This document shows, piece after piece, positions 1 through 64,000 of a stretch of 64,000 nt of DNA. The DNA is from Synechococcus sp. (GTDB lineage Bacteria; Cyanobacteriota; Cyanobacteriia; Thermostichales; PCC-7336), in NCBI GenBank assembly GCA_051439425.1, contig JBFRWD010000103.1, positions 1 through 64,000 of the forward strand, read 5' to 3'. The notes under the pieces were generated by a model. It made no database searches. It had not been told where the DNA came from and saw nothing but the letters and a program-made list of their open reading frames with translations. Position numbers and translations under genes: made by a program. Positions within the stretch are counted from its first letter, which is position 1. The number at the start of each line of letters is the position of its first letter.

Positions 1-333
1 AAAAGAACAGCGAAATTGAGATAGCGGGTGGTCTGCAGACAGTGAAATTGAACTGGACACAAACTCTGTAACCGAAATCTAATTGCTCAGCGTCAGGCTA
101 TCACGGATTTCCGGTGGACTCCATAGCCGACACAGATTTGAAGGCGATCGCGATCGGGAGATTTACAAGGTGTAAATGAATCCTTTTCGGTCGCTTGAAA
201 GGCACCAAAGCACTACCAGCAAACTCAAAGGAAGTACGCGAGATATGGCACCAGTGTCACAAACCACTCAAAATATTGAGTGGCCCCGACCATAGAGTCG
301 AGAGACTAAACCCTTACACAATGCTCTAAAAAG

Positions 334-405
334 AGCCCATGACCAGATTTGAACTGGTGACCTCCCCCTTACCAAGGGGGTGCTCTACCCCTGAGCCACA
401 TGGGC
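334..405 (-). tRNA. trnT: tRNA-Thr(GGT)
   Basis: Reverse complement GCCCATGTGGCTCAGGGGTAGAGCACCCCCTTGGTAAGGGGGAGGTCACCAGTTCAAATCTGGTCATGGGCT folds as a cloverleaf, anticodon GGT. Confidence 0.97.
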
Positions 406-417
406 AATGTTTGAAGG

Positions 418-499
418 TGGGCCGAGTTGGATTTGAACCAACGTAGGCATAGCCAGCGGATTTACAGTCCGCCCCCTTTAACCACTCGGGCATCGACCC
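418..499 (-). tRNA. trnY: tRNA-Tyr(GTA)
   Basis: GGGTCGATGCCCGAGTGGTTAAAGGGGGCGGACTGTAAATCCGCTGG...GGTTCAAATCCAACTCGGCCCA; long variable arm; Tyr-Thr tandem. Confidence 0.97.
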
Positions 500-688
500 A
501 CAATGTACGCGAACTAGCTTGCCCGGAGGCTCGCCGCATTTTGCGCTCATCTATAGTGCCATCTAGTGTTTGCGTTTGACAACATATTTTCTAAGCAATT
601 TCGGAAGCACGATTATTCCAGTTGGCGATCGAGGTCGTTCGAACTTGATGAGAGTCTCGATAAGAGTATTGTCAGTCTGAGTATTCAG

Positions 689-1366
689 TCAGTATCTAGA
701 GACTGCTGGATGGTCTCTCACGTACCAGCGCCAGGGAATGTCGACTCCCCGAGTTAAGCCAATCCGGGTAGTTTGAACGATATCGGTGGCAGGTATTGCC
801 GCACCAGGCCCGGATTCGATCCACAGTGCGTCTTTGCCTCCCAGGTGGTCTTCTTGCTGGCGGTCTTTTTGCTGGTGGTCTTGGCGGAGTGGCCAACCGT
901 CCTGCCGGCGATCGATGGATAGCGCTTTACACAATAGGCCTGGCCCAGCTGCTACACGATGGGATTGGCGGCGTTTCTTCTCTGGAATCCAGTACGGTAA
1001 GCGATCGAGCTCCACGGCTCGCACCAACACGGCGCTACCTATCCCCTCTGCATCCGTAACGATGTTGAGACAGTGGTACATGCCGTAGATCAAATAGACA
1101 TAGAGATGGCCGGCAGGGCCAAACATCGACTGATTGCGCCGGGTTTTGCGCTTGTAAGCATGGCAGGCAGGATCGCCGGGAGCATAGGCTTCGGTCTCCA
1201 CGATCGCACAGCGTAGGTGTTCTCCGTTGGCGAACTGCCGCACCAACACAGTTCCCAATAAATCTGGGGCAACGTCTGAAGATGGGCGGGCAAACCAGTC
1301 TTGGGGGAGGAGATGAGCGATCTGGATATTTCCTTTTGCTAAAGAATCGGCAAACACGTTAGACAT
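689..1366 (-). CDS. mpg: DNA-3-methyladenine glycosylase (Mpg/AAG family)
   Basis: [46 protein letters not shown] motifs. Confidence 0.93.
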
Positions 1367-1445
1367 CTCGGCTAATGTAGTCGCGTATATTGATTCAGCC
1401 GTAGGAATTTACCCAGGCTGGCTGTCGTTGTAGGAGCGCATGCTC

Positions 1446-1568
1446 ATGGAATTCAAAGTCATTCTGCTGGGACTGACCGTTGCCATGTCTGTCTTAGCAT
1501 TGTTTTTCGGCACTCAAAACGGGTTCTACGACACCGATAAGTATCACGGTAACGGCTCCGCTCATTAG
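1446..1568 (+). CDS. ndhP: NDH-1L small subunit NdhP (40 aa; absent from the ORF track)
   Basis: MEFKVILLGLTVAMSVLALFFGTQNGFYDTDKYHGNGSAH*: single TM plus the FFGTxNGFYDxDxYHGNGSAH signature; AGGAG upstream. Confidence 0.93.
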   Translation: MEFKVILLGLTVAMSVLALFFGTQNGFYDTDKYHGNGSAH

Positions 1569-1732
1569 AGGGATTCGGTTGACTGGAGAGGGGCCAGGGG
1601 GTCGATCGGCATCGTCAATCCCATCTGCAACATTTGATTACAGTTCGTTGAGCCAAATCGGGTGGTTGAAAGAGGCGGTGATACGATGCCCTCAAACCTT
1701 TGACAAACTGTTAGCTACAAGCTGGAGATACG

Positions 1733-2149
1733 ATGACTGTTGCAGATGCAAAGACTCCTATTTTTGGTGGCAGCACGGGCGGCTTGCTTGGGGCAGCCGA
1801 ACGCGAAGAAAAATATTTGATTACCTGGACAGGGAAAGCCGGTCAGGTGTTTGAAATGCCCACCAGCGGCGCTGCCGTTATGGTAGAAGGCACCAACGCA
1901 CTCTATCTTCCCCGCAAAGAGACATGCTTGGCCCTCGGGGCCCAGCTACGTGACTACAAGATCAAGGACTATCAGATCTTCCGTGTCCTTCCTGGTGAAG
2001 AACCCGTTTTGGTTCACCCTAAAGATGGTGTCTTTCCCGAGAAGAGCAACGAAGGTCGCCCAACTGTTAACAAGGTTGACCGCAACATCGGCAGTAACCC
2101 CGAGCCTGCGACCCTCAAGTTCTCAGGTACTGCTCCCTACGAGGCCTAG
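1733..2149 (+). CDS. psaD: Photosystem I subunit II PsaD
   Basis: [41 protein letters not shown]. Confidence 0.98.
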
Positions 2150-2207
2150 GTATCTCGGTTAGCTGGGACAGCCCCATCTAGCTGCTCTCCAAGACTTAAG
2201 TGTTAAG

Positions 2208-2245
2208 AGTCCCTCCTGCAAACAAAGTGCAGGAGGGACTTTTTT
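2208..2245 (+). terminator. Intrinsic terminator after psaD
   Basis: AGTCCCTCCTGCA-loop-TGCAGGAGGGACT 13-bp stem followed by a T run. Confidence 0.85.
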
Positions 2246-2279
2246 GGGAATCAAGAGAGTGATTGGGCAAGATTTCAGG

Positions 2280-2882
2280 CTAAGCTGTGCCGCTGTTGGA
2301 ATCAGTCTCTGCAGACTCTGTAGTGACACCCTCCTGAGAGCTGGCTTCAGATGCTGTGGTGGCTTCAACTGGCTCGGGAGTGCTGTCCTCACTCACAGGT
2401 GTAGGGGCGGGAGCGGATGATTCGGTTGGTTGGGGAGCAACTGCTACTGGCTCGGGAGCTGGGGTTGCGGCAACAGGAACGGGCTCGGGGTCTGCGACTT
2501 TTTGTTCGAGAGGAGGCAATTCTAGTTCGGTACGCTCGGGCAGGCCGAGTTGAGTGCGAGCTTGAGAGAGCAGAGATGAAACAGCTCCTTGTCCGGCAGT
2601 TGCCAGTGCTTTACCGGTGTCGGACGCAATATCATTAACGCTCTTCGAGTTATCCAATCCGCCCACCAGTTGGCGGACATTGTGGACGGTTTTGCGGCTG
2701 AATAGTACAAGCGAATCCGAGCCCACTAACAGGAGCAGGATCAAATACCAGCCTAAGATGGCGGTCTCTTTGGCGATTTCAGCCGTAACTGAGATCGCGC
2801 CGATGTAAGTATTGCGGGTTTCCTCTTTGGAGACGACATTCCACAGTTTTTGCAATTGAGGTTGGATCTTGTTCTCAGGCAT
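2280..2882 (-). CDS. Hypothetical membrane protein with Pro/Ala/Glu-rich tail
   Basis: ORF with GGAGG RBS before MPENK, one hydrophobic helix, low-complexity C-terminus. Confidence 0.7.
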   Translation of the reverse strand: MPENKIQPQLQKLWNVVSKEETRNTYIGAISVTAEIAKETAILGWYLILLLLVGSDSLVLFSRKTVHNVRQLVGGLDNSKSVNDIASDTGKALATAGQGAVSSLLSQARTQLGLPERTELELPPLEQKVADPEPVPVAATPAPEPVAVAPQPTESSAPAPTPVSEDSTPEPVEATTASEASSQEGVTTESAETDSNSGTA

Positions 2883-3103
2883 TGGGGTGCCTCCACACAC
2901 GTATCGGTAACAAAACGGAGCAAGTCAAACGGCGAAATGCAAGCTGAGAGGGAACTTCTTGTTCGATCGCTCATCCAATTGAGTGTACGGGGTTTTGTTC
3001 GCGAGATGATGTCATCTGCTGTCTTACGTTTGAAAAAATCTGGAAGAATTTACCGGTGGGGACAACGGGGGGTGAGACAGACCCGCGGAAAGTTGACGTG
3101 AAA

Positions 3104-3964
3104 TTACGGTTGCTGGATGTGCTGGCAAAAGGCTTGAGCTTGCGCGACATCGTCGATCTCCAACGGATAATCCATGCGAGGTCGGGCAATCGCGATGAGC
3201 TGTACTTTCAGTTCTAGCGCCAGTTCTTGTTTGAGGGCAAAGGCACCGGCTGCACCGGCTTCTTTTGTCACGACTGTAGAAATGTCTAGCGATCTCCACA
3301 ATTGCCGCTCCCGTTCTGTTTGTTCCTCTGGGTGTTGCGCTTGTTCTTGACGTGTTGGCAGCCGCTGCTGGATAAGGCGATCGGGAGGAAAGCCTGCTGT
3401 GAGCGCCTGCTGTCTGGAAGATGTTCCGGGTAGGATTCTGGCCCACAGATGCGATCGCTGGTGCCAATCGGCAAATAGATGTAGCGTTTTCACTCCAGTG
3501 GTTAGAAACACGCGCTGGCGATCGAGATAGTGGGGCTGCAGCACCGCCTCGAAATTGGGGAGCAGCAATGTTTTGGGGTGTAGGGGGAGGCTGGGGCGTT
3601 CGTAGCGCAAGTAGGGGAGGTGGTGGGTTTGGGAGGCTTGGATGGCAAGTTGAGAGATTTGAGTGGCAAAGGGATGCGAGGCGTCGATAATAGCGCGGAT
3701 GGAGTGGGTGGAGAGGAAGCGATCGATCGTGCTTGGGGTGAGCCGCCCTGCTGACACCTGGCCAGGAAGGCTAGTGTACAGTTGGGCGGCAGAGGGCGTG
3801 GCGACCGTCACCCGCCAGGAATATCCCCAGTCCGTTAGGCACTGGGCCATCCGTTTGCTTTCACTGGTGCCACCAATCAGCCAAATAGTCACGGACGGGA
3901 ATCTAGGGTTAGGTGGGTGGATGCTGGATACGTAGGCAATTGGCTGCCAGTCGTTGAAACCCAA
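3104..3964 (-). CDS. cobK: Precorrin-6A/cobalt-precorrin-6A reductase (start may be GTG at 3892)
   Basis: IWLIGGTSES, IIDASHPFA, YLRYERP, VFLTTG, VVTKEAG, IARP. Confidence 0.92.
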   Translation of the reverse strand: MGFNDWQPIAYVSSIHPPNPRFPSVTIWLIGGTSESKRMAQCLTDWGYSWRVTVATPSAAQLYTSLPGQVSAGRLTPSTIDRFLSTHSIRAIIDASHPFATQISQLAIQASQTHHLPYLRYERPSLPLHPKTLLLPNFEAVLQPHYLDRQRVFLTTGVKTLHLFADWHQRSHLWARILPGTSSRQQALTAGFPPDRLIQQRLPTRQEQAQHPEEQTERERQLWRSLDISTVVTKEAGAAGAFALKQELALELKVQLIAIARPRMDYPLEIDDVAQAQAFCQHIQQP

Positions 3965-4133
3965 TGATGCAGTTCCATCGATCGCATTATCTGTAGAACC
4001 ATTTATCTGTAGCCATTGCGATGCCGATTGGTGTTGACAAGTGCGGGCCGAATGGGTATGGGCCGAATGGGATGCAGAGTGGATGTCTGTTTTGCAGTAA
4101 ATGGATGTAATAGTAGTGACTGCCTAGATATCC

Positions 4134-6251
4134 GTGGCATCTTCGGAGTACCGAACTGCTTTCGACAGCAGTTGTTGCTCTAACCCACTGTGTACTGCCT
4201 GTTTGGCATTGATGAGCCCCGTTCCTGCAATTGCCATGATTTCAAGCACTTCTTCCTCCAATCCTAGTACCGAACGAGTGTTGAAAGGACTCGCGAACTT
4301 GCAGTACAAGGAGGGACAACTAAGCCAGTACCTGCAAGCTTTGGCGAGCGAAATGCGTGCAGTTGTGAACGTAGACTGCGTGGCGATTTCCGAAGTGGTT
4401 GACGGTGTCACAGCAACTCTTGTGCAGGAGCCATTAGAGCCCGTTACAGAGAGACTTACCAGTGCTTTATGTGCTGGGGAGAGTGAGCTTGGCAAAGAAA
4501 ATGCGTCCGAGGGGTCACAATCGGCGGGATTTAGCTCCCATTGGGGCCTACCGCTGCAGTCGGTGAATGGAGCGATTGTGGGGGCGCTGGATGTATTCCT
4601 GACTGAAAAGCGCCCGTTTTCAGAGCGAGAACGACTGGTGCTGGAGGTGTTTGCCGAACGGGCAGTGGCGGCGATGGAGCGCGATCGTCTGCAAGCAAAC
4701 CTGTCTCATTTGGACGAAATTGCCAATAAGTTTCACGCGTTGTTCGAACATGCTAACGATGCGATTTTTGCCATCGATCCGAAGCGCGATCGGATCGTAG
4801 AGGTCAACCCGAAAGCTTGCCAGATGCTGGGCTATAGCCGTGAGGAATTGCTGGAATCTGTAGCAATTTCGGATGTACATCCCGATGAAATGCCGCAACT
4901 GATGGCATTCAGTCAGCGGGTAGCGGAGCGGGGACACGGTTGGACCGATCGCCTCACGTGCTTGACCAAGTCTGGCTCAAAAATTCCAGCTGAAATTTCA
5001 GCTGCTGTGGTGGAGCTGGGGGGAGACTCGTACATTTTGGCGTCGGTGCGAAACACTTACGAGCAGCGGCAGCGCATGCAATTAGCACGCTTAAGTTTGG
5101 CGGTGAGCGAGGCATTAGTGCGGGGCAATACGTTGGGTGAAGTGTTGCAGGATTGTGCGGAAGCGCTAGTAGAGCACTTAGATGGCTCTCTGGCCAGGCT
5201 GTGGGTCTTGCAGGAACAGAGCGAGCAGCTCGAACTGGTAGCCAGCGCGGGAATGGTGCAGTCAATCGAGAGCGAATATTGCTCGATTCCGTTGGGGAAG
5301 TGGAAGATTGGCGCGATCGCCCGAAGTCAACGGCCATTCCTTACTAACGAGTTGCTAGAGGATGAAGAGTTTACCGATCGCGACTGGGCAGAGCGGGAGG
5401 GGATTGTCGCGCTCGCAGGGTACCCACTGGTGGTGACGGGGCGACTGGTTGGGATGATGGCGCTGTTTAGTCGCGTTCCGCTGTCGGAGATGACGTTGCA
5501 GGCAATGGCGACGATTGCGAATGGCATTGCGATCGGCATCGATCGCAAGCAGACGCGGCAGAGGGCCATGCAGGCGCTGCGACGGTTGGCAGAGGTTGGA
5601 GAATTAGCGGCGACAATCGTACACGAGGTTCGCAATCCGCTGACGACGGTATTGATGGGGTTAATGTCGTTTAACGACATGGAATTATCGGAGCGGGCGC
5701 AGCGACGGCTGGCACTGGCACAGGAGGAAGCAGAGCGGCTACAGCGGCTGCTGAACGAAATTTTGATGTATGCCAAACCGCAGTCGGTGAAGAAAGACCG
5801 GTTGGAGCTGAATGGACTTATTGCAGAACTTTCCAGGTCGTTGCAAGAGATTCCGCAGGCGCAGGGACGGCAATTGGAGTGTTTGCCTCATGAAGTGGAT
5901 GTACCGTTGAATGGCGATCGTGACAAGTTGAAGCAGGTCTTTATCAATCTGGTGACAAATGCATTCGAAGCGGTGTCGGAAGGGGAGACGGTGCGGCTGA
6001 CGATTGCACCGGATACGCTGTCCACCGGGATTTGCGTGTCGATTTGCAATGGGGGAGATCTGATTCCAACAGATATTTTGTCCAAGTTGACGACACAACC
6101 GTTTTTGACAACAAAGGCGAATGGGAATGGGTTGGGGTTGGCGATCGTGAAGCGGATCGTTGAGGCTCATGCTGGGACGTTCACGATTGAGTCATCTGAA
6201 GAGCTGCAGGGTACGCGAGTGCGAGTGGTCTTTCCAATCGCGCATCAGTAG
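4134..6251 (+). CDS. GAF-PAS-GAF sensor histidine kinase (start uncertain)
   Basis: PAS (LFEHANDAIF...VNPKACQMLGYSREEL), GAFs, H-box IVHEVRNPLT, N-box QVFINLVTNA, G2 GNGLGL. Confidence 0.92.
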   Translation: MASSEYRTAFDSSCCSNPLCTACLALMSPVPAIAMISSTSSSNPSTERVLKGLANLQYKEGQLSQYLQALASEMRAVVNVDCVAISEVVDGVTATLVQEPLEPVTERLTSALCAGESELGKENASEGSQSAGFSSHWGLPLQSVNGAIVGALDVFLTEKRPFSERERLVLEVFAERAVAAMERDRLQANLSHLDEIANKFHALFEHANDAIFAIDPKRDRIVEVNPKACQMLGYSREELLESVAISDVHPDEMPQLMAFSQRVAERGHGWTDRLTCLTKSGSKIPAEISAAVVELGGDSYILASVRNTYEQRQRMQLARLSLAVSEALVRGNTLGEVLQDCAEALVEHLDGSLARLWVLQEQSEQLELVASAGMVQSIESEYCSIPLGKWKIGAIARSQRPFLTNELLEDEEFTDRDWAEREGIVALAGYPLVVTGRLVGMMALFSRVPLSEMTLQAMATIANGIAIGIDRKQTRQRAMQALRRLAEVGELAATIVHEVRNPLTTVLMGLMSFNDMELSERAQRRLALAQEEAERLQRLLNEILMYAKPQSVKKDRLELNGLIAELSRSLQEIPQAQGRQLECLPHEVDVPLNGDRDKLKQVFINLVTNAFEAVSEGETVRLTIAPDTLSTGICVSICNGGDLIPTDILSKLTTQPFLTTKANGNGLGLAIVKRIVEAHAGTFTIESSEELQGTRVRVVFPIAHQ

Positions 6252-6340
6252 CATTCGTATCCATATCAAGCATGGCTTTCGATTTTCTCATGGAAAGTTT
6301 TTTGAAAAAATACAGTGAGATAATACGCGAGAGAAGGTAT

Positions 6341-7864
6341 TCAATCTACCTGCAGTGATTTGATCTTACTGAGCGACTGTAAGGCGTAAGTTGAATAGAA
6401 ACTGAGCTTTAGGAAATTAACTACATACCCTTCCCAAACAAGGTTAGTATCGTCATCGTTCAACTGAAAAAGGTGGCCTGTCTCTCCGTGGGCAAGGGCA
6501 TTCCTGTCCTTGGCCGAGGCTGTTATCAATGACTGTAAATTCGAAAATATATCCCTGTCAATGTCTTTTGAATTATTAAGCCTTCTGTTGATGAACTTGA
6601 GAGCTGAAGGCATCTCTCCAAAAGTGATTTTTCGACTGAACCATCTGCCTTCTTCACCTTCCAAGAAACGGATTGCATCCTCCTCATCAATATTTAGCAT
6701 ATTTGACATTCTCCTAACCGTTGAGTGGAAACCAGTCCATTCCCTCATAAATGAACGTGGGATTTTTTTGTCTTTAGACATGACAGATGATATCTTTTCT
6801 CTTAGTTGACGCTCTAAGTCAACATATTCTTTCAGCAGGTACGATTCTATTTTTTTGTCTTTCTTCTCTACAACCCACTTATATATCACTCTAAGCTTGA
6901 AAACTTTACGTTGCCAACCATCAAAGCTGAAGCATGAAAATAAATCATAAAAATGGGGGGTTAGGCAGTCAATGAAAGCATCTATTTCCTTTTCTTCTTT
7001 ACTATCTTTCTCATATACAATAAAACCACAGTCATGAGATGAACACAGATTTCTTAGAGCGATCTTCCTTTGCGCGCCAGGATTACTGCTCCCAATTGCG
7101 ATCAAGTCACCTTCCTCAACTATTCTGCTTCGGGCAATGTAAGTTTTTATCTTGATTTCCTTGTCCTTAGCGTGTTCCGCGATGACGTCATCAAGACTCC
7201 CACAACTCTCTATAAAGCTACTCGAGTCTGCTTTGACAATGACTCCCTGATGCGTAGCAGTACTATAACTGTAGAATGACATTCTGTATGTGCCAGCCCA
7301 CTCACTATCCTGCCTTGGATTTAAATTGATCTTCTTACTAAGTTTTCTTTTTAGATCCTCAAAAAGAGTATTGCTTGAGGGAAATGGCTCCTCGGCAAAG
7401 ATCCAAAATTTATATAGATACTTGTCTTCTTCTTCGGAGAGATGATTCAGTATCAGACTATCATTCACATTGTTTCTGCCAGAAACTATGGAGTTCATTT
7501 CTTTTTCAGAAAGCAGACAGGGGGCTGTTTTTGGGATAGTCTGCTCTATCCGGTCCTGATACCAAGTATGTATATTATCAACTAGGATGATTCTCCTAGA
7601 GGTGATTTCCTTCATAGAAGAGATTCGTCCAGCTAACTGCCTAACTTCTTCATCACTGGCCCAGATTCGAATCAGTAAATCTAGATCTCCAAAGATTGAA
7701 TAGGCACAAACATTGTGTTTAACCTCTAGGTTGGGCAGTATATTATTTACAACTCGAGTCCCCTTCTCAATTGCATCGTACTTAAATTCCAATAATATAA
7801 AATATAGTCTCTTTCCACTGATGTAGTGCAAGATGGGATGAAATAGTTCTTTTGTTGTGTTCAT
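6341..7864 (-). CDS. Hypothetical protein: Lrp/AsnC-like ferredoxin-fold repeats plus C-terminal HEPN-like (RNALAH) domain
   Basis: 507-aa AT-rich ORF; AYSIFGDLDLLIRIWA resembles the AsnC ligand-binding strand motif; LERQLR...TFGEM...RNALAHG resembles HEPN. Confidence 0.6.
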   Translation of the reverse strand: MNTTKELFHPILHYISGKRLYFILLEFKYDAIEKGTRVVNNILPNLEVKHNVCAYSIFGDLDLLIRIWASDEEVRQLAGRISSMKEITSRRIILVDNIHTWYQDRIEQTIPKTAPCLLSEKEMNSIVSGRNNVNDSLILNHLSEEEDKYLYKFWIFAEEPFPSSNTLFEDLKRKLSKKINLNPRQDSEWAGTYRMSFYSYSTATHQGVIVKADSSSFIESCGSLDDVIAEHAKDKEIKIKTYIARSRIVEEGDLIAIGSSNPGAQRKIALRNLCSSHDCGFIVYEKDSKEEKEIDAFIDCLTPHFYDLFSCFSFDGWQRKVFKLRVIYKWVVEKKDKKIESYLLKEYVDLERQLREKISSVMSKDKKIPRSFMREWTGFHSTVRRMSNMLNIDEEDAIRFLEGEEGRWFSRKITFGEMPSALKFINRRLNNSKDIDRDIFSNLQSLITASAKDRNALAHGETGHLFQLNDDDTNLVWEGYVVNFLKLSFYSTYALQSLSKIKSLQVD

Positions 7865-7926
7865 TAAGTTACAGGTTCTTCAAAGTCAAAAATTACGGGC
7901 ATATTTATGCCCCACCTTTTTAATCG

Positions 7927-8919
7927 TCACACAAACATACTTTCAAGAGTGCTGAAAATGGTGTCGCCTTTATTCCAGAATTTTCTATAGCTGTGTCCAC
8001 CATCCATATAAATTCGATGCCTTTTGAGACTCTCAACACTAGAATTCACTTCATTAAAGTTTCTCAGCTTGTCCAGTAATAGATCGCTTTTTGCTGCGTT
8101 TTCTCTGAAACTAGCTAAGGATATCGAGAGCTTATCTAAAATTTCTTTTGCTGAAATTAAATTGTCGAACGAGGGATTTTTCTTTTCGGACAACCATCTT
8201 CGTTTTATTTCAATTATCTGACTACGCATCCTCTCTTCTAATTCACTTGGTAATTCAGAATCTGATTGAAATGTTTTCTCAAATGATTGAATGTACGATT
8301 CTGGAACTCCTATAGATGAACTCTCAGTATCCGCAGTAGACATTTCTATATCAATGATCTTAGAATGCGCGCCGTCAATAAGAGGACGAGACAAATCCGA
8401 TTTAAGCTCAATGAAGAATTTTCTTACGGTCTTTGTCAGATGCTTACGTAACTTATTCTGAAATTCGGCCAAACTGAGGTATTGTTCGCACAATCCCTTT
8501 GTATGTAAATCTTTTTTGAATTTTTCCAGTCGTATATATTGCTCTGTTTCCATATCATTTGGTGCGATGGGTTGCATCGAAAAATAGGTGAGTACCGGGC
8601 GTCCTTTGCTCATAAACTCTGCTATTTCTTCGACAGTGCCTGAAGGCTGTATTCCTGTTGGTGTACCTAATCTAGTCCAAAAAATTGCAATTAGTAAGTC
8701 GCATCCCGTAACAAGCTGTCTATTTATTATTGCTTGAGCTCTATCACCCATTTCAGGACTACTATCTCTATCCCATGTGACAGGCTGCAAAATTATCTTG
8801 GAACTCATCGAATGGACTGAGTTCCATTCATCAATCAACTCGCGGACAATATCTTTCTCATCATTGATATCTCCAGGCGAAGCAATAAATACTCGTACAA
8901 CTGTTGCTTCATATGTCAT
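7927..8919 (-). CDS. DUF4062 (TIR/nucleoside deoxyribosyltransferase-like) domain protein
   Basis: RVFIASPGD..E, Q.IIN.QL...CDLLIAIFWTRLGTPT...SGTVEE, PVLTYFS. Confidence 0.85.
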   Translation of the reverse strand: MTYEATVVRVFIASPGDINDEKDIVRELIDEWNSVHSMSSKIILQPVTWDRDSSPEMGDRAQAIINRQLVTGCDLLIAIFWTRLGTPTGIQPSGTVEEIAEFMSKGRPVLTYFSMQPIAPNDMETEQYIRLEKFKKDLHTKGLCEQYLSLAEFQNKLRKHLTKTVRKFFIELKSDLSRPLIDGAHSKIIDIEMSTADTESSSIGVPESYIQSFEKTFQSDSELPSELEERMRSQIIEIKRRWLSEKKNPSFDNLISAKEILDKLSISLASFRENAAKSDLLLDKLRNFNEVNSSVESLKRHRIYMDGGHSYRKFWNKGDTIFSTLESMFV

Positions 8920-9337
8920 AGATGAGTGACTCCAACTAATAAATTATCTTTAAATTGCTTGCAGCAATAACTCAAAAAACAGCTAGTGCTACTGAACAAT
9001 TTGCACGTACTAGAGCCGGTTAGGTTAGGGCCGCAAAAAACTTTGATACTACTTGAACGCTATATCTTAACGATTCCAAGAAAAACAAACATTAAAGTTT
9101 TGGGACGTTATCAAATAGCAGAGCACTTTTTTGATGCTTCGAGCACCTTATTCCCCCACACTGCATATGTCAAGTCATGATGAAGGCTTGACATATTTTT
9201 TTAAATATCGAAGCAAGAGAAAGTTACTAAACATTTTGGGCTCAATGCTTCAATCGCACACTTAATATAAGGTCTGGCATTTCCTATGGTTAACTACTGA
9301 AAGTAAGTCTGTTGAAAGAGAAAAAGAAGTTAAGCTT

Positions 9338-11116
9338 CTACATTGAAGTAGGCGCGTGAATGGCTAGCACTCCTTCCAGCAGGTTGAACAGTACCTGCCG
9401 GGTGGCTTCCACCAACGCTAGTCGAGCATTCGCTAGATCGGGAGTCTCTTTGAGAACATCACCCAAAATACGGCAGCGGTCGTAGAACTTGTGGAAGTCG
9501 CTCGCGATCGCTTCCGCTAATCTGACTACCTTGTGAGTCGCACGCTCTTCTGCCGCCCGCTTCAATTGTTCGGGAACTGCCAGCAATGACATCAACAGCT
9601 TGCGCTCTTCCGGCTCTGTGAAAACCAGAGCCCCATCTTTGATAATCTCCGCAGCAGTCGGAACCTCTAACCCTGCTTCTTTCGCCATGCGAATCAGCGA
9701 GCAGCAGCGGGTGTGGGCATACTGGACGTAGAACACGGGGTTGTCATTGGTTTGCTTGACAGCCAAGTCCAGATCGAAATTTACCTGTGAATCAGCAGAG
9801 TTCGTCAACAGGAACCAGCGGGTAGCATCCACTCCAACGCCAATATCCGGATCGTCAATCAGGTCATTGAGGGTAACGAAGTTACCACTGCGCTTCGACA
9901 TCTTCACTTCTTCCCGCTCCCCCGACTCTTCGTTGGTGCGAAATAGCTTTACGAACTGTCCCAGCAACACTTCCAGGCTGTCTGGGTTGAAACCGAATGC
10001 GCCGACGCTGGCCTTGAGGCGGGAGATGTAGCCGTGGTGGTCGGAGCCCAGGATGTTAATCAGGCGATCGTAGCCCCGCTCTAACTTGTCGCGGTGGTAG
10101 GCGATGTCTGCAGCTAGGTATGTACGCTTGCCGTCTCCTTTGACTACGACTCGATCTTTGTCATCGCCAAAATCTCCCGTCTTAAAATAGGTGGCCTCTT
10201 CCGCCCCATCCTTGGCCGTCTCGTCTTGGCGAGCGGCATTGGATGTATAGAGCAATTCGCGAGTCTGTAGGTCTTCGAGGGTGCGGTCAATTTCACTTTT
10301 GTTGTCCTCACCAATCGCGTGCAAGCGGCGTTCGCTAAACCATTGCTCGAAGTCCGTCCCTAACTCGTGCAGGGTGGCTTTCTGCCAATTCAGCAGTTCC
10401 TCATACGCGTATTCTGTGTAGTCTTCAACGGACTCAATCTGAGAGCCATTAGCGACTAATTTCTCTGCCATCTCCACCAAGTAGGTGCCGCGATAGCTTT
10501 CGTCGGGTAGTTCAATGTCTTCGCCCTGTTGCTGCTTCACCCGCACCTGTAGCGATCGCCCCAAATTCTGCATTTGGTTTCCGGCGTCATTAATGTAGTA
10601 CTCGCGATCGACCTCATGACCGGTCCATGTCAGCAAGTTGGCCAATGTAGAACCAATTGCCGCCCAACGTCCGTGACCGACGTGCAAAGGGCCGGTAGGG
10701 TTAGCTGAAACGAATTCCAGCAGGATTTTTTCGGGGGTTGCGGTGGCCGTTTTGCCAAAGTCATCCTTCATGTCGAGGATGAGCTGCAGTTGCTTCTGAA
10801 CGAACGTCGGCCCCAGACGGAAGTTGATGAACCCTGGCCCGGCAATGGAAACTTCTACATCATCAAGTTGCACCTCGGCCGCAATGGCTTCGGCGATCGC
10901 GCGGGGAGACATGCGACAGACCTTGGCCATTCCCAAGGCGTTAGGGGTGGCGTAGTCACCGTAGGTGGTGTCGTTAGGGATTTCGACGGAAATCTTGAGG
11001 GCTTCTAGCTGCTCTTTCTCTTTCAGAGCCCCGAGATTGCCAGCGGCACTGGCTCGGGCGATCGCGTTGTTCAGTTCGGCTGTCAGCAGTTCGGGGATAG
11101 GTGTGGAGGTTGCCAT
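9338..11116 (-). CDS. argS: Arginine--tRNA ligase
   Basis: [17 protein letters not shown] (HIGH), YYINDAG, KMSKR, YVQYAH. Confidence 0.98.
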
Positions 11117-11224
11117 GATGATTCCGTCAGACGCGATTCTTACTCTACTAGGAGATGGTTACTCTACAAGTAGAGCGGTCTTGATTGTCACCCTCGACGC
11201 CTAAAACATTGAGCCTCTTGCACT

Positions 11225-11329
11225 TACACCAATCAGCAACCCTCTACAGAGGGTTTTCTAATCACCTCTACTTGTCAATCGGGGCTTTGAACTTTCTACA
11301 GACTCCAGACCTTAGAGCGTATTGCTATA
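11225..11329 (-). repeat. Dispersed element family 1, copy E (105 bp)
   Basis: TATAGCAATACGCTCTAAGGTCTGGAG - 51 nt - CTCTGTAGAGGGTTGCTGATTGGTGTA. Confidence 0.75.
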
Positions 11330-11420
11330 ACTGCGGTGGAGTCGACTAGTCTGACATTGCCAATCTGTACAAGCATTCAACTTAATCTTGCACAGGTGAC
11401 ATCTACATTTCATCGAACAA

Positions 11421-12890
11421 TTAGCGGCCGCCGACAGTAATGCCATCTACTTTGATGTGGGGCTGACCAACCGTGACGTAGACACTACCGCTGATGGAGC
11501 CGCAGAAGCCAGCCGCTAGGCCAACATCATCAGCACACATCGAAATCTTGTTCATCACGTCGGTTGCATCGCCAATCAGCACTGCACCTTTGAGAGGTTT
11601 GGACAGCTTGCCGTTTTCAATCAGATAGGCCTCATCCACACCAAAGTTGAACTCGCCAGTCGCGCCAACGCTGCCGCCACCCATCTTCTTGCAGTAAATG
11701 CCCTTATCAATAGAGGCAAACAAGTCGTCCACTGAGTGATTGCCACCACCAATGTAGGTGTTGCGCATACGGCTGGCGGCGGCATAGGTGTAACCCTGGC
11801 GGCGGCCGCTTCCGGTACGGGGGTGGCCGGTGCGCATGGAACCTGCGCGATCGCTAATAAAGTTCTTCAGAATGCCATTCTCAATCAGCAAAGTGCGCTG
11901 CACTGGCATCCCTTCATCATCCATATCGATGGTGCCAAACGCTTCGGGCGACACCCCTTCAGCCCAGGCCGTTAAACTCTCGTGGGCAATCTTCTCTCCC
12001 TTTTTGTCTGCAAATGGTGTGGTCTGGCGCTAAATCTGTGTGGTCTCTAATAAGTGACCACAGGCTTCATGAAAGATAACGCCACCAAACTGGTTGGCCA
12101 TCACAATGGGGTAGGTACCCGACTCCACAAAATCGGCATACAGCATTTTGCCTGCCGACTCGGACACGTCTGCGGCTGCCGAGGTGTAATCCCACCCGCG
12201 CAGGAAGCTGGGGTCGCTGGTGTTGCCGTCCCGACGACCGATGGAAGAACGGTTGTCTCCATCCGCGCACAGCAGGTTGTAACCCACCGATTGAGTCAAG
12301 CGAATATCGCGGGCAAAGGTACCGTCGCTAGCCGCGACTAACACCTCTTGCCAGTCACGGAAATAACTTGCACGGCGCGATTGAATGTGGCTGCCTTGCT
12401 TTTTTAGCTCGCTCGTCCCCGTCAGCAAAATATCGCCCATTTCTTGCATGGAGCTGCAAGCTGGCAACCACGCCTCTTTGCCCTTGATGCTGGCGTAATC
12501 ACGAAACAGCTCAAGGTTGATTTCCGGTACGAACGAACTGGGGCCGGGGACAATCAGGCCCATGATAGACAGGGCTTTTTCTAGCGCAGACTTGAGGCCG
12601 CTAAATGACAAATTATTGGTGCTGACGTAACAATCAGCTTCCCCCACAAACACGCGCACGCCCGCGCCGGTGGAGAGAGCGGGAGAAATGCTGGTGATGC
12701 GATCGTCTTCTGCCAAGCAACTAATGTAGTTACCGCGCTCTAGGAAAAACTCTACAAAATCGGCCCCTGCCGCTCTCCCCAACCCCAATAAGGTAGACAG
12801 CGGTGCCCGCCAGCTTTCATCAAAGCGTTCGGTGGCGAAAGTGTATTTCAGCTGGGGCAGTTCTTTGGAGAGCAGCAATGCTGGGGACAT
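11421..12890 (-). pseudogene. tldD: TldD/PmbA metalloprotease interrupted by in-frame TAG at 12030-12032 (or sequencing error)
   Basis: [37 protein letters not shown] continues in frame into [27 protein letters not shown]. Confidence 0.85.
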
Positions 12891-13292
12891 AAAGGGCGTC
12901 CTTTGGGGTGGTGCAAGCGTTACGTACCCGTCAGTCTAACAAATCGGTTCAGCCTCGCGGGGACTCCGAGGATCGATTAGATTGCGCTCTTCAATCGCTT
13001 TTACGATCGGGATAAGCAGCATCTGTTTCGCCAATTTGCTAGTCCGCGCAGCTAACCCCAAAAGGCATTAGCCCCAAAGTCCTTGGGCCGGGACGAGAAC
13101 TGGTATTGAAAGTCTCTGGTGTAGCGGCGATCCACTGCGCGCATTTGGCTGGCAAACTCGTCGTGGCCCCCACCATGCAATGGATTTGCCGATCGCAGAT
13201 TGGCAAGGGGAGCGCGAGCCGAAACTGCTTGTTTTGCTTATGTTTGGAGGCGATCGGCGATCGCAAGTGTTTAGTCACAATACAGGGCCGGA

Positions 13293-14021
13293 ATGCAGAA
13301 ACCTAAGCTATTGTGTATCGGTCATCGGGGGGCCATGGGTCATGCACCCGAAAATACGCTGGCCTCGATTCGCCAAGCTCTGGATTTAGACTCGCCCTGC
13401 ATTGAAGTTGATGTCTACAACGTTGACGATCGCCTCATCGTTTTTCACGACGATCGCCTGGAACGAACCACCAATGGTGTGGGGTATCTCGGCGAGCAAT
13501 CATTTGGCTACCTGCGAACTTTGGATGCCGGTGGTGGCGAGCATATTCCTACCTTGCAGGAAGTGTGCGCGGAGATCGCGGCGCGAGCTTGCCTCAATAT
13601 CGAACTGAAGGGGCTCAATACCGCCCAACCGGTTGCGGAGTTCATCGCAGAGCTAGTGAAAGAGGGATGGAACGAGGATGCTTTTCTCGTGTCGTCGTTT
13701 AACCATCGCGAACTGGCAAAGATGCGACAGTTGAGCGATCGCATTAAGTTAGGAGCGTTGCTGTGTGGTTTGCCGATTGATGACGCCAAGTTTGCGCAGG
13801 AATTAAGAGCGTTTTCCGTACACCCTTCTTTAGAATTTATCGATCGCCAGTTTGTTGAAGATGCACATTCTAGAAACTTAAAGGTTTACGTATACACGGC
13901 GAACCATACAGAAGACATCGCTAGAATGCACGAGCTTGGAGCAGACGGAGTCTTTACGAATTATCCAGAACGAGTACTCGCTACATATTCGCAGGGAGAT
14001 CGAACGAACCCGTGGAAATGA
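13293..14021 (+). CDS. Glycerophosphodiester phosphodiesterase
   Basis: IGHRGA, PENTL, IEVDV, HDDRLERTTNG, NIELK, DGVFTNYP. Confidence 0.95.
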   Translation: MQKPKLLCIGHRGAMGHAPENTLASIRQALDLDSPCIEVDVYNVDDRLIVFHDDRLERTTNGVGYLGEQSFGYLRTLDAGGGEHIPTLQEVCAEIAARACLNIELKGLNTAQPVAEFIAELVKEGWNEDAFLVSSFNHRELAKMRQLSDRIKLGALLCGLPIDDAKFAQELRAFSVHPSLEFIDRQFVEDAHSRNLKVYVYTANHTEDIARMHELGADGVFTNYPERVLATYSQGDRTNPWK

Positions 14022-14117
14022 TGGGTTCAGTTTGCATCTCTTCGCTACTTCCAGGCATTAGGAACGAATTTATGAGAGTCCTCTTAGCGACTGAATCTCA
14101 GACGACGAGAATTAGCG

Positions 14118-15110
14118 ATGAAAGCAATTGTCTTGACCGAATACGGTTCGTCCGATGTGCTTCAGCTTGCAGATGTAGACAAACCGATCCCTGGCGATGA
14201 TGAGGTCCTAATAAATGTTCGTGCAACATCTGTGAACGATTGGGATTGGTGTCTGAGGAGAGGGAAACCATACTATATTCGATTGCTCTGCGGTCTTCGG
14301 AAACCCAACATTCGCATCCCTGGAGCTGAAGTGGCGGGCGTTATTGAATCGGTTGGGATAAACGTCACCAAGTTTCAACCGGGCGACGCCGTATACGGAG
14401 ATATCTCCGAGTGTGGGTTTAGCGGGTTTGCCGAATACGTCTGCGTGCCGGAGAGTGCTCTAGCGTTGAAACCCGAGCAGATGAGTTTTACGGACGCAGC
14501 AGCAATTCCCCACGCCGGAATGTTGGCACTGCAGGGTTTGGTCGATGTGGGGCAACTGAAACCCGGTCAATCGGTACTGATTAATGGTGCGGGTGGAGGA
14601 GTAGGAACGCTGGGGGTACAGATTGCGAAATCGATGGGAGTGGATGAGATTTCTGGGGTGGATAGTGGGGACAAAGCGGACATGATGCGATCGCTCGGCT
14701 TTACTCAAACGATTGATTACACCCAAGAGGATTTCACCCAAAGCGAGAAACACTACGATCTCATTCTGGATACAAAGACTAATCGTTCGATATTCGACTA
14801 TCTGCGCGTGCTGAAGCCCAACGGCATGTATGTAACTGTGGGTGGCTTCACACCTCAGCTCTTTCAACCCTTACTGTTGGGGCCATTGATTGGCATGGTT
14901 GGCAAGAAACGTGCCCAAATCGTCACTCTAAAACCCAATCAGAATTTAGAGTTTTTCAACGATCTATTCGAGGCCGGCAAGATCGCGCCGATTGTCGATG
15001 GTCCTTACTCATTCGAAGACATTCCCAAAGCCATTCAATATTTTGGAGAAGGTAAACATAAAGGGAAAGTTGTCATCAGCTTAGATGGCAACAGCAAATC
15101 ACTCAACTGA
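14118..15110 (+). CDS. NAD(P)-dependent medium-chain dehydrogenase/quinone oxidoreductase family
   Basis: MKAIV..EYG, VLINGAGGGVG, GKVVI; no Zn-binding GHE motif. Confidence 0.9.
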   Translation: MKAIVLTEYGSSDVLQLADVDKPIPGDDEVLINVRATSVNDWDWCLRRGKPYYIRLLCGLRKPNIRIPGAEVAGVIESVGINVTKFQPGDAVYGDISECGFSGFAEYVCVPESALALKPEQMSFTDAAAIPHAGMLALQGLVDVGQLKPGQSVLINGAGGGVGTLGVQIAKSMGVDEISGVDSGDKADMMRSLGFTQTIDYTQEDFTQSEKHYDLILDTKTNRSIFDYLRVLKPNGMYVTVGGFTPQLFQPLLLGPLIGMVGKKRAQIVTLKPNQNLEFFNDLFEAGKIAPIVDGPYSFEDIPKAIQYFGEGKHKGKVVISLDGNSKSLN

Positions 15111-15199
15111 TGGCTCTGTCTTAAAATCGCCCTCGCTGCAGCCAATACAACAGTTGCGAATCAATTTGTTGATATCTCAATGCAACACGTAACGCCAAC

Positions 15200-15463
15200 C
15201 TAATTCAGCAGATCCATATTTAATCTCGCATTGCAAAATTGACTGATGTGCAACACCGCTTCTCCGTGGTCGGGAATCCAGGCCACCCACTCGTCATCTT
15301 CCAGCGGACAGAGTAATAGCGCTTCGTGATGGCTGTACTCGCTGGGATATTCCAGCAGGGTGACCCACGAATTGGGGTGCACCATATCCAAGAATGGTTG
15401 GGAAAGGTGACTGGGAGCGAATGCCGGAGATTGAACCGGTACACATGCTTCTAATACTTTCAT
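15200..15463 (-). CDS. Small conserved cyanobacterial hypothetical protein
   Basis: WVTLLEYPSEYSHHEALLLC...WVAWIPDHGEAVL pattern, recalled from cyanobacterial hypotheticals. Confidence 0.7.
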   Translation of the reverse strand: MKVLEACVPVQSPAFAPSHLSQPFLDMVHPNSWVTLLEYPSEYSHHEALLLCPLEDDEWVAWIPDHGEAVLHISQFCNARLNMDLLN

Positions 15464-15551
15464 CGGAAAATCCTCTCAAAACAGAGAACTTGCCTGCGAT
15501 CGCACTGGAGCTGGCACAGGCAGCTAATTCAAAATGTTGGCATCTCCGATA

Positions 15552-15567
15552 TGTATCTCATGATACA
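15552..15567. promoter_or_regulatory. Putative NtcA binding site
   Basis: TGTA-TCTCATGA-TACA in the divergent intergenic region 15464-15694. Confidence 0.55.
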
Positions 15568-15694
15568 AAATATATCCATGAATTTTGGCCTATTCCGATA
15601 TTCTTAACGCTATCGCCGTACTCGACGCGACCCGCACCATACTGGTTCAGGATGCCAGGCTACAGTTTGAGAAACAGGTTTCCAGAACGTAGCC

Positions 15695-16564
15695 GTGAGC
15701 CGCTTCTCCACTCTGCACCGCATTGAAACTCTCGATCCCGAGCAAGACCACATCCAGATTTGCCACCTGATGGCGGGCTACGAATTTCCTTGGGATGTGA
15801 CGCGATCGCTGGAGCTAGCTCTGCTCAAGACCTTTTGTATCCCCAGCATCACTCAGTTGCTCGATCGCACGGGGGAGTTCGCCCAACGTCCTCAAAAGCG
15901 CTATGACGATACGGGCTTGATCGTGTCGGAGCTATTCAAGTTTGGATACGAGAGCGATCTCGGGGGGGCGGCACTGGAGCGAATGAATCGCATTCACGGG
16001 CATTTCGCCATCAGCAATCGCGATTATCTCTACGTTCTATCGACCTTTATCTACGAGCCGATTCGGTGGATGGACAGATTTGGTTGGCGGCCGATGTGTG
16101 ACGTGGAGCGGCAAGCGTGCTTCTATTTTTGGCGGGAAATTGGCAAGCGGATGGGAATTCAGGAAATCCCGACGTCTTCTGATGAATTTGATGCATTCAA
16201 CCAAGAGATTGAGCGGGAGCATTTTCAGTTTGCGGACTCAAATCAGGCGATCGCCCATTCCACCCGAGACATGTTTCTAGGATGGTTTCCGAAACCCATA
16301 CATCCTGTTATTCGACCGGGTGTTCATGCATTGGCGGATGAATCGATGCGTGAAGCCGTTGGTTTTCCACATCCTCCAGCGTGGTTAGAGACGATGGTTG
16401 CTAACAGTCTTAAGGTTCGCGGTCGAGTGGTGAGGAAGCTACCTCCGCGATCGCAGTCCAGTTTCTATGCCGATGCCAAACATCGCAGCTATCCAGAAGG
16501 CTATTCATTGGAAAAATTAGGCCCACCTTCAATGGTGGATAAATTGAACAGACCAACCCAATAA
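15695..16564 (+). CDS. MpaB/DUF2236 oxygenase family protein
   Basis: PQKRYDDT, MNRIHG, DYLYVLSTF, FWREIGKRMGI. Confidence 0.88.
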   Translation: MSRFSTLHRIETLDPEQDHIQICHLMAGYEFPWDVTRSLELALLKTFCIPSITQLLDRTGEFAQRPQKRYDDTGLIVSELFKFGYESDLGGAALERMNRIHGHFAISNRDYLYVLSTFIYEPIRWMDRFGWRPMCDVERQACFYFWREIGKRMGIQEIPTSSDEFDAFNQEIEREHFQFADSNQAIAHSTRDMFLGWFPKPIHPVIRPGVHALADESMREAVGFPHPPAWLETMVANSLKVRGRVVRKLPPRSQSSFYADAKHRSYPEGYSLEKLGPPSMVDKLNRPTQ

Positions 16565-16608
16565 CATTGCAGTCGTACCCGATCGTTAGAAATGTTAGTC
16601 CGAACTCC

Positions 16609-16710
16609 TATAGCTTTCTGCAATCAGCCATGGAGAGTCCTTTATCCATGTTTCAGGTAGGTCAAAGTATAGCTGTCTCCGCACTCCAAGTCTTACGGCT
16701 GATTGCCATA
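16609..16710 (-). repeat. Dispersed element family 1, copy D1 (102 bp)
   Basis: TATGGCAATCAGCCGTAAGACTTGGAG - 48 nt - CTCCATGGCTGATTGCAGAAAGCTATA. Confidence 0.8.
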
Positions 16711-16814
16711 GCAAGAGTTCGGAAACACGCCGACTTTCTGCAATTTATCGATAGCAAACGGCTCTGAAATCGAGAGTTCTAGAAAGGCTCCAGACCTTAC
16801 AACGGGTTGCCATA
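16707..16814 (-). repeat. Family-1-related element D2, tandem with D1 (shared CATA)
   Basis: Left end TATGGCAACCCGTTGTAAGGTCTGGAG; different interior; ends TTGCTATG. Confidence 0.6.
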
Positions 16815-17134
16815 TGTATCCTGATGATCGCCAACCTTTCAAAGACCAACTCAAGCGCGAGCTGGAAGAATCTGAGTGGTTGCAGAAGTATCGACAAATG
16901 GCGCAGTCGCTGCTGGCGCTGAAAGCCAATGTACCGCTGACCGAATTGTGCGATCTGAAATGGGATACCGACACCGATTCCCTCTTGATTCGCTGTCCGA
17001 ATGCTGAAGTGTGGGAGAGCTTGAAAACCCAGCTCACTGATATTCGCTGCCTGGAAATTTCAGCCACTCAGGTCATCCTCCAATTCAGCGATCGCGAGGA
17101 TATCGACATCTCGTCTCTTGAAAGCACGAGCTAA
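16814..17134 (+). CDS. Hypothetical protein
   Basis: 106-aa ORF with protein-like composition; stop overlaps the convergent gene. Confidence 0.6.
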   Translation: MYPDDRQPFKDQLKRELEESEWLQKYRQMAQSLLALKANVPLTELCDLKWDTDTDSLLIRCPNAEVWESLKTQLTDIRCLEISATQVILQFSDREDIDISSLESTS

Positions 17135-17703
17135 AGTGAATCCCCGCAAAACTGCCACTCCCGATCGATCTCCCAATTGCGCCCGTTATGCTGCAGCAGC
17201 GTTAACTGGGTGGATGTGTATTCGGCTTGAAACGCTCGCCCCTCAAACTCCGCCCACGCTACGTGAAAGTTCTTTGTCGATAAATCTCGATTCGCCACTG
17301 TCACATGCGGACTAAACACTCTCTTATTCGCCATCGGATCGACTAATTCCAAGCGATCGGCCAGAAACACCTGCAGGCGCTCGTATGCCTCCATCAAGAC
17401 CGATGACTTGAACGGTCGAACATAAATGACGCGGGGTGGAAATGCTCCAAACCCCGACAGAGTCACGGGAATCTCGGCTTGAGATCCTGCAAAATCAGCT
17501 AAGCATTCAAACTGGCTGACTTGCGACCGTGGCCATTTAAACGGAGGAAACACCGTGATGTGGGGAGGGGATTTGAACGCATGGCGGCTGTTGAAGCGAT
17601 CGCTAAACTCTTGCTTGATGGCCGTAATTCTGGCTTGGATATCTGGTGGCGGTAGCAGCGCCAAGAAGAACAGTGATTGACCAGAATTCTGACTCACAAG
17701 CAC
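17131..17703 (-). CDS. 2'-5' RNA ligase / 2H phosphoesterase family
   Basis: Two HxT motifs (PPHITV, SPHVTV), FFLALLPP, GFGAF. Confidence 0.92.
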   Translation of the reverse strand: MLVSQNSGQSLFFLALLPPPDIQARITAIKQEFSDRFNSRHAFKSPPHITVFPPFKWPRSQVSQFECLADFAGSQAEIPVTLSGFGAFPPRVIYVRPFKSSVLMEAYERLQVFLADRLELVDPMANKRVFSPHVTVANRDLSTKNFHVAWAEFEGRAFQAEYTSTQLTLLQHNGRNWEIDREWQFCGDSL

Positions 17704-17861
17704 ATCAGATTCGCTCTATTGCACCAGCCAGTTTATCCGAGTTGAATCCGCTTTATTGGCTGACGATTGATTGGCGATCGAAGTAGGGGTCGCAGCACTC
17801 AGAAAAGCGGACTATCTTAGTGTCAACAATTTTTGTCCGGCGTCACAACGCAAGAGGGAGT

Positions 17862-18344
17862 ATGGGCGCGATCGCTAGCTTTTTGGCCGCTATCTTGTTC
17901 GCCAGCTTAATTGAATATTGGGTGCACCGCCTGATGCATGCCTCCCAGCGCATCGGCACCCGCCACCGAGACCACCATCGCCGCAACGAGGGTCAAGGGG
18001 TGGTGTGGGAATTTCGCGATTACCTCTTGGGAAGTTGCCTGCTATTTATACCTCCCTTCTTCATTTCGATCGCGATCGGTCTTTCCTGGATATGCGGGGC
18101 AACCCTCTACGCTGCCTTCTCTGCCTATGCCCACCAACTGCAACACGAAAATCCCGCCCGCTGCATTTGGATGCCAATGCCCGTCCATTACGTTCACCAC
18201 AAATACGGCATGTGGCACCACAACTTTGGTCTGGCCGTAGATTGGTGGGATCGCATTTTCGGTACTTACAAACCGGTGGAATGGCTGACGGAGGAAGAGT
18301 TGCAGAAAGCGGGGCGATCGCCCTGGCAATTGCGCTGGTGGTAA
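17862..18344 (+). CDS. Sterol desaturase / fatty acid hydroxylase family
   Basis: His boxes EYWVHRLMH, HRDHH, HQLQH, HYVHH; NFG..VDWWDRIFGT. Confidence 0.9.
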   Translation: MGAIASFLAAILFASLIEYWVHRLMHASQRIGTRHRDHHRRNEGQGVVWEFRDYLLGSCLLFIPPFFISIAIGLSWICGATLYAAFSAYAHQLQHENPARCIWMPMPVHYVHHKYGMWHHNFGLAVDWWDRIFGTYKPVEWLTEEELQKAGRSPWQLRWW

Positions 18345-18510
18345 AGGGGTCAACTCGCGACGCTAAACCTGACCGATCGTCTAATCTCTCTTCCACCACG
18401 ACCCCTTTCCCCTATCACGATCGTGGTTTCGAAAGGAATCGACCACTTATTAGAGCGATCGCACTGTTTGTGTGTATCGTTCAAGATGGCCAACTTACTT
18501 TTTTCTAACC

Positions 18511-19617
18511 ATGACCGCTGCATCTGCCAAAACCGACTACACCATTACAATTTTGTCGGGTGATGGCATTGGCCCGGAAATCATGGCCGTGGGTGTAGAT
18601 GTCCTCAAGGCGATCGGCGGGCAATTTGGACTGACCTGGACGTTCAACGAAGCATTGGTGGGAGGAGTAGCCTACGCCGAAACCGGCCATCCTTTACCGG
18701 AGGAAACATTACAAACCTGCCGCGCGTCTGACAGCGTCTTCTTAGCAGCCGTAGGGGACTTCAAATACGACAATTTGCCTGCCGACCTGCGTCCGGAGCA
18801 AGCACTCTTGGGCCTCCGCGCCGGTCTCGGGCTATTTGCGAACTTACGCCCCGTCCAAATTTTTCCTCAGCTGATCGACGCGTCTACCCTCAAGCGAGAG
18901 GTGATTGAAGGCATTGACTTGATGGTGGTACGGGAACTGACCGGCGGTATTTACTTCGGCCAACCCAAAGGTGTCTTCAGTCAAGAAGATGGGACCCAGC
19001 GGGGCGTCAGCACGATGGCCTATATGGATAGCGAGATCGACCGGATCGGAAAAGTTGCATTCGATATGGCGATGAAGCGGGGCAAGAAAGTTTGCTCGGT
19101 CGATAAAGCTAACGTGTTGAACGTCTCTCAACTTTGGCGGCAACGGATGACTGACTTGGCCACAGACTATCCCGAAGTGGAACTGTCCCACATGTACGTG
19201 GATAATGCCGCCATGCAACTGGTGCGCTGGCCCAAGCAATTTGACGTCATGGTGACCGGCAACATGTTTGGAGACATCTTGTCGGATGAGGCGTCTATGC
19301 TGACCGGCTCTATCGGTATGTTGCCCTCTGCCTCGTTAGGTGCCGATGGTCCCGGCGTGTTCGAACCCGTCCACGGTTCTGCCCCCGACATTGCCGGACA
19401 AGACAAAGCGAACCCCATCGCCCAAGTACTTTCGGGGGCCATGATGCTGCGCTACAGCCTCGACCAACCGGACGCGGCCACTCGCATCGAGCAGGCGGTG
19501 TCTCTGGTCCTCGAACGCGGCTATCGCACCGGAGATATCGCGTCTGATGGCTCCCGAGTGGTAGGGTGTCGCGAGATGGGCGACAAAATTTTGGCAGCGA
19601 TTTCCGAGTTAGGGTAA
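18511..19617 (+). CDS. leuB: 3-isopropylmalate dehydrogenase
   Basis: [44 protein letters not shown]. Confidence 0.98.
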
Positions 19618-19790
19618 TAAGCAGTCCGGCGGATAATCCCCTACAGATACTGCCTGCATTCATCACAGCGATCCCTTGGCCATGCCGTTGTGATGAATGG
19701 CGAAACATGCATATCCCCGGTCATCTGAGAAGTACCAACCCTTGGTAGACTCGGAAGATCGTTATTCTTGCAACCTCCACCAGAGCGACT

Positions 19791-20102
19791 ATGGGCTCCA
19801 AACAGCGACTGAGTATCAACGAGCGAGCCCAACTGGCGGCAGAAGTAGCCAGGCCCTTTCGGTCAATGCGGCAATTGATTTATGGCACGTGCCTTGCCTC
19901 TGGGGGGATTGGAGCGTTTGTGTTTTTCTTCAGGGCATTAGCAGGACGAGACTTGGAAACGACATTGCCCAGTCTGGCCTTGCAGCTCGGAGTCATGGCT
20001 GGCGCGTTCTCCCTATTGAGATGGGAGCGCCAACGACAAGCTAAGCTCGAAACTCGATTGCGAGAACAGATGCGCTCGGGCAACTTCCCCGGTGGGTCTT
20101 AA
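19791..20102 (+). CDS. DUF3493 domain membrane protein
   Basis: L.AEVARPFR..RQ.IY....ASG.IG.FVF, two TM helices. Confidence 0.75.
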   Translation: MGSKQRLSINERAQLAAEVARPFRSMRQLIYGTCLASGGIGAFVFFFRALAGRDLETTLPSLALQLGVMAGAFSLLRWERQRQAKLETRLREQMRSGNFPGGS

Positions 20103-20144
20103 GGGCAAAGCGTGGATAGCATTGATTGAATCTCTAGGTTCGCT

Positions 20145-21548
20145 GTGATGTCCCTTAGCACCCTAATTGAGGCTGGTGGAGCTGGATTGCTATCTGCGTC
20201 AGAGCATTGGTTCCCTACCATGCTGGCTGCCACTGGAGGAGTTGAAAAGCTATCGCTGGCCGTCGTCGTACTGGAGCTGGCTCTCGTTTATCTGACAGCA
20301 CTCTTGGGTGGCGAACTCTGCCGGCGATTGGGATTTCCATCGTTGTTGGGAGAGTTGCTGGGGGGAGTATTAATCGGTATCTCCGGCTTGCGATTGTTTG
20401 TCCTGCCCAGTCCGGGGGTAACAGCCGACCTCTCCGGACTGGTGAATTGGGTTGCTTGGCTGCATGGAGAAAGCGATGCAGTACGCGAGGTCTTTCTCTT
20501 CCAAGGGGAATTTTTCCGCAACCTAGCGAACGTTGGCGTGTTGGTACTCCTCTTCGAAATCGGGCTGGGGGCCAATCTCAATCAGATGCTGGGGCGTCGA
20601 TCTAAGGTGATCGCGGTGGCCATGATGGGGGTGCTGCTGTCGATGGTCGGCGGCTCTCTGGCCATGAACGCATTTCTTGGCATCGATCTTATCCCCGCTC
20701 TATTTATGGGGGCTGCCCTCAGTGTGACTAGCCTAGGCATTACCCTGCAACTGTTGCAGCAACAGGGAGATTTCACATCAGCCGAAACCCAGGTGATCAT
20801 CGGTGCTGCCATGCTGGATGACATCATTGGCATCATGCTGCTGTCGTTGATCCTGAGCATCTACGAAGAAGGAAGTGCCTCCAGTCTGGATATTTTGCTG
20901 TTGGTGGGGTTAACCTCGGCGGTCTTAGTCGTTGCGATTTTGGCAGGACGATTGTTTAGCTCGCTCTTGCTGTTCCTCAAACAAACGTTGACGACTCCTG
21001 GGCGGGTCATTATTCCGGCGCTGATGTTTGCCTTTGTGTTTGTGCTGATTGCCAGCGGAGCTGGGTTGGTGGAAATTTTGGGGGCGTTTGTGGCTGGACT
21101 GGTGCTGCAGGGAGGGGTGCGCCGGCTGATTGCCAACAGTCTTAAGCCGGTGGTAGACGCTTTCGTTCCGATCTTTTTTGTCTATATCGGAGCGGAAACC
21201 AGTGTGTGGTTACTATTGCCGGGGGGAGGCGATCGCGGCTGGCTCAATCTCGGTCTGGTGGTGTTTTTGAGCGTAATTGCTGTGGTTGCTAAGCTGGCCA
21301 GCGGTTATGCCGTCTCCAGTAAAGAAGGGGTGAATCCGTTAGCGGTGGGGTTGGGGATGATCCCGCGTGGAGAGGTGGGGTTGGTGTTTGCAGAAGTGGG
21401 TCGTATTAGTGGCATCTTAGATCCTGCTTTGTTCAGTATTTTGGTGGTTGTCTCAATCTTCAGTACGCTAGCCACCACTGTGGGGCTATGGTGGCTCAAG
21501 CCCGAACATATCAGCCTGCCCATTGAAGGGCGAGCGCTCGGTCGGTAA
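20145..21548 (+). CDS. Cation:proton antiporter, CPA2 (NhaS3/NapA-like)
   Basis: GELLGG, LLFEIGL, GAAMLDD, ILGAF.AG, PIFFV, GMIPRGEVG. Confidence 0.92.
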   Translation: MMSLSTLIEAGGAGLLSASEHWFPTMLAATGGVEKLSLAVVVLELALVYLTALLGGELCRRLGFPSLLGELLGGVLIGISGLRLFVLPSPGVTADLSGLVNWVAWLHGESDAVREVFLFQGEFFRNLANVGVLVLLFEIGLGANLNQMLGRRSKVIAVAMMGVLLSMVGGSLAMNAFLGIDLIPALFMGAALSVTSLGITLQLLQQQGDFTSAETQVIIGAAMLDDIIGIMLLSLILSIYEEGSASSLDILLLVGLTSAVLVVAILAGRLFSSLLLFLKQTLTTPGRVIIPALMFAFVFVLIASGAGLVEILGAFVAGLVLQGGVRRLIANSLKPVVDAFVPIFFVYIGAETSVWLLLPGGGDRGWLNLGLVVFLSVIAVVAKLASGYAVSSKEGVNPLAVGLGMIPRGEVGLVFAEVGRISGILDPALFSILVVVSIFSTLATTVGLWWLKPEHISLPIEGRALGR

Positions 21549-21565
21549 ATCGAGAAGGGATTGTA

Positions 21566-23002
21566 TTGATGCTCAATTTACCGTTCGTTCTGCCAGCTTT
21601 TGTGTCAGCCGCTGCGGCCTCGCCATGCGGCGCAGTGGCAACCGCGATCGCCGCCGCGAGTCCGGATGAAGCAGGAGAAGTGCTGGAGGTTTTCGACCCC
21701 AGTGTCGTCAATCAACCCATTGTCCAAACCGTTCTACTCAGCCTGTTCGTGATTTATTTGGCCAGTAAAACAGGCGGAGAAATCACCAATCGCTTAGGAC
21801 TGACCTCGATTTTAGGGGAGCTATTGGGGGGGGCAGTCGTCGGGATTTCGTTTCTGGGCTTAGTCGTACTGCCGGGAGAGGGCATTACCGCCAGCAACTC
21901 GCTATTGCTGCAGTTCATTCAGGTTTTTCACACCGATCTCACCCCTGCAGCGGTGGCTGCAATTTTTGAAGCTCAAGGCAAAATTCTCGCCAATTTGTCC
22001 CAACTGGGGGTGATTTTACTGCTGTTCCAGGTGGGGTTGGAATCCAATTTGCGCGAGCTGGTGCGGGTGGCTCCGCAAGCTGCGGTGGTGGTGTTAGTGG
22101 GTATCAGTGCCCCGCTATTTGTGGGGTTAGCAGGCTTGGTATTTCTCTTCAATCAAGACTTGCAGGGGGCTCTATTTGCTGCGGCTGCCCCTACAGCTGT
22201 GAGTATCGGTATTTCTGCCAGCATTTTGACTGACTTGGGAATGCTGAAATCTCCTGAAGGACAGTTGATTGTCGGCGCAGCGGTTCTGGATGACATCACC
22301 GGTATTTTGATTTTGACGGTCATTATTGGGATATCGTCCGGTTCCGGAATTGGTGTGTTCAGCTTGCTGGGGCTTGTCCTGTCTGCAGCTGCCTTTTTAA
22401 TTGGTTCTACCGCTCTCAGCCGCCTGATTGGTTCGTTGTTTGTGGATTTACTCAAACCCATGCGAGTGCGTGGTGGCCTACTGATGCTGTCGTTAGCGTT
22501 TTGCTTTGGACTGGGATTCATTGCCGACACGCTGCGATTGGAGGCCCTCATGGGCGCATTTGCCGCTGGGTTGATTCTCAGCCAAACGGAAGTCCGCAAT
22601 ACCTTAGAACATCAGCTAGAACCAGTGGCGCAGCTACTTGTACCCATTTTCTTCGTAGTCACCGGGGCACGGACGGATTTGCGAGTCATTAATCCGTTGG
22701 CTCCTGGCGGTTGGCAAGTGCTGCTGATGGGATTGTTTTTGGCTGCGATGGTGGCGATTGGTCGGATTGGGGGGGCTCGTATTTTGCCTGCCAAGCAGAA
22801 GATCAACCGGCTAGCAGTAGGGGTGGGGATGCTCCCACTGGGGGAAGTGGCATTGGTCATTGCTGGAGTTGGCGTATCGTCCGGCCAAATGTCATCTCAA
22901 CTCAGCGCCGCTGTTGTCATGGCGATTTTAGTCACGGTTAGTCTGACCCCAATCTGTTTGCGCGCGGTCTTGAGTCAGGAAGCATCTGGCAATCCACTGT
23001 AA
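21566..23002 (+). CDS. Cation:proton antiporter, CPA2, second tandem paralog
   Basis: GELLGG, LLFQVGLES, GAAVLDD, GAFAAG, PIFFV, GMLPLGEV. Confidence 0.92.
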   Translation: MMLNLPFVLPAFVSAAAASPCGAVATAIAAASPDEAGEVLEVFDPSVVNQPIVQTVLLSLFVIYLASKTGGEITNRLGLTSILGELLGGAVVGISFLGLVVLPGEGITASNSLLLQFIQVFHTDLTPAAVAAIFEAQGKILANLSQLGVILLLFQVGLESNLRELVRVAPQAAVVVLVGISAPLFVGLAGLVFLFNQDLQGALFAAAAPTAVSIGISASILTDLGMLKSPEGQLIVGAAVLDDITGILILTVIIGISSGSGIGVFSLLGLVLSAAAFLIGSTALSRLIGSLFVDLLKPMRVRGGLLMLSLAFCFGLGFIADTLRLEALMGAFAAGLILSQTEVRNTLEHQLEPVAQLLVPIFFVVTGARTDLRVINPLAPGGWQVLLMGLFLAAMVAIGRIGGARILPAKQKINRLAVGVGMLPLGEVALVIAGVGVSSGQMSSQLSAAVVMAILVTVSLTPICLRAVLSQEASGNPL

Positions 23003-23080
23003 GGCCTAGAAGCTCAATGCCTTAATTCGTAATGAGAACTGACTGGAAAGCTTTCCATGGCGAATTGCCTAACGGCTATA
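22985..23080 (+). repeat. Dispersed element family 1, degenerate copy F overlapping the antiporter stop
   Basis: TCTGGCAATCCACTGTAAGGCCTAGAA ... TTCCATGGCGAATTGCCTAACGGCTATA. Confidence 0.65.
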
Positions 23081-23203
23081 AGGGGTCAGACTATTCAGAG
23101 GTTCGGGGAAAAACTGCGAAGAGCTTTGAATCTTCAATCGGCTATTCCAGTAGTCCAATGCGCACTTCGCGATCGTGCATTTCCGGAGACTCATGGACTG
23201 TTG

Positions 23204-24658
23204 TTAGTACGTGGGAGCAGTTATCTGCTTCAGTAACTCGTAAAGCGGTTCCCAATTGTCATCGGTGGTGATGGGTTCCCAAACAGATTCGATAACTGGG
23301 CGTGTCGGGACAATCGCCAAGTTATATTTTTCCAACCGAGTTGCTACTGCTTCGCGCTCGTCCACAGATAGAGAGCTGAGTGCAGCCATATATTCGGCTT
23401 GCCATTGTTGGAATAAAGTCGTTTGTTCGTCATCTTGAGGAGCAAGGACAGAGGCGATCGCCATGTCCCCATCACTAGTGCTCCAAGTCGGCTGATAATT
23501 CTCGGCTAGCCAGTGGAAAAAATCTGCGTACTCCACCGAGCTGGCGTCCAAAACCTGCAGCGTCAATCGCACCAAATGTGTTGCTGTAGGCATCGGCAAC
23601 GTCTCGAACCCCAGCTTGTGCAGCATCAGTTGCCGGTAGTGAGCCTGGTAGTGGGTGTCAAACTGGGCCAACGCTACTTCCATATCCCCTGGTGGAATCA
23701 GGTCGGCCAGAGATTTTTGCAGGATCTCCAAATTCAAGCGACAGATATTGGGCTGGTTTTCGTAGCGATAGCGGCCCCAATAGTCAAAATAGGCTGCCGT
23801 AAACTTGGGGTCGTATTTGGCCATAAACGCATACGGGCCATAGTCAAAGCTCTCTCCCGTAATCGACATATTGTCGGTGTTGAGCACTGCGTGACAGAAT
23901 CCTGCCGCCATCCACTGGGCCGCCAACTCCGCCGTTCGCTCCACCAGCGCTAAATAAAAGCTGGAATCGCGATCGTCTTTGCTTTGGCCAGTACCAACCA
24001 GTTCTGGGTAATACGTTCCGATCGCGTGGTCTAGTAGCTGTCTGGCTAAATCAGGCCGATGAATGTGATGCAGGCGTTCAAACGTACCGAAACGGATGTG
24101 CGATCGGCTAAACCGCACCATGACGGTCGATCGTGTCGGCGACGGTTCATCCCCCCGCCACAGCGCCTCCCCGGTTTCGATCACACTGAGGCAGCGAGAC
24201 GTCCGCACTCCCATCGCGTGCAGGGCTTCCGAGGCAATAATTTCGCGCACGCCCCCCTTCAGAGTTAACCGACCATCTCCCCCACGGGAATAGGGCGTCT
24301 GTCCCGACCCCTTCGTGCCGAAGTCATACAGCTCGTCATCGGTGCCGCGCACCTGACCGTAGAGAAATCCGCGACCATCCCCCAGTCTGGGGTTGTACTC
24401 CCCAAATTGATAGCCGTGATAGCGCAGGGCTAAACAGGGTTGCGAGCCTTGGAACTGGCCGAAGGCTTCGACGAATTGGCGATCGCTGACCTCATGTGCC
24501 TCAATCCCCAGTTGCTGCAGCACCGCATGATTGCGCCACCGCAGAATGTACTGCGGAAACGTTGCTGCCTTGACTGGGTCGTAAAACTCATCCCCAAGCG
24601 ATTCGAGGGCGGGGTCGTAGTTGAGTTGAAATAACGGGTTTAGAGTGCGATCGCCCAT
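23204..24658 (-). CDS. selO: Protein adenylyltransferase SelO/YdiU
   Basis: YHGYQFG...LGDGRG, KGSGQTPYSRGGDGR, SHIRFGTFE, FCHAVLNTDNMSITGESFDYGP. Confidence 0.95.
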   Translation of the reverse strand: MGDRTLNPLFQLNYDPALESLGDEFYDPVKAATFPQYILRWRNHAVLQQLGIEAHEVSDRQFVEAFGQFQGSQPCLALRYHGYQFGEYNPRLGDGRGFLYGQVRGTDDELYDFGTKGSGQTPYSRGGDGRLTLKGGVREIIASEALHAMGVRTSRCLSVIETGEALWRGDEPSPTRSTVMVRFSRSHIRFGTFERLHHIHRPDLARQLLDHAIGTYYPELVGTGQSKDDRDSSFYLALVERTAELAAQWMAAGFCHAVLNTDNMSITGESFDYGPYAFMAKYDPKFTAAYFDYWGRYRYENQPNICRLNLEILQKSLADLIPPGDMEVALAQFDTHYQAHYRQLMLHKLGFETLPMPTATHLVRLTLQVLDASSVEYADFFHWLAENYQPTWSTSDGDMAIASVLAPQDDEQTTLFQQWQAEYMAALSSLSVDEREAVATRLEKYNLAIVPTRPVIESVWEPITTDDNWEPLYELLKQITAPTY

Positions 24659-24799
24659 TGAGAATGCAAGGATTGTAAGAATTCAGGAGCTGAGGCTTCA
24701 GTACGCTATCGATATGAGGCTGGCACGACTATGGGGGGAGTGACAGTCAAGTCCTCAGGCGTACGTCCATTCAGTGTTCCACATCATTGAGTTGCCATC

Positions 24800-27361
24800 G
24801 TGTTAGACGACCCACTATTTGCTGGCCATCTGTTTTTTCTGATGTTGTTGGTGATTGCGATTGCCTCGGAAATTACTCTGCGGCGACTGAGGGTGCCGTA
24901 CACCATCGGTTTGGTGGTTGTCGGACTCATATTGGGGTTACTCCTGCCGCAAATGATGGGGGGACAACTGCTGCAGGTGGCTCAAAACGAGACTATCTTT
25001 TTCATCTTTATCCCCATCTTGGTGTTCGAATCCGCCCTCAACATGGACGGTCGCCTACTGATGCGCAACCTATTGCCAGCCTTGCTGCTGGCGGTTCCGG
25101 GGTTGCTGCTGTCAACGGCGATTGTGGCCGCGCTGGTGGTATGGCTGACGCCGCTACCGTTGGGGCAGGCCATCCTGTTTGGGGCGCTGATTTCCGCCAC
25201 CGACCCTGTGGCTGTGATTGCTCTGTTTAAAGAATTGGGAGCCCCGAAGAAACTGACCATCTTAGTTGAAGGGGAGAGCCTGCTCAACGACGCTACAGCG
25301 ATCGTGTTGTTCGAGCTGATCTTGCTGCAAATCGAGCAAGCCCACAATGGTGGAGGTGGCTTTGGGTTGGCCACGATCGCCGGAGGGCTGCAGAGTTTTG
25401 TGGTGGTGTTCTTTGGTGGGGCGATCGTGGGGCTGCTGATGGGCTTGCTCGCGATCCGCTTGATTCCGCTGGAGCGAGGTAACCCGATGGTGCAGGTGGC
25501 GACCTCGGTTGCCGTGGCGTTACTGGCCTTTGTGGTGGCAGAAGATTTCTTGCATGTGTCGGGGGTGATGGCGACGGTTGGGGCCGGACTGGTGGTGGGT
25601 TGGTATCGCGATGTGAAATATTCCCGCGAGGCCCAGACTAGCATTCATCAGTTTTGGGAATTTGCAGCGTTTTTGGCCAACAGCCTGATTTTTTTGTTCT
25701 TGGGGTTAACCCAAGCAGGATTTGTACGCGAACTATTGGCCGAAGGGGTATTGGGCTCGATGGGGGGCACCACTGACCTATTGGGATATGCCGCGGTGGC
25801 GATCGTGGCGGTATTGGTGGCCCGCGGCATTACCATCGCCATTCTGTTCCCCCTACTGCTCAACCGTTTGCCCAAAGCCTCCACTGTAGATTGGCGCTAC
25901 CAACTCACCATTTATTGGGGCGGCCTACGTGGAGCAGTGGGGGTGGCTCTGGCCCTCAGCCTCAACCCAGATTTGGTCGATCGCCGCACCATTGTCGGTC
26001 TCACCCTGGCGGTGGTGTTCTTCACCGCGATCGTCAGCGGAACTACGATTGGCAAGTTAATTCGTCGTCTGCGTCTCAACATTCCCGACCTGATCGATCG
26101 CGTCTTGCACGCCCAAGCGACTTTAGCGGTCAAACAATCTGCCCTCAAACAGGTGGACAGTACGGTACAACCGGGGCACTTTTCCCAGCGATTGCGGCGA
26201 TCGCTACAGCAGCAATACGAACGGGAAGTGAACGAACAAAAAGAGATGCTCAGCACTTTGCGGGCCGATCCGCTCTACAAGCAGCAGGGCATTGATGCTC
26301 AAATGTTGTGGTTGCAGGCATTGAATCTGGAACAAGCGGCCTATCAAGAAACCTACGAGCGCGGTGGGATTTCCGAAGCGGTCATGCAGGAACTCAAGCT
26401 CACCATTGACTTGAAGCGAGATGCCGTCCGGCGAGGACAGATTCCGCCTCCCTCCGAAATTGTCGTGCCCCCCGACCAGCGACTGTTGGAGGCGATCGCC
26501 TCCCTAATCGAAACTCTTGCGCCCAAAAGCAAACTGGCCGAGACACAGCGGTTGCAAGTGCTGGAAACTCGCTATGAATGCGAAGCGGCGATCGCCGATG
26601 TGGCGTCGTATGTGGCGGGAGAAGTTCATCAACATCAAGAATTAGCAAACACTAGCGATGCTGTGGTCAGTCGTTGTCGCAATATCTATCGGGAAATGAG
26701 CATTGCTGCCATGCGCAGTCTGGATCGGATTGCCAAGGACTACCCCGAATACGCCATTTTGCTTCAGAAACGGATGGCGCAAACCACGGCACTTGAGGCG
26801 GAGTTGATGGCATTGAAGACCTTGCAAGAGGAGGGGGATATTCCGCCGATGGTGGCGCAGGAGGTGCGGCACGATGTGGAAACCGAACGCTATAAATTGG
26901 TGCATCAACCTCTCACCGATTTGGATCGCCGTCCTGAAGATGTACTGCGTCATCTCAGCGGCCTGAAGGAGGTGCCGAAGGGGGAATTTAAGCGTTTGGT
27001 AAATCGCCTGAGCTGTCCCAGGGTACTGGCAGGCGAGACGATCTTGGAGTCTGGCCAAGAGAACACTACGTTGTATTTCATCGTGGAAGGGACAGTAGCG
27101 CTGTTTGACGGTGACTGTGCTCCGCGACAACAGGGGGCGCGGAATGCATCCCTACATGCGGGTGAGTTTTTCGGAGAAGAGGCGCTGACGGGAGCTAACC
27201 TCACCTGCCAGTCTGCTGTCGCTATTACGGACTGCCAGTTGTACGAGTTACCGCGATCGCTGTTGCTCAAAGAATTTCCGCAGGTTTGGGAAGCATTACA
27301 GCTGATCCAGATGGAGCCCGATCGCGTTGCCACCACACAAGCGACGTTGCTGTGGCCATAG
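24800..27361 (+). CDS. CPA1 Na+/H+ antiporter with long cytoplasmic tail and cNMP-binding-like domain
   Basis: ISATDPVAV, GESLLNDATAIV, WGGLRGAV; C-terminal LYFIVEGTV...GEFFGEEAL. Confidence 0.92.
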   Translation: MLDDPLFAGHLFFLMLLVIAIASEITLRRLRVPYTIGLVVVGLILGLLLPQMMGGQLLQVAQNETIFFIFIPILVFESALNMDGRLLMRNLLPALLLAVPGLLLSTAIVAALVVWLTPLPLGQAILFGALISATDPVAVIALFKELGAPKKLTILVEGESLLNDATAIVLFELILLQIEQAHNGGGGFGLATIAGGLQSFVVVFFGGAIVGLLMGLLAIRLIPLERGNPMVQVATSVAVALLAFVVAEDFLHVSGVMATVGAGLVVGWYRDVKYSREAQTSIHQFWEFAAFLANSLIFLFLGLTQAGFVRELLAEGVLGSMGGTTDLLGYAAVAIVAVLVARGITIAILFPLLLNRLPKASTVDWRYQLTIYWGGLRGAVGVALALSLNPDLVDRRTIVGLTLAVVFFTAIVSGTTIGKLIRRLRLNIPDLIDRVLHAQATLAVKQSALKQVDSTVQPGHFSQRLRRSLQQQYEREVNEQKEMLSTLRADPLYKQQGIDAQMLWLQALNLEQAAYQETYERGGISEAVMQELKLTIDLKRDAVRRGQIPPPSEIVVPPDQRLLEAIASLIETLAPKSKLAETQRLQVLETRYECEAAIADVASYVAGEVHQHQELANTSDAVVSRCRNIYREMSIAAMRSLDRIAKDYPEYAILLQKRMAQTTALEAELMALKTLQEEGDIPPMVAQEVRHDVETERYKLVHQPLTDLDRRPEDVLRHLSGLKEVPKGEFKRLVNRLSCPRVLAGETILESGQENTTLYFIVEGTVALFDGDCAPRQQGARNASLHAGEFFGEEALTGANLTCQSAVAITDCQLYELPRSLLLKEFPQVWEALQLIQMEPDRVATTQATLLWP

Positions 27362-27452
27362 TCCTTGCCCTCTCCACCTGCTGTAGAACCGCCTGAACTC
27401 TGTCGATACAATTGCGACGGGAGTTCTAGGGCTGCTGCGTACTGGAGAGTGA

Positions 27453-28250
27453 GTGATGGAAATCCTGGCAGGGCTATTGGCGTTGCTAGCCGGATTGACG
27501 GGAGGGGCGGGCTTTGGGGTCGATCGCGTGGTTCGCAATGAGTTGCTGGAACAGCTGGATGAAGCTGACGTTCTGGAAGTGCGGGTGCAGTCTGCCCCCA
27601 ATCTCAAGTTGGTTGCGGGGCGTGCCGATCGCGTGTTGCTGGCCGGTCGTGGTTTGGAGATTCAACCCTATCCCCGTATCGAGCTACTAGAGCTGGAAAC
27701 CGATCCGGTGAATGTGGGGTTTGATGATGGTGATTTGGTGTTGGACAGTCCGCTACGGGCGGCACTGCGATTTTCGATTACAGAAGACGACGTGAATGCC
27801 TCGTTGCAATCGCCAGACATACTGGAACAGTTTCAGGGAATTGAGGCGAATTTGCCGGTGCTTGGAGATCGCGATGGCCCGGAAGTGTTCGATCTGGAAA
27901 ATCCGGCGGTGGAGTTTTTGGGAGGCGATCGCTTGCGGCTGCAGGCCCGCTTGGTGTTGCAAGATGAGTCGGGGAATTCGGATAAGGAGCAAGCCCTAGA
28001 TATTGATTTTGCTTCCCGTGTTGTTGTGGAAGACGGGCAGCGGCTACTGCTAGTTGAACCGGAGATGAGCTTGAACGACCAACCCTTCCCTCCAGAAATT
28101 GCCGATGCCTTTGCGGGTGGGATTAGCCGTGCTTTAGATGTTTCCGAGTTCGAAGAACGGGATATTTTCGTACGTCTGCTCGATCTCGAAATTTCTGAAG
28201 ATGCTTTGTCTGCTGTTGGAATTCTGAAGCTGGAATCCCTAGATTTATAG
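27453..28250 (+). CDS. DUF2993 (LmeA-like) protein
   Basis: N-terminal anchor, LEVRV.SAP..L..G..DRV..AGRG, LELETDP, TEDDVNASL. Confidence 0.8.
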   Translation: MMEILAGLLALLAGLTGGAGFGVDRVVRNELLEQLDEADVLEVRVQSAPNLKLVAGRADRVLLAGRGLEIQPYPRIELLELETDPVNVGFDDGDLVLDSPLRAALRFSITEDDVNASLQSPDILEQFQGIEANLPVLGDRDGPEVFDLENPAVEFLGGDRLRLQARLVLQDESGNSDKEQALDIDFASRVVVEDGQRLLLVEPEMSLNDQPFPPEIADAFAGGISRALDVSEFEERDIFVRLLDLEISEDALSAVGILKLESLDL

Positions 28251-28350
28251 CAATCCGCTGTAAGGTCTGGAGGCTTGAGACCGCGAAAATAATCGATCTT
28301 CTAGGAAAAGTAGCCAGGGACGTCTCCATAGCGGATTGCCAATCGCTATA
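28246..28350 (+). repeat. Dispersed element family 1, copy A (105 bp)
   Basis: TATAGCAATCCGCTGTAAGGTCTGGAG - 51 nt - CTCCATAGCGGATTGCCAATCGCTATA. Confidence 0.85.
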
Positions 28351-28410
28351 GGCTAGGCCAGTCAAGTAATCAGGCAGCCATGCTTCGCATAGCAGTAAGG
28401 ACGACTATTC

Positions 28411-29091
28411 TCAGTTCACTGCCTGAAAATCTGCAGTTACAGTCAAGTTGATATCGGTATCTGGAGGAATGGCGATCGCCTCAGGAGCCGTCACATTACC
28501 CACAACGGCACCCAATGCTGCAGCACCCAAAACCTCTTCAGTTGCAATCGCCCGATCGCCTGTCACAGCAGATAGCACCAGTCCAATTCCGGCCCCAATC
28601 GCGGCATCTTGGGCGATCGCTCCTGCCGACACCTGACGCGGATCGCGCTGAGACTCAATCGTTTGACTTTGGGCTAAGAGAGGGAACGCTCGATCGCCCA
28701 GTACTAGCGAATCGGCAATAAACTGCGTTCCATCTTCCACTGGTTGAAACTGCCCGGTGATTAATGTCCCAGACGGAATGGCCACATTGCCAGAGGCATC
28801 AAATACATCACTGCGAATGTAGAGGGACGCTGCCCGCGTTTCGCGCGGATCGAAATACAGCGTGTCGTCATCCACAAACGTCGCACCCAACGTGTCCCCC
28901 GCCCGTAACAAAGCCGCCTGCAGCGCAAACGGTAGCTCGTTCGATGGCAACGGTTGAGGATTGACCGGTCTCCAGTCCGGCTCGGGAGGTAATTGCGCAA
29001 CCACCGGAACCGCCCGCCCGCTGATACTTACAACAGCGACCACAGCCGCGATCGCGGATTTTGACAGCTGGTTTGCTAAAGAGAACGCCAT
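28411..29091 (-). CDS. Secreted hypothetical protein, beta-rich domain plus glycine zipper
   Basis: Signal peptide; IPSGTLITGQFQP...GTQFIA; GDRAIATEEVLG. Confidence 0.75.
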   Translation of the reverse strand: MAFSLANQLSKSAIAAVVAVVSISGRAVPVVAQLPPEPDWRPVNPQPLPSNELPFALQAALLRAGDTLGATFVDDDTLYFDPRETRAASLYIRSDVFDASGNVAIPSGTLITGQFQPVEDGTQFIADSLVLGDRAFPLLAQSQTIESQRDPRQVSAGAIAQDAAIGAGIGLVLSAVTGDRAIATEEVLGAAALGAVVGNVTAPEAIAIPPDTDINLTVTADFQAVN

Positions 29092-29317
29092 AAACCCGCC
29101 AATCTCACACTGGAAAATAACTGAGCCCGAATCAACAGAGAAACGAATAGATGCTTCCCTAATGCTGAATACACCACTGGGCGTGACCTATGGCCTGACC
29201 CCAAGCGGAGATCGCATCGGTTCCATTAAATCGCTGCACATACTGCCACAGCTATCTCAGCGAGCGTTATTCCTGCTGCCAGTTCCCGCAGAGTTGAAAC
29301 GCGCTTGCCTTCATTCA

Positions 29318-29422
29318 TATCGCAATCCGCTGTAAGGTCTGGAGTGCGGAAACCGCTCAAAGCTTTGATTGGCGAGGGAAAGCGATCGAGAAACTCTCCA
29401 TAGCGGATTGCAGACCTCTATA
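29318..29422 (+). repeat. Dispersed element family 1, copy B (105 bp)
   Basis: TATCGCAATCCGCTGTAAGGTCTGGAG - 51 nt - CTCCATAGCGGATTGCAGACCTCTATA. Confidence 0.85.
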
Positions 29423-29770
29423 AAAGCACAATCGACATGGGTGGGTGTTGCGATCTCTTCTGCCACCACCGATCTAGCCGTTGTGCGATCTTTCAAGCGA
29501 TGGCCAATGCATTAGCCGATAGCTCCCAATAGTTTTAGAAAGATCAATGATTTAACTGCCCAAAAATGATTGTCAAATGCCGGGAAAACTGCTGTAGACA
29601 AGCTATCCACGCCGGTATTGGTGTGCATCTTCCGCCGTTTCTAAAAATTCTGGAAAAGCTCAGAACAGAATCGAGAAAAGGGAATTAAACTCGTTGCACC
29701 CACTGGGTACGAAATGAAGTGGATGATGCATTCTGCACCCAGTGCCCACCCACGGCAGGAGTTGAGGTCA

Positions 29771-30088
29771 ATGGCCGAATACACAGTGCGCTTGGTTAAC
29801 GAAGCAATTGGTTTAGACGTCACGCTAGAGGACGTGGACGAAGATGAATACATTTTGGATGCAGCAGAGTACGAAGAGATAGAGCTGCCGTTCAGTTGTC
29901 GTTCGGGCACCTGCTCCTCTTGCACCGGACGTGTACTGGAAGGGGACGTGGATGACTCTGCCGGTCAGCCCGAGATGTTCTTCAATAAGGATCAGCGGGC
30001 CGCAGGCTTGAGATTGCTATGCATCGGCCGTCCTAAAGGGAATTGCGTGATCGAAACTCATATGGAGCCCAGAATCTCCGAGTTTTAG
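29771..30088 (+). CDS. Plant-type 2Fe-2S ferredoxin
   Basis: YILDAAE, LPFSCRSGTCSSC...LLC; GAGG RBS before ATG 29771. Confidence 0.93.
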   Translation: MAEYTVRLVNEAIGLDVTLEDVDEDEYILDAAEYEEIELPFSCRSGTCSSCTGRVLEGDVDDSAGQPEMFFNKDQRAAGLRLLCIGRPKGNCVIETHMEPRISEF

Positions 30089-30267
30089 GCCCTTCTACTG
30101 AGTGATTGCGAGACTGAGCCGTTCGGCACGACAAGTTCAGCAGCGACTGTCCTAGACATTTCCGGCACTTGCACAGAGCAGAGCACTCCCTTTGCACAAG
30201 CCATGTCTACTTGTCTAGCGACAATCCGACTCGGACGCGCCGAACCCACATCGCACAATTTCCCCAT

Positions 30268-30300
30268 ACGACAGCCCTGACACGTGGCTGTCGTTTTTTT
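30268..30300 (+). terminator. Intrinsic terminator
   Basis: ACGACAGCC-loop-GGCTGTCGT followed by a T run. Confidence 0.7.
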
Positions 30301-30360
30301 GTTCTGTCCCAGTTACATTGCAGTGACATTCACCACTGTGTTAGTGGCGGGACAGGTGTC

Positions 30361-30606
30361 TTAAAATGCAGCGACACTAGAGGCAAAGACGGCTTCAACA
30401 GATACGCCACAGACCCGACTGGGGCGAACAATCAAGAATTCATGTTCAAGCTGCTTGGGTAGGCGCACAAAATCGTCCCCACCCCCCCCAACAAAAAAAT
30501 CCTTCATCAACTTTGTCACTTCTTTGGGGCCACTGACTCGTACCTCTTCTCGGTGTCCGCCCTCCATCAAAATATGAACGTTAAATTCATCAGGTTTTCT
30601 GGACAT
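30361..30606 (-). CDS. Small conserved cyanobacterial hypothetical protein
   Basis: MSRKPDEFNVHILMEGGHREEVR...EFLIVRPS.V.GV.VE.VF.SS. Confidence 0.75.
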   Translation of the reverse strand: MSRKPDEFNVHILMEGGHREEVRVSGPKEVTKLMKDFFVGGGGDDFVRLPKQLEHEFLIVRPSRVCGVSVEAVFASSVAAF

Positions 30607-30735
30607 CTGACTTTCTTGGGTCGGCTACGGCATTTAGTCTTCCCCAACCAGTCGCAATTGCTTAGCGATCGTCCAGAATTCCCCGCTAGCGCGCCCTCCG
30701 ACTCCAATCGAGTGGGCTCGCTATGTCCTTGAACG

Positions 30736-31728
30736 TTAGTTCGACAGAGCCCCTTTTCCTTCACCGTGTCCCAATGCCCCCCTTGCATTCCGTTGCACTC
30801 GCGGTGCTTTTAGTCGCCGCAACGCCGAGGCTGGAAATCGCCGATCGAACTGTTCCGGCGTGCAATCGGCTAGCTGTTGGAGCGGGGGGGCGATGTTAGG
30901 CGCGTAAGGCTGAAAGTCTTCGACAGAGGTGGGTTGAGCAAACCGCTGATTCCAGGGACATACATCCTGACAAATATCGCAGCCAGCGACCCAGCCCTGC
31001 TGATGTTGGGTGATGTCATCGGGTAGTGCTTCGGCGTGACTTTCCAATGTGTGATACGCAATGCAATGATTAGAATCCACAACCCCCGGTTCCACGATCG
31101 CTGCGGTTGGACAGGCATCCAAACAGCGGGTGCAGGTACCGCAATGGGAAGTGTGCGGGGGATCGGGCGGTAGCTCTAGCGTTGTCAGAATTTCTCCCAG
31201 AAACAACCAGGAACCGAAATCCCGCGTCAAGAGCAAGCTATTTTTGCCAATCCATCCCAACCCTGCCTGCATGGCCCAGGGCTTCTCCGCAATTGGCCCC
31301 GTATCCACATAGAAGCGAGTCTGGCAGTCATACTCGGCCTCCATCCATGCAGATAGCGCCTTTAGACGCTTGCCCAGCACGCGATGATAATCCCGTCCCC
31401 AGGCATAACGCGAGATCTTCCCAACACCGGGTTCGTCACTGTGAGCATGGGGGGTGTAGTAATTGAGGGCAACGCAAACCAGCGATCGAGCCCCTGGCAA
31501 GATACGTTCGGGGGCCCACCGCTTGGGATTCTCCATCCAAGCCATGTCTGCCTGAAAACCAGCCGCCAGCCAGTCGGAAAGGCCTGCGAGATCGGGGGGA
31601 GCCTCTACACTAGCGATACCGATTTTGTCGAAACCTTGGGCAAGAGCGGCTTGTTTTACAGCACGGGCTATTGCGGTTGCTGGCATAACTTCGCCTGACG
31701 AGTCGCTTACAATAAGAGGGCTAGACAT
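30736..31728 (-). CDS. queG: Epoxyqueuosine reductase
   Basis: ISRYAWGRDYH, VDTGP, GWIGKN, CGTCTRCLDACPT, GCDICQDVCPWN. Confidence 0.96.
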   Translation of the reverse strand: MSSPLIVSDSSGEVMPATAIARAVKQAALAQGFDKIGIASVEAPPDLAGLSDWLAAGFQADMAWMENPKRWAPERILPGARSLVCVALNYYTPHAHSDEPGVGKISRYAWGRDYHRVLGKRLKALSAWMEAEYDCQTRFYVDTGPIAEKPWAMQAGLGWIGKNSLLLTRDFGSWLFLGEILTTLELPPDPPHTSHCGTCTRCLDACPTAAIVEPGVVDSNHCIAYHTLESHAEALPDDITQHQQGWVAGCDICQDVCPWNQRFAQPTSVEDFQPYAPNIAPPLQQLADCTPEQFDRRFPASALRRLKAPRVQRNARGALGHGEGKGALSN

Positions 31729-31759
31729 CCTCAGTTGTGTTAAGAGAGTGAACGAAACT

Positions 31760-32305
31760 ATGCAGCGCTTCCTCCCTCAGTCATTGGCTGCTGCTGGCGC
31801 TACCAGCTTACTGTTGCTGGCTGTTGCTGCCACCAATGTTCCCCTGAAGCCTGTTCGCGCTCAGTCTGGATTTGTTCTATCTGGAGCGGCCGATCGCGAT
31901 CGCGTGTTGCGGTACAGCTTGGATGATGGCACGGCACGTTCACGCGATCGCTACAAGCTGACCTTACCGGCTCAAGAGGTGGCTGTCGCAGAAATTCAAG
32001 TCAGCTTCGAGCAGAAATTTGACGGTCGCATCGATCCCGACCGAGTTCGGGTGGAAGTCGAGCGAGAAGAGGCAGAGATTGATGAAATCTTCTGGTCCCC
32101 CGAATTTAACTCCTTAGAAGTCGTCATGGCCGATCCCATCCCTGCTGGCCAGCGCATGCAAGTGGTTATGCCGGGGGCCCGGAATCCTAACGATTCTGGT
32201 TTTTACCGCATTCAGGGGCGTGTTCTCGGAACCGAGGCCAACCCCATCTTTCGGTATGTCGGCGAATGGATTGTGACAATCGAAACCAAGGCCAGTCAGC
32301 GTTAA
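31760..32305 (+). CDS. DUF2808 domain secreted protein
   Basis: Signal peptide, LRY.LD, DRY.L, PIPAG...V...RNP...G.Y, YVGEW. Confidence 0.8.
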   Translation: MQRFLPQSLAAAGATSLLLLAVAATNVPLKPVRAQSGFVLSGAADRDRVLRYSLDDGTARSRDRYKLTLPAQEVAVAEIQVSFEQKFDGRIDPDRVRVEVEREEAEIDEIFWSPEFNSLEVVMADPIPAGQRMQVVMPGARNPNDSGFYRIQGRVLGTEANPIFRYVGEWIVTIETKASQR

Positions 32306-32394
32306 CTCTCATTGACGTCACCTGATGACGCCATCTGACCACACAATCTGAAAACACAGCGACAACACTTGACGACCTGCGTGTTGCTCACCTC

Positions 32395-32423
32395 TCTCGG
32401 CATAGCCCCATGCCGAGAATTTT
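32395..32423 (+). terminator. Probable intrinsic terminator
   Basis: TCTCGGCAT-AGCCCC-ATGCCGAGA followed by ATTTT. Confidence 0.6.
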
Positions 32424-32512
32424 ATTGGGATGACAACTCGGTACCGAAAGTTGCGGCGATCGCGGGATGGGAGCAATTGACGTAGTAATCGCAACGATGA
32501 GATGGTTCACTC

Positions 32513-33463
32513 ATGTGTTTCTCTGGAGAGAGCTGGTTCATTCCGGCTTCGGTATTATCCAGATTCCGGCGCGAGTGGATTGACAGTGGAGCGAGTGGAT
32601 TGACATTGACTGTGTTAACAGATTTGCCAGGGACTATTCTGGCAACAACCGCTCAGCCCAACCTGTGGCAAGCGTTTTTGATGGGGATGATCCAAGGGCT
32701 AACCGAGTTCTTGCCTATAAGCAGTACGGCCCACCTGCGGATTCTGCCTGCACTGCTGGGGTGGCCTGACTTTGGCGTATCGTTCTCGGCAGTGATTCAA
32801 CTCGGTAGCGTAGTTGCAGTATTGATTTATTTTGCCCGCGACTTGCGCCAGGTTGCCACCGGAACCATTGCCTCCGTTCGCGAGCGCAAATGGGACACCT
32901 CAGAATTTCGGACATTTGTAGGGGTGATGCTGGGAACGCTACCCATCGTTGTCATTGGAGGCGGTATTAAGTACCTATATGGATCTACCCCCCGACAGCT
33001 GACGGTAATTGGGCTCGCACTGATTGTCGTTGGTGTCCTGATGGCGTTGGGCGATCGCATGGGTAAACGAGAACGGGCCATTCACCAGATTCAGATTTCC
33101 GACGGGTTGTTAGTCGGTCTGGCGCAAGCACTGGCGATTATTCCTGGTGTATCGCGATCGGGGGCCACGATTACCACGGGTCTATTTCTCGGGATGAGGA
33201 GAGATATGGCAGCCCGATTCGCATTTCTCTTGGGAATTCCAGCATTAACGTTAGCTGGGGTGGTTGAATTTATTTCCGAGTTCTCGACCGAAGGAATTCC
33301 AGCCCAACTGGTGGGCACGGCTTCAGCGTTATTGTTCTCCTACCTATCCATCGACTGGCTGCTGAAATTTTTGCAGAAGCGCAGCACAGATGTCTTTGTG
33401 GCCTACCGCATTTTTATGGGCGTGTTTCTCATCCTGGCCGCATTTACCGGCTTAATCCAATAG
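32513..33463 (+). CDS. uppP: Undecaprenyl-diphosphate phosphatase (true start probably further downstream)
   Basis: QGLTEFLPISSTAH, IQLG, AIIPGVSRSGATI, ARFAFLL. Confidence 0.96.
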   Translation: MCFSGESWFIPASVLSRFRREWIDSGASGLTLTVLTDLPGTILATTAQPNLWQAFLMGMIQGLTEFLPISSTAHLRILPALLGWPDFGVSFSAVIQLGSVVAVLIYFARDLRQVATGTIASVRERKWDTSEFRTFVGVMLGTLPIVVIGGGIKYLYGSTPRQLTVIGLALIVVGVLMALGDRMGKRERAIHQIQISDGLLVGLAQALAIIPGVSRSGATITTGLFLGMRRDMAARFAFLLGIPALTLAGVVEFISEFSTEGIPAQLVGTASALLFSYLSIDWLLKFLQKRSTDVFVAYRIFMGVFLILAAFTGLIQ

Positions 33464-33482
33464 AAGCAGGTCGAGCGGCATC

Positions 33483-34529
33483 GTGTTTGTGGATGAACAA
33501 GTGTTTGTGGATGAACAAGCTACTGTGACGAGCAATCCATCTTCAGCCATCCATTGCTGGCGATTGGATGTTCGCCCCTATCGACGTCCGTTTCTTCAGC
33601 CTCTGGTGACCACTCACGGCCAGTGGTCTGTACGTGATGGGGCGATTGTCCGACTATCAGCTCGGGGACATGTTGGGTATGGAGAGCTAGCCCCAATCCC
33701 CTGGTTTGGCTCGGAATCATTGGCGGAGGCGTTGGATTTTTGTGCCTGTCTGGAGGGCCTTCTCACGGTCGAAAGGCTAGCTGAAATTCCCGATCGCTTC
33801 CCAGCCACTCAGTTCGCTCTCGAATCCGCCTGGTCTGATTGGATGTTTGCTGAGTCCGAGTCAGTCAATTCAAACGATTTGGATGAACCCTCCGGTTTGC
33901 CGGTGTGTGGGCTGTTACCAACCGGCGAGGCCGCATTACAGGCCTGGCCAAATTTATTGGAACGGGGATATACAACCCTGAAGTGGAAAGTTGGCGTTGT
34001 CGATCGCGCCCTAGAACTGGCATGGTTGCATCAGCTTGTGAAGGCGCTACCGTCAGATATTGCGTTGCGTCTGGATGCAAATGGTGGTCTGGATGTAACA
34101 GGTGCTGCTGATTGGCTGCAAGCCTGCGATCGCCTCCCGATCGAGTTTCTCGAACAACCTCTACCGGCTACTGAATTTGAGAATCTGCTCCAGCTTCAGC
34201 ATCGGTTCGCTACTCCTATTGCCTTGGACGAAGCGGTTGCAACCTTAGACGACCTGCTGCAGTGCATCGCTCGAGGCTGGGATGGCATTGTGGTTATCAA
34301 ACCCGCCATCTGCGGATTTCCCTCGCGAGTCCAGCAGGTTTGCCAAGCTCATCAACTGGACGTAGTGGTTTCGTCTGTTCTGGAAACTCCTGTGGGTCAG
34401 AAAGCCGCCCGTTTGTGTGCCCGCGAGATCGGTAGCCATCGAGCTGTAGGTTTTGGAATAGACCATTTACTACAACCCGTTCCGAGTCACTGGCCCGCTA
34501 GTCTATGGCAGACTTCACCACCCTCCTAA
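33483..34529 (+). CDS. menC: o-succinylbenzoate synthase
   Basis: GELAPIPWFGSE, TLKWKVG, LRLDANG, EFLEQP, IALDE; adjacent to menE. Confidence 0.93.
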   Translation: MFVDEQVFVDEQATVTSNPSSAIHCWRLDVRPYRRPFLQPLVTTHGQWSVRDGAIVRLSARGHVGYGELAPIPWFGSESLAEALDFCACLEGLLTVERLAEIPDRFPATQFALESAWSDWMFAESESVNSNDLDEPSGLPVCGLLPTGEAALQAWPNLLERGYTTLKWKVGVVDRALELAWLHQLVKALPSDIALRLDANGGLDVTGAADWLQACDRLPIEFLEQPLPATEFENLLQLQHRFATPIALDEAVATLDDLLQCIARGWDGIVVIKPAICGFPSRVQQVCQAHQLDVVVSSVLETPVGQKAARLCAREIGSHRAVGFGIDHLLQPVPSHWPASLWQTSPPS

Positions 34530-35977
34530 TCGACCGATCGGTGACCTCATGGATACACCACCCTGAGGCCCATCGCTTTGACGAGTGGTTTGATACCGCA
34601 CACCAACAGCTAGCCAAGCTTGCTGGCAGCTCTCAGCGTATTGTATTGAGCGATCGCCATCCGGTCAGGTTCTTGGCTCGCTTGGCTGCAATTCACGCCA
34701 GCGGCCACGTTGTCTTCCTAGGCAATCCCGATTGGGCAGATCGGGAATGGCAACAGGTGCGGGAGATTGTCCGACCCCAGGCAATTCTGGGCGATACGCC
34801 TCTAGCCGATTCGACAGAGCCATGCAAGTCAGTAGTCGTACGCAAGCCAACAGCAAACTTGCATGACGTCGACCTGCCAACTAGTGCCGATGGGGCTCTT
34901 ATTTGCATTCCAACAGGTGGCACCTCCGGTCAGCTCAAATTCGCCTGTCATACCTGGACAACTCTGACTGCTGCAGCCGTTGCGCTACACCAACATCTGG
35001 GCAACCCTTCCCCCTTAAATTCGTTTTGTCTACTGCCGTTATTTCACGTGAGTGGGTTGATGCAGTTTGTGCGATCGCTGGTCACTGGCGGCCAATTATT
35101 CCTTGGGCAATCCAAACAATTTTTGGCCGGAAACTACCGAGCTATCCCTCCTGATACGTGGTGTCTGTCACTGGTGCCGACACAGCTGAAACGAGCAATT
35201 GATACCCCTGAACTGGTCGAGTGGCTAATGGGCTGTCGAGTTATTTTCCTAGGAGGAGCCCCCGCCTGGCCCTCATTGTTAGACGCTGCTCGCAGATTAC
35301 GATTGCCCATCGCTCCTGCCTACGGAGCCACCGAGACTGCAGCTCAAGTCGCGACGCTTCTGCCTCAAGCCTTTCTGGCCGGAGTACAAGATTGTGCCGA
35401 CCTGTTACCTCATGTGTCGATCGACATTCTCGATCGGGCGGGCGATCGCCTACCAGTCAATCGAGTCGGACGACTGGCGATTCAATCGCCATCTCTTGCT
35501 CTAGGCTACGTGCCGGCATCGCAAGTTCAATCCAGAACATCTGCTGGATGGGTACCGGACGATATCGGCTACCTCGATGGGGAGGGTCGCTTGCACGTGC
35601 TGGGGCGCAGTAGTGACACCATTATGACCGGAGGCGAAAATGTCTTTCCTGCGGAGGTTGAGGCTGCTATTCGGGACACCCAACTCGTTGAGGATGTTGC
35701 CGTTATTGGGGTGCCGGATGAGGAGTGGGGGGAAGTGGTGACAGCACTGTGCGTCGTTAAAACCTCTATCCATTCGACAGTCTCTGAGGATATTGTGCGA
35801 GCAGAAAGCACCCGTTCAGTCAGCTTGACGACGATTGCAACAGTCCTAAGCACTCAACTGGCGCGCTACAAACACCCGAAACGCTGGGCGATTGTTGAGG
35901 TCCTTCCCCGCAACCGACGTGGAAAAATCGATCGCCATCAGTTGAGGCAGCTTGCGGACGATGCTGTATGGCTGTAG
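34505..35977 (+). CDS. menE: 2-succinylbenzoate--CoA ligase
   Basis: IPTGGTSG, LPLFHVSG, SLVPTQL, YGATET, TGGENV.P.EVE. Confidence 0.92.
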   Translation: MADFTTLLIDRSVTSWIHHPEAHRFDEWFDTAHQQLAKLAGSSQRIVLSDRHPVRFLARLAAIHASGHVVFLGNPDWADREWQQVREIVRPQAILGDTPLADSTEPCKSVVVRKPTANLHDVDLPTSADGALICIPTGGTSGQLKFACHTWTTLTAAAVALHQHLGNPSPLNSFCLLPLFHVSGLMQFVRSLVTGGQLFLGQSKQFLAGNYRAIPPDTWCLSLVPTQLKRAIDTPELVEWLMGCRVIFLGGAPAWPSLLDAARRLRLPIAPAYGATETAAQVATLLPQAFLAGVQDCADLLPHVSIDILDRAGDRLPVNRVGRLAIQSPSLALGYVPASQVQSRTSAGWVPDDIGYLDGEGRLHVLGRSSDTIMTGGENVFPAEVEAAIRDTQLVEDVAVIGVPDEEWGEVVTALCVVKTSIHSTVSEDIVRAESTRSVSLTTIATVLSTQLARYKHPKRWAIVEVLPRNRRGKIDRHQLRQLADDAVWL

Positions 35978-36160
35978 GCGCTGGCTGTCCTAACTGTCCT
36001 CTGTCCAACCCAAACATGGCGATCGTGCTGTTACGCCAGTTGAAAAACCTGAGGGCGATCGCCCTCATCCGCAAACCTTATATCTAGAAGCAGGCAGTAG
36101 CCCGTTAGAACCCAGGAGAATCAAAGTCCGAGGCTAAGTCAAGGGCTGTACCATCTCATG

Positions 36161-36255
36161 TATAGTGTTTGCCATTCCAGTTAGGACAAAGAGGTTCAAT
36201 CTCAGTCAAGGCTGGACACAGCTGAAATGTTCGCGTTGGTATGACCACTGCCATA
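36161..36255 (+). repeat. Dispersed element family 2, copy J (95 bp)
   Basis: TATAGTGTTTGCCATTCCAGTTAGGACAA...AGCTGAAATGT...TATGACCACTGCCATA; colinear with 45104 and 47663. Confidence 0.8.
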
Positions 36256-36290
36256 TCCGATTGGTGGCGAGCCCTAATGCTTTCAAACAG

Positions 36291-36319
36291 AAAAAACCCC
36301 CGATCGGTAGGTCGGGGGT
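36291..36319 (-). terminator. Intrinsic terminator (minus strand)
   Basis: ACCCCCGAC-loop-ATCGGGGGT then TTTTT on the minus strand. Confidence 0.7.
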
Positions 36320-36492
36320 CTGATTCATCACTATCACAACCTCCTTAGAGCAGAGAGTTGGTTCTCATCACCACTCGACACGAGGTACTCATACTGTGCC
36401 CAGAGGTTCCGCACAAATACCTAAAGTTCCGATAAAGTTGGTAGCCAATTATGAAGCTTGTATAAATTTGGCTCTGACTTGGTGCGTCATGA

Positions 36493-37161
36493 CTAAGGTT
36501 CGATAAATTGGTGCATACCCGCGCGCGCCGGATCGAAGTCATGTGGAAAGCGAGTATCTGCATCGTAGACTGCTTGAGTTAAGTCAGCCCGAACCAGCTT
36601 GGTATCTTCTAAGTCTGCGCCGCGTAAATCTGAATGGCGTAGACTAGCCCCTTCCAAAATGGCGTGATGCAATTTAGCACCGCGTAGGTTCGTGCGTTCA
36701 ATATTGGCAGCCGTCAGGTTCGTTTTGCTGAGATTGGCAAATCCGAGCGTTGCTCCGCGAAAGTCAGCTCGCTGCAAATTGCTGCGATCCATATCGACCT
36801 TGGTCAGCGTCGCCCCCCATAGCGACACCCCCGTAAAGTTGGTGCCAATCGCTGTTGCTCCCGATAGGTCAGCATTGGCCAAATTCGCATTCTCTAGATT
36901 GGCTTTGGATAGTAGAGCGTACTCCAAGCTGGCTCGCTTTAGAATCGCTTTGCAAAGATTGACGCCATTCAAATTGGCTCGCTCCAAATCTGCGCCGCTT
37001 AAATCGGCTTCTCTAAAGTCTGCCAGTTCCATACGGGCAAATTCCATCTCCGCATTGCAGAGAATGATGCCTTTCAGTTTGGCTCCCTGAAGGTTTGCCG
37101 CGCTTAGCTGAGCCCGTTTAAATCGGCGATCGCCATCCCGATAGGCTTCCAACAATTCCAT
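36493..37161 (-). CDS. Pentapeptide repeat protein
   Basis: ELLEAY..GDRRF start; continuous A(D/N)LxxA repeats; YDADTRFP.DFDP tail. Confidence 0.95.
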   Translation of the reverse strand: MELLEAYRDGDRRFKRAQLSAANLQGAKLKGIILCNAEMEFARMELADFREADLSGADLERANLNGVNLCKAILKRASLEYALLSKANLENANLANADLSGATAIGTNFTGVSLWGATLTKVDMDRSNLQRADFRGATLGFANLSKTNLTAANIERTNLRGAKLHHAILEGASLRHSDLRGADLEDTKLVRADLTQAVYDADTRFPHDFDPARAGMHQFIEP

Positions 37162-37895
37162 CGAACCCGCTACTTTGACCACCAACCAATCCCCAAACAA
37201 TCGTGCTTGACACTTGAGTTAAACCAACACTTTCTACATGCAGTCAGCATTACCCGTAGTGGAGAGATCCACGGCGATGTTACTCCCGCTGTCCTCCCAA
37301 ACTATAGCTAGTTCCTAATGTTCCCTGGAGTTTTCGGTACTTACCCAAAAAGTTAGCGCAAGAGATTGAAATCGGCTGCAAAAACAAGTCTAAACGGCTT
37401 GGATTTGTCCCTCCATAGACGATATTGCCAGCTAGAAGCGACTACCAGCGTGCGAGTTGAACTTGCGAGCCGATTGTCCAAATCTACATATATCTAGAAG
37501 TGCTACCCAGTGCTAAATGCTCAAAACTCCGCAGAAGTGATGATAGCGGCCACTGGCCCAAAATACTTGGAAAGTCCTGACCGCAACGGCTCTTTGCGGA
37601 ACTCGGACAACATTACCCCGTGAAGCTAAAAGGAGATTGCTGAAGACAGAACCCGCTCGGGAAACTCGGAACAATAGAATTCATACCAGTAAGAGCAGCC
37701 TCACTGATATCACTTTAGGTACATACCGACTTCTTAAGTTCAAATTTTTACAATACGAAATCGGTTTATGCAGAATCGATCTCCTTTACGCTGCGGCCCT
37801 AAAAGCGGATAAAGAGCATATGAATGCAGGAGCTAATCTTCTGCCGAACAGTATAAAAACTGCTCGACCTACCGTTGCATATCCCACGAGAGAAA

Positions 37896-37967
37896 AGGTG
37901 GCGGCCAGATTCGAACTGGCGAATCGAGGATTTGCAATCCTCTGCCTTACCACTTGGCCACGCCACC
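37896..37967 (-). tRNA. trnC: tRNA-Cys(GCA)
   Basis: GGTGGCGTGGCCAAGTGGTAAGGCAGAGGATTGCAAATCCTCGATTCGCCAGTTCGAATCTGGCCGCCACCT; U discriminator. Confidence 0.97.
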
Positions 37968-38070
37968 GTAGCGAGTAACAGTGTAGCGCGTCACCTTCAC
38001 AAGTCAGCAGTTTTTTCGAAATGTGTTCACCCAAGGCTTCAATCGAGCCTTCTTAGATTAGAGAAATCTA

Positions 38071-38928
38071 CTATCCCACTGCTATCTGTGCCGATTGAAA
38101 TGCCTGCCATGCCTTGTAAAGCGTAAACGCTGACAACCCCAGCATCAGAGCCCGAAACATCATACTGATGGAGCGCTCGGGAAGTTTGGGCAAAAAACGG
38201 GTGCCTAGCTGCGCTCCGATCAATCCTCCAGCACCAACGGCCAGACCAGCCATCCAGATTACATTGCCGCGAGCGGTATGCCCCAACGTATTGAACAGTG
38301 ACGTCAGCACTATCGCCCCCAAGCTGGTCTGAATCGCAGCTTTGATGCGCTCGTTCAACAGTAAAATCTGCAGCGGCACCATAATGACACCACCACCAAC
38401 GCCGAACAGCCCTGCTGTCAGACCGGCGAGTCCTCCTGTCCCCCAACGGGCGATGGCAGTATTTGGATTTCTCGATCCAGATTGTCGAAACTCAGACGAA
38501 TCTGCTCCGGCTAGAGCCCCGTTAATAGCAGACGAGGATGCCTGTGAAATGGCTTGCTTCTTCAGAGAGATTAGATAGACGTTCAGCAGAAGTAATAGGG
38601 CAAAACCGGCAAGCAGACCGTATTCGGGAATGAGATCGCTGGCAATGAAGACTCCCACCTGACCGGCGATCGCAGCAGGAATGCCCAGAGCCAGAACATG
38701 TCGCAATTGCAAGGCTCCAGTTTTCCAGTTCCGCGTAGTCCCGGAGGTGGCCGTCATGAAAATGGCTAAATTACTGGTGGCCGTTGCTTGCAGCCCTTCA
38801 ACACCCGTGGCTACTAACAGGGGAACAACCAGTGTGCCCCCCCCAATTCCCAGCAAACCTGCCACTACTCCGGCAACAACTCCACCGCTCATCAAAACCG
38901 CGATCGAGCCAATTGAGCCAATATCCAT
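38071..38928 (-). CDS. Sulfite exporter TauE/SafE family
   Basis: Duplicated GLLGIGGG...VP / GLFGVGGG...VP, ATATS/AIQTSL. Confidence 0.92.
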   Translation of the reverse strand: MDIGSIGSIAVLMSGGVVAGVVAGLLGIGGGTLVVPLLVATGVEGLQATATSNLAIFMTATSGTTRNWKTGALQLRHVLALGIPAAIAGQVGVFIASDLIPEYGLLAGFALLLLLNVYLISLKKQAISQASSSAINGALAGADSSEFRQSGSRNPNTAIARWGTGGLAGLTAGLFGVGGGVIMVPLQILLLNERIKAAIQTSLGAIVLTSLFNTLGHTARGNVIWMAGLAVGAGGLIGAQLGTRFLPKLPERSISMMFRALMLGLSAFTLYKAWQAFQSAQIAVG

Positions 38929-39084
38929 CACATCTATGCCTTTACTCGATATCTGGCTCGCGTCAGCGGGCACGCAGGTAGTGATGTCAAGCTTGCTATT
39001 AAGGGCAGCCATCCAGCAGAACAACGCGGTGCAGCAAGCCTGGTGGGCGAACGATTTGCCCATCACTTGTCTGCTGACAGAGCA

Positions 39085-40149
39085 CTACCGTGTGGGCAAC
39101 AGTATCATGCCGTCTCCAAAGGAATAGAAGCGATAGCCGGTAGTTAAGCACTCGGCGTACAGGTCTAACAACCGATCGCGGCCGATCGCAGCACTAATCA
39201 TCATTAATAGCGTCGATTTGGGTAAATGAAAATTGGTAATCAGACCATCCAGCACCCGCCAATCGTAGCCGGGGTAAATAAACAGGTGGCTCTTGCCGCA
39301 AAACGGCTCTAGCGGTCCCGCTTGGGCGGCTGTCTCCAACGACCGAGCAACCGTGGTTCCAACGGCTATCACCCGCCCACCTGCGGCCTGAGTTGCTGCA
39401 ATCTTATCGACAGTAGCGCTGGGAACATCGATCCATTCCCCGTGCATTTGGTGTTCCAAAATAGTGTCAACTTCTACGGGACGAAACGTCCCCAGGCCAA
39501 CGTGCAACGTCACGGTTGTTGTGGAAATGCCGCGATCGCTCAGCCGCTGCAAAAGTTCGGGGGTAAAGTGCAGGCCAGCCGTAGGGGCAGCAACGGCTCC
39601 GGGCTCGGTGGCGTATACCGTCTGGTATTGCTCGTCATTCGCCAGCCGCTCTTTAACGTAAGGAGGAAAGGGAATTATCCCGGCTCGGTCAATGGTGGAA
39701 AAAAACGTTTCGCCTGCGGGCCACTGAAACTTGAGCAATCGTCCGCCAGTTTCGGGATGTTTGGCGATCGCCGTAGCCTGCAGTCCTGCCTCAAAGTGCA
39801 GTTGAGTCCCCACTGGAATTCTGCGCCCAGGCTTGACCAACGCCAACCACGTATCGCCGTCCACCTGCTCTAACAACAGCGCTTCTACAGCACCACCAGT
39901 CGATTTTTGACCTAACAGCCGGGCGGGGATCACCTTGGTATTGTTTAGCACCAGTACATCACCCGGTTTTAAAACATCGGGCAGGTCTGTGAAGTGCTGG
40001 TGAGCGTGTTCGGCAGCTTCTACAACCAACATGCGGGCCCGATCTCGAGGTTCCACGGGTTGCTGGGCAATTGCATCTGGCGGTAACTCGTAGTCGTAGG
40101 ACTGTGTCAGTAAATCTGCGGGGGTTTGTGGCTGAGAGGTAAAAGGCAT
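39085..40149 (-). CDS. queA: S-adenosylmethionine:tRNA ribosyltransferase-isomerase
   Basis: YDYELP..IAQ, NNTKVIPAR, YQTVYA, AVAAPTAGLHF, TNFHLPKSTL, YRFYSFGD. Confidence 0.98.
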   Translation of the reverse strand: MPFTSQPQTPADLLTQSYDYELPPDAIAQQPVEPRDRARMLVVEAAEHAHQHFTDLPDVLKPGDVLVLNNTKVIPARLLGQKSTGGAVEALLLEQVDGDTWLALVKPGRRIPVGTQLHFEAGLQATAIAKHPETGGRLLKFQWPAGETFFSTIDRAGIIPFPPYVKERLANDEQYQTVYATEPGAVAAPTAGLHFTPELLQRLSDRGISTTTVTLHVGLGTFRPVEVDTILEHQMHGEWIDVPSATVDKIAATQAAGGRVIAVGTTVARSLETAAQAGPLEPFCGKSHLFIYPGYDWRVLDGLITNFHLPKSTLLMMISAAIGRDRLLDLYAECLTTGYRFYSFGDGMILLPTR

Positions 40150-40422
40150 GCGATCGAGGCGACAGAGAACAGTACGGCCTGCAGATATCTTAGGCACTAA
40201 GCGGTTAAATTGAGAGAATTCGCAGACTCCGTGCATAGTCAGCAGCTCTTAATGACCGCTGCTTGAGCCACTGACGTGCTCGGATATCGCGATTTCTTCG
40301 CTTAGCAACCTGTGCTGGCAAGCCGTACGGTCGCTTGGAACTGCACAATCTTGATTGCACAATCGCCTCTTTAATTACACGGCAATGATTCGGTTTCGCA
40401 ACAACAGCAGTGTGAGTGAGCA

Positions 40423-41376
40423 ATGATAGGTTCGATCATAAGATTTGCCCAAATTTCGGACATGCACTTGATGCAGCCGGATGGATGCCGGTGCAAGTGG
40501 ATGCCGGGGGAACCCGAGGAACTGTTACAGCAGGCGATCTCGCAAGTCCAGGAGATACCCAACCTGGATTTTGTTGTGTTTACCGGTGACCTGGTGGATG
40601 CGGCCGATTGCGCCAGCTTCCAACGTCTAGATGAAATTGTGCGTCAGTTATCGATACCGTACTTTTTCAGCGTGGGCAATCACGACATCGATGAAGTTGA
40701 TGGTGTCGCCCCAGCGGGGAAGTTTGGTCGGTCGCAATTTATTGACTGGTGCCGCACGCATTTTTGGCTGGATGCGGCCGAAACAGGGTTCGCTGATTTT
40801 GTGGTGTCCCCTCTCCCCCATCTCAAGCTCATCTGCGTGGATGCCAGCATCGGCCCCTGTCCAGAGCCTCAGGGCACGCTCCGTCCACGGCAACTGGACT
40901 GGTTGGCCGCTCGGCTAAAGCAGTATTCCGACGAGATGGTCATTGTCGCGATCCATCAACCGCCCCTTGCCTCTGTTTTATTTCGTCACCACCGCATATT
41001 GCCAGACCATTCCCGCCAGTTCTGCCAAGTCCTGGCCCAGCACCGATATGTTGCTGCCGTACTGAGTGGCCACCTGCACACCCCTAAGCGCTATCGCAGG
41101 AGAAACACAGCTTTCTTGACCGCCCCTCCACTGGTAGGGCCAGTAGCCGCGTTCCGTACGATCGAACTGGAGGGTCCTATCTCATCTGCTCCCAATCGCC
41201 AGTGGGGGCGGCTGAGGTATGACTGGCATTCTGTACGTCTGTCGGGGGCCAATCCAAAGTTGATGTGGAAAGCGATTGCTCGTGGACGCTCTATCGATCG
41301 CTCCGGCCAAGTGAGGATAGCGGTACCGGCCAATTGGGGAGAGACTCTACCGCTGCACGTTCCTGTTGTGGCGTAA
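40423..41376 (+). CDS. Calcineurin-like metallophosphoesterase (CpdA/Icc-like)
   Basis: SDMH, TGDLVD, GNHD, IHQPP, SGHLH. Confidence 0.92.
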   Translation: MIGSIIRFAQISDMHLMQPDGCRCKWMPGEPEELLQQAISQVQEIPNLDFVVFTGDLVDAADCASFQRLDEIVRQLSIPYFFSVGNHDIDEVDGVAPAGKFGRSQFIDWCRTHFWLDAAETGFADFVVSPLPHLKLICVDASIGPCPEPQGTLRPRQLDWLAARLKQYSDEMVIVAIHQPPLASVLFRHHRILPDHSRQFCQVLAQHRYVAAVLSGHLHTPKRYRRRNTAFLTAPPLVGPVAAFRTIELEGPISSAPNRQWGRLRYDWHSVRLSGANPKLMWKAIARGRSIDRSGQVRIAVPANWGETLPLHVPVVA

Positions 41377-41486
41377 ATAATCTCCCCTGAGAAGAACTGG
41401 CTTTCCATATGCTGCTGTTGAGCATTCTCATTCCTCTTGAGTCGTAAATTCTTAGCGTCTCGCCGCGCGAGTCAAGGACTCAAAAC

Positions 41487-41966
41487 TTAAGAACGAAATA
41501 TATATTTCAGTTGGATTTCGATATCGCTTCGACCATCAACTGCCACAGCCGCTTCTTCGAATTTAGGCGGACGCATAGAGATGCTGGGGTTACGAGAAAA
41601 GCCAAATCCTTCGCGGGGAATCCCTAGCAGGTTGAAGTTAAGGGCACCATCACTGTTGGCGTCATGAAAGACCGCGACGGCATAATCCCCTGGCACCGGC
41701 AGGTCGAAGGTAATTTCAGGCGTTGCATCGTCAAGGGCCACACATTGGGTTGCTAACGCCCGCTCGCCTCCTGATGGGAATCCGGCTTCGCTGTCAAATA
41801 AACTCAAACAGATTTGTCCCTCTTGAGTCCGAAATCCGTTAACGGTTACTGTGAGTTGGTTTTTGGGATGGGATGGGAACCCATCCGGAATAGAAATGCC
41901 GCCTACAATTGCCAGCAAGAGCAGAGGGAATGAAAAGTATTGCACGGTCGTCGTCAGAAAGGACAA
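41487..41966 (-). CDS. DUF2141 family protein
   Basis: GDYAVAVFHD.N.DG.L..N.LGIP.EGFGFS.NP. Confidence 0.9.
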   Translation of the reverse strand: MSFLTTTVQYFSFPLLLLAIVGGISIPDGFPSHPKNQLTVTVNGFRTQEGQICLSLFDSEAGFPSGGERALATQCVALDDATPEITFDLPVPGDYAVAVFHDANSDGALNFNLLGIPREGFGFSRNPSISMRPPKFEEAAVAVDGRSDIEIQLKYIFRS

Positions 41967-42380
41967 GAAGAACTGCCCACAGCCAACATTTACGCTGTCA
42001 GTATTGGTGAAACGCGGCTGCCGATAAAGTCTGAGATGGAAGCGGGAGTTGTCGTTGTAGAGAGGGGACGAGCATCAGTATGAGAGCGCAAACCACAGTC
42101 GAATATATTAGCTTTTGGTGAGAAACCCCAGGATCTAAACCTAAAGTCCATTGCCGTAAAAAGCATTCTCGTTTAGAGCGAATTATGGGATCGATATCCC
42201 TCCAGTTTGGTCCCCACAATTGCCCCTCCGCACCATTCGACCGTCGAAATAATATTGGCGATGATTACACTCATGAGCCCTGACCACTTCGCATGGCGCA
42301 CTTCGATATCAGGTCTAGTCCTTAATTTGACAGCAGCAAGCTGACGTTCCAAACCGCAGGGTGCCATGCCATAACTAGAG

Positions 42381-43253
42381 CTATTTACCCGTCAACCCTG
42401 CTGGATTGGAAATTTTATCGGAGTCGGTAATGATCGCTTTCGTTCCTGGAGCTAGCTTGCGCACGTACTCCAACTGAACAATCTCGGGATTCTGCTGCAG
42501 CGCTTTACCCTTCAGCTCGATCGCCGAAGCTTCTCCCTCCGCTTGAATAATCGCCCGCTGCTTCTCCAGCTCTGCCTTTTCCACCAAAAAACGCTCCCGT
42601 TCCTTTTCCTGTTCGGCAATCTGTTTTTGTTCGATCGCCGTCTGGAACTGGTTTGAAAACTCTACGTTGCGCAGAAACACATCCTGCAAAATCAGATCGT
42701 TATTGGCGAATTTAGACACTAATTGTGCCTCGATTGCATCCTGAATTTGATCGCGCTCGTCAGAATACACGGCGATCGCTTGGTGCAATGCCAGCTCATT
42801 CCGAACCACCGTTCGCACTTCAGGCCGAATCACCTTATCCAAATATCGGGGGCCAGTGGCTTGATGCAGGTGTGAAACTTTATCGGGGTCGAGGCGATAT
42901 CGCACCGAAACATCCAACGAAATTTGCTGACCGTCAGAACTTAGCACCCGCAACGCATCATCCCCGCGCACGTTCCCCTCAGACATCTGAGAGGCCATCG
43001 TATAAGTTTGGGTGCGCACGTCATAAAAAATAGGACTCTCGATCGCTGGCACCAAGAAGTGCAGCCCCTCCCCACGAGGGCTATCTTCCAACCCTGTCAG
43101 CGAATTAAAAATGACCGCCCGACTTCCCGCCGGCACAATCAGAAAGCATTGGGAGCCCACTGTCAGGAGCAGGAATAGCAAACCACCCAAAATGTATGCC
43201 CAGAAGGGAATCTCCGGCAAATTGAACTCCGGACGCGGATTGGCCGAGCGCAT
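42381..43253 (-). CDS. Prohibitin / SPFH (band 7) protein
   Basis: N-terminal TM, GEGLHF..P, YDVR, DVSVRY, AIEQKQIAEQ, AEGEA. Confidence 0.93.
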   Translation of the reverse strand: MRSANPRPEFNLPEIPFWAYILGGLLFLLLTVGSQCFLIVPAGSRAVIFNSLTGLEDSPRGEGLHFLVPAIESPIFYDVRTQTYTMASQMSEGNVRGDDALRVLSSDGQQISLDVSVRYRLDPDKVSHLHQATGPRYLDKVIRPEVRTVVRNELALHQAIAVYSDERDQIQDAIEAQLVSKFANNDLILQDVFLRNVEFSNQFQTAIEQKQIAEQEKERERFLVEKAELEKQRAIIQAEGEASAIELKGKALQQNPEIVQLEYVRKLAPGTKAIITDSDKISNPAGLTGK

Positions 43254-43617
43254 ACAAGCTCCCCAGGGATTGCAAAAAACATCTCTACAGAGCCTAACGG
43301 ATTTTCTTGACTCGGCCTAGCTTTTCGGGGCTCTCCGTCTCCAATTTTCAAAAAACACTGATTCCGATCGGCCCATCACACGGTGATAGTGATGGTAATG
43401 GCAAGCGGGGATGGCGGGCAGAGAGGCAAGGCCAGCCCTAGCGTAACGAATACCTACCAGCACTTGAAATGGTTGCAGGGTACGAAATTGCACTCCAGAT
43501 GTAGCGCCTGAGAAAGAATTAATTGCTAGACTTACGCTGTATATACTATAAGCATCAGGTGCGTCAGTGATTCCATGCCGTGAGAACGCACCGAACTACT
43601 ACTAACGTCTACAAGGA

Positions 43618-44868
43618 TTGAGTCTCATGGGTTGCCTTCCTCACCGTTCTCTCTCGACTGTTCTGACCGCTACTATTCTCACGACCGTGGCGATCGCTCA
43701 GCCAGTCTTGTTCTTGAAACAGGCAGCCATTGCACAAGAGCCTGATGCTGCCAGCGAAATTGAATTTATTCCCCCCAGCGGTAGTCCAGAGGCAGTGCCA
43801 CCCAATAGTGGAAATCAAGTGATTACAGCACCGCAGGGGTCTTTCGGCCGTGGCGGTCAAGTCGCAGTCCCATCACCGCCGTCCTCCTCACCGGATGCGC
43901 CGCTGGCTACATCTACCTTTTCCTCCGACCGTTCTCAAACTGCCCCCAACCCAGAGGCCGGCGTAAGTAACGCAATCCCTGCGGGCCAGCCGCCCATCCC
44001 TCAAGCACCTGTCAATCAAGCACCTGTTAATCAAGCTCCTACCAACCCGGTACCCGCTAGCGTTGCTCCTCCTGCCCCAACCGTTTCGCAAGCTGTGCCC
44101 GATGCCGTTCCTCCATTAGGGGACACATCCTCCTACAACTACTCCACTTCTGCGCCCACAGAATCAGAAGCACTGCCTGTTATACCGGTGCCCGCGCAGC
44201 CCGTAGCACCTCAACCGGCTCCCAATCTTGCGTCAGGGACTCCTAGCCAGCCAGATGTGCCAACGTCGTACGATTACCGACGCCCCTCAGCCGGTGCGCC
44301 ATCAAGTCCCACGTTTGTCGCAAGCGGACAACTGCCGGGAGGAACCATTATTCCATTAGCAACATTTCGGGATACTAAGTTTACTCAGGGGCAACAGCTT
44401 CAGGTGAATTTGAGCGTTGCACAAGATGTTGTGGACAGTCAGGGCCGCACAATTGTGCCCGCTGGCAGTACAGTCTGGGGCCGTTTTGAACCCATCATGG
44501 AAGAGAGCACCGACATGGTGGGTAGTTACGAGCGCACTCGCGAGCGCATGGTCGGCAGTCAATTCATTGCAGAACGTATCGATATCCAGTCTGCATCCCA
44601 CACCATTTCCGGTCGCACCAATCGCATTCCAGCCGGTATCGATCCTGACGCTGATGTCGATCGCGTTGCCCTCAGAAACGCTGGCTACGGAGTGTTGGGG
44701 GGTGTGGCATTGGGAGTTTTAACCGGAGGTGCCGGTTTCTTGCCTCTGATGGCGATTGGTGGAGCCGGTGGGGCAATGGCAGGAACCGTATCGGTGAGCA
44801 ATGTCGTTTCGATCGATGGCGACACCATTCTCGAACTAACCTTGGATCAACCCTTTATCTCCAGCTAA
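43618..44868 (+). CDS. Secreted Pro-rich hypothetical protein; C-terminal domain resembles 28411..29091
   Basis: Signal peptide, QAPVN repeats, DVVDSQG..IVPAGS.VWGRFEP...GSQFIA, glycine zipper. Confidence 0.75.
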   Translation: MSLMGCLPHRSLSTVLTATILTTVAIAQPVLFLKQAAIAQEPDAASEIEFIPPSGSPEAVPPNSGNQVITAPQGSFGRGGQVAVPSPPSSSPDAPLATSTFSSDRSQTAPNPEAGVSNAIPAGQPPIPQAPVNQAPVNQAPTNPVPASVAPPAPTVSQAVPDAVPPLGDTSSYNYSTSAPTESEALPVIPVPAQPVAPQPAPNLASGTPSQPDVPTSYDYRRPSAGAPSSPTFVASGQLPGGTIIPLATFRDTKFTQGQQLQVNLSVAQDVVDSQGRTIVPAGSTVWGRFEPIMEESTDMVGSYERTRERMVGSQFIAERIDIQSASHTISGRTNRIPAGIDPDADVDRVALRNAGYGVLGGVALGVLTGGAGFLPLMAIGGAGGAMAGTVSVSNVVSIDGDTILELTLDQPFISS

Positions 44869-45003
44869 CGTCGATCTCCAGCTCGACATCTCAACCCAAT
44901 ATTCAGTGTTCTTTCAGCACAACCTGTTCTGGGGGCTCGACCTTGGAACAGGTTGCTGTGACTGGTGGCCCTTGGGGGGACCCTGGGGTGCTGCTTCCCC
45001 ACA

Positions 45004-45107
45004 TACAGCAATCCGCTGTAAGGTCTGGAGTGTTGAGATGGCTGACTAACTTGATAAACGAGGAAAGTGTTTCGGACAGTCTTCATAGCGTATTGCCGAA
45101 TGCTATG
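45004..45107 (+). repeat. Dispersed element family 1, copy C (104 bp)
   Basis: TACAGCAATCCGCTGTAAGGTCTGGAG - 50 nt - CTTCATAGCGTATTGCCGAATGCTATG. Confidence 0.85.
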
Positions 45108-45198
45108 GCGTCTGCCATTTCAGTCAGGGCAAAGATCGCCAATTACGGCCAGGGTTGACCGTAGCTGAAATGTCAGCAGTGCTATGACCATTGCTATG
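45104..45198 (+). repeat. Dispersed element family 2 copy (95 bp), tandem with copy C
   Basis: TATGGCGTCTGCCATTTCAGTCAGGGCAA...AGCTGAAATGTC...TATGACCATTGCTATG. Confidence 0.78.
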
Positions 45199-45274
45199 TG
45201 TGGTGCGCCATCAATAGGATTGTCTCTATGTAAAAGTCATACCTACTTCAAGATGGGCTAGTATAGACCCAGAT

Positions 45275-45290
45275 TGTACGTAAAACTACA
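45275..45290. promoter_or_regulatory. Putative NtcA site just upstream of furC
   Basis: TGTA-CGTAAAAC-TACA between a TAGTAT -10-like hexamer (45259-45264) and the ATG at 45299. Confidence 0.45.
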
Positions 45291-45298
45291 ACTTGTTT

Positions 45299-45757
45299 AT
45301 GACCGATCTAGCCACCTCTTTAGATGACGCACTCAGTCTTTGCCAGGAGAAAAACCTGCGGTTGAGCCGTCAGCGCCGATACATACTCGAACTACTCTGG
45401 CAAAGCAACGAGCATTTATCTGCGCGCGAAATTTACGATCGCCTCAACCAACAGCAAAAATCCATCGGTCACACTTCTGTTTACCAAAATCTAGAGGCCC
45501 TCTCGGCTCATGGAGTCATCGAGTGCATCGAGCGAGCAGACGGTCGCCGATACGGAAATCGCAACGACATGCATAGCCACGTTAACTGCCTGGAAACTGA
45601 CAGTATTACTGACGTAGATGTCACACTACCCGAAGATGTCATCAGGCAAGTCGAAGCGGCAACGGGAATGAGTATCTCCAACTATCGCATCGACTTTTTT
45701 GGGGTGCCTGCAGTTGGGGCAACGATAGAAGATCGACAAGGCGAATCAACTCGGTAG
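45299..45757 (+). CDS. furC: Fur-family regulator, cyanobacterial FurC/PerR type
   Basis: ILELLWQSNEHLSAREIYDRLNQQ..IGHTSVYQNLEALS, HSHVNCL. Confidence 0.88.
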   Translation: MTDLATSLDDALSLCQEKNLRLSRQRRYILELLWQSNEHLSAREIYDRLNQQQKSIGHTSVYQNLEALSAHGVIECIERADGRRYGNRNDMHSHVNCLETDSITDVDVTLPEDVIRQVEAATGMSISNYRIDFFGVPAVGATIEDRQGESTR

Positions 45758-45963
45758 GCTAGAGTTCTGTCAGCACAAGATCGGCAGCATTCTTCAACAC
45801 AAGCCTGGTGGCTCCCTGGTCATTTGTCTGGCTTACTGTCAGGGATTCATTTTTCTCAGGGAATCATCTTTAAAAAAAGCGCGCTGCTGTCGGTTTGATA
45901 GTACTCGTCAATCCATCAATTTTGTGTTGACAAACCACTAGTGCGAAGCGATCGAGAATCCCC

Positions 45964-46545
45964 ATGACCATCATTGATGACCTGTTGCACTTCCTCGAGA
46001 CCCGGCTCGAAGAATTTTTGCGGGCGCACCCCAAGCTGGAATTACAGGCACTGGAAGAGCAACTGCGGCAGCAGGAGTCGGATACCACCAAACTGATTGC
46101 CGAAACACGTGCAGATCGGCAGCGATTGCAGCAAAGTATTTTGGCCACAGCTCAAGAGATCAAGCGCTGGCACGAGCGAGTCGAAAAGGCCCGCCAAGCC
46201 AACCGCCCCGATCTCGCTCGCGGGGCACAGCAACGGGAAGCAGACTTGCTCAATCAAGGCAACCAACTGTGGGGGCAAATGCAAGGGGCCAAGGAACGAT
46301 TGCAAAATATGGAAGAACTGCTACGGCGCGTACAACAGCGCAGACGGGAGGTGCGCGATCGGATCGCTGAAATGGCCCGTACTCATCAAGCCGAGGCGGC
46401 AGCATCAGCGTCAGCCGGTGTAACCGATGAAGAATGGAGTGGCTGGTCGCAGCCGTCTAGCAACTGGAACGATCTGGAGCGAGAATTTCAGCGATTTGAG
46501 ACCGATTTAGAGCTAGAAGCCATGAAGCAACAGCAGAATCTCTAG
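45964..46545 (+). CDS. TIGR04376-family coiled-coil protein
   Basis: DDL..FLETRLEEFL..P.LELQALEEQL; WH.R..KA; LL.QGNQ.WGQM. Confidence 0.82.
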   Translation: MTIIDDLLHFLETRLEEFLRAHPKLELQALEEQLRQQESDTTKLIAETRADRQRLQQSILATAQEIKRWHERVEKARQANRPDLARGAQQREADLLNQGNQLWGQMQGAKERLQNMEELLRRVQQRRREVRDRIAEMARTHQAEAAASASAGVTDEEWSGWSQPSSNWNDLEREFQRFETDLELEAMKQQQNL

Positions 46546-46710
46546 TACTGGTCTAGTGGTTTGCCAGGTTTGCGATGAGGGGCATCTGCTATCACATGTA
46601 GCCATGTGTAATCACAGGGTTCAAGAGATCCAATCACTGCCTAGGCTGTGCTGAGTAATAATACCTTAGGGTGATATCACCTCTTAGCGTGGCTGTTAGA
46701 GAGTGGATGA

Positions 46711-47445
46711 ATGGCTGTTCGGGTGTTCTCGGATTTTGATGGGCCGTTGGTGGATGTGTCCGACCGATACTATCAGGTCTATCGATTCTGCGTGGATGCC
46801 ATTGGAGAAGCAGGGCAGCAGCTAACACCGTTGAGTAAATCAGAATTTTGGGACTTGAAACGCGATCGCGTCCCAGAAGAAAGTATTGCCCTTAAAACCG
46901 GGTTTCGCGCCGACCAGACCGTAGAGTTTGCCCGGATGCGACGAGAGTATGCTCATAGCCAACCGTATTTCAAATACGACACCATTCAGCCGGATGCGAT
47001 CGCGTCGCTAACCCAACTGCGCGATGCCGGAGTAGAACTCGCCGTAATGACCATGCGTCGGGTCTGCGAATTAGAACCAGCGCTAGAGCGATTTGGTTTG
47101 GCAGAATTTTTCCCCCCTCACCTGCGCTATTGCTTGCCCAACGACTACATCAAGCAGGGGGACATACGCGATAAACCGTTGTTAATGGCCAGAGCATTGA
47201 AAGAATTGCCAAACGCAACCCGCAGTTGGATGGTGGGTGATACTGAAGCGGATCTAACAGCGGGAAATACCCACAATATGTCCGCGATAGGATTGCTGTG
47301 CGGGATTCGCAACTTCCGGCAATTGGAAAAATATAACCCCACTATCGTTCTGCCCACTTTGTCCGATGCGACACGCTCCATATTGGACGAGCTGAGCATT
47401 CAGACTCGTCGATCCCAACCTGAACCTTGGGTTGAAGTCAGTTGA
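46711..47445 (+). CDS. HAD-superfamily hydrolase
   Basis: SDFDGPLVDVS, VMTMR, DKP, MVGDTEAD. Confidence 0.92.
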   Translation: MAVRVFSDFDGPLVDVSDRYYQVYRFCVDAIGEAGQQLTPLSKSEFWDLKRDRVPEESIALKTGFRADQTVEFARMRREYAHSQPYFKYDTIQPDAIASLTQLRDAGVELAVMTMRRVCELEPALERFGLAEFFPPHLRYCLPNDYIKQGDIRDKPLLMARALKELPNATRSWMVGDTEADLTAGNTHNMSAIGLLCGIRNFRQLEKYNPTIVLPTLSDATRSILDELSIQTRRSQPEPWVEVS

Positions 47446-47662
47446 TGCTGCTTGCAAATCGGCATTGTCATTCCCAATCCAGTCATCAATCACCTGCACT
47501 CTGTTTTGCAGGCGGCCCCAATAGAATAACCAGTACTTAGACATTCGCGAGCTTCGCACGCCAGTCAAAACTCGGAATGTTGTCAAATTCTATCCATGGA
47601 CTCGATTAGCTCCTCGTTTACGAACTCGTACCCGACGCGATCGTCGATTCAGTAGTTCGCGC

Positions 47663-47757
47663 TATAGCAGTGGCCACACCACTGCGGACATTTCAGCTAT
47701 GTTCATCCCTGACTGTGCTTAGATTCCCTTGTCCTAACTGACATTGCAGGCACTATA
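47663..47757 (-). repeat. Dispersed element family 2 copy (95 bp)
   Basis: TATAGTGCCTGCAATGTCAGTTAGGACAAG...AGCTGAAATGTCCGCAGTGGTGTGGCCACTGCTATA. Confidence 0.82.
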
Positions 47758-47837
47758 TAGGTGAGGAACCGACATTCTCCATTTAGCTGGCCGCTTTGCC
47801 CGCCAAAAACAACTCTCACCGCCAGTCTGCCAAATGG

Positions 47838-48548
47838 CTACGGTAAGTACTGAAAGAGGAAATCGACTGTTTGTTGTTTGATGAAATTGCGCGCGACGGC
47901 CAACTCGCCAAAGCGGATGGATTGCCGGCGCTGCTCGTTTAGAATCACTTCAACTTGATGAAGATCGAGTAACCGCGCGGACACTAAATGTTCGCCGATC
48001 GGTTGTTTTTGGCGATTCGATATAATGCTGGGCAATGTTTCTGCAAAAAAATCAGCCGTTTCTTGATAAATCCACCCTCGCAGAGCCAAGATTTCCCCCA
48101 ACCTTAAGTCCTCTCGATACTGAGCATCCATAAGAGCAACTTGAATTTGAGATTGGTTAATCAGGCCTGCCCCTAAAAGGCTTTCGCCCAGTCGCATAAT
48201 CTTTTTCGGGGCCGTATCCAGTAGCTCCGGAATCTCTTGAACGCCCTCTACCTTGTCCCGTTCAAAATCACTGTCTACTTCAAGATCGAATTCCCGATCG
48301 GGATCGTGAGATCGCTTTTTGGGCTTGATATTGTAGATCTTATCCCATTGTTTTAGAACTGTTTTGGCTGCAAACGGAGACATTCCGTCGAGCTTACACA
48401 AGCGCCGTTTCGCAATCCGCCGCCTGTCGTAGTAGGAGATATCAGTACGACTTCTGTAAAAATGCTCCACCTCTAACATCGGCGCTCTCATCCGTGCAGT
48501 CCAGTCCGAGCAGGAAGGTGACAGAATACTCGAAATCAGAGAAAACAT
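47838..48548 (-). CDS. Hypothetical protein with tandem MshEN-like repeats
   Basis: RLGESLLGAGLINQSQIQVAL..Q...RLGEILALRGWI; PIGEHLV.A.LL...Q...RFGELAV. Confidence 0.75.
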   Translation of the reverse strand: MFSLISSILSPSCSDWTARMRAPMLEVEHFYRSRTDISYYDRRRIAKRRLCKLDGMSPFAAKTVLKQWDKIYNIKPKKRSHDPDREFDLEVDSDFERDKVEGVQEIPELLDTAPKKIMRLGESLLGAGLINQSQIQVALMDAQYREDLRLGEILALRGWIYQETADFFAETLPSIISNRQKQPIGEHLVSARLLDLHQVEVILNEQRRQSIRFGELAVARNFIKQQTVDFLFQYLP

Positions 48549-48784
48549 TTATCCAAACACCATCAACCATAAGGCCCTATATATACCCAAAGGTAACACC
48601 AGATGTGTCGCAGAAAGGGTTTTGTATATTTGTTTGCATAAAGTAGAGGCTTATCTATGCGCATCTCGCAAGCTGGATAAGACAGAAATCCGCACTGGCA
48701 AGGACACACATTTGCTATGCCTGCTAAGCCATTTGTCTATGCGTGTGATGGCAGCGGTTAACCCGATCTTGTGGTTGTGTCTGT

Positions 48785-50842
48785 CTAAGGCTCGCCCGCT
48801 AAGCTATCTGGCTGAGCTGAACGACCTGGCCCCTGTCGCAACCACCAAACAATCGCTTTTTGTTTAAGGCCGAACCAAATCCGCCCATTCAGTTTGATCG
48901 CAAACAACCCGTAGGCTCCGACAATCGCCATCAAACACAGCTCTCCCAAACGGCTGTAAGTACTGACAATACGCGCTGCACTCCAACCGTGATCGAAATT
49001 CAGGCGATTCATATCTCCCCCCGCATCTCCCGAGCCGAACAGCATGGTGCCCCACGGAATATCTTGTAAACCCCGATCGATCAGATGCCACTGCCAAAAT
49101 GCCTGACAGAACGTGCTAGCAGCCACGAACAACACAACAAATCGCCAAAAATCCCATCGCAAGCGATCCGGTAGTTTGAAATAAAAACCCACAATAAAGA
49201 GCGTGCTGAGATAAAACTCCCCCCCGACTCCACCGAATACGACCAGCAGGTCGAATACACGTTCGCTCAATCCCCATGTCATGACGGCTTGCACTACTGC
49301 CAATACAACAGCTAGCACCATCGGCCACCGTTTCCGCTCCCGTCTTCCCGCCACAAACAGCAAACCCAACAAAAATAGGATGCCAATGTAGACAAATGTG
49401 CTGCGTTCGCCAGAAATACTCGTCCAGCCAAACGGTAGTGGTAGAGCACGATATCCTGCCATCCAGGCCACCGTTGCATGACCCAATTCATGTATCCAGA
49501 TTTGCAGAGGCAACATCAGGATCGGAACAATTGTGTTGGCCATCATGGCCGCAATTAAGGCCACCGGCACTGCCGCAATATTCACGATCGGACTGTCGAA
49601 GCTAAATCGGTCAAAGTCGGGAGTTAGGGTGCGATCGCTCTCCAGATCTAGTTCGGATGTCCAGCGGATCGAGCGATTGTTGTTGAGGCCGTAAATCTTG
49701 ATGTGAGTGAGGTGGTTTGGAAGGGGCAATGTCTGCAGCGTCGTAAAGATCAGCGCTGTTGTGCCCCGCTTTCCTGGTGTATTTTCGGCTGAAACTTGCA
49801 GTCTTAATTCTTGGCCGTGGATGGAGGCTCGGGTCAAGGCACGCCAGGGAGTTAGAGACCGATCGACCAAGCGAGCGATCGCCGCTATATTGCCGACTGC
49901 CGCCCGTCTTTCCATGGATGGTTCGTGGAACGGCTGTACCGGTTGAGGCCCCGTCTCGTCGATGGGCTCGGATTTAGGGAGGACGATGGGGGAAATGGTC
50001 TCTTCTGGAGGGTTGAAATCCGGTAGCGAGACTTGATAGCCAGTCAGAGCTTGCTCCATTTGAGGCAAGGCCAAATTGGGATTGTGGCAGTAACGACTGA
50101 GCCAGACTGCCACCGATCGAAACCATTCTTGTTTGAGGCTGCGAACGGTTGCTAGCCAATCACGATGGGCAGCTGGTACTGATTCGCTCCGAAACTTATC
50201 GGGGCGCTCGAAAAATCCACCCAAAGCCCCCAGCAGTTCAAGCCGATCCCGATCCTCCAGCTTGTGAACGTACATCACTGCAGCTACCACCAATTCGGGG
50301 GGAGGGGGAAGTTCGATCGTCAGTAAGTGACTGCGAACAAACTGAAACTGAGCCAGAGAAACCGGGGCAGACCGTACCGGTTCAGCCAGATCAACCGTGG
50401 AATGGCACACGGATGGATTGCCCTCAGCGTCCAATAGCCATAGCGTGATGCCATCGATGTTGGGGACAAAGGTTTGGGTTTCTTCAGCTAGCAATGTGAC
50501 CAAGTCGGGATCGATTGTGTCAGTGTCTGGAATAACAATCTGTAAGTGGCGATCGCGGACGGATACCTGCAACGTCACTGACCACTCTGTGGCTGCATGT
50601 TGCAACAGTTCTTGAATGTCGAAATCTTCCACCGCTCGTTCCTGCACCTGTGATGGTTCGGGTGCCGTAGTCGCTGTTTCGTTGGCGTGTGGCAAACGCT
50701 CTGCGGTCGGAACCGTTGAAGATATTAGGAAACACGGTTGCAGACGCTTGCTTGAAGCCATATCGATTAGCAGCGCGATCTCGCCTGCTACCGTGACTGT
50801 ACCCAGGAGGCCTTTTCGAACTTCACGGTATTGGGTAAGCAC
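48785..50842 (-). CDS. Membrane protein with C-terminal M50-like HExxH domain (start uncertain)
   Basis: IWIHELGHA inside a multi-TM C-terminal region; long soluble N-terminus. Confidence 0.7.
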   Translation of the reverse strand: MLTQYREVRKGLLGTVTVAGEIALLIDMASSKRLQPCFLISSTVPTAERLPHANETATTAPEPSQVQERAVEDFDIQELLQHAATEWSVTLQVSVRDRHLQIVIPDTDTIDPDLVTLLAEETQTFVPNIDGITLWLLDAEGNPSVCHSTVDLAEPVRSAPVSLAQFQFVRSHLLTIELPPPPELVVAAVMYVHKLEDRDRLELLGALGGFFERPDKFRSESVPAAHRDWLATVRSLKQEWFRSVAVWLSRYCHNPNLALPQMEQALTGYQVSLPDFNPPEETISPIVLPKSEPIDETGPQPVQPFHEPSMERRAAVGNIAAIARLVDRSLTPWRALTRASIHGQELRLQVSAENTPGKRGTTALIFTTLQTLPLPNHLTHIKIYGLNNNRSIRWTSELDLESDRTLTPDFDRFSFDSPIVNIAAVPVALIAAMMANTIVPILMLPLQIWIHELGHATVAWMAGYRALPLPFGWTSISGERSTFVYIGILFLLGLLFVAGRRERKRWPMVLAVVLAVVQAVMTWGLSERVFDLLVVFGGVGGEFYLSTLFIVGFYFKLPDRLRWDFWRFVVLFVAASTFCQAFWQWHLIDRGLQDIPWGTMLFGSGDAGGDMNRLNFDHGWSAARIVSTYSRLGELCLMAIVGAYGLFAIKLNGRIWFGLKQKAIVWWLRQGPGRSAQPDSLAGEP

Positions 50843-50914
50843 GCTAGAGATAGGAGATAAATCAGTATTGCAAGTAAGGGGGGTACGATCGAACTGTCGG
50901 CGGAGACACTACTG

Positions 50915-51403
50915 ATGCAGTTGATTGTGATGCGGCACGGGATTGCCGAAGAGCGCTCCCTCGAATTAAGGGATGCAGATCGGGCACTGACTCCTAAGGG
51001 ACGCAAACGAACTCAGGCAATCGCCCAATGGTTGAGGCATCGTTGGCAGAACTGGGATGCATTACTCTCCAGCCCGTTAGTGAGGGCTCGGCAAACAGCA
51101 GAAATTCTCCAGGAGGAAGGGATAGTGGCTGACGTCGAGTACTTTGATGCACTGGCACCGGGGGGATCGTTCCAAGATTTAGTGAAATGGAAGAGTTCTA
51201 ACTCGGACGCAAGCACTGTTGCCATTGTGGGGCATCAACCCGATTTGGGGGATTGGGTCGAGTTCTCGGTTTGGGGGCAAGCCAGTGGACGAGTTCAGCT
51301 CAAAAAAGCAGGAATCGCTGTGGTTAACTTTCCAGCAGGTCGACTGCGGTTAGGGGGAGGAGTATTGAGCGAGTTGTGGACTCCCAAGAGCATGCTCGGA
51401 TAA
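50915..51403 (+). CDS. sixA: Phosphohistidine phosphatase SixA
   Basis: MRHGIAE, DRALT..G, SSPLVRARQTA, VGHQP. Confidence 0.93.
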   Translation: MQLIVMRHGIAEERSLELRDADRALTPKGRKRTQAIAQWLRHRWQNWDALLSSPLVRARQTAEILQEEGIVADVEYFDALAPGGSFQDLVKWKSSNSDASTVAIVGHQPDLGDWVEFSVWGQASGRVQLKKAGIAVVNFPAGRLRLGGGVLSELWTPKSMLG

Positions 51404-51450
51404 CCTCGGAGGTTTATGGAACCCATGCATGCAATCTGTCTGTTGGTCCG

Positions 51451-52269
<819 letters not shown>

Positions 52270-52706
52270 CTATCGAGTTTGGGGGCAATCTCACGAACAG
52301 ACTCGCTAACGCGCTCATTAGGCGAGTACAGTGCTGTGTCAAAATGGCGTCCGAATCGTTTGCTGCTTATCAGCAAGCCTTGACCCCATCAGTCACGAAT
52401 TCGAGCAAATTCATTAATCTGAAGACAATGGGATTGCTCTATCTCCTGCCATTCAGATGCAACTGAAGAACATGCCATCATCGCAAGCCAAACAAACACA
52501 TTAGTTGACCGAGGCTCACAATCTACGACAGCATGTAAGCTACATTCGTGAAAATATATGGCAGAAGGCAAACGGTTAAGCAGATTTTTGAAACTTTTTC
52601 CCGACTCATAAGGGCTGGAGGTTTCTCAGATCTCTCGACCGTGTAGCAGATTGTCACAACTCTCAAGTCCCATACCATTCTCACCTCTGAGGCATAACTG
52701 CCCATC

Positions 52707-53588
52707 ATGTCAAACCATCAAGCGGACAGACAACACCTCGTCATTCGTGTCTTGGTGGTTGACGATCAAAAAATGATGCAGGAGCTGATGAAAGACTACC
52801 TCGGCATCGCAGACGATATAGAAATTGTGGCTGTTGCGAGTGATGGTCGAGACGGAGTTCAGCAAGCATTGGCACTAAATCCAGACGTAGTGCTGATGGA
52901 TATTGAGATGCCTGAAATGGACGGCATTGCAGCTACACAAATGCTGAGAAACCGAAATTCCTCCGCAAAAATTTTGGTCGTGAGTAGCAGCTACGACGAT
53001 CGCTATTTGGCACAGTCATTACGCCATGGAGCCATGGGCTATTTGCTCAAAACAGCCACTCCAGAAGAATTGGTTATGGCAATTCGAGGCGTGCATTCAG
53101 GCAACTTGCAGTTTGGTAGCGGTATTCTGCAGCAGAAATTATCTAGCATGGCACCCGGCAGCAAGGCTATTACCTCCCGTCCTTCTCAGTCACGCACCCA
53201 AGGCTCAGCCCAAAAACGCTCATCAACATCATCGCGCACTCCTATTTCCCGCGACTCCAACCGCTCGAACCAAACAGCTCAGCCTTCCCCCTCAAAGAAC
53301 AGTCAACCCTCGTCCCGACATACCATCCGTTCGGCAAACAGTCGGCAGCACCCACCCACTGTCACCATAGATGTAGGTGCAGCACCCACAGAATCCAGAC
53401 AGCAAGTCAATAATTCTGATAGACGCGAGAACGTAACGATACAAAATCTGGCAATTGAATTAGCACAAATCCGCGCTGGATATTGGGTGTTAAGAACTGA
53501 AATTCAAGCTCAGCGTCGCTGGCTCAATCGACTGTCGGTAGGGTTGGCCATTTCAGTTGCCGTCTCTTGTTTGTTTGCCTTCTTCTAG
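52707..53588 (+). CDS. NarL-type receiver domain protein, no HTH, C-terminal TM helix
   Basis: VLVVDD, VLMDIEMP.MDG, GYLLK; Ser-rich linker; hydrophobic tail. Confidence 0.88.
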   Translation: MSNHQADRQHLVIRVLVVDDQKMMQELMKDYLGIADDIEIVAVASDGRDGVQQALALNPDVVLMDIEMPEMDGIAATQMLRNRNSSAKILVVSSSYDDRYLAQSLRHGAMGYLLKTATPEELVMAIRGVHSGNLQFGSGILQQKLSSMAPGSKAITSRPSQSRTQGSAQKRSSTSSRTPISRDSNRSNQTAQPSPSKNSQPSSRHTIRSANSRQHPPTVTIDVGAAPTESRQQVNNSDRRENVTIQNLAIELAQIRAGYWVLRTEIQAQRRWLNRLSVGLAISVAVSCLFAFF

Positions 53589-54005
53589 AGGCGATACCTC
53601 TCCAAACGGAAGAGGCAGAGTCAATCACAATACCGCATGCACCAGAGTGGATAACTAAATCGAGGCATTTTCAAGTTGCATTAAGTGCCCAGCAATTAGA
53701 CCAACAGCATTGAGTTGTTGAGAGTCCTGAAGGTCGAGCTTGCCAGGGCTGCTGAGGGCATGCAATTACCTACAAAAGTTAAGGACTATTGTGTTTTCGC
53801 ATGAGTCTACCGAAAAAATCATTTCTCAAAATATCGCTAGGTTCCGAATAATGCCTTACGATAAGATGAAGCCTTAGGTAGATCTACCGAATCGTTAGTC
53901 TGTAATTTCAAGGTTTCAGCCTGGTACCTGCACTTCAAACGCAGATACGTCCTGCCCTAAAAATCCCCACACTTAAAGTCCTCTTACCTCTTTACAGTGC
54001 GAATT

Positions 54006-54788
54006 ATGTCTCATTCAAGTTCTGCTGCTTCCATTCGCGTTTTGGTAGTGGACGATCAAAAAATGATGCGTACAATCCTCAAGGATTATGTCGACTCGGC
54101 TGATGACATTGAGGTGGTGGGATTGGCGTCTAACGGTCGGGAAGGGGTTGAACAAGCGTTAGCCCTGCGACCAGATGTCGTGCTTATGGACATCGAGATG
54201 CCTGAGATGGACGGGATAAACGCAACTCAGCTGATAAAACGCAATGACTCAACAGCCAAGGTTTTGGTTGTCAGCACTAGTTATGAGGATCGCTATCTCG
54301 CGCAGGCACTACGCAATGGCGCCATGGGCTACCTTTTAAAGACAACGTCGGCTGCAGACCTTGTGGCTGCCATTCGCGGGGTGTATGACGGCAACCTTCA
54401 GTTCGGTCGCGACGTATTACAGCGCGAACTTTGGAGTTCCACACCGAATGCCAAAAAGCTACCTAAACGGGTGGAATCAGCCATGGGTTCCGATACTCCG
54501 TTCGGTAACGGCAATGGTCATAATAGTTCCGGCCAGTTGGTTCTTGAAAACGACCGGAAGGTTTTAGCAGCAACCGAAGGGAGAATTCAAGCAACATCTG
54601 CTGCACCTGAAGCGGCCCCAGCACCTCAAGCTCCAAGCTCGATGAATCTCGCCTCTGAATTAATGCAAGTTCGGTCTGGGTACTGGGTACTAAAAACTGA
54701 AATGCAAATGCTTCGTCGATGGCTCGGCAGCATGATGATCGGTATTGGCGTTTGTATTTGCCTGACATTCATCGCCTTGTTTTACTAA
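54006..54788 (+). CDS. NarL-type receiver domain protein, tandem paralog with C-terminal TM helix
   Basis: Same REC motifs; shared NLA.EL.Q.R.GYWVL.TE.Q..RRWL plus TM. Confidence 0.88.
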   Translation: MSHSSSAASIRVLVVDDQKMMRTILKDYVDSADDIEVVGLASNGREGVEQALALRPDVVLMDIEMPEMDGINATQLIKRNDSTAKVLVVSTSYEDRYLAQALRNGAMGYLLKTTSAADLVAAIRGVYDGNLQFGRDVLQRELWSSTPNAKKLPKRVESAMGSDTPFGNGNGHNSSGQLVLENDRKVLAATEGRIQATSAAPEAAPAPQAPSSMNLASELMQVRSGYWVLKTEMQMLRRWLGSMMIGIGVCICLTFIALFY

Positions 54789-54875
54789 TGGGCTCTGGTG
54801 GACTGCGTGCCCCTAATGGAGTCTGTCGACCGTACAACTTCATAGAAGTATTGTGATGTCATCTCACTGCATCGA

Positions 54876-54969
54876 TACAGCGATCGGTCATCTGCTATGG
54901 AGAGTCCACAATTCATACCTCTTACAATCCTTGGAGTTGAGCTGTCCCAGACGCTAGACTTTACAGCGG
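54876..54969 (-). repeat. Dispersed element family 1, copy G (left end truncated)
   Basis: Right end CTCCATAGCAGATGACCGATCGCTGTA; partial left end CCGCTGTAAAGTCTAGCG. Confidence 0.7.
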
Positions 54970-55264
54970 TGTTACTTATGGAGACCATCGCTTGAGCCTT
55001 GACTCCGTCTGGAAGTGGGACAAATAGCGCCAGAGGATTCGGATCGTCACAACAGTTGGTTCGCTGGCTTCAAGGACGTTAAGACGAGGAGAGCCGGTCA
55101 TACCAAGGCCGCAACAAAAGCACGTGAATTCTGCAACAAGTCATCCTCTTGAGGCGAGATGACCTTCGAAGAGGACGCATATCGGTTCGTTCATCAGCTC
55201 GACAGAGCAATTTGAGTTGAATAATCCCTTAGATGTGCAACAAAGCCATTAGGATTTGAACCCC

Positions 55265-55297
55265 CCAGTCCCTCTCCCAACATGGGAGAGGGACTGG
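55265..55297. repeat. REP-like perfect hairpin
   Basis: CCAGTCCCTCTCCCA-ACA-TGGGAGAGGGACTGG, 15-bp stem with a CCCTCTCCC/GGGAGAGGG core. Confidence 0.75.
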
Positions 55298-56030
55298 AGG
55301 TGCGGGTTATCGAAATCATGTCGTTCACCGCTCAAACAGAGGGCTGACTTGTCTTGTTGTTTTTGCATTTTGCAAGACCCTACATGCCCTAGAGGGGCAG
55401 AAGACATCGCATACAGTGTCAGCGTAAAAGTAATGGATCGGTGTAAAAGTAATGGGCGAGCGCTCGTCCGCAAGATCGTCGCCATCCCATACGCTGCTTG
55501 ACTGTAATCTCCTCGAGGCCAACCACTCCCAGAAGCTTCCCTGGCAGACCAATGGAAATGCCAGACGAACGAGCGTGGCACAGCAGCCCCCCAAGCAATC
55601 CTTAAGGGTATTGGCGCTCGAACGCTCGTATCAAGCACAAATAAACGATCGCCAAGAACACGCGACCATCAACTGCCCATTTCAGAAGCAAACTGAGACC
55701 ACAATCGTTTGTTTTTGATATGAATAGGTTAGTGGGATTTCAGTTTACCTCAGACTTGTATCTATTGTTACGCATTGAACTATAAGTTCGTCCAGCTTTT
55801 CCGTGTCATTCGAAATTCAAGAACAAGCCAAGAGCTAGGAGAATGATTAATGAATACGGTGGCGAGCACAGCTTGAAATAATTTTGGATAGAAGCCGATT
55901 GAACCAAACAAAAAATATCATATTCGCGTTCAAAATACAATTTGTAGTTAAGGGTTTTCACGCAGGCCTCAAGAAAATAGGCATAGAATGAAACACTCGA
56001 TAAGGCGATTTCCAATCATAAATAAAACCT

Positions 56031-56074
56031 AAAAACTCACGTCATAACTAGCCACAAGCCAGTTATGACGTGAG
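56031..56074 (-). terminator. Hairpin with T run on the minus strand
   Basis: CTCACGTCATAACT...AGTTATGACGTGAG 14-bp stem preceded by AAAAA on plus. Confidence 0.6.
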
Positions 56075-56075
56075 G

Positions 56076-56175
56076 TGTAGCGATCGGTCATCTGCTATGG
56101 AGACTTGTTTGCTTTTCCGGCCAGTCAACGCTTTGAGTTGTCGTTGCTCTCCAGCCCTCACAGCAGATTGCCATA
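56076..56175 (-). repeat. Dispersed element family 1, copy H (100 bp)
   Basis: TATGGCAATCTGCTGTGAGGGCTGGAG - 46 nt - CTCCATAGCAGATGACCGATCGCTACA. Confidence 0.8.
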
Positions 56176-56775
56176 GTTTCGGCAAGGAAAGGCTTGTAAC
56201 CCATCAAACAATTTCCGTCAGCACAGACTTGTAAAGTTTGGTAATGAGATATATCTAGACCGAGGTGATTTCAAATTAGCGACATATATCGAATTCGTTA
56301 GTGATATCGGACGTTCAATCATCTACCTAGAATGAATCGCTCGACACAGAAAACCAACTTTTGAATGTCTAGTATCGATGCAGATTGAATAAAAGTAAAA
56401 GCATTTGTAAAAATTCAGATTTAGCACGACTAGGGCAAGACTTTTTCAATACAATGTTTTCAGGATTGGAGCAGAAAATCTATATGGAGTATGGGTTGTA
56501 AAGACTAAACGGTGCTATTTATGGTGCAGGTGCATAAGCAATCACTAAGTGCTAGAACGTTCAAGACGTGTAATGAACCTTCAACAATCGGTGGTTTTAC
56601 TGTTTCGCATAGAGAGAGGGTTTGAAAGATGTGAAGTAGACAGGTAGATAGCGGCAAAAGCCGTTTTTTTGATTAGTGGTATGTTGAGCTGGATGATCGT
56701 TGTTTCGGTTGAACTTGAGTTCGGCTGCAACAATGTCTTCTTAGCTTGTTCGTTCTCCTCACACAAGTAAGACAG

Positions 56776-58044
56776 ATGGAACAAGTAAAGATTTTGAATT
56801 GTTCTCTAGATAACATCACTAGAGAATGGCTATTGGAAAAGCTGAGGTATGGCGGTTCAGTTTTTACACTGAACGTCGATCACCTTATGAAATTGCAAAC
56901 GCATTCTGATTTCTATCGTGCCTATGCGTCAGCAACGTATCGAGTCTGCGACAGTCAAATCCTAAAGTTTGCGTTTCAATTAGTTGGGCAACCGATCCGT
57001 GAAAAAATCTCGGGATCGGATTTATTGCCAGCTTATATTGATTACTACCGTAACGATCCAAACGTCAAATTGTTTCTACTCGGAGCCGCTGAAGGTGTAG
57101 CAGAGGAAGTACAGCATCACGTCAATCAACGCGCAAATAGAGAGATGGTTGTAGGCGTGTATTCTCCTTCTTATGGCTTTGAAGCCGATGAGATCGAATG
57201 TCAGCAAATTATCAATCGAATCGAGCGATCGCAAGCGACCACTTTAGTTGTCGGTTTAGGGGCACCGAAACAAGAGATCTGGATTCATCAGAATCGCCGA
57301 AAGCTGAAAACGGTTCGCACATTTTTGGCCATTGGTGCTGGCTTAGACTTTCTGTCAGGCAATCAACAGCGATCGCCGCGATGGATGAGTAATTGTGGAT
57401 TGGAATGGCTCTACAGACTGCTCAGCGAGCCAAAGCGTTTGTGGAAGCGGTATTTGGTCGAGAGCCTTCCCTTCTTCTGGCTGGTGCCACAGCAAGTAGT
57501 GGGTACCTATCGGTCCCCGAAGTTTGGGACGGCAGAATTAGACCGGGCCACAGACATTGAGTCTACGAACAATACATTAGTTCGAGCAGGCTTACTAACC
57601 GAAGAGCAACTGGCAGTAGTTAGCTCGCAGCAGCAGGCTGACCCTCACCAAAGCATGGCAGACATTATTTCTGCCCAAGGGTGGCTTAAACAGCAAACCA
57701 TAGATTTTTTCGTGAATGAGCTTCCACGGATCGAAGGTGATATGCGCCAAAAGCCACTGGGAGTGTATTTAGTCGATGCCGGTTTGCTAAGTTCTATGCA
57801 ACTAGCATTCCTCCTGCGGGATAAGCAACGACATGGTGGCAATACTACTGGACGCTATTCCATAGGAGACCGTGTTGTCCAGAATGGTTGGATCGCTCGC
57901 AAAACGGTTGATTTCTTCCTCACGGAGGTTGCGCCAGATTGCGAATTGATTCCTTACGAAATCTTTGAGCGTCCTTCGATCGCTGATTTTTCAGGGCGGA
58001 GACGATTCCCCCGCACCCAGGGAATGGAACGAGCAGCAACGTAG
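56776..58044 (+). CDS. WecB/TagA/CpsF glycosyltransferase with C-terminal MshEN-like repeats
   Basis: TLNVDH, EKISGSDL, FLLGA, VGLGAPKQE.WI, GAGLDF, GLEWLYRLLSEPKRLWKRY. Confidence 0.92.
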   Translation: MEQVKILNCSLDNITREWLLEKLRYGGSVFTLNVDHLMKLQTHSDFYRAYASATYRVCDSQILKFAFQLVGQPIREKISGSDLLPAYIDYYRNDPNVKLFLLGAAEGVAEEVQHHVNQRANREMVVGVYSPSYGFEADEIECQQIINRIERSQATTLVVGLGAPKQEIWIHQNRRKLKTVRTFLAIGAGLDFLSGNQQRSPRWMSNCGLEWLYRLLSEPKRLWKRYLVESLPFFWLVPQQVVGTYRSPKFGTAELDRATDIESTNNTLVRAGLLTEEQLAVVSSQQQADPHQSMADIISAQGWLKQQTIDFFVNELPRIEGDMRQKPLGVYLVDAGLLSSMQLAFLLRDKQRHGGNTTGRYSIGDRVVQNGWIARKTVDFFLTEVAPDCELIPYEIFERPSIADFSGRRRFPRTQGMERAAT

Positions 58045-58205
58045 CGTCTCAGGTTTTTGCGGACGGCTAGAGCGATCGGATGCCGTTTGTAAAACTTGTT
58101 TATCTTCCATGTACATTCATCCAGTCTGAATATTTCAGGCACAAACAACGTAATCAAATAACGTCCGAACTCTAACTCTATAGAGTTTGGAAGCGCGGTC
58201 AAACA

Positions 58206-58976
58206 TTGATCTATCAGGGGGTATTAATTGTGAAGAGCTTATTGTTTGTATTTGATGGCGTATTGACGCCATTTCGATTCAAGTATTCCGAGTTGTTCAA
58301 GACCACTTCAGCCTATTATTCCTCAAAGGATGTTTCGGGAGCATTCGGTTCCTTTTGGTGCGATCGCTTACATCCTTCCACTCGATGTTGGAGAAAGCGG
58401 CTATTAGATATAGTTGGTAGCTTTATTGGGCTATCGATCTCAGCGATTATTTTTCTACCGATCGCCATTGCCATTCGATTGGATAGTCCGGGGTCGATTT
58501 TCTTTTCGCAGGTACGTTGTGGTCTTAACGGCAAGACGTTCAGACTGTGGAAGTTTCGCACGATGGTTGAAAATGCCGAAGCGATCAAAGCTTCGGTCGA
58601 GAATGAGGCAACGGGCTGTTTTTTCAAGAACGAGTTCGACCCTAGAGTAACTCGGGTAGGGCATTTTTTACGAAAGACTAGCTTGGATGAACTACCTCAA
58701 TTTTGGAATGTCCTGGTGGGAGATATGAGTCTTGTGGGGACTAGACCTCCAACAATGGACGAGGTCTCTCAATACCAGCCGCATCACTATAATCGGCTGT
58801 TAGTCAAGCCAGGAATTACTGGGGAGTGGCAAGTGCACGGACGATCGAGCGTGCGTGATTTTGAAGAAGTTGTAGAACTCGATCTGTCTTACCAGAAACG
58901 CTGGTCGATTTTGTACGACATGGTGTTGGTCCTGAAAACTGTCTGGGTGGTTTTTTTACGAAAAGGAGCCTGCTAA
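58206..58976 (+). CDS. Bacterial sugar transferase (priming phosphoglycosyltransferase; start uncertain)
   Basis: KRLLDI, KFRTM, DPRVTRVG.FLRKTSLDELPQF.NVL.GDMSLVG.RP, KPGITG.WQV. Confidence 0.95.
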   Translation: MIYQGVLIVKSLLFVFDGVLTPFRFKYSELFKTTSAYYSSKDVSGAFGSFWCDRLHPSTRCWRKRLLDIVGSFIGLSISAIIFLPIAIAIRLDSPGSIFFSQVRCGLNGKTFRLWKFRTMVENAEAIKASVENEATGCFFKNEFDPRVTRVGHFLRKTSLDELPQFWNVLVGDMSLVGTRPPTMDEVSQYQPHHYNRLLVKPGITGEWQVHGRSSVRDFEEVVELDLSYQKRWSILYDMVLVLKTVWVVFLRKGAC

Positions 58977-59562
58977 GCAGACGTATAGCATAAGGTATTA
59001 GGGCAATTTTCATGCAAAAAATTCGAAATCGAGGACATCCTCTTCTCCTTAGATTTAAATCACAGGCTCCATTTATGCTGTGCTCCTAGACAATACTTGA
59101 TTTCATAGGTTGGCAGGTCTTGAAATCATTCTTAATGTCTTCGTTTCATGAGTATATCGTGCCGTAATTTAACTCAGTGACATTAGAAATCTAGGAGAAA
59201 TAATGCGGCTTGAATTGAGTTATTCCATATACTTTATAGGAGTTAGAGCTGCCACAATGAAACATATAGATACAAAATAGAGCATCATCGAAGCTATCCT
59301 GAAAGATAGAATGCCTGACAACAAAAATTATAGAAATTTTATCTATGATTTTTCCAGAGGAAGATGCCATTATTAGTTGCTCTCACTGTCTTGCTGTTTT
59401 GTTTTCTATATTTTGCTTGGTTTAAATCAATGAAGTATGCCTGAAAAGTAGGCCTTGGTAAGAATATTTTCTTTGGGTTTAGTTTGTCAGACAGGAAAAT
59501 GGACGGGCCTAAATTATGTTGCATAAGCCTTCCAGTCGCTGAAATCTACAAAGTTTGAAGTC

Positions 59563-60864
59563 GTGTTGAGGGATCGAGTTGTGAATGCGTTTGAGAGTTT
59601 GTCCACCGGGGTAAATTACCTGTTACTGAGTGGCGCATTGGTGGTGGGGCTGGCAACAATAGTCCTCATGCTGGAAGCATTAGCGGCTGTAGTCGCAACC
59701 GTCGAGAGAAAGCTAAAAGGCTCCTTTAAAGGGCGCGCGAACATTGAGGGGGCGAACTCGCCATTCAGTCTGGCAGTATTAATTCCGGCTCATAACGAAG
59801 CTGACAGCATCGCATCTGTGGTCAGTGAAGCTAAGCTGCAATTAACCACCGGCGATCGCCTCATTGTTGTGGCCGACAACTGTACAGATAAGACAGCAGA
59901 TATTGCCCGTTCTTGCGGAGCCGAAACCATTGAACGATGGGATTTGGAGCGGCGTGGCAAAGGATATGCGGTTGATTTCGGCGTTCAGTACTTGAGTGCA
60001 AGTCCACCAGAGATTGTGGTTATGTTGGATGCCGACTGTCACATTAACGAGCAAGGGATTTCCCACATTGCTCAACTGGCCTACGAAACAGATAGACCGA
60101 TTCAGGCGATGTACATACTCGACCCTCCTGTTCAAGAAGCGGGAAAAGGGGAAAATATCAGTCCGAAGACAGCCCTATCAGCCTTTGCGTTTCGGGTGAA
60201 AAACTATGTCCGTCCGTTTGGACTCAATCGCCTGGGAATGCCCTGCTTGCTGAACGGCACGGGGATGGCCATACCGTGGGATGGGTTAATTCAAGTTGAC
60301 GTTGCCAGCGGAAATCTTGTTGAAGACATGAAGCTGGGCATCGATTTAGCCCTGAAGGGCTATGCGCCCCAATTTTGCGGTGATGTTCATGTAATTGGTA
60401 CGTTGCCCGATCGCCAAGATGACGCCAAGACTCAGCGTCGTCGTTGGGAACACGGTCATCTCATCACCATGCTGACGGATGTTCCTCGCTTATTGGTGGC
60501 TGCCTTGAAGCAGGGGCGATTCGACCTATTGGCATTGGCACTTGAAGTCAGCATCCCACCTTTATCGCTATTAGTCCTACTGTGGGCTGCACTAGCGGCG
60601 ATCGCTAGCGGATGGTCGGTATTTCTGGGGATCGGCTGGCCGATGCTGCTGTTAGGGGGGATCGGGGGATGTCTGATTGTGGCTGTGTTGGGAGGTTGGG
60701 TGCTGGTTGGCCGTCAAATTATGCCCTTTAAGATGCTGCTGTCCGTACCGCTCTACATTTTGTGGAAAATCCCGCTGTATGTCGGATTTGTCGGGAAGCG
60801 GGAACGGCGCTGGGTACGGACAAAGCGTGCCTCAGAAGTCACGGCAGTAGCCAATCCCGAATAG
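59563..60864 (+). CDS. Glycosyltransferase family 2
   Basis: VLIPAHNE, VADNCTD, GKG, DAD, LVED, QRRRW. Confidence 0.93.
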   Translation: MLRDRVVNAFESLSTGVNYLLLSGALVVGLATIVLMLEALAAVVATVERKLKGSFKGRANIEGANSPFSLAVLIPAHNEADSIASVVSEAKLQLTTGDRLIVVADNCTDKTADIARSCGAETIERWDLERRGKGYAVDFGVQYLSASPPEIVVMLDADCHINEQGISHIAQLAYETDRPIQAMYILDPPVQEAGKGENISPKTALSAFAFRVKNYVRPFGLNRLGMPCLLNGTGMAIPWDGLIQVDVASGNLVEDMKLGIDLALKGYAPQFCGDVHVIGTLPDRQDDAKTQRRRWEHGHLITMLTDVPRLLVAALKQGRFDLLALALEVSIPPLSLLVLLWAALAAIASGWSVFLGIGWPMLLLGGIGGCLIVAVLGGWVLVGRQIMPFKMLLSVPLYILWKIPLYVGFVGKRERRWVRTKRASEVTAVANPE

Positions 60865-60921
60865 CAACAATTTGCATAAACGGTCTCTCTCCTTTAAGTA
60901 GCCCCTAACCCCAGTACAACC

Positions 60922-62310
60922 ATGGCATCTTCCTTCGCCAGGCTGAGCAACGTAGCATCTAATTTCTCGCTCAAGAGCGCTGCTGTGCGTGGTGGGCTGT
61001 GGACGATTGCGGCATTTGGTTCTCAACAGGTGTTGAGATTTGGCGGCAACATTGTCTTGACTCGGCTACTAGTACCCGAATTTTTTGGGTTGATGGCGCT
61101 AGTCAACTCAATGCGCATCGGCTTGGAGTTATTCTCTGATGTTGGGATCTCCCACAATATCGTCCACAGTCCGCGGGGGGATGACCCGAAATTTCTGAAT
61201 ACGGCGTGGAGTCTGCAGATTATCCGAGGAGTGATGCTGTGGATGGCCTGCTGGGCGATCGCTCGACCGTTGGCAGACTTTTACGACAGTCCTCAGCTAG
61301 TTGCGTTGGTTCCAGTGGTCTGTTCAACCATGCTGCTAGCAGGGATGAGTTCGACTAAGCGCTATCTGCTCAACCGCAGAATGTCTCTAGGGAAGGTAAC
61401 CGCATTAGAGTTAAGCCAGCAACTGGTGTCATTGGTGGCAATGATTGCTTGGGCTGTATTCCATCCCAGTGTCTGGGCATTAGTCGCAGGATCGGTGGCA
61501 GGAGGAATATATAAGCTCCTCTCTACTCATTTTCTCATTCCTGGTAGGCCTGACCGGTTGGGCTGGGATAGCAGTGCCGTTCGCGAAATTGTGTCCTTTG
61601 GAAAGTGGGTGTTCATCGCCTCAATCGCGATGTTTTTAGCCGAGCAAACCGATCGCTTTTTTCTCGGCAAGCTGCTGTCACTAGAGACCTTGGGGGTGTT
61701 TACCATTGCGTTTACGCTGGCGGAAATTCCCAAGCGGATTTTGAAGCGAATTGGTACGGCTGTGATTTTTCCGCTGGTATCGCGACGGTCTCAGATGCCG
61801 CGCCAGCAATTGCGACAGGTGTTTTTAGCGAAGCGTCAATTTGTCTTAGCAGGAGTGATGGTATTACTGCTGCTGTTAGTGGGGGGGGGGGATGTGCTGG
61901 TGAGCTTTTTGTATGACGATCGCTATCGCGCTGCCACCTGGGCTCTGCCCATTTTGGCTTTGGGGGCATGGCTGTCTGCGCTGTACTGCACCAGTAGTCC
62001 CTGTTTATTGGGAATTGGCAAACCTTACTATAACGCCCTCAGTAATGGTGCGCGGTTCATCGCGATTCTGGTGGGGATTCCGGTGGGATTTCACGCCTTC
62101 GGACAAGTTGGGGCGATTGTGGCAATTGCGCTCAGCGATGTGCCCACCTACCTGACGAACCAGCGGGGGTTGTGGAAGGAGCAGCTATCAACGATTCGAC
62201 AGGATTTGGCGTTCACTCTGATGTTTGCTGTTTTACTGGCGCTTGTGCTCGTGCTCCGTTTTGCTTGGTGGGGATCGCTACCGATTGACGCTTTGTGGGT
62301 TGCAGCCTGA
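60922..62310 (+). CDS. wzx: Oligosaccharide flippase (Wzx)
   Basis: VRGG.W, LTRLL.PE.FG, SDVG, NTAW, FGKW, DRF.LGK; many TM helices. Confidence 0.9.
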   Translation: MASSFARLSNVASNFSLKSAAVRGGLWTIAAFGSQQVLRFGGNIVLTRLLVPEFFGLMALVNSMRIGLELFSDVGISHNIVHSPRGDDPKFLNTAWSLQIIRGVMLWMACWAIARPLADFYDSPQLVALVPVVCSTMLLAGMSSTKRYLLNRRMSLGKVTALELSQQLVSLVAMIAWAVFHPSVWALVAGSVAGGIYKLLSTHFLIPGRPDRLGWDSSAVREIVSFGKWVFIASIAMFLAEQTDRFFLGKLLSLETLGVFTIAFTLAEIPKRILKRIGTAVIFPLVSRRSQMPRQQLRQVFLAKRQFVLAGVMVLLLLLVGGGDVLVSFLYDDRYRAATWALPILALGAWLSALYCTSSPCLLGIGKPYYNALSNGARFIAILVGIPVGFHAFGQVGAIVAIALSDVPTYLTNQRGLWKEQLSTIRQDLAFTLMFAVLLALVLVLRFAWWGSLPIDALWVAA

Positions 62311-62418
62311 GGCTGGCGACTGCGGTTCGATTGGCACAACGGCTTTAGCAAACGTCTTTAGACACGTAGTCCAGCTCGTGGTTTTCCAGTCAGGTATATG
62401 TGATTTGGAGCATCGAAC

Positions 62419-62800
62419 GTGAACTTACAGAAGCTCAAATCTAGATATCTACGCACGAAGTGGGTGTTGCAATCTCCGATGTGGATCGCCATCTGGAGCG
62501 AGCACGTGAATTTCCTGTGGTACGGCACCAAAAACTGGTGGGATGCTCTCAATCCAGTCCTGATTAAGTTGTTGTCGGGGCGCAAAGCCAGCCCCAAGCC
62601 ATTGGAGCGATGCGCGGTTCCCTTACTGCTGCTCGCGTGCGTGCCTTGGGGGGGGATTGTCCCGACGTTGATGGCGTCCTGCCCAGCGACTGCCGCGTTT
62701 CTATCGTCCAGTTGTTCGGAAGCGCGATCGCTTGGGGATCGTGCCTCACTATCTCGCTCGCAGCGCTCCAGTGTGGTTGGAAATTTCGCAGCGAATTCTG
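62419..62800 (+). pseudogene. Degraded polysaccharide pyruvyl transferase
   Basis: Three frames give NWWDALNPVLIKLLSG / AMRGSLTAARVRALGGDCPDVDG / PAQRLPRFYRPVVRKRDRLGIVPHY. Confidence 0.75.
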
Positions 62801-62908
62801 AGGATTGGAAGCTTGCCTATTTTCCCAAGCCAACCGATCGTCATCCGTCCCGACGGCCAGCCTTTATTAGTTCTCCCGCTCACTTGCTCTGCACTTAAGG
62901 TACCTTCC

Positions 62909-64000
62909 GTGACAGCAATTGCTATTGGCATCCTGGCTCACAATGAAGAGCAGACCATTGCTCGTACGCTAGAGTCGCTGTTCTCCCAGTCTATTTTTTT
63001 TCCTGCGGCTCCTAGCAGGAAGTCTCCTGTAGCTCCTACTGACTCAGCTCCGGCTCTAACAGTGCCCGAGCAAGATACAACCGAGCCACTGTCACATCGA
63101 CTGTCTGATGTGACAGTGGACCTTACGATTGTGGCGAACGGCTGCCGAGATCGCACGGTAGACGTTTGCCGGGAGACACTGGCACGTTTGACGGTCGGTC
63201 TATCGACCGAGATGCTGTCGTGGCAGGTGCAGGATGTACCCGAAGCTGGGAAGAGCAACGCCTGGAATCTATTCGTGCATCGCTATTCATCACCTCAGGT
63301 GGATTACCTGTGTCTAATGGATGCGGATATTGAGTTTTTGCAGCCGGACACGATCGAACGGGCGATCTCCCACTTGCAGCAGCATCCCGAAACTAGGGTG
63401 GCAACGGATTTGCCACTCAAGGATATTGCTCTGAAGCCATCTCGGGGCGTTTTGGAGCGAGTATCTCTGCTAGCTCCGGAGCCGAAATCTAGCGCCATCT
63501 GCGGCCAGTTTTATTGCGGACGTGCCAGTGCCTTGCGGCACATCTGGATGCCTAAAGGATTGCCAGTGGAAGATGGGTTTATTCGGGCGATGGTCGTGAC
63601 CGCTTGCTTCACGGAACCTGGGAAGCCGGAGCGGGTGCAACGGGTGGAGGGGGCGTCCCATCGATACGAAGCCTATGTCGGATTGCTGCCATTGTTGCGG
63701 CACGAGTACCGACTGGTGGTAGGGGTTTTGCTGAATTCAGTGTTATTCCGGCACTTTTGGGCCACCAGCACCCCTGCATTGGATGCGGCTCAGATGGTTC
63801 GTAACTATAACGAGCGCGATCCCAATTGGGTGCCGCAATTCTTAATCGACCGGGCTCGTCAGGCACCCTTCGGGTGGCTGGTACCGTCTGGCATGCTCTT
63901 TCGCCGCTTTCAGTCGCGGCGACCAGGGGGACCAGCAGTGCTGCGCTGGTTGTTGGCTTTGGGGTTGTTCGCAGTCGACGCCTTCTTGATGGTGCGGGCC
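62909..64000 (+). CDS. Glycosyltransferase family 2, runs off the window end
   Basis: GTG start; IGILAHNEE.TI, VANGC.D.T, GKSNAWN, MDADI; absent from the track presumably because no stop lies in the window. Confidence 0.88.
   Translation, partial: MTAIAIGILAHNEEQTIARTLESLFSQSIFFPAAPSRKSPVAPTDSAPALTVPEQDTTEPLSHRLSDVTVDLTIVANGCRDRTVDVCRETLARLTVGLSTEMLSWQVQDVPEAGKSNAWNLFVHRYSSPQVDYLCLMDADIEFLQPDTIERAISHLQQHPETRVATDLPLKDIALKPSRGVLERVSLLAPEPKSSAICGQFYCGRASALRHIWMPKGLPVEDGFIRAMVVTACFTEPGKPERVQRVEGASHRYEAYVGLLPLLRHEYRLVVGVLLNSVLFRHFWATSTPALDAAQMVRNYNERDPNWVPQFLIDRARQAPFGWLVPSGMLFRRFQSRRPGGPAVLRWLLALGLFAVDAFLMVRA

Follow-up and report, generated by a model that had tools for sequence, protein, structure and literature searches.

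Defence proteins built around a DUF4062 domain, also termed NIR, were described in three preprints of 2026 (10.64898/2026.05.01.722283; 10.64898/2026.06.25.731849; 10.64898/2026.09.04.749371), which present the domain as an NADase effector that yields ADP-ribose and nicotinamide. Swarozyc (KpSwz; Osinski et al. 2026, bioRxiv 10.64898/2026.05.01.722283), Evangelion (Eva01-04; Ibarra-Chavez et al. 2026, bioRxiv 10.64898/2026.06.25.731849) and Vulcan (Le Mouellic et al. 2026, bioRxiv 10.64898/2026.09.04.749371) are portrayed there as single-gene, phage-triggered systems that deplete NAD+ and require both a catalytic Glu and an auxiliary (AUX) domain. These sources place the catalytic Glu at E97 of KpSwz, E98 of Vulcan and E108 of PsAvs2, and report that TEP1 produced no other ADPR derivatives. 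In KpSwz an N-terminal DUF4062 domain, with its Glu near position 97, is followed by a C-terminal AUX domain that has an HTH/winged fold and binds the portal of the phage. Evangelion proteins combine a DUF4062 core with a diversified AUX domain that is essential for defence (truncation at L177 abolishes it in Eva01), lie on mobile elements and are associated with NAD+ depletion. The partner of the NIR domain consists of HEAT repeats in Vulcan and includes STAND and TPR domains in NIR-Avs2, while Vesta is a small NIR protein in a conserved two-gene operon whose alkaline phosphatase partner is dispensable for defence. Signal production by some DUF4062 domains, or their cooperation with partners encoded in the same operon, is raised as a speculation in the NIR and Swarozyc preprints. 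The word HEPN does not occur in the main texts of the three preprints, which give no HEPN partner for Vulcan, Vesta or NIR-Avs2.

HEPN domains are recognised by the superfamily motif Rx4-6H; N after the motif R and G after the motif H are common in many HEPN families, and such domains occur also in toxin-antitoxin and RNA-processing proteins. The AbiD/AbiF proteins (Abi_2), the HEPN-MNT toxins and Csm6/Csx1 share with the second gene of our locus a helical C-terminal domain and the pattern R-N-x-x-x-H. In Csm6/Csx1 an N-terminal regulatory domain gates the HEPN RNase, and we propose the same logic for the second gene. Thoeris, with ThsB as TIR signal maker and ThsA as effector, sets a TIR-type enzyme beside a ligand-gated effector.

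Here we describe a locus in a 64,000-nt stretch of Synechococcus sp. DNA (the window), the features of which are collected in Table 1. Because the counterparts of the flanking histidine-kinase gene and argS lie only ∼49 bp apart in a genome of the same genus (G806), compared with 3.1 kb here, window positions 6252-9337 represent an insertion. Its GC content is 0.382 over 6260-9330, whereas the window as a whole has 0.515; bins between 6501 and 9000 show 0.36-0.40, most flanking bins having 0.50-0.58. The ORF list and these GC values bear out a sequence-only reading that had placed two co-oriented genes, 62 nt apart, in an AT-rich insert. A 3373-nt Logan contig from another assembler covers 6128-9500 at even depth, although its sequencing run is probably that of the source sample and hence gives no independent confirmation; the insert is real DNA, and an assembly chimera was ruled out because this contig bridges both junctions. 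A search for the insert ends yielded no clear repeats, whether terminal or direct; the best inverted pair (29 nt, 72%) is AT-rich. An Rfam scan of 6100-9500 returned no match. On balance, we think that the insertion is probably a horizontally acquired mini defence island carrying two self-contained abortive-infection genes, most likely independent of each other.

Table 1. Features of the insertion and its flanks (coordinates are positions in the window).
Feature	Position	Strand	Basis or remark
Histidine-kinase gene	4134..6251	+	Insertion flank
AT-rich 3.1-kb insertion	6252..9337	.	Between convergent histidine-kinase gene and argS; genes 1 and 2 are its only long ORFs
Gene 2, 507 aa, tandem ferredoxin-like module plus HEPN-like C-terminus	6341..7864	-	ORF; AF2 model; rare family
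Gene 2 helical C-terminal domain, residues ∼289-507, predicted HEPN RNase	6344..7000	-	AF2 helices; HEPN fold matches
RNALAH, R454...H459, candidate HEPN Rx4-6H active site	6488..6505	-	Invariance in the family
Gene 2 tandem ferredoxin-like module (beta-alpha-beta-beta-alpha-beta x2), residues 1-258, presumed sensor	7091..7864	-	AF2 model; fold matches
Intergenic gap, 62 nt	7865..7926	-	ORF ends
Terminator-like hairpin, 6-bp stem with 4 G-C pairs, then GTAATTTTTG	7912..7897	-	Consensus match only
Gene 1, 330 aa, DUF4062 (NIR) plus auxiliary domain, predicted phage-triggered NADase	7927..8919	-	ORF; PADLOC; relatives
Gene 1 AUX C-terminal domain, residues 170-330, presumed trigger sensor	7930..8412	-	Conservation in relatives
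Gene 1 DUF4062/NIR TIR-like domain, residues 7-169	8413..8901	-	Range matching PDC-S60
SGTVEE, residues 93-98; E97/E98 candidate catalytic Glu	8626..8643	-	Invariance in relatives
argS	9338..11116	-	Insertion flank

Judged from its sequence matches, gene 1 consists of a DUF4062 (NIR) domain followed by a conserved C-terminal auxiliary domain. The PADLOC candidate PDC-S60 matched it with an E value of 1.7e-27, residues 7-169 corresponding to profile positions 4-171 of 906; gene 1 thus covers the N-terminal domain only, and the remainder of that profile is absent from it. We found no mention of PDC-S60 in our literature search. The Pfam DUF4062 model (PF13271) scored 19.5 bits (E 1.1e-3), below its gathering score of 24.7, and many of the 159 relatives of gene 1 carry PF13271 and are named DUF4062, as are the nearest clusters in the ESM Atlas. 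Relatives that possess the DUF4062 domain alone show 40-55% identity to gene 1 over residues 1 to ∼170, and some 15 relatives, each roughly 300 aa long, conserve the AUX domain over its full length (33-39% identity), with W242, D306, G308, S310, F314 and G318 invariant. The motif residues S93, G94, T95, E97 and E98 were unchanged in all 16 full-length relatives. The DUF4062 N-terminus and the SGTVEE stretch proposed earlier are both upheld. Searches of the PDB with the gene-1 profile gave chance-level coiled-coil matches only, and PHROGs gave nothing. Among 21 close-relative genomes the gene-1 family was present in one, the window's own.

By position and motif, E97 or E98 probably equates to the published catalytic Glu of KpSwz and Vulcan, and by analogy gene 1 is predicted to be a phage-triggered NADase whose AUX domain would recognise a phage component, as in Swarozyc, Evangelion and Vulcan. 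The resemblance to KpSwz lies in architecture and motif position and extends to the patchy distribution and horizontal spread of both; unlike Swarozyc, gene 1 has an HEPN-type neighbour. Eva01 is shorter than gene 1 and its 'acidic-SYT' motif (E87-Y88) differs from SGTVEE-I in that Ile, not Tyr, follows the Glu in gene 1. Gene 1 does have the layout of a DUF4062 core plus AUX, and of the Evangelion motif residues (an aromatic at F11, and Q/W/E), F11, Q62/Q68 and W81 are present in gene 1 by inspection of unaligned sequences. With respect to Vulcan, Vesta and NIR-Avs2, gene 1 shares the NIR effector with its presumed catalytic Glu; Pfam returned no HEAT match at E values up to 1, HEAT repeats being hard to detect by sequence. 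Vesta itself was rejected as a counterpart of the locus, gene 2 being a ferredoxin-like plus HEPN-like protein with no phosphatase match.

Gene 2 belongs, as far as sequence searches indicate, to a rare and previously undescribed family that has no curated model. An exhaustive search found 64 relatives among 1.84 billion representatives. The gene had no match in PADLOC (v2), NCBIfam or PHROGs, no curated-level match in Pfam, no match among plasmids and no usable match in the ESM Atlas; word-index protein searches with the single sequence and with the profile returned the query itself only, and BFVD viral structures gave nothing meaningful (TM ≤0.27, large rmsd). In four phylum samples the relatives numbered one in 401 genomes of the host phylum (the window's own copy), one partial match in 401, none in 391 and one weak match in 391, and a search with a narrower alignment (A4) recovered three metagenome loci and none in viral contigs. 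The sequence-only reading would have taken the lack of a PADLOC match as support for novelty; gene 2 has no such match, but gene 1 matches PDC-S60. Literature searches combining HEPN, AsnC and defense returned unrelated papers only, found no use of 'TIR-HEPN' or 'HEPN-TIR', and, for HEPN, TIR, ferredoxin-like and anti-phage, did not show the gene-2 architecture among the matches listed, as judged by title and the start of the abstract.

Among 29 gene-2 relatives, five are fusions with a TIR domain (TIR_2), which lies C-terminally in four and N-terminally in one; all five retain a Glu within a W-x-x-x-E stretch, which we take to be the TIR catalytic position. The TIR domain of one such relative (P0158) matches PADLOC TIR models, for example PDC-S66 and ThsB. 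These fusions run counter to independence of the two genes: they suggest that the gene-2 family recurrently works with NADase-type domains, and a DUF4062 neighbour could supply such a domain in trans.

Structural modelling divided gene 2 into two parts. An AF2 model built with a 63-row alignment reached pLDDT 90.8 and pTM 0.89, superseding a single-sequence fold with pLDDT of only 35. The model shows two tandem NirDL/AsnC-RAM-like ferredoxin-like domains in residues 1-258, over which the two-domain core of NirDL (4ch7/4czc), an AsnC-like siroheme decarboxylase, superposes (VIA-align, 4czc_A: Z 11.2, 206 aligned residues, rmsd 4.3). Other ferredoxin-repeat proteins matched at Z 9-10, the ABM monooxygenase, Cld/HemQ and DyP folds scoring almost equally to NirDL, and Foldseek returned 2pgc, 4ch7 and 5f9p at E 3e-5 to 1e-4. 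The family profile reached the stand-alone AsnC RAM proteins 2e1a and 2cvi in the PDB at E 0.13-0.15, an FGxxDxxxRxW stretch of gene 2 aligning to their RAM motif, and AsnC_trans_reg (PF01037) appeared below threshold in 3 of 63 family members (best E 0.069). The earlier assignment of Lrp/AsnC repeats is in line with the NirDL-like fold of the module. In contrast to Lrp/AsnC regulators, to which its sequence likeness is marginal (E 0.13), gene 2 has no HTH DNA-binding domain: Pfam found no HTH family, and the model begins directly with the first ferredoxin-like domain. Tandem ferredoxin-like and RAM folds commonly bind small molecules, and this pair of domains may be the regulatory or sensing part of the protein.

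The sequence-only reading had joined the two genes into one system in which gene 1 makes a signal that gates the RNase of gene 2, with homologs of both expected to co-occur. We did not observe this. None of 80 gene-1 loci had a gene-2 relative within 6 kb, and none of five gene-2 loci had a gene-1 relative; no TIR or DUF4062 domain was seen in the neighbours of the latter. Since these gene-2 loci were few and short (3.4-6.1 kb), two of them being partial matches, gene-2 contexts are under-sampled. The 51 co-oriented downstream genes of gene-1 relatives were heterogeneous (HsdM, AAA_13, transposases, housekeeping genes), with no neighbour family recurring beyond four related loci. The pairing of gene 1 and gene 2 is therefore not conserved. 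A predicted complex of the two proteins scored 0.00 in two runs, which is evidence neither way. Given the lack of co-occurrence, the literature, in which DUF4062 is known so far only as an NAD+-hydrolysing effector, the PDC-S60 match and the hairpin in the gap, the proposed signalling system is unsupported.

A coupled arrangement nevertheless has points on its side. On infection, gene 1 would convert NAD+ into ADP-ribose or a derivative, and the N-terminal module of gene 2 would bind this product, or sense the fall in NAD+, and so switch on the HEPN RNase; we regard this as unlikely. Such a circuit would be akin to Thoeris or type III CRISPR logic, gene 1 acting in trans in the way that the fused TIR domain does in relatives of gene 2. 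Beyond those fusions, at either end and with the Glu kept, the small-molecule binding common to such modules would suit this arrangement, as would the speculation on signals and operon partners in the preprints and a gap in which no promoter-like site was found. The two genes also share their orientation, are separated by 62 nt, have nearly equal GC (0.38 and 0.39) and between them make up one 3.1-kb insertion, an observation that likewise runs counter to independence. Against coupling stand the failure of the families to co-occur, the conserved AUX domain of the gene-1 family, which stands alone elsewhere, and the terminator-like hairpin between the genes, the fold of the gap being unexceptional (z = -1.35). 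In addition, measurements of DUF4062 products have so far given ADP-ribose and nicotinamide, with no other ADPR derivatives from TEP1. For at least two relatives of gene 2, L083 and L084, the position directly upstream holds no gene of the same orientation. Neither gene matched ThsA or ThsB in PADLOC, and no Thoeris, CBASS or type III CRISPR synthase and no SLOG, SAVED or CARF receptor was found in genes 1 and 2 by PADLOC (beyond PDC-S60) or Pfam. We consequently prefer two independent genes, each of which would have its own sensor and effector.

For gene 2 the effector would be the C-terminal domain, predicted from its motif and helical model to be an HEPN RNase that would cleave RNA once activated. 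The motifs noted earlier (LERQLR at residues 350-355, TFGEM at 414-418 and RNALAH at 454-459, nt 6505-6488) are correctly placed as to R454 and H459, and these two residues form the sole invariant columns in an alignment of 29 relatives of 20-34% identity. N455 and G460 are conserved in at least 90% of the same sequences (RNxLxHG), and R[ND]xxxH occurs in 41 of 42 relatives of at least 430 aa. Because E97/E98 of gene 1 and R454/H459 of gene 2 are invariant among relatives, these motifs are more than chance resemblances. The HEPN fold matches are middling. VIA-align matched the whole gene-2 model to the HEPN entries 1wwp, 7ae2, 8xdj, 1ylm and 3o10 at Z 6.7-7.6 over residues ∼315-507; with Roquin (4txa) included, the scores span Z 6.7-7.8, values which, according to the tool's own caution, helical bundles often reach. 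The Pfam matches all fell below gathering scores: Abi_2 (PF07751) reached 16.1 bits (E 0.014) against a cutoff of 25.6, and among 63 family members sub-threshold HEPN-clan matches were HEPN_MAE_28990 in three and HEPN_RiboL-PSP, Csx1_HEPN and HEPN_Apea in one each.

We gave weight to a reading in which this C-terminus is no nuclease and RNxLxHG serves binding or structure in a bundle that merely resembles HEPN, gene 2 being a ligand-binding regulator. Such modest Z scores are also reported for unrelated helical bundles, the Pfam scores are low as stated, and a sequence search of the PDB with the family profile returned no HEPN chain. Yet R and H are the only invariants across 29 diverged sequences, their neighbours N and G follow the usage of many HEPN families, weak matches to five different HEPN-clan models occur among family members, and structures of HEPN proteins come up repeatedly as matches to the C-terminus, so we hold this reading to be very improbable.

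Equally small is the likelihood that gene 2 is a toxin-type or housekeeping HEPN RNase (toxin-antitoxin-like, RNA-processing or regulatory) that merely hitch-hikes beside a defence gene. The HEPN toxins 7ae2 and 8xdj among its structural matches, the silence of PADLOC and the lack of a clear defence island among the few gene-2 neighbourhoods seen are what one would expect of such a gene. It has, however, neither an MNT-type nor any other antitoxin partner, its companion being a DUF4062 protein; its distribution is sporadic and rare, it came in an AT-rich insert, and its relatives carry TIR fusions, that of P0158 matching PADLOC TIR models. Rarity, insertion, TIR fusions and the missing antitoxin make gene 2 typical of defence rather than housekeeping genes. 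An HEPN-MNT toxin-antitoxin pair was rejected outright, since there is no MNT gene and the DUF4062 protein is the sole neighbour inside the insert. Compared with HEPN abortive-infection and toxin proteins in general, gene 2 shows no match at curated cutoffs and its N-terminus is ferredoxin-like, not CARF, SAVED or MNT-regulated; unlike HEPN-MNT toxins and Csm6/Csx1, it has no antitoxin gene, CRISPR or cyclase context.

Gene 1 would be a further member of the DUF4062/NIR NADase defence proteins, with an AUX domain of its own that is found in at least 15 diverse lineages. Should the two genes instead form a signalling pair, in which ADP-ribose or a derivative is read by the RAM-like module to activate the HEPN RNase and the TIR-fused relatives are the single-chain version, a prospect that we rate as rather poor, no DUF4062 enzyme before gene 1 would have acted upstream of another effector, and the module would be a new kind of fold for sensing immune signals derived from NAD. 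The presence of a predicted TIR-like NADase beside gene 2 offers a simple genetic test of NADase-HEPN cooperation. The greater gain lies in gene 2, which reveals a rare family of ∼500-aa proteins in which a ferredoxin-like tandem is joined to an HEPN-type domain and which, if it is an anti-phage RNase, would add a new type of sensor to the architectures of HEPN effectors.

Genes 1 and 2 are co-oriented and separated by 62 nt within an AT-rich insert (GC 0.382 in 6260-9330 vs 0.515 for the entire window), and on these points, as on the motif positions listed in the table, the sequence-only reading was correct throughout. When a 6-kb query spanning the locus was compared with 20 relatives, the histidine-kinase and argS flanks were matched and the middle never was. 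In G806, a genome of the same genus, both flanks lie on one contig ∼49 bp apart vs 3.1 kb in the window, so that 6252-9337 is an insertion, of which genes 1 and 2 are the only long ORFs. An assembly chimera at the junctions is ruled out by a 3373-nt contig from a second assembler that bridges 6128-9500 at even depth, although its run is probably the source sample. We looked for convincing terminal or direct repeats at the insert ends and found none. Of 21 genomes (the 20 relatives and that of the window), 1 had the gene-1 family; the gene-2 family, absent from the 20 relatives, was identified in 1 of 401 in a sample of the phylum. In both cases the single hit was the window's own copy.

Coordinates of the two genes and of their motifs
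Feature	Gene	Residues	Window nt	Strand	Description
Gene 1			7927..8919	-	330-aa ORF
Gene 2			6341..7864	-	507-aa ORF
SGTVEE	1	93-98			
LERQLR	2	350-355			
TFGEM	2	414-418			
RNALAH	2	454-459	6505-6488		

In a second same-genus genome (L087/L092, G808:C112), the 228 nt past the kinase stop resemble neither the window insert nor the G806 junction, and the contig then ends; this intergenic position between the kinase gene and argS may be a hotspot of variation. In the window, argS and gene 1 are separated by a 418-nt leader, in which a hairpin with a 12-bp stem followed by a T-run (9165-9206, +) adjoins a 64-aa ORF without a family match (8986..9180, +). Elsewhere, a TldD/PmbA-like gene (11421-12890, -) carries a lone in-frame TAG at 12030-12032, directly past a HEACGHLLE motif; read through, it forms a single 489-residue frame, and the interruption could mean that the gene is a pseudogene, that the sequence is in error or that the codon is recoded.

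Gene 1 matches Pfam DUF4062 at E 1.1e-3, under the gathering score, and its residues 7-169 match the PADLOC defence candidate PDC-S60 at E 1.7e-27, an alignment confined to positions 4-171 of a profile 906 positions long. The sequence-only reading had proposed that a lack of PADLOC hits would support novelty; gene 2 has no such hit and gene 1 has one. A word-index protein search returned 159 relatives. About 15 of these are full-length (∼300 aa, 33-39% identity) with both protein halves, and among them the invariant columns include S93, G94, T95, E97 and E98; in their C-terminal half W242, D306, G308, S310, F314 and G318 are invariant. Many further relatives match the N-terminal 165-190 residues only, at 40-55% identity. 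The domain is the subject of three preprints from 2026. Osinski et al. (10.64898/2026.05.01.722283) show DUF4062 to be a TIR-like NADase yielding ADP-ribose and nicotinamide, and single-gene Swarozyc to require both E97 and an auxiliary domain that binds the phage portal. Le Mouellic et al. (10.64898/2026.09.04.749371) rename the domain NIR and show it to be the effector of Avs2, of Vulcan (catalytic E98) and of two-gene Vesta. Ibarra-Chavez et al. (10.64898/2026.06.25.731849) describe Evangelion as single-gene systems with a DUF4062 core and an AUX domain. Gene 1 has the same core-plus-AUX architecture as the published single-gene systems, with the Glu intact. We class it as a new representative of the known DUF4062/NIR-AUX kind and a predicted NADase, and assign it to no named lineage. 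On the Synechococcus elongatus PCC 7942 plasmid pANL (L094), a gene for a DUF4062 protein with 45% identity to gene 1 over residues 1-174 adjoins genes for a HEAT-repeat protein and a BrnT/BrnA toxin-antitoxin pair, a layout resembling the Vulcan architecture in split form.

Gene 2 had no match in PADLOC, NCBIfam or PHROGs and only sub-threshold matches in Pfam (Abi_2, E 0.014; HEPN_Apea, E 0.93). An exhaustive search of 1.84 billion representatives identified 65 proteins at E ≤1e-3, the query included, and 17 at E ≤1e-30; this family has no curated model and was not found described in the literature. The AlphaFold2 model (pLDDT 90.8, pTM 0.89 with a 63-row alignment; pLDDT 35 from sequence alone) shows residues 1-258 as two ferredoxin-like beta-alpha-beta-beta-alpha-beta domains, for which the best structural matches are NirDL, a siroheme decarboxylase of AsnC-like type (Z 11.2, 206 residues, rmsd 4.3), and further ferredoxin-repeat proteins. 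The family profile weakly matches stand-alone AsnC RAM proteins (E 0.13-0.15), and AsnC_trans_reg is found sub-threshold in 3 of 63 members. The proposed Lrp/AsnC repeat appears right as to fold, but the HTH domain is absent. A 452-aa protein at L085 (G749:C1, 649-2007, -) aligns to the family profile solely over its first ferredoxin-like portion (positions 5-154), and upstream of it lies an XRE-type HTH gene (2440-2790, -) matching PADLOC control-protein and RmrA models.

Residues ∼289-507 are helical in the model. HEPN entries occur among their structural matches at Z 6.7-7.8, a range that the tool warns is common for helical bundles; five HEPN-clan models match weakly across the family in Pfam, and the family profile found no HEPN chain by sequence in the PDB. 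In a 29-sequence alignment (20-34% identity to the query) the sole invariant columns are R454 and H459, within the consensus RNxLxHG, and conservation reaches at least 90% at S196, Y198, T241, L273, Y347, E351, N455, G460 and W477. R[ND]xxxH is carried by 48 of the 64 relatives; of the 42 with at least 430 aa, 41 have it, and the one without is a CHAP-domain protein matched by short repeats only. Chiefly because of this invariant motif, and with the fold and Pfam evidence taken together, we consider the C-terminus very probably a HEPN domain.

The sequence-only reading had gene 1 make a nucleotide-derived signal that gates the RNase of gene 2. Co-orientation, similar GC and arrival in one insertion fit such coupling, and its best support comes from TIR_2 domains fused to 5 of 29 gene-2 relatives (best E 9.8e-27), C-terminal in P0132, P0137, P0139 and P0140 and N-terminal in P0158; in all five a Glu is retained within W-x-x-x-E, and the PADLOC models PDC-S66 and ThsB hit the P0158 TIR. 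However, conserved pairing is contradicted by the neighbourhoods. Searched within 6 kb with the gene-2 profile, 80 genomic loci of gene-1 relatives contained no gene-2 relative, while the gene-1 profile found 82 ORFs in the same loci; plasmid copies of gene-1 relatives likewise lacked one. The 51 co-oriented downstream genes were heterogeneous (HsdM, AAA_13, AbiEii-like ATPase, Vsr, transposases, EF-P, MFS and many without a family), and when 294 neighbouring ORFs were compared all against all, no family was common to more than four related loci. Neither a gene-1 relative nor any TIR or DUF4062 neighbour was found at five gene-2 loci, a weak side of the test because these were few and short (three from metagenomes, plus two genomic matches, one of them partial and the other weak). 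Two gene-2 loci (L083, L084) have no co-oriented gene upstream of the gene-2 relative, and the 62-nt gap in the window holds a terminator-like hairpin, short and of unexceptional fold energy. Overall, a coupled system seems unlikely. At another gene-2 locus, L082, a 237-aa ORF (3183-3896, +) lacks a family match and includes a hydrophobic stretch of membrane type; placed 61 nt upstream of the gene-2 relative and co-oriented with it, this ORF is a possible alternative partner. Two overlapping readings, that gene 2 is not a nuclease, against its invariant R454/H459 and alongside its modest HEPN Z scores, or that it is not a defence gene, are more improbable still.

As the most likely reading we somewhat favour a small defence island, acquired horizontally and made up of two self-contained abortive-infection proteins. 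We infer the activities, triggers and expression of both: gene 1 would act as a DUF4062/NIR-AUX NADase and gene 2 as a sensor-HEPN RNase, each responding to a trigger of its own.
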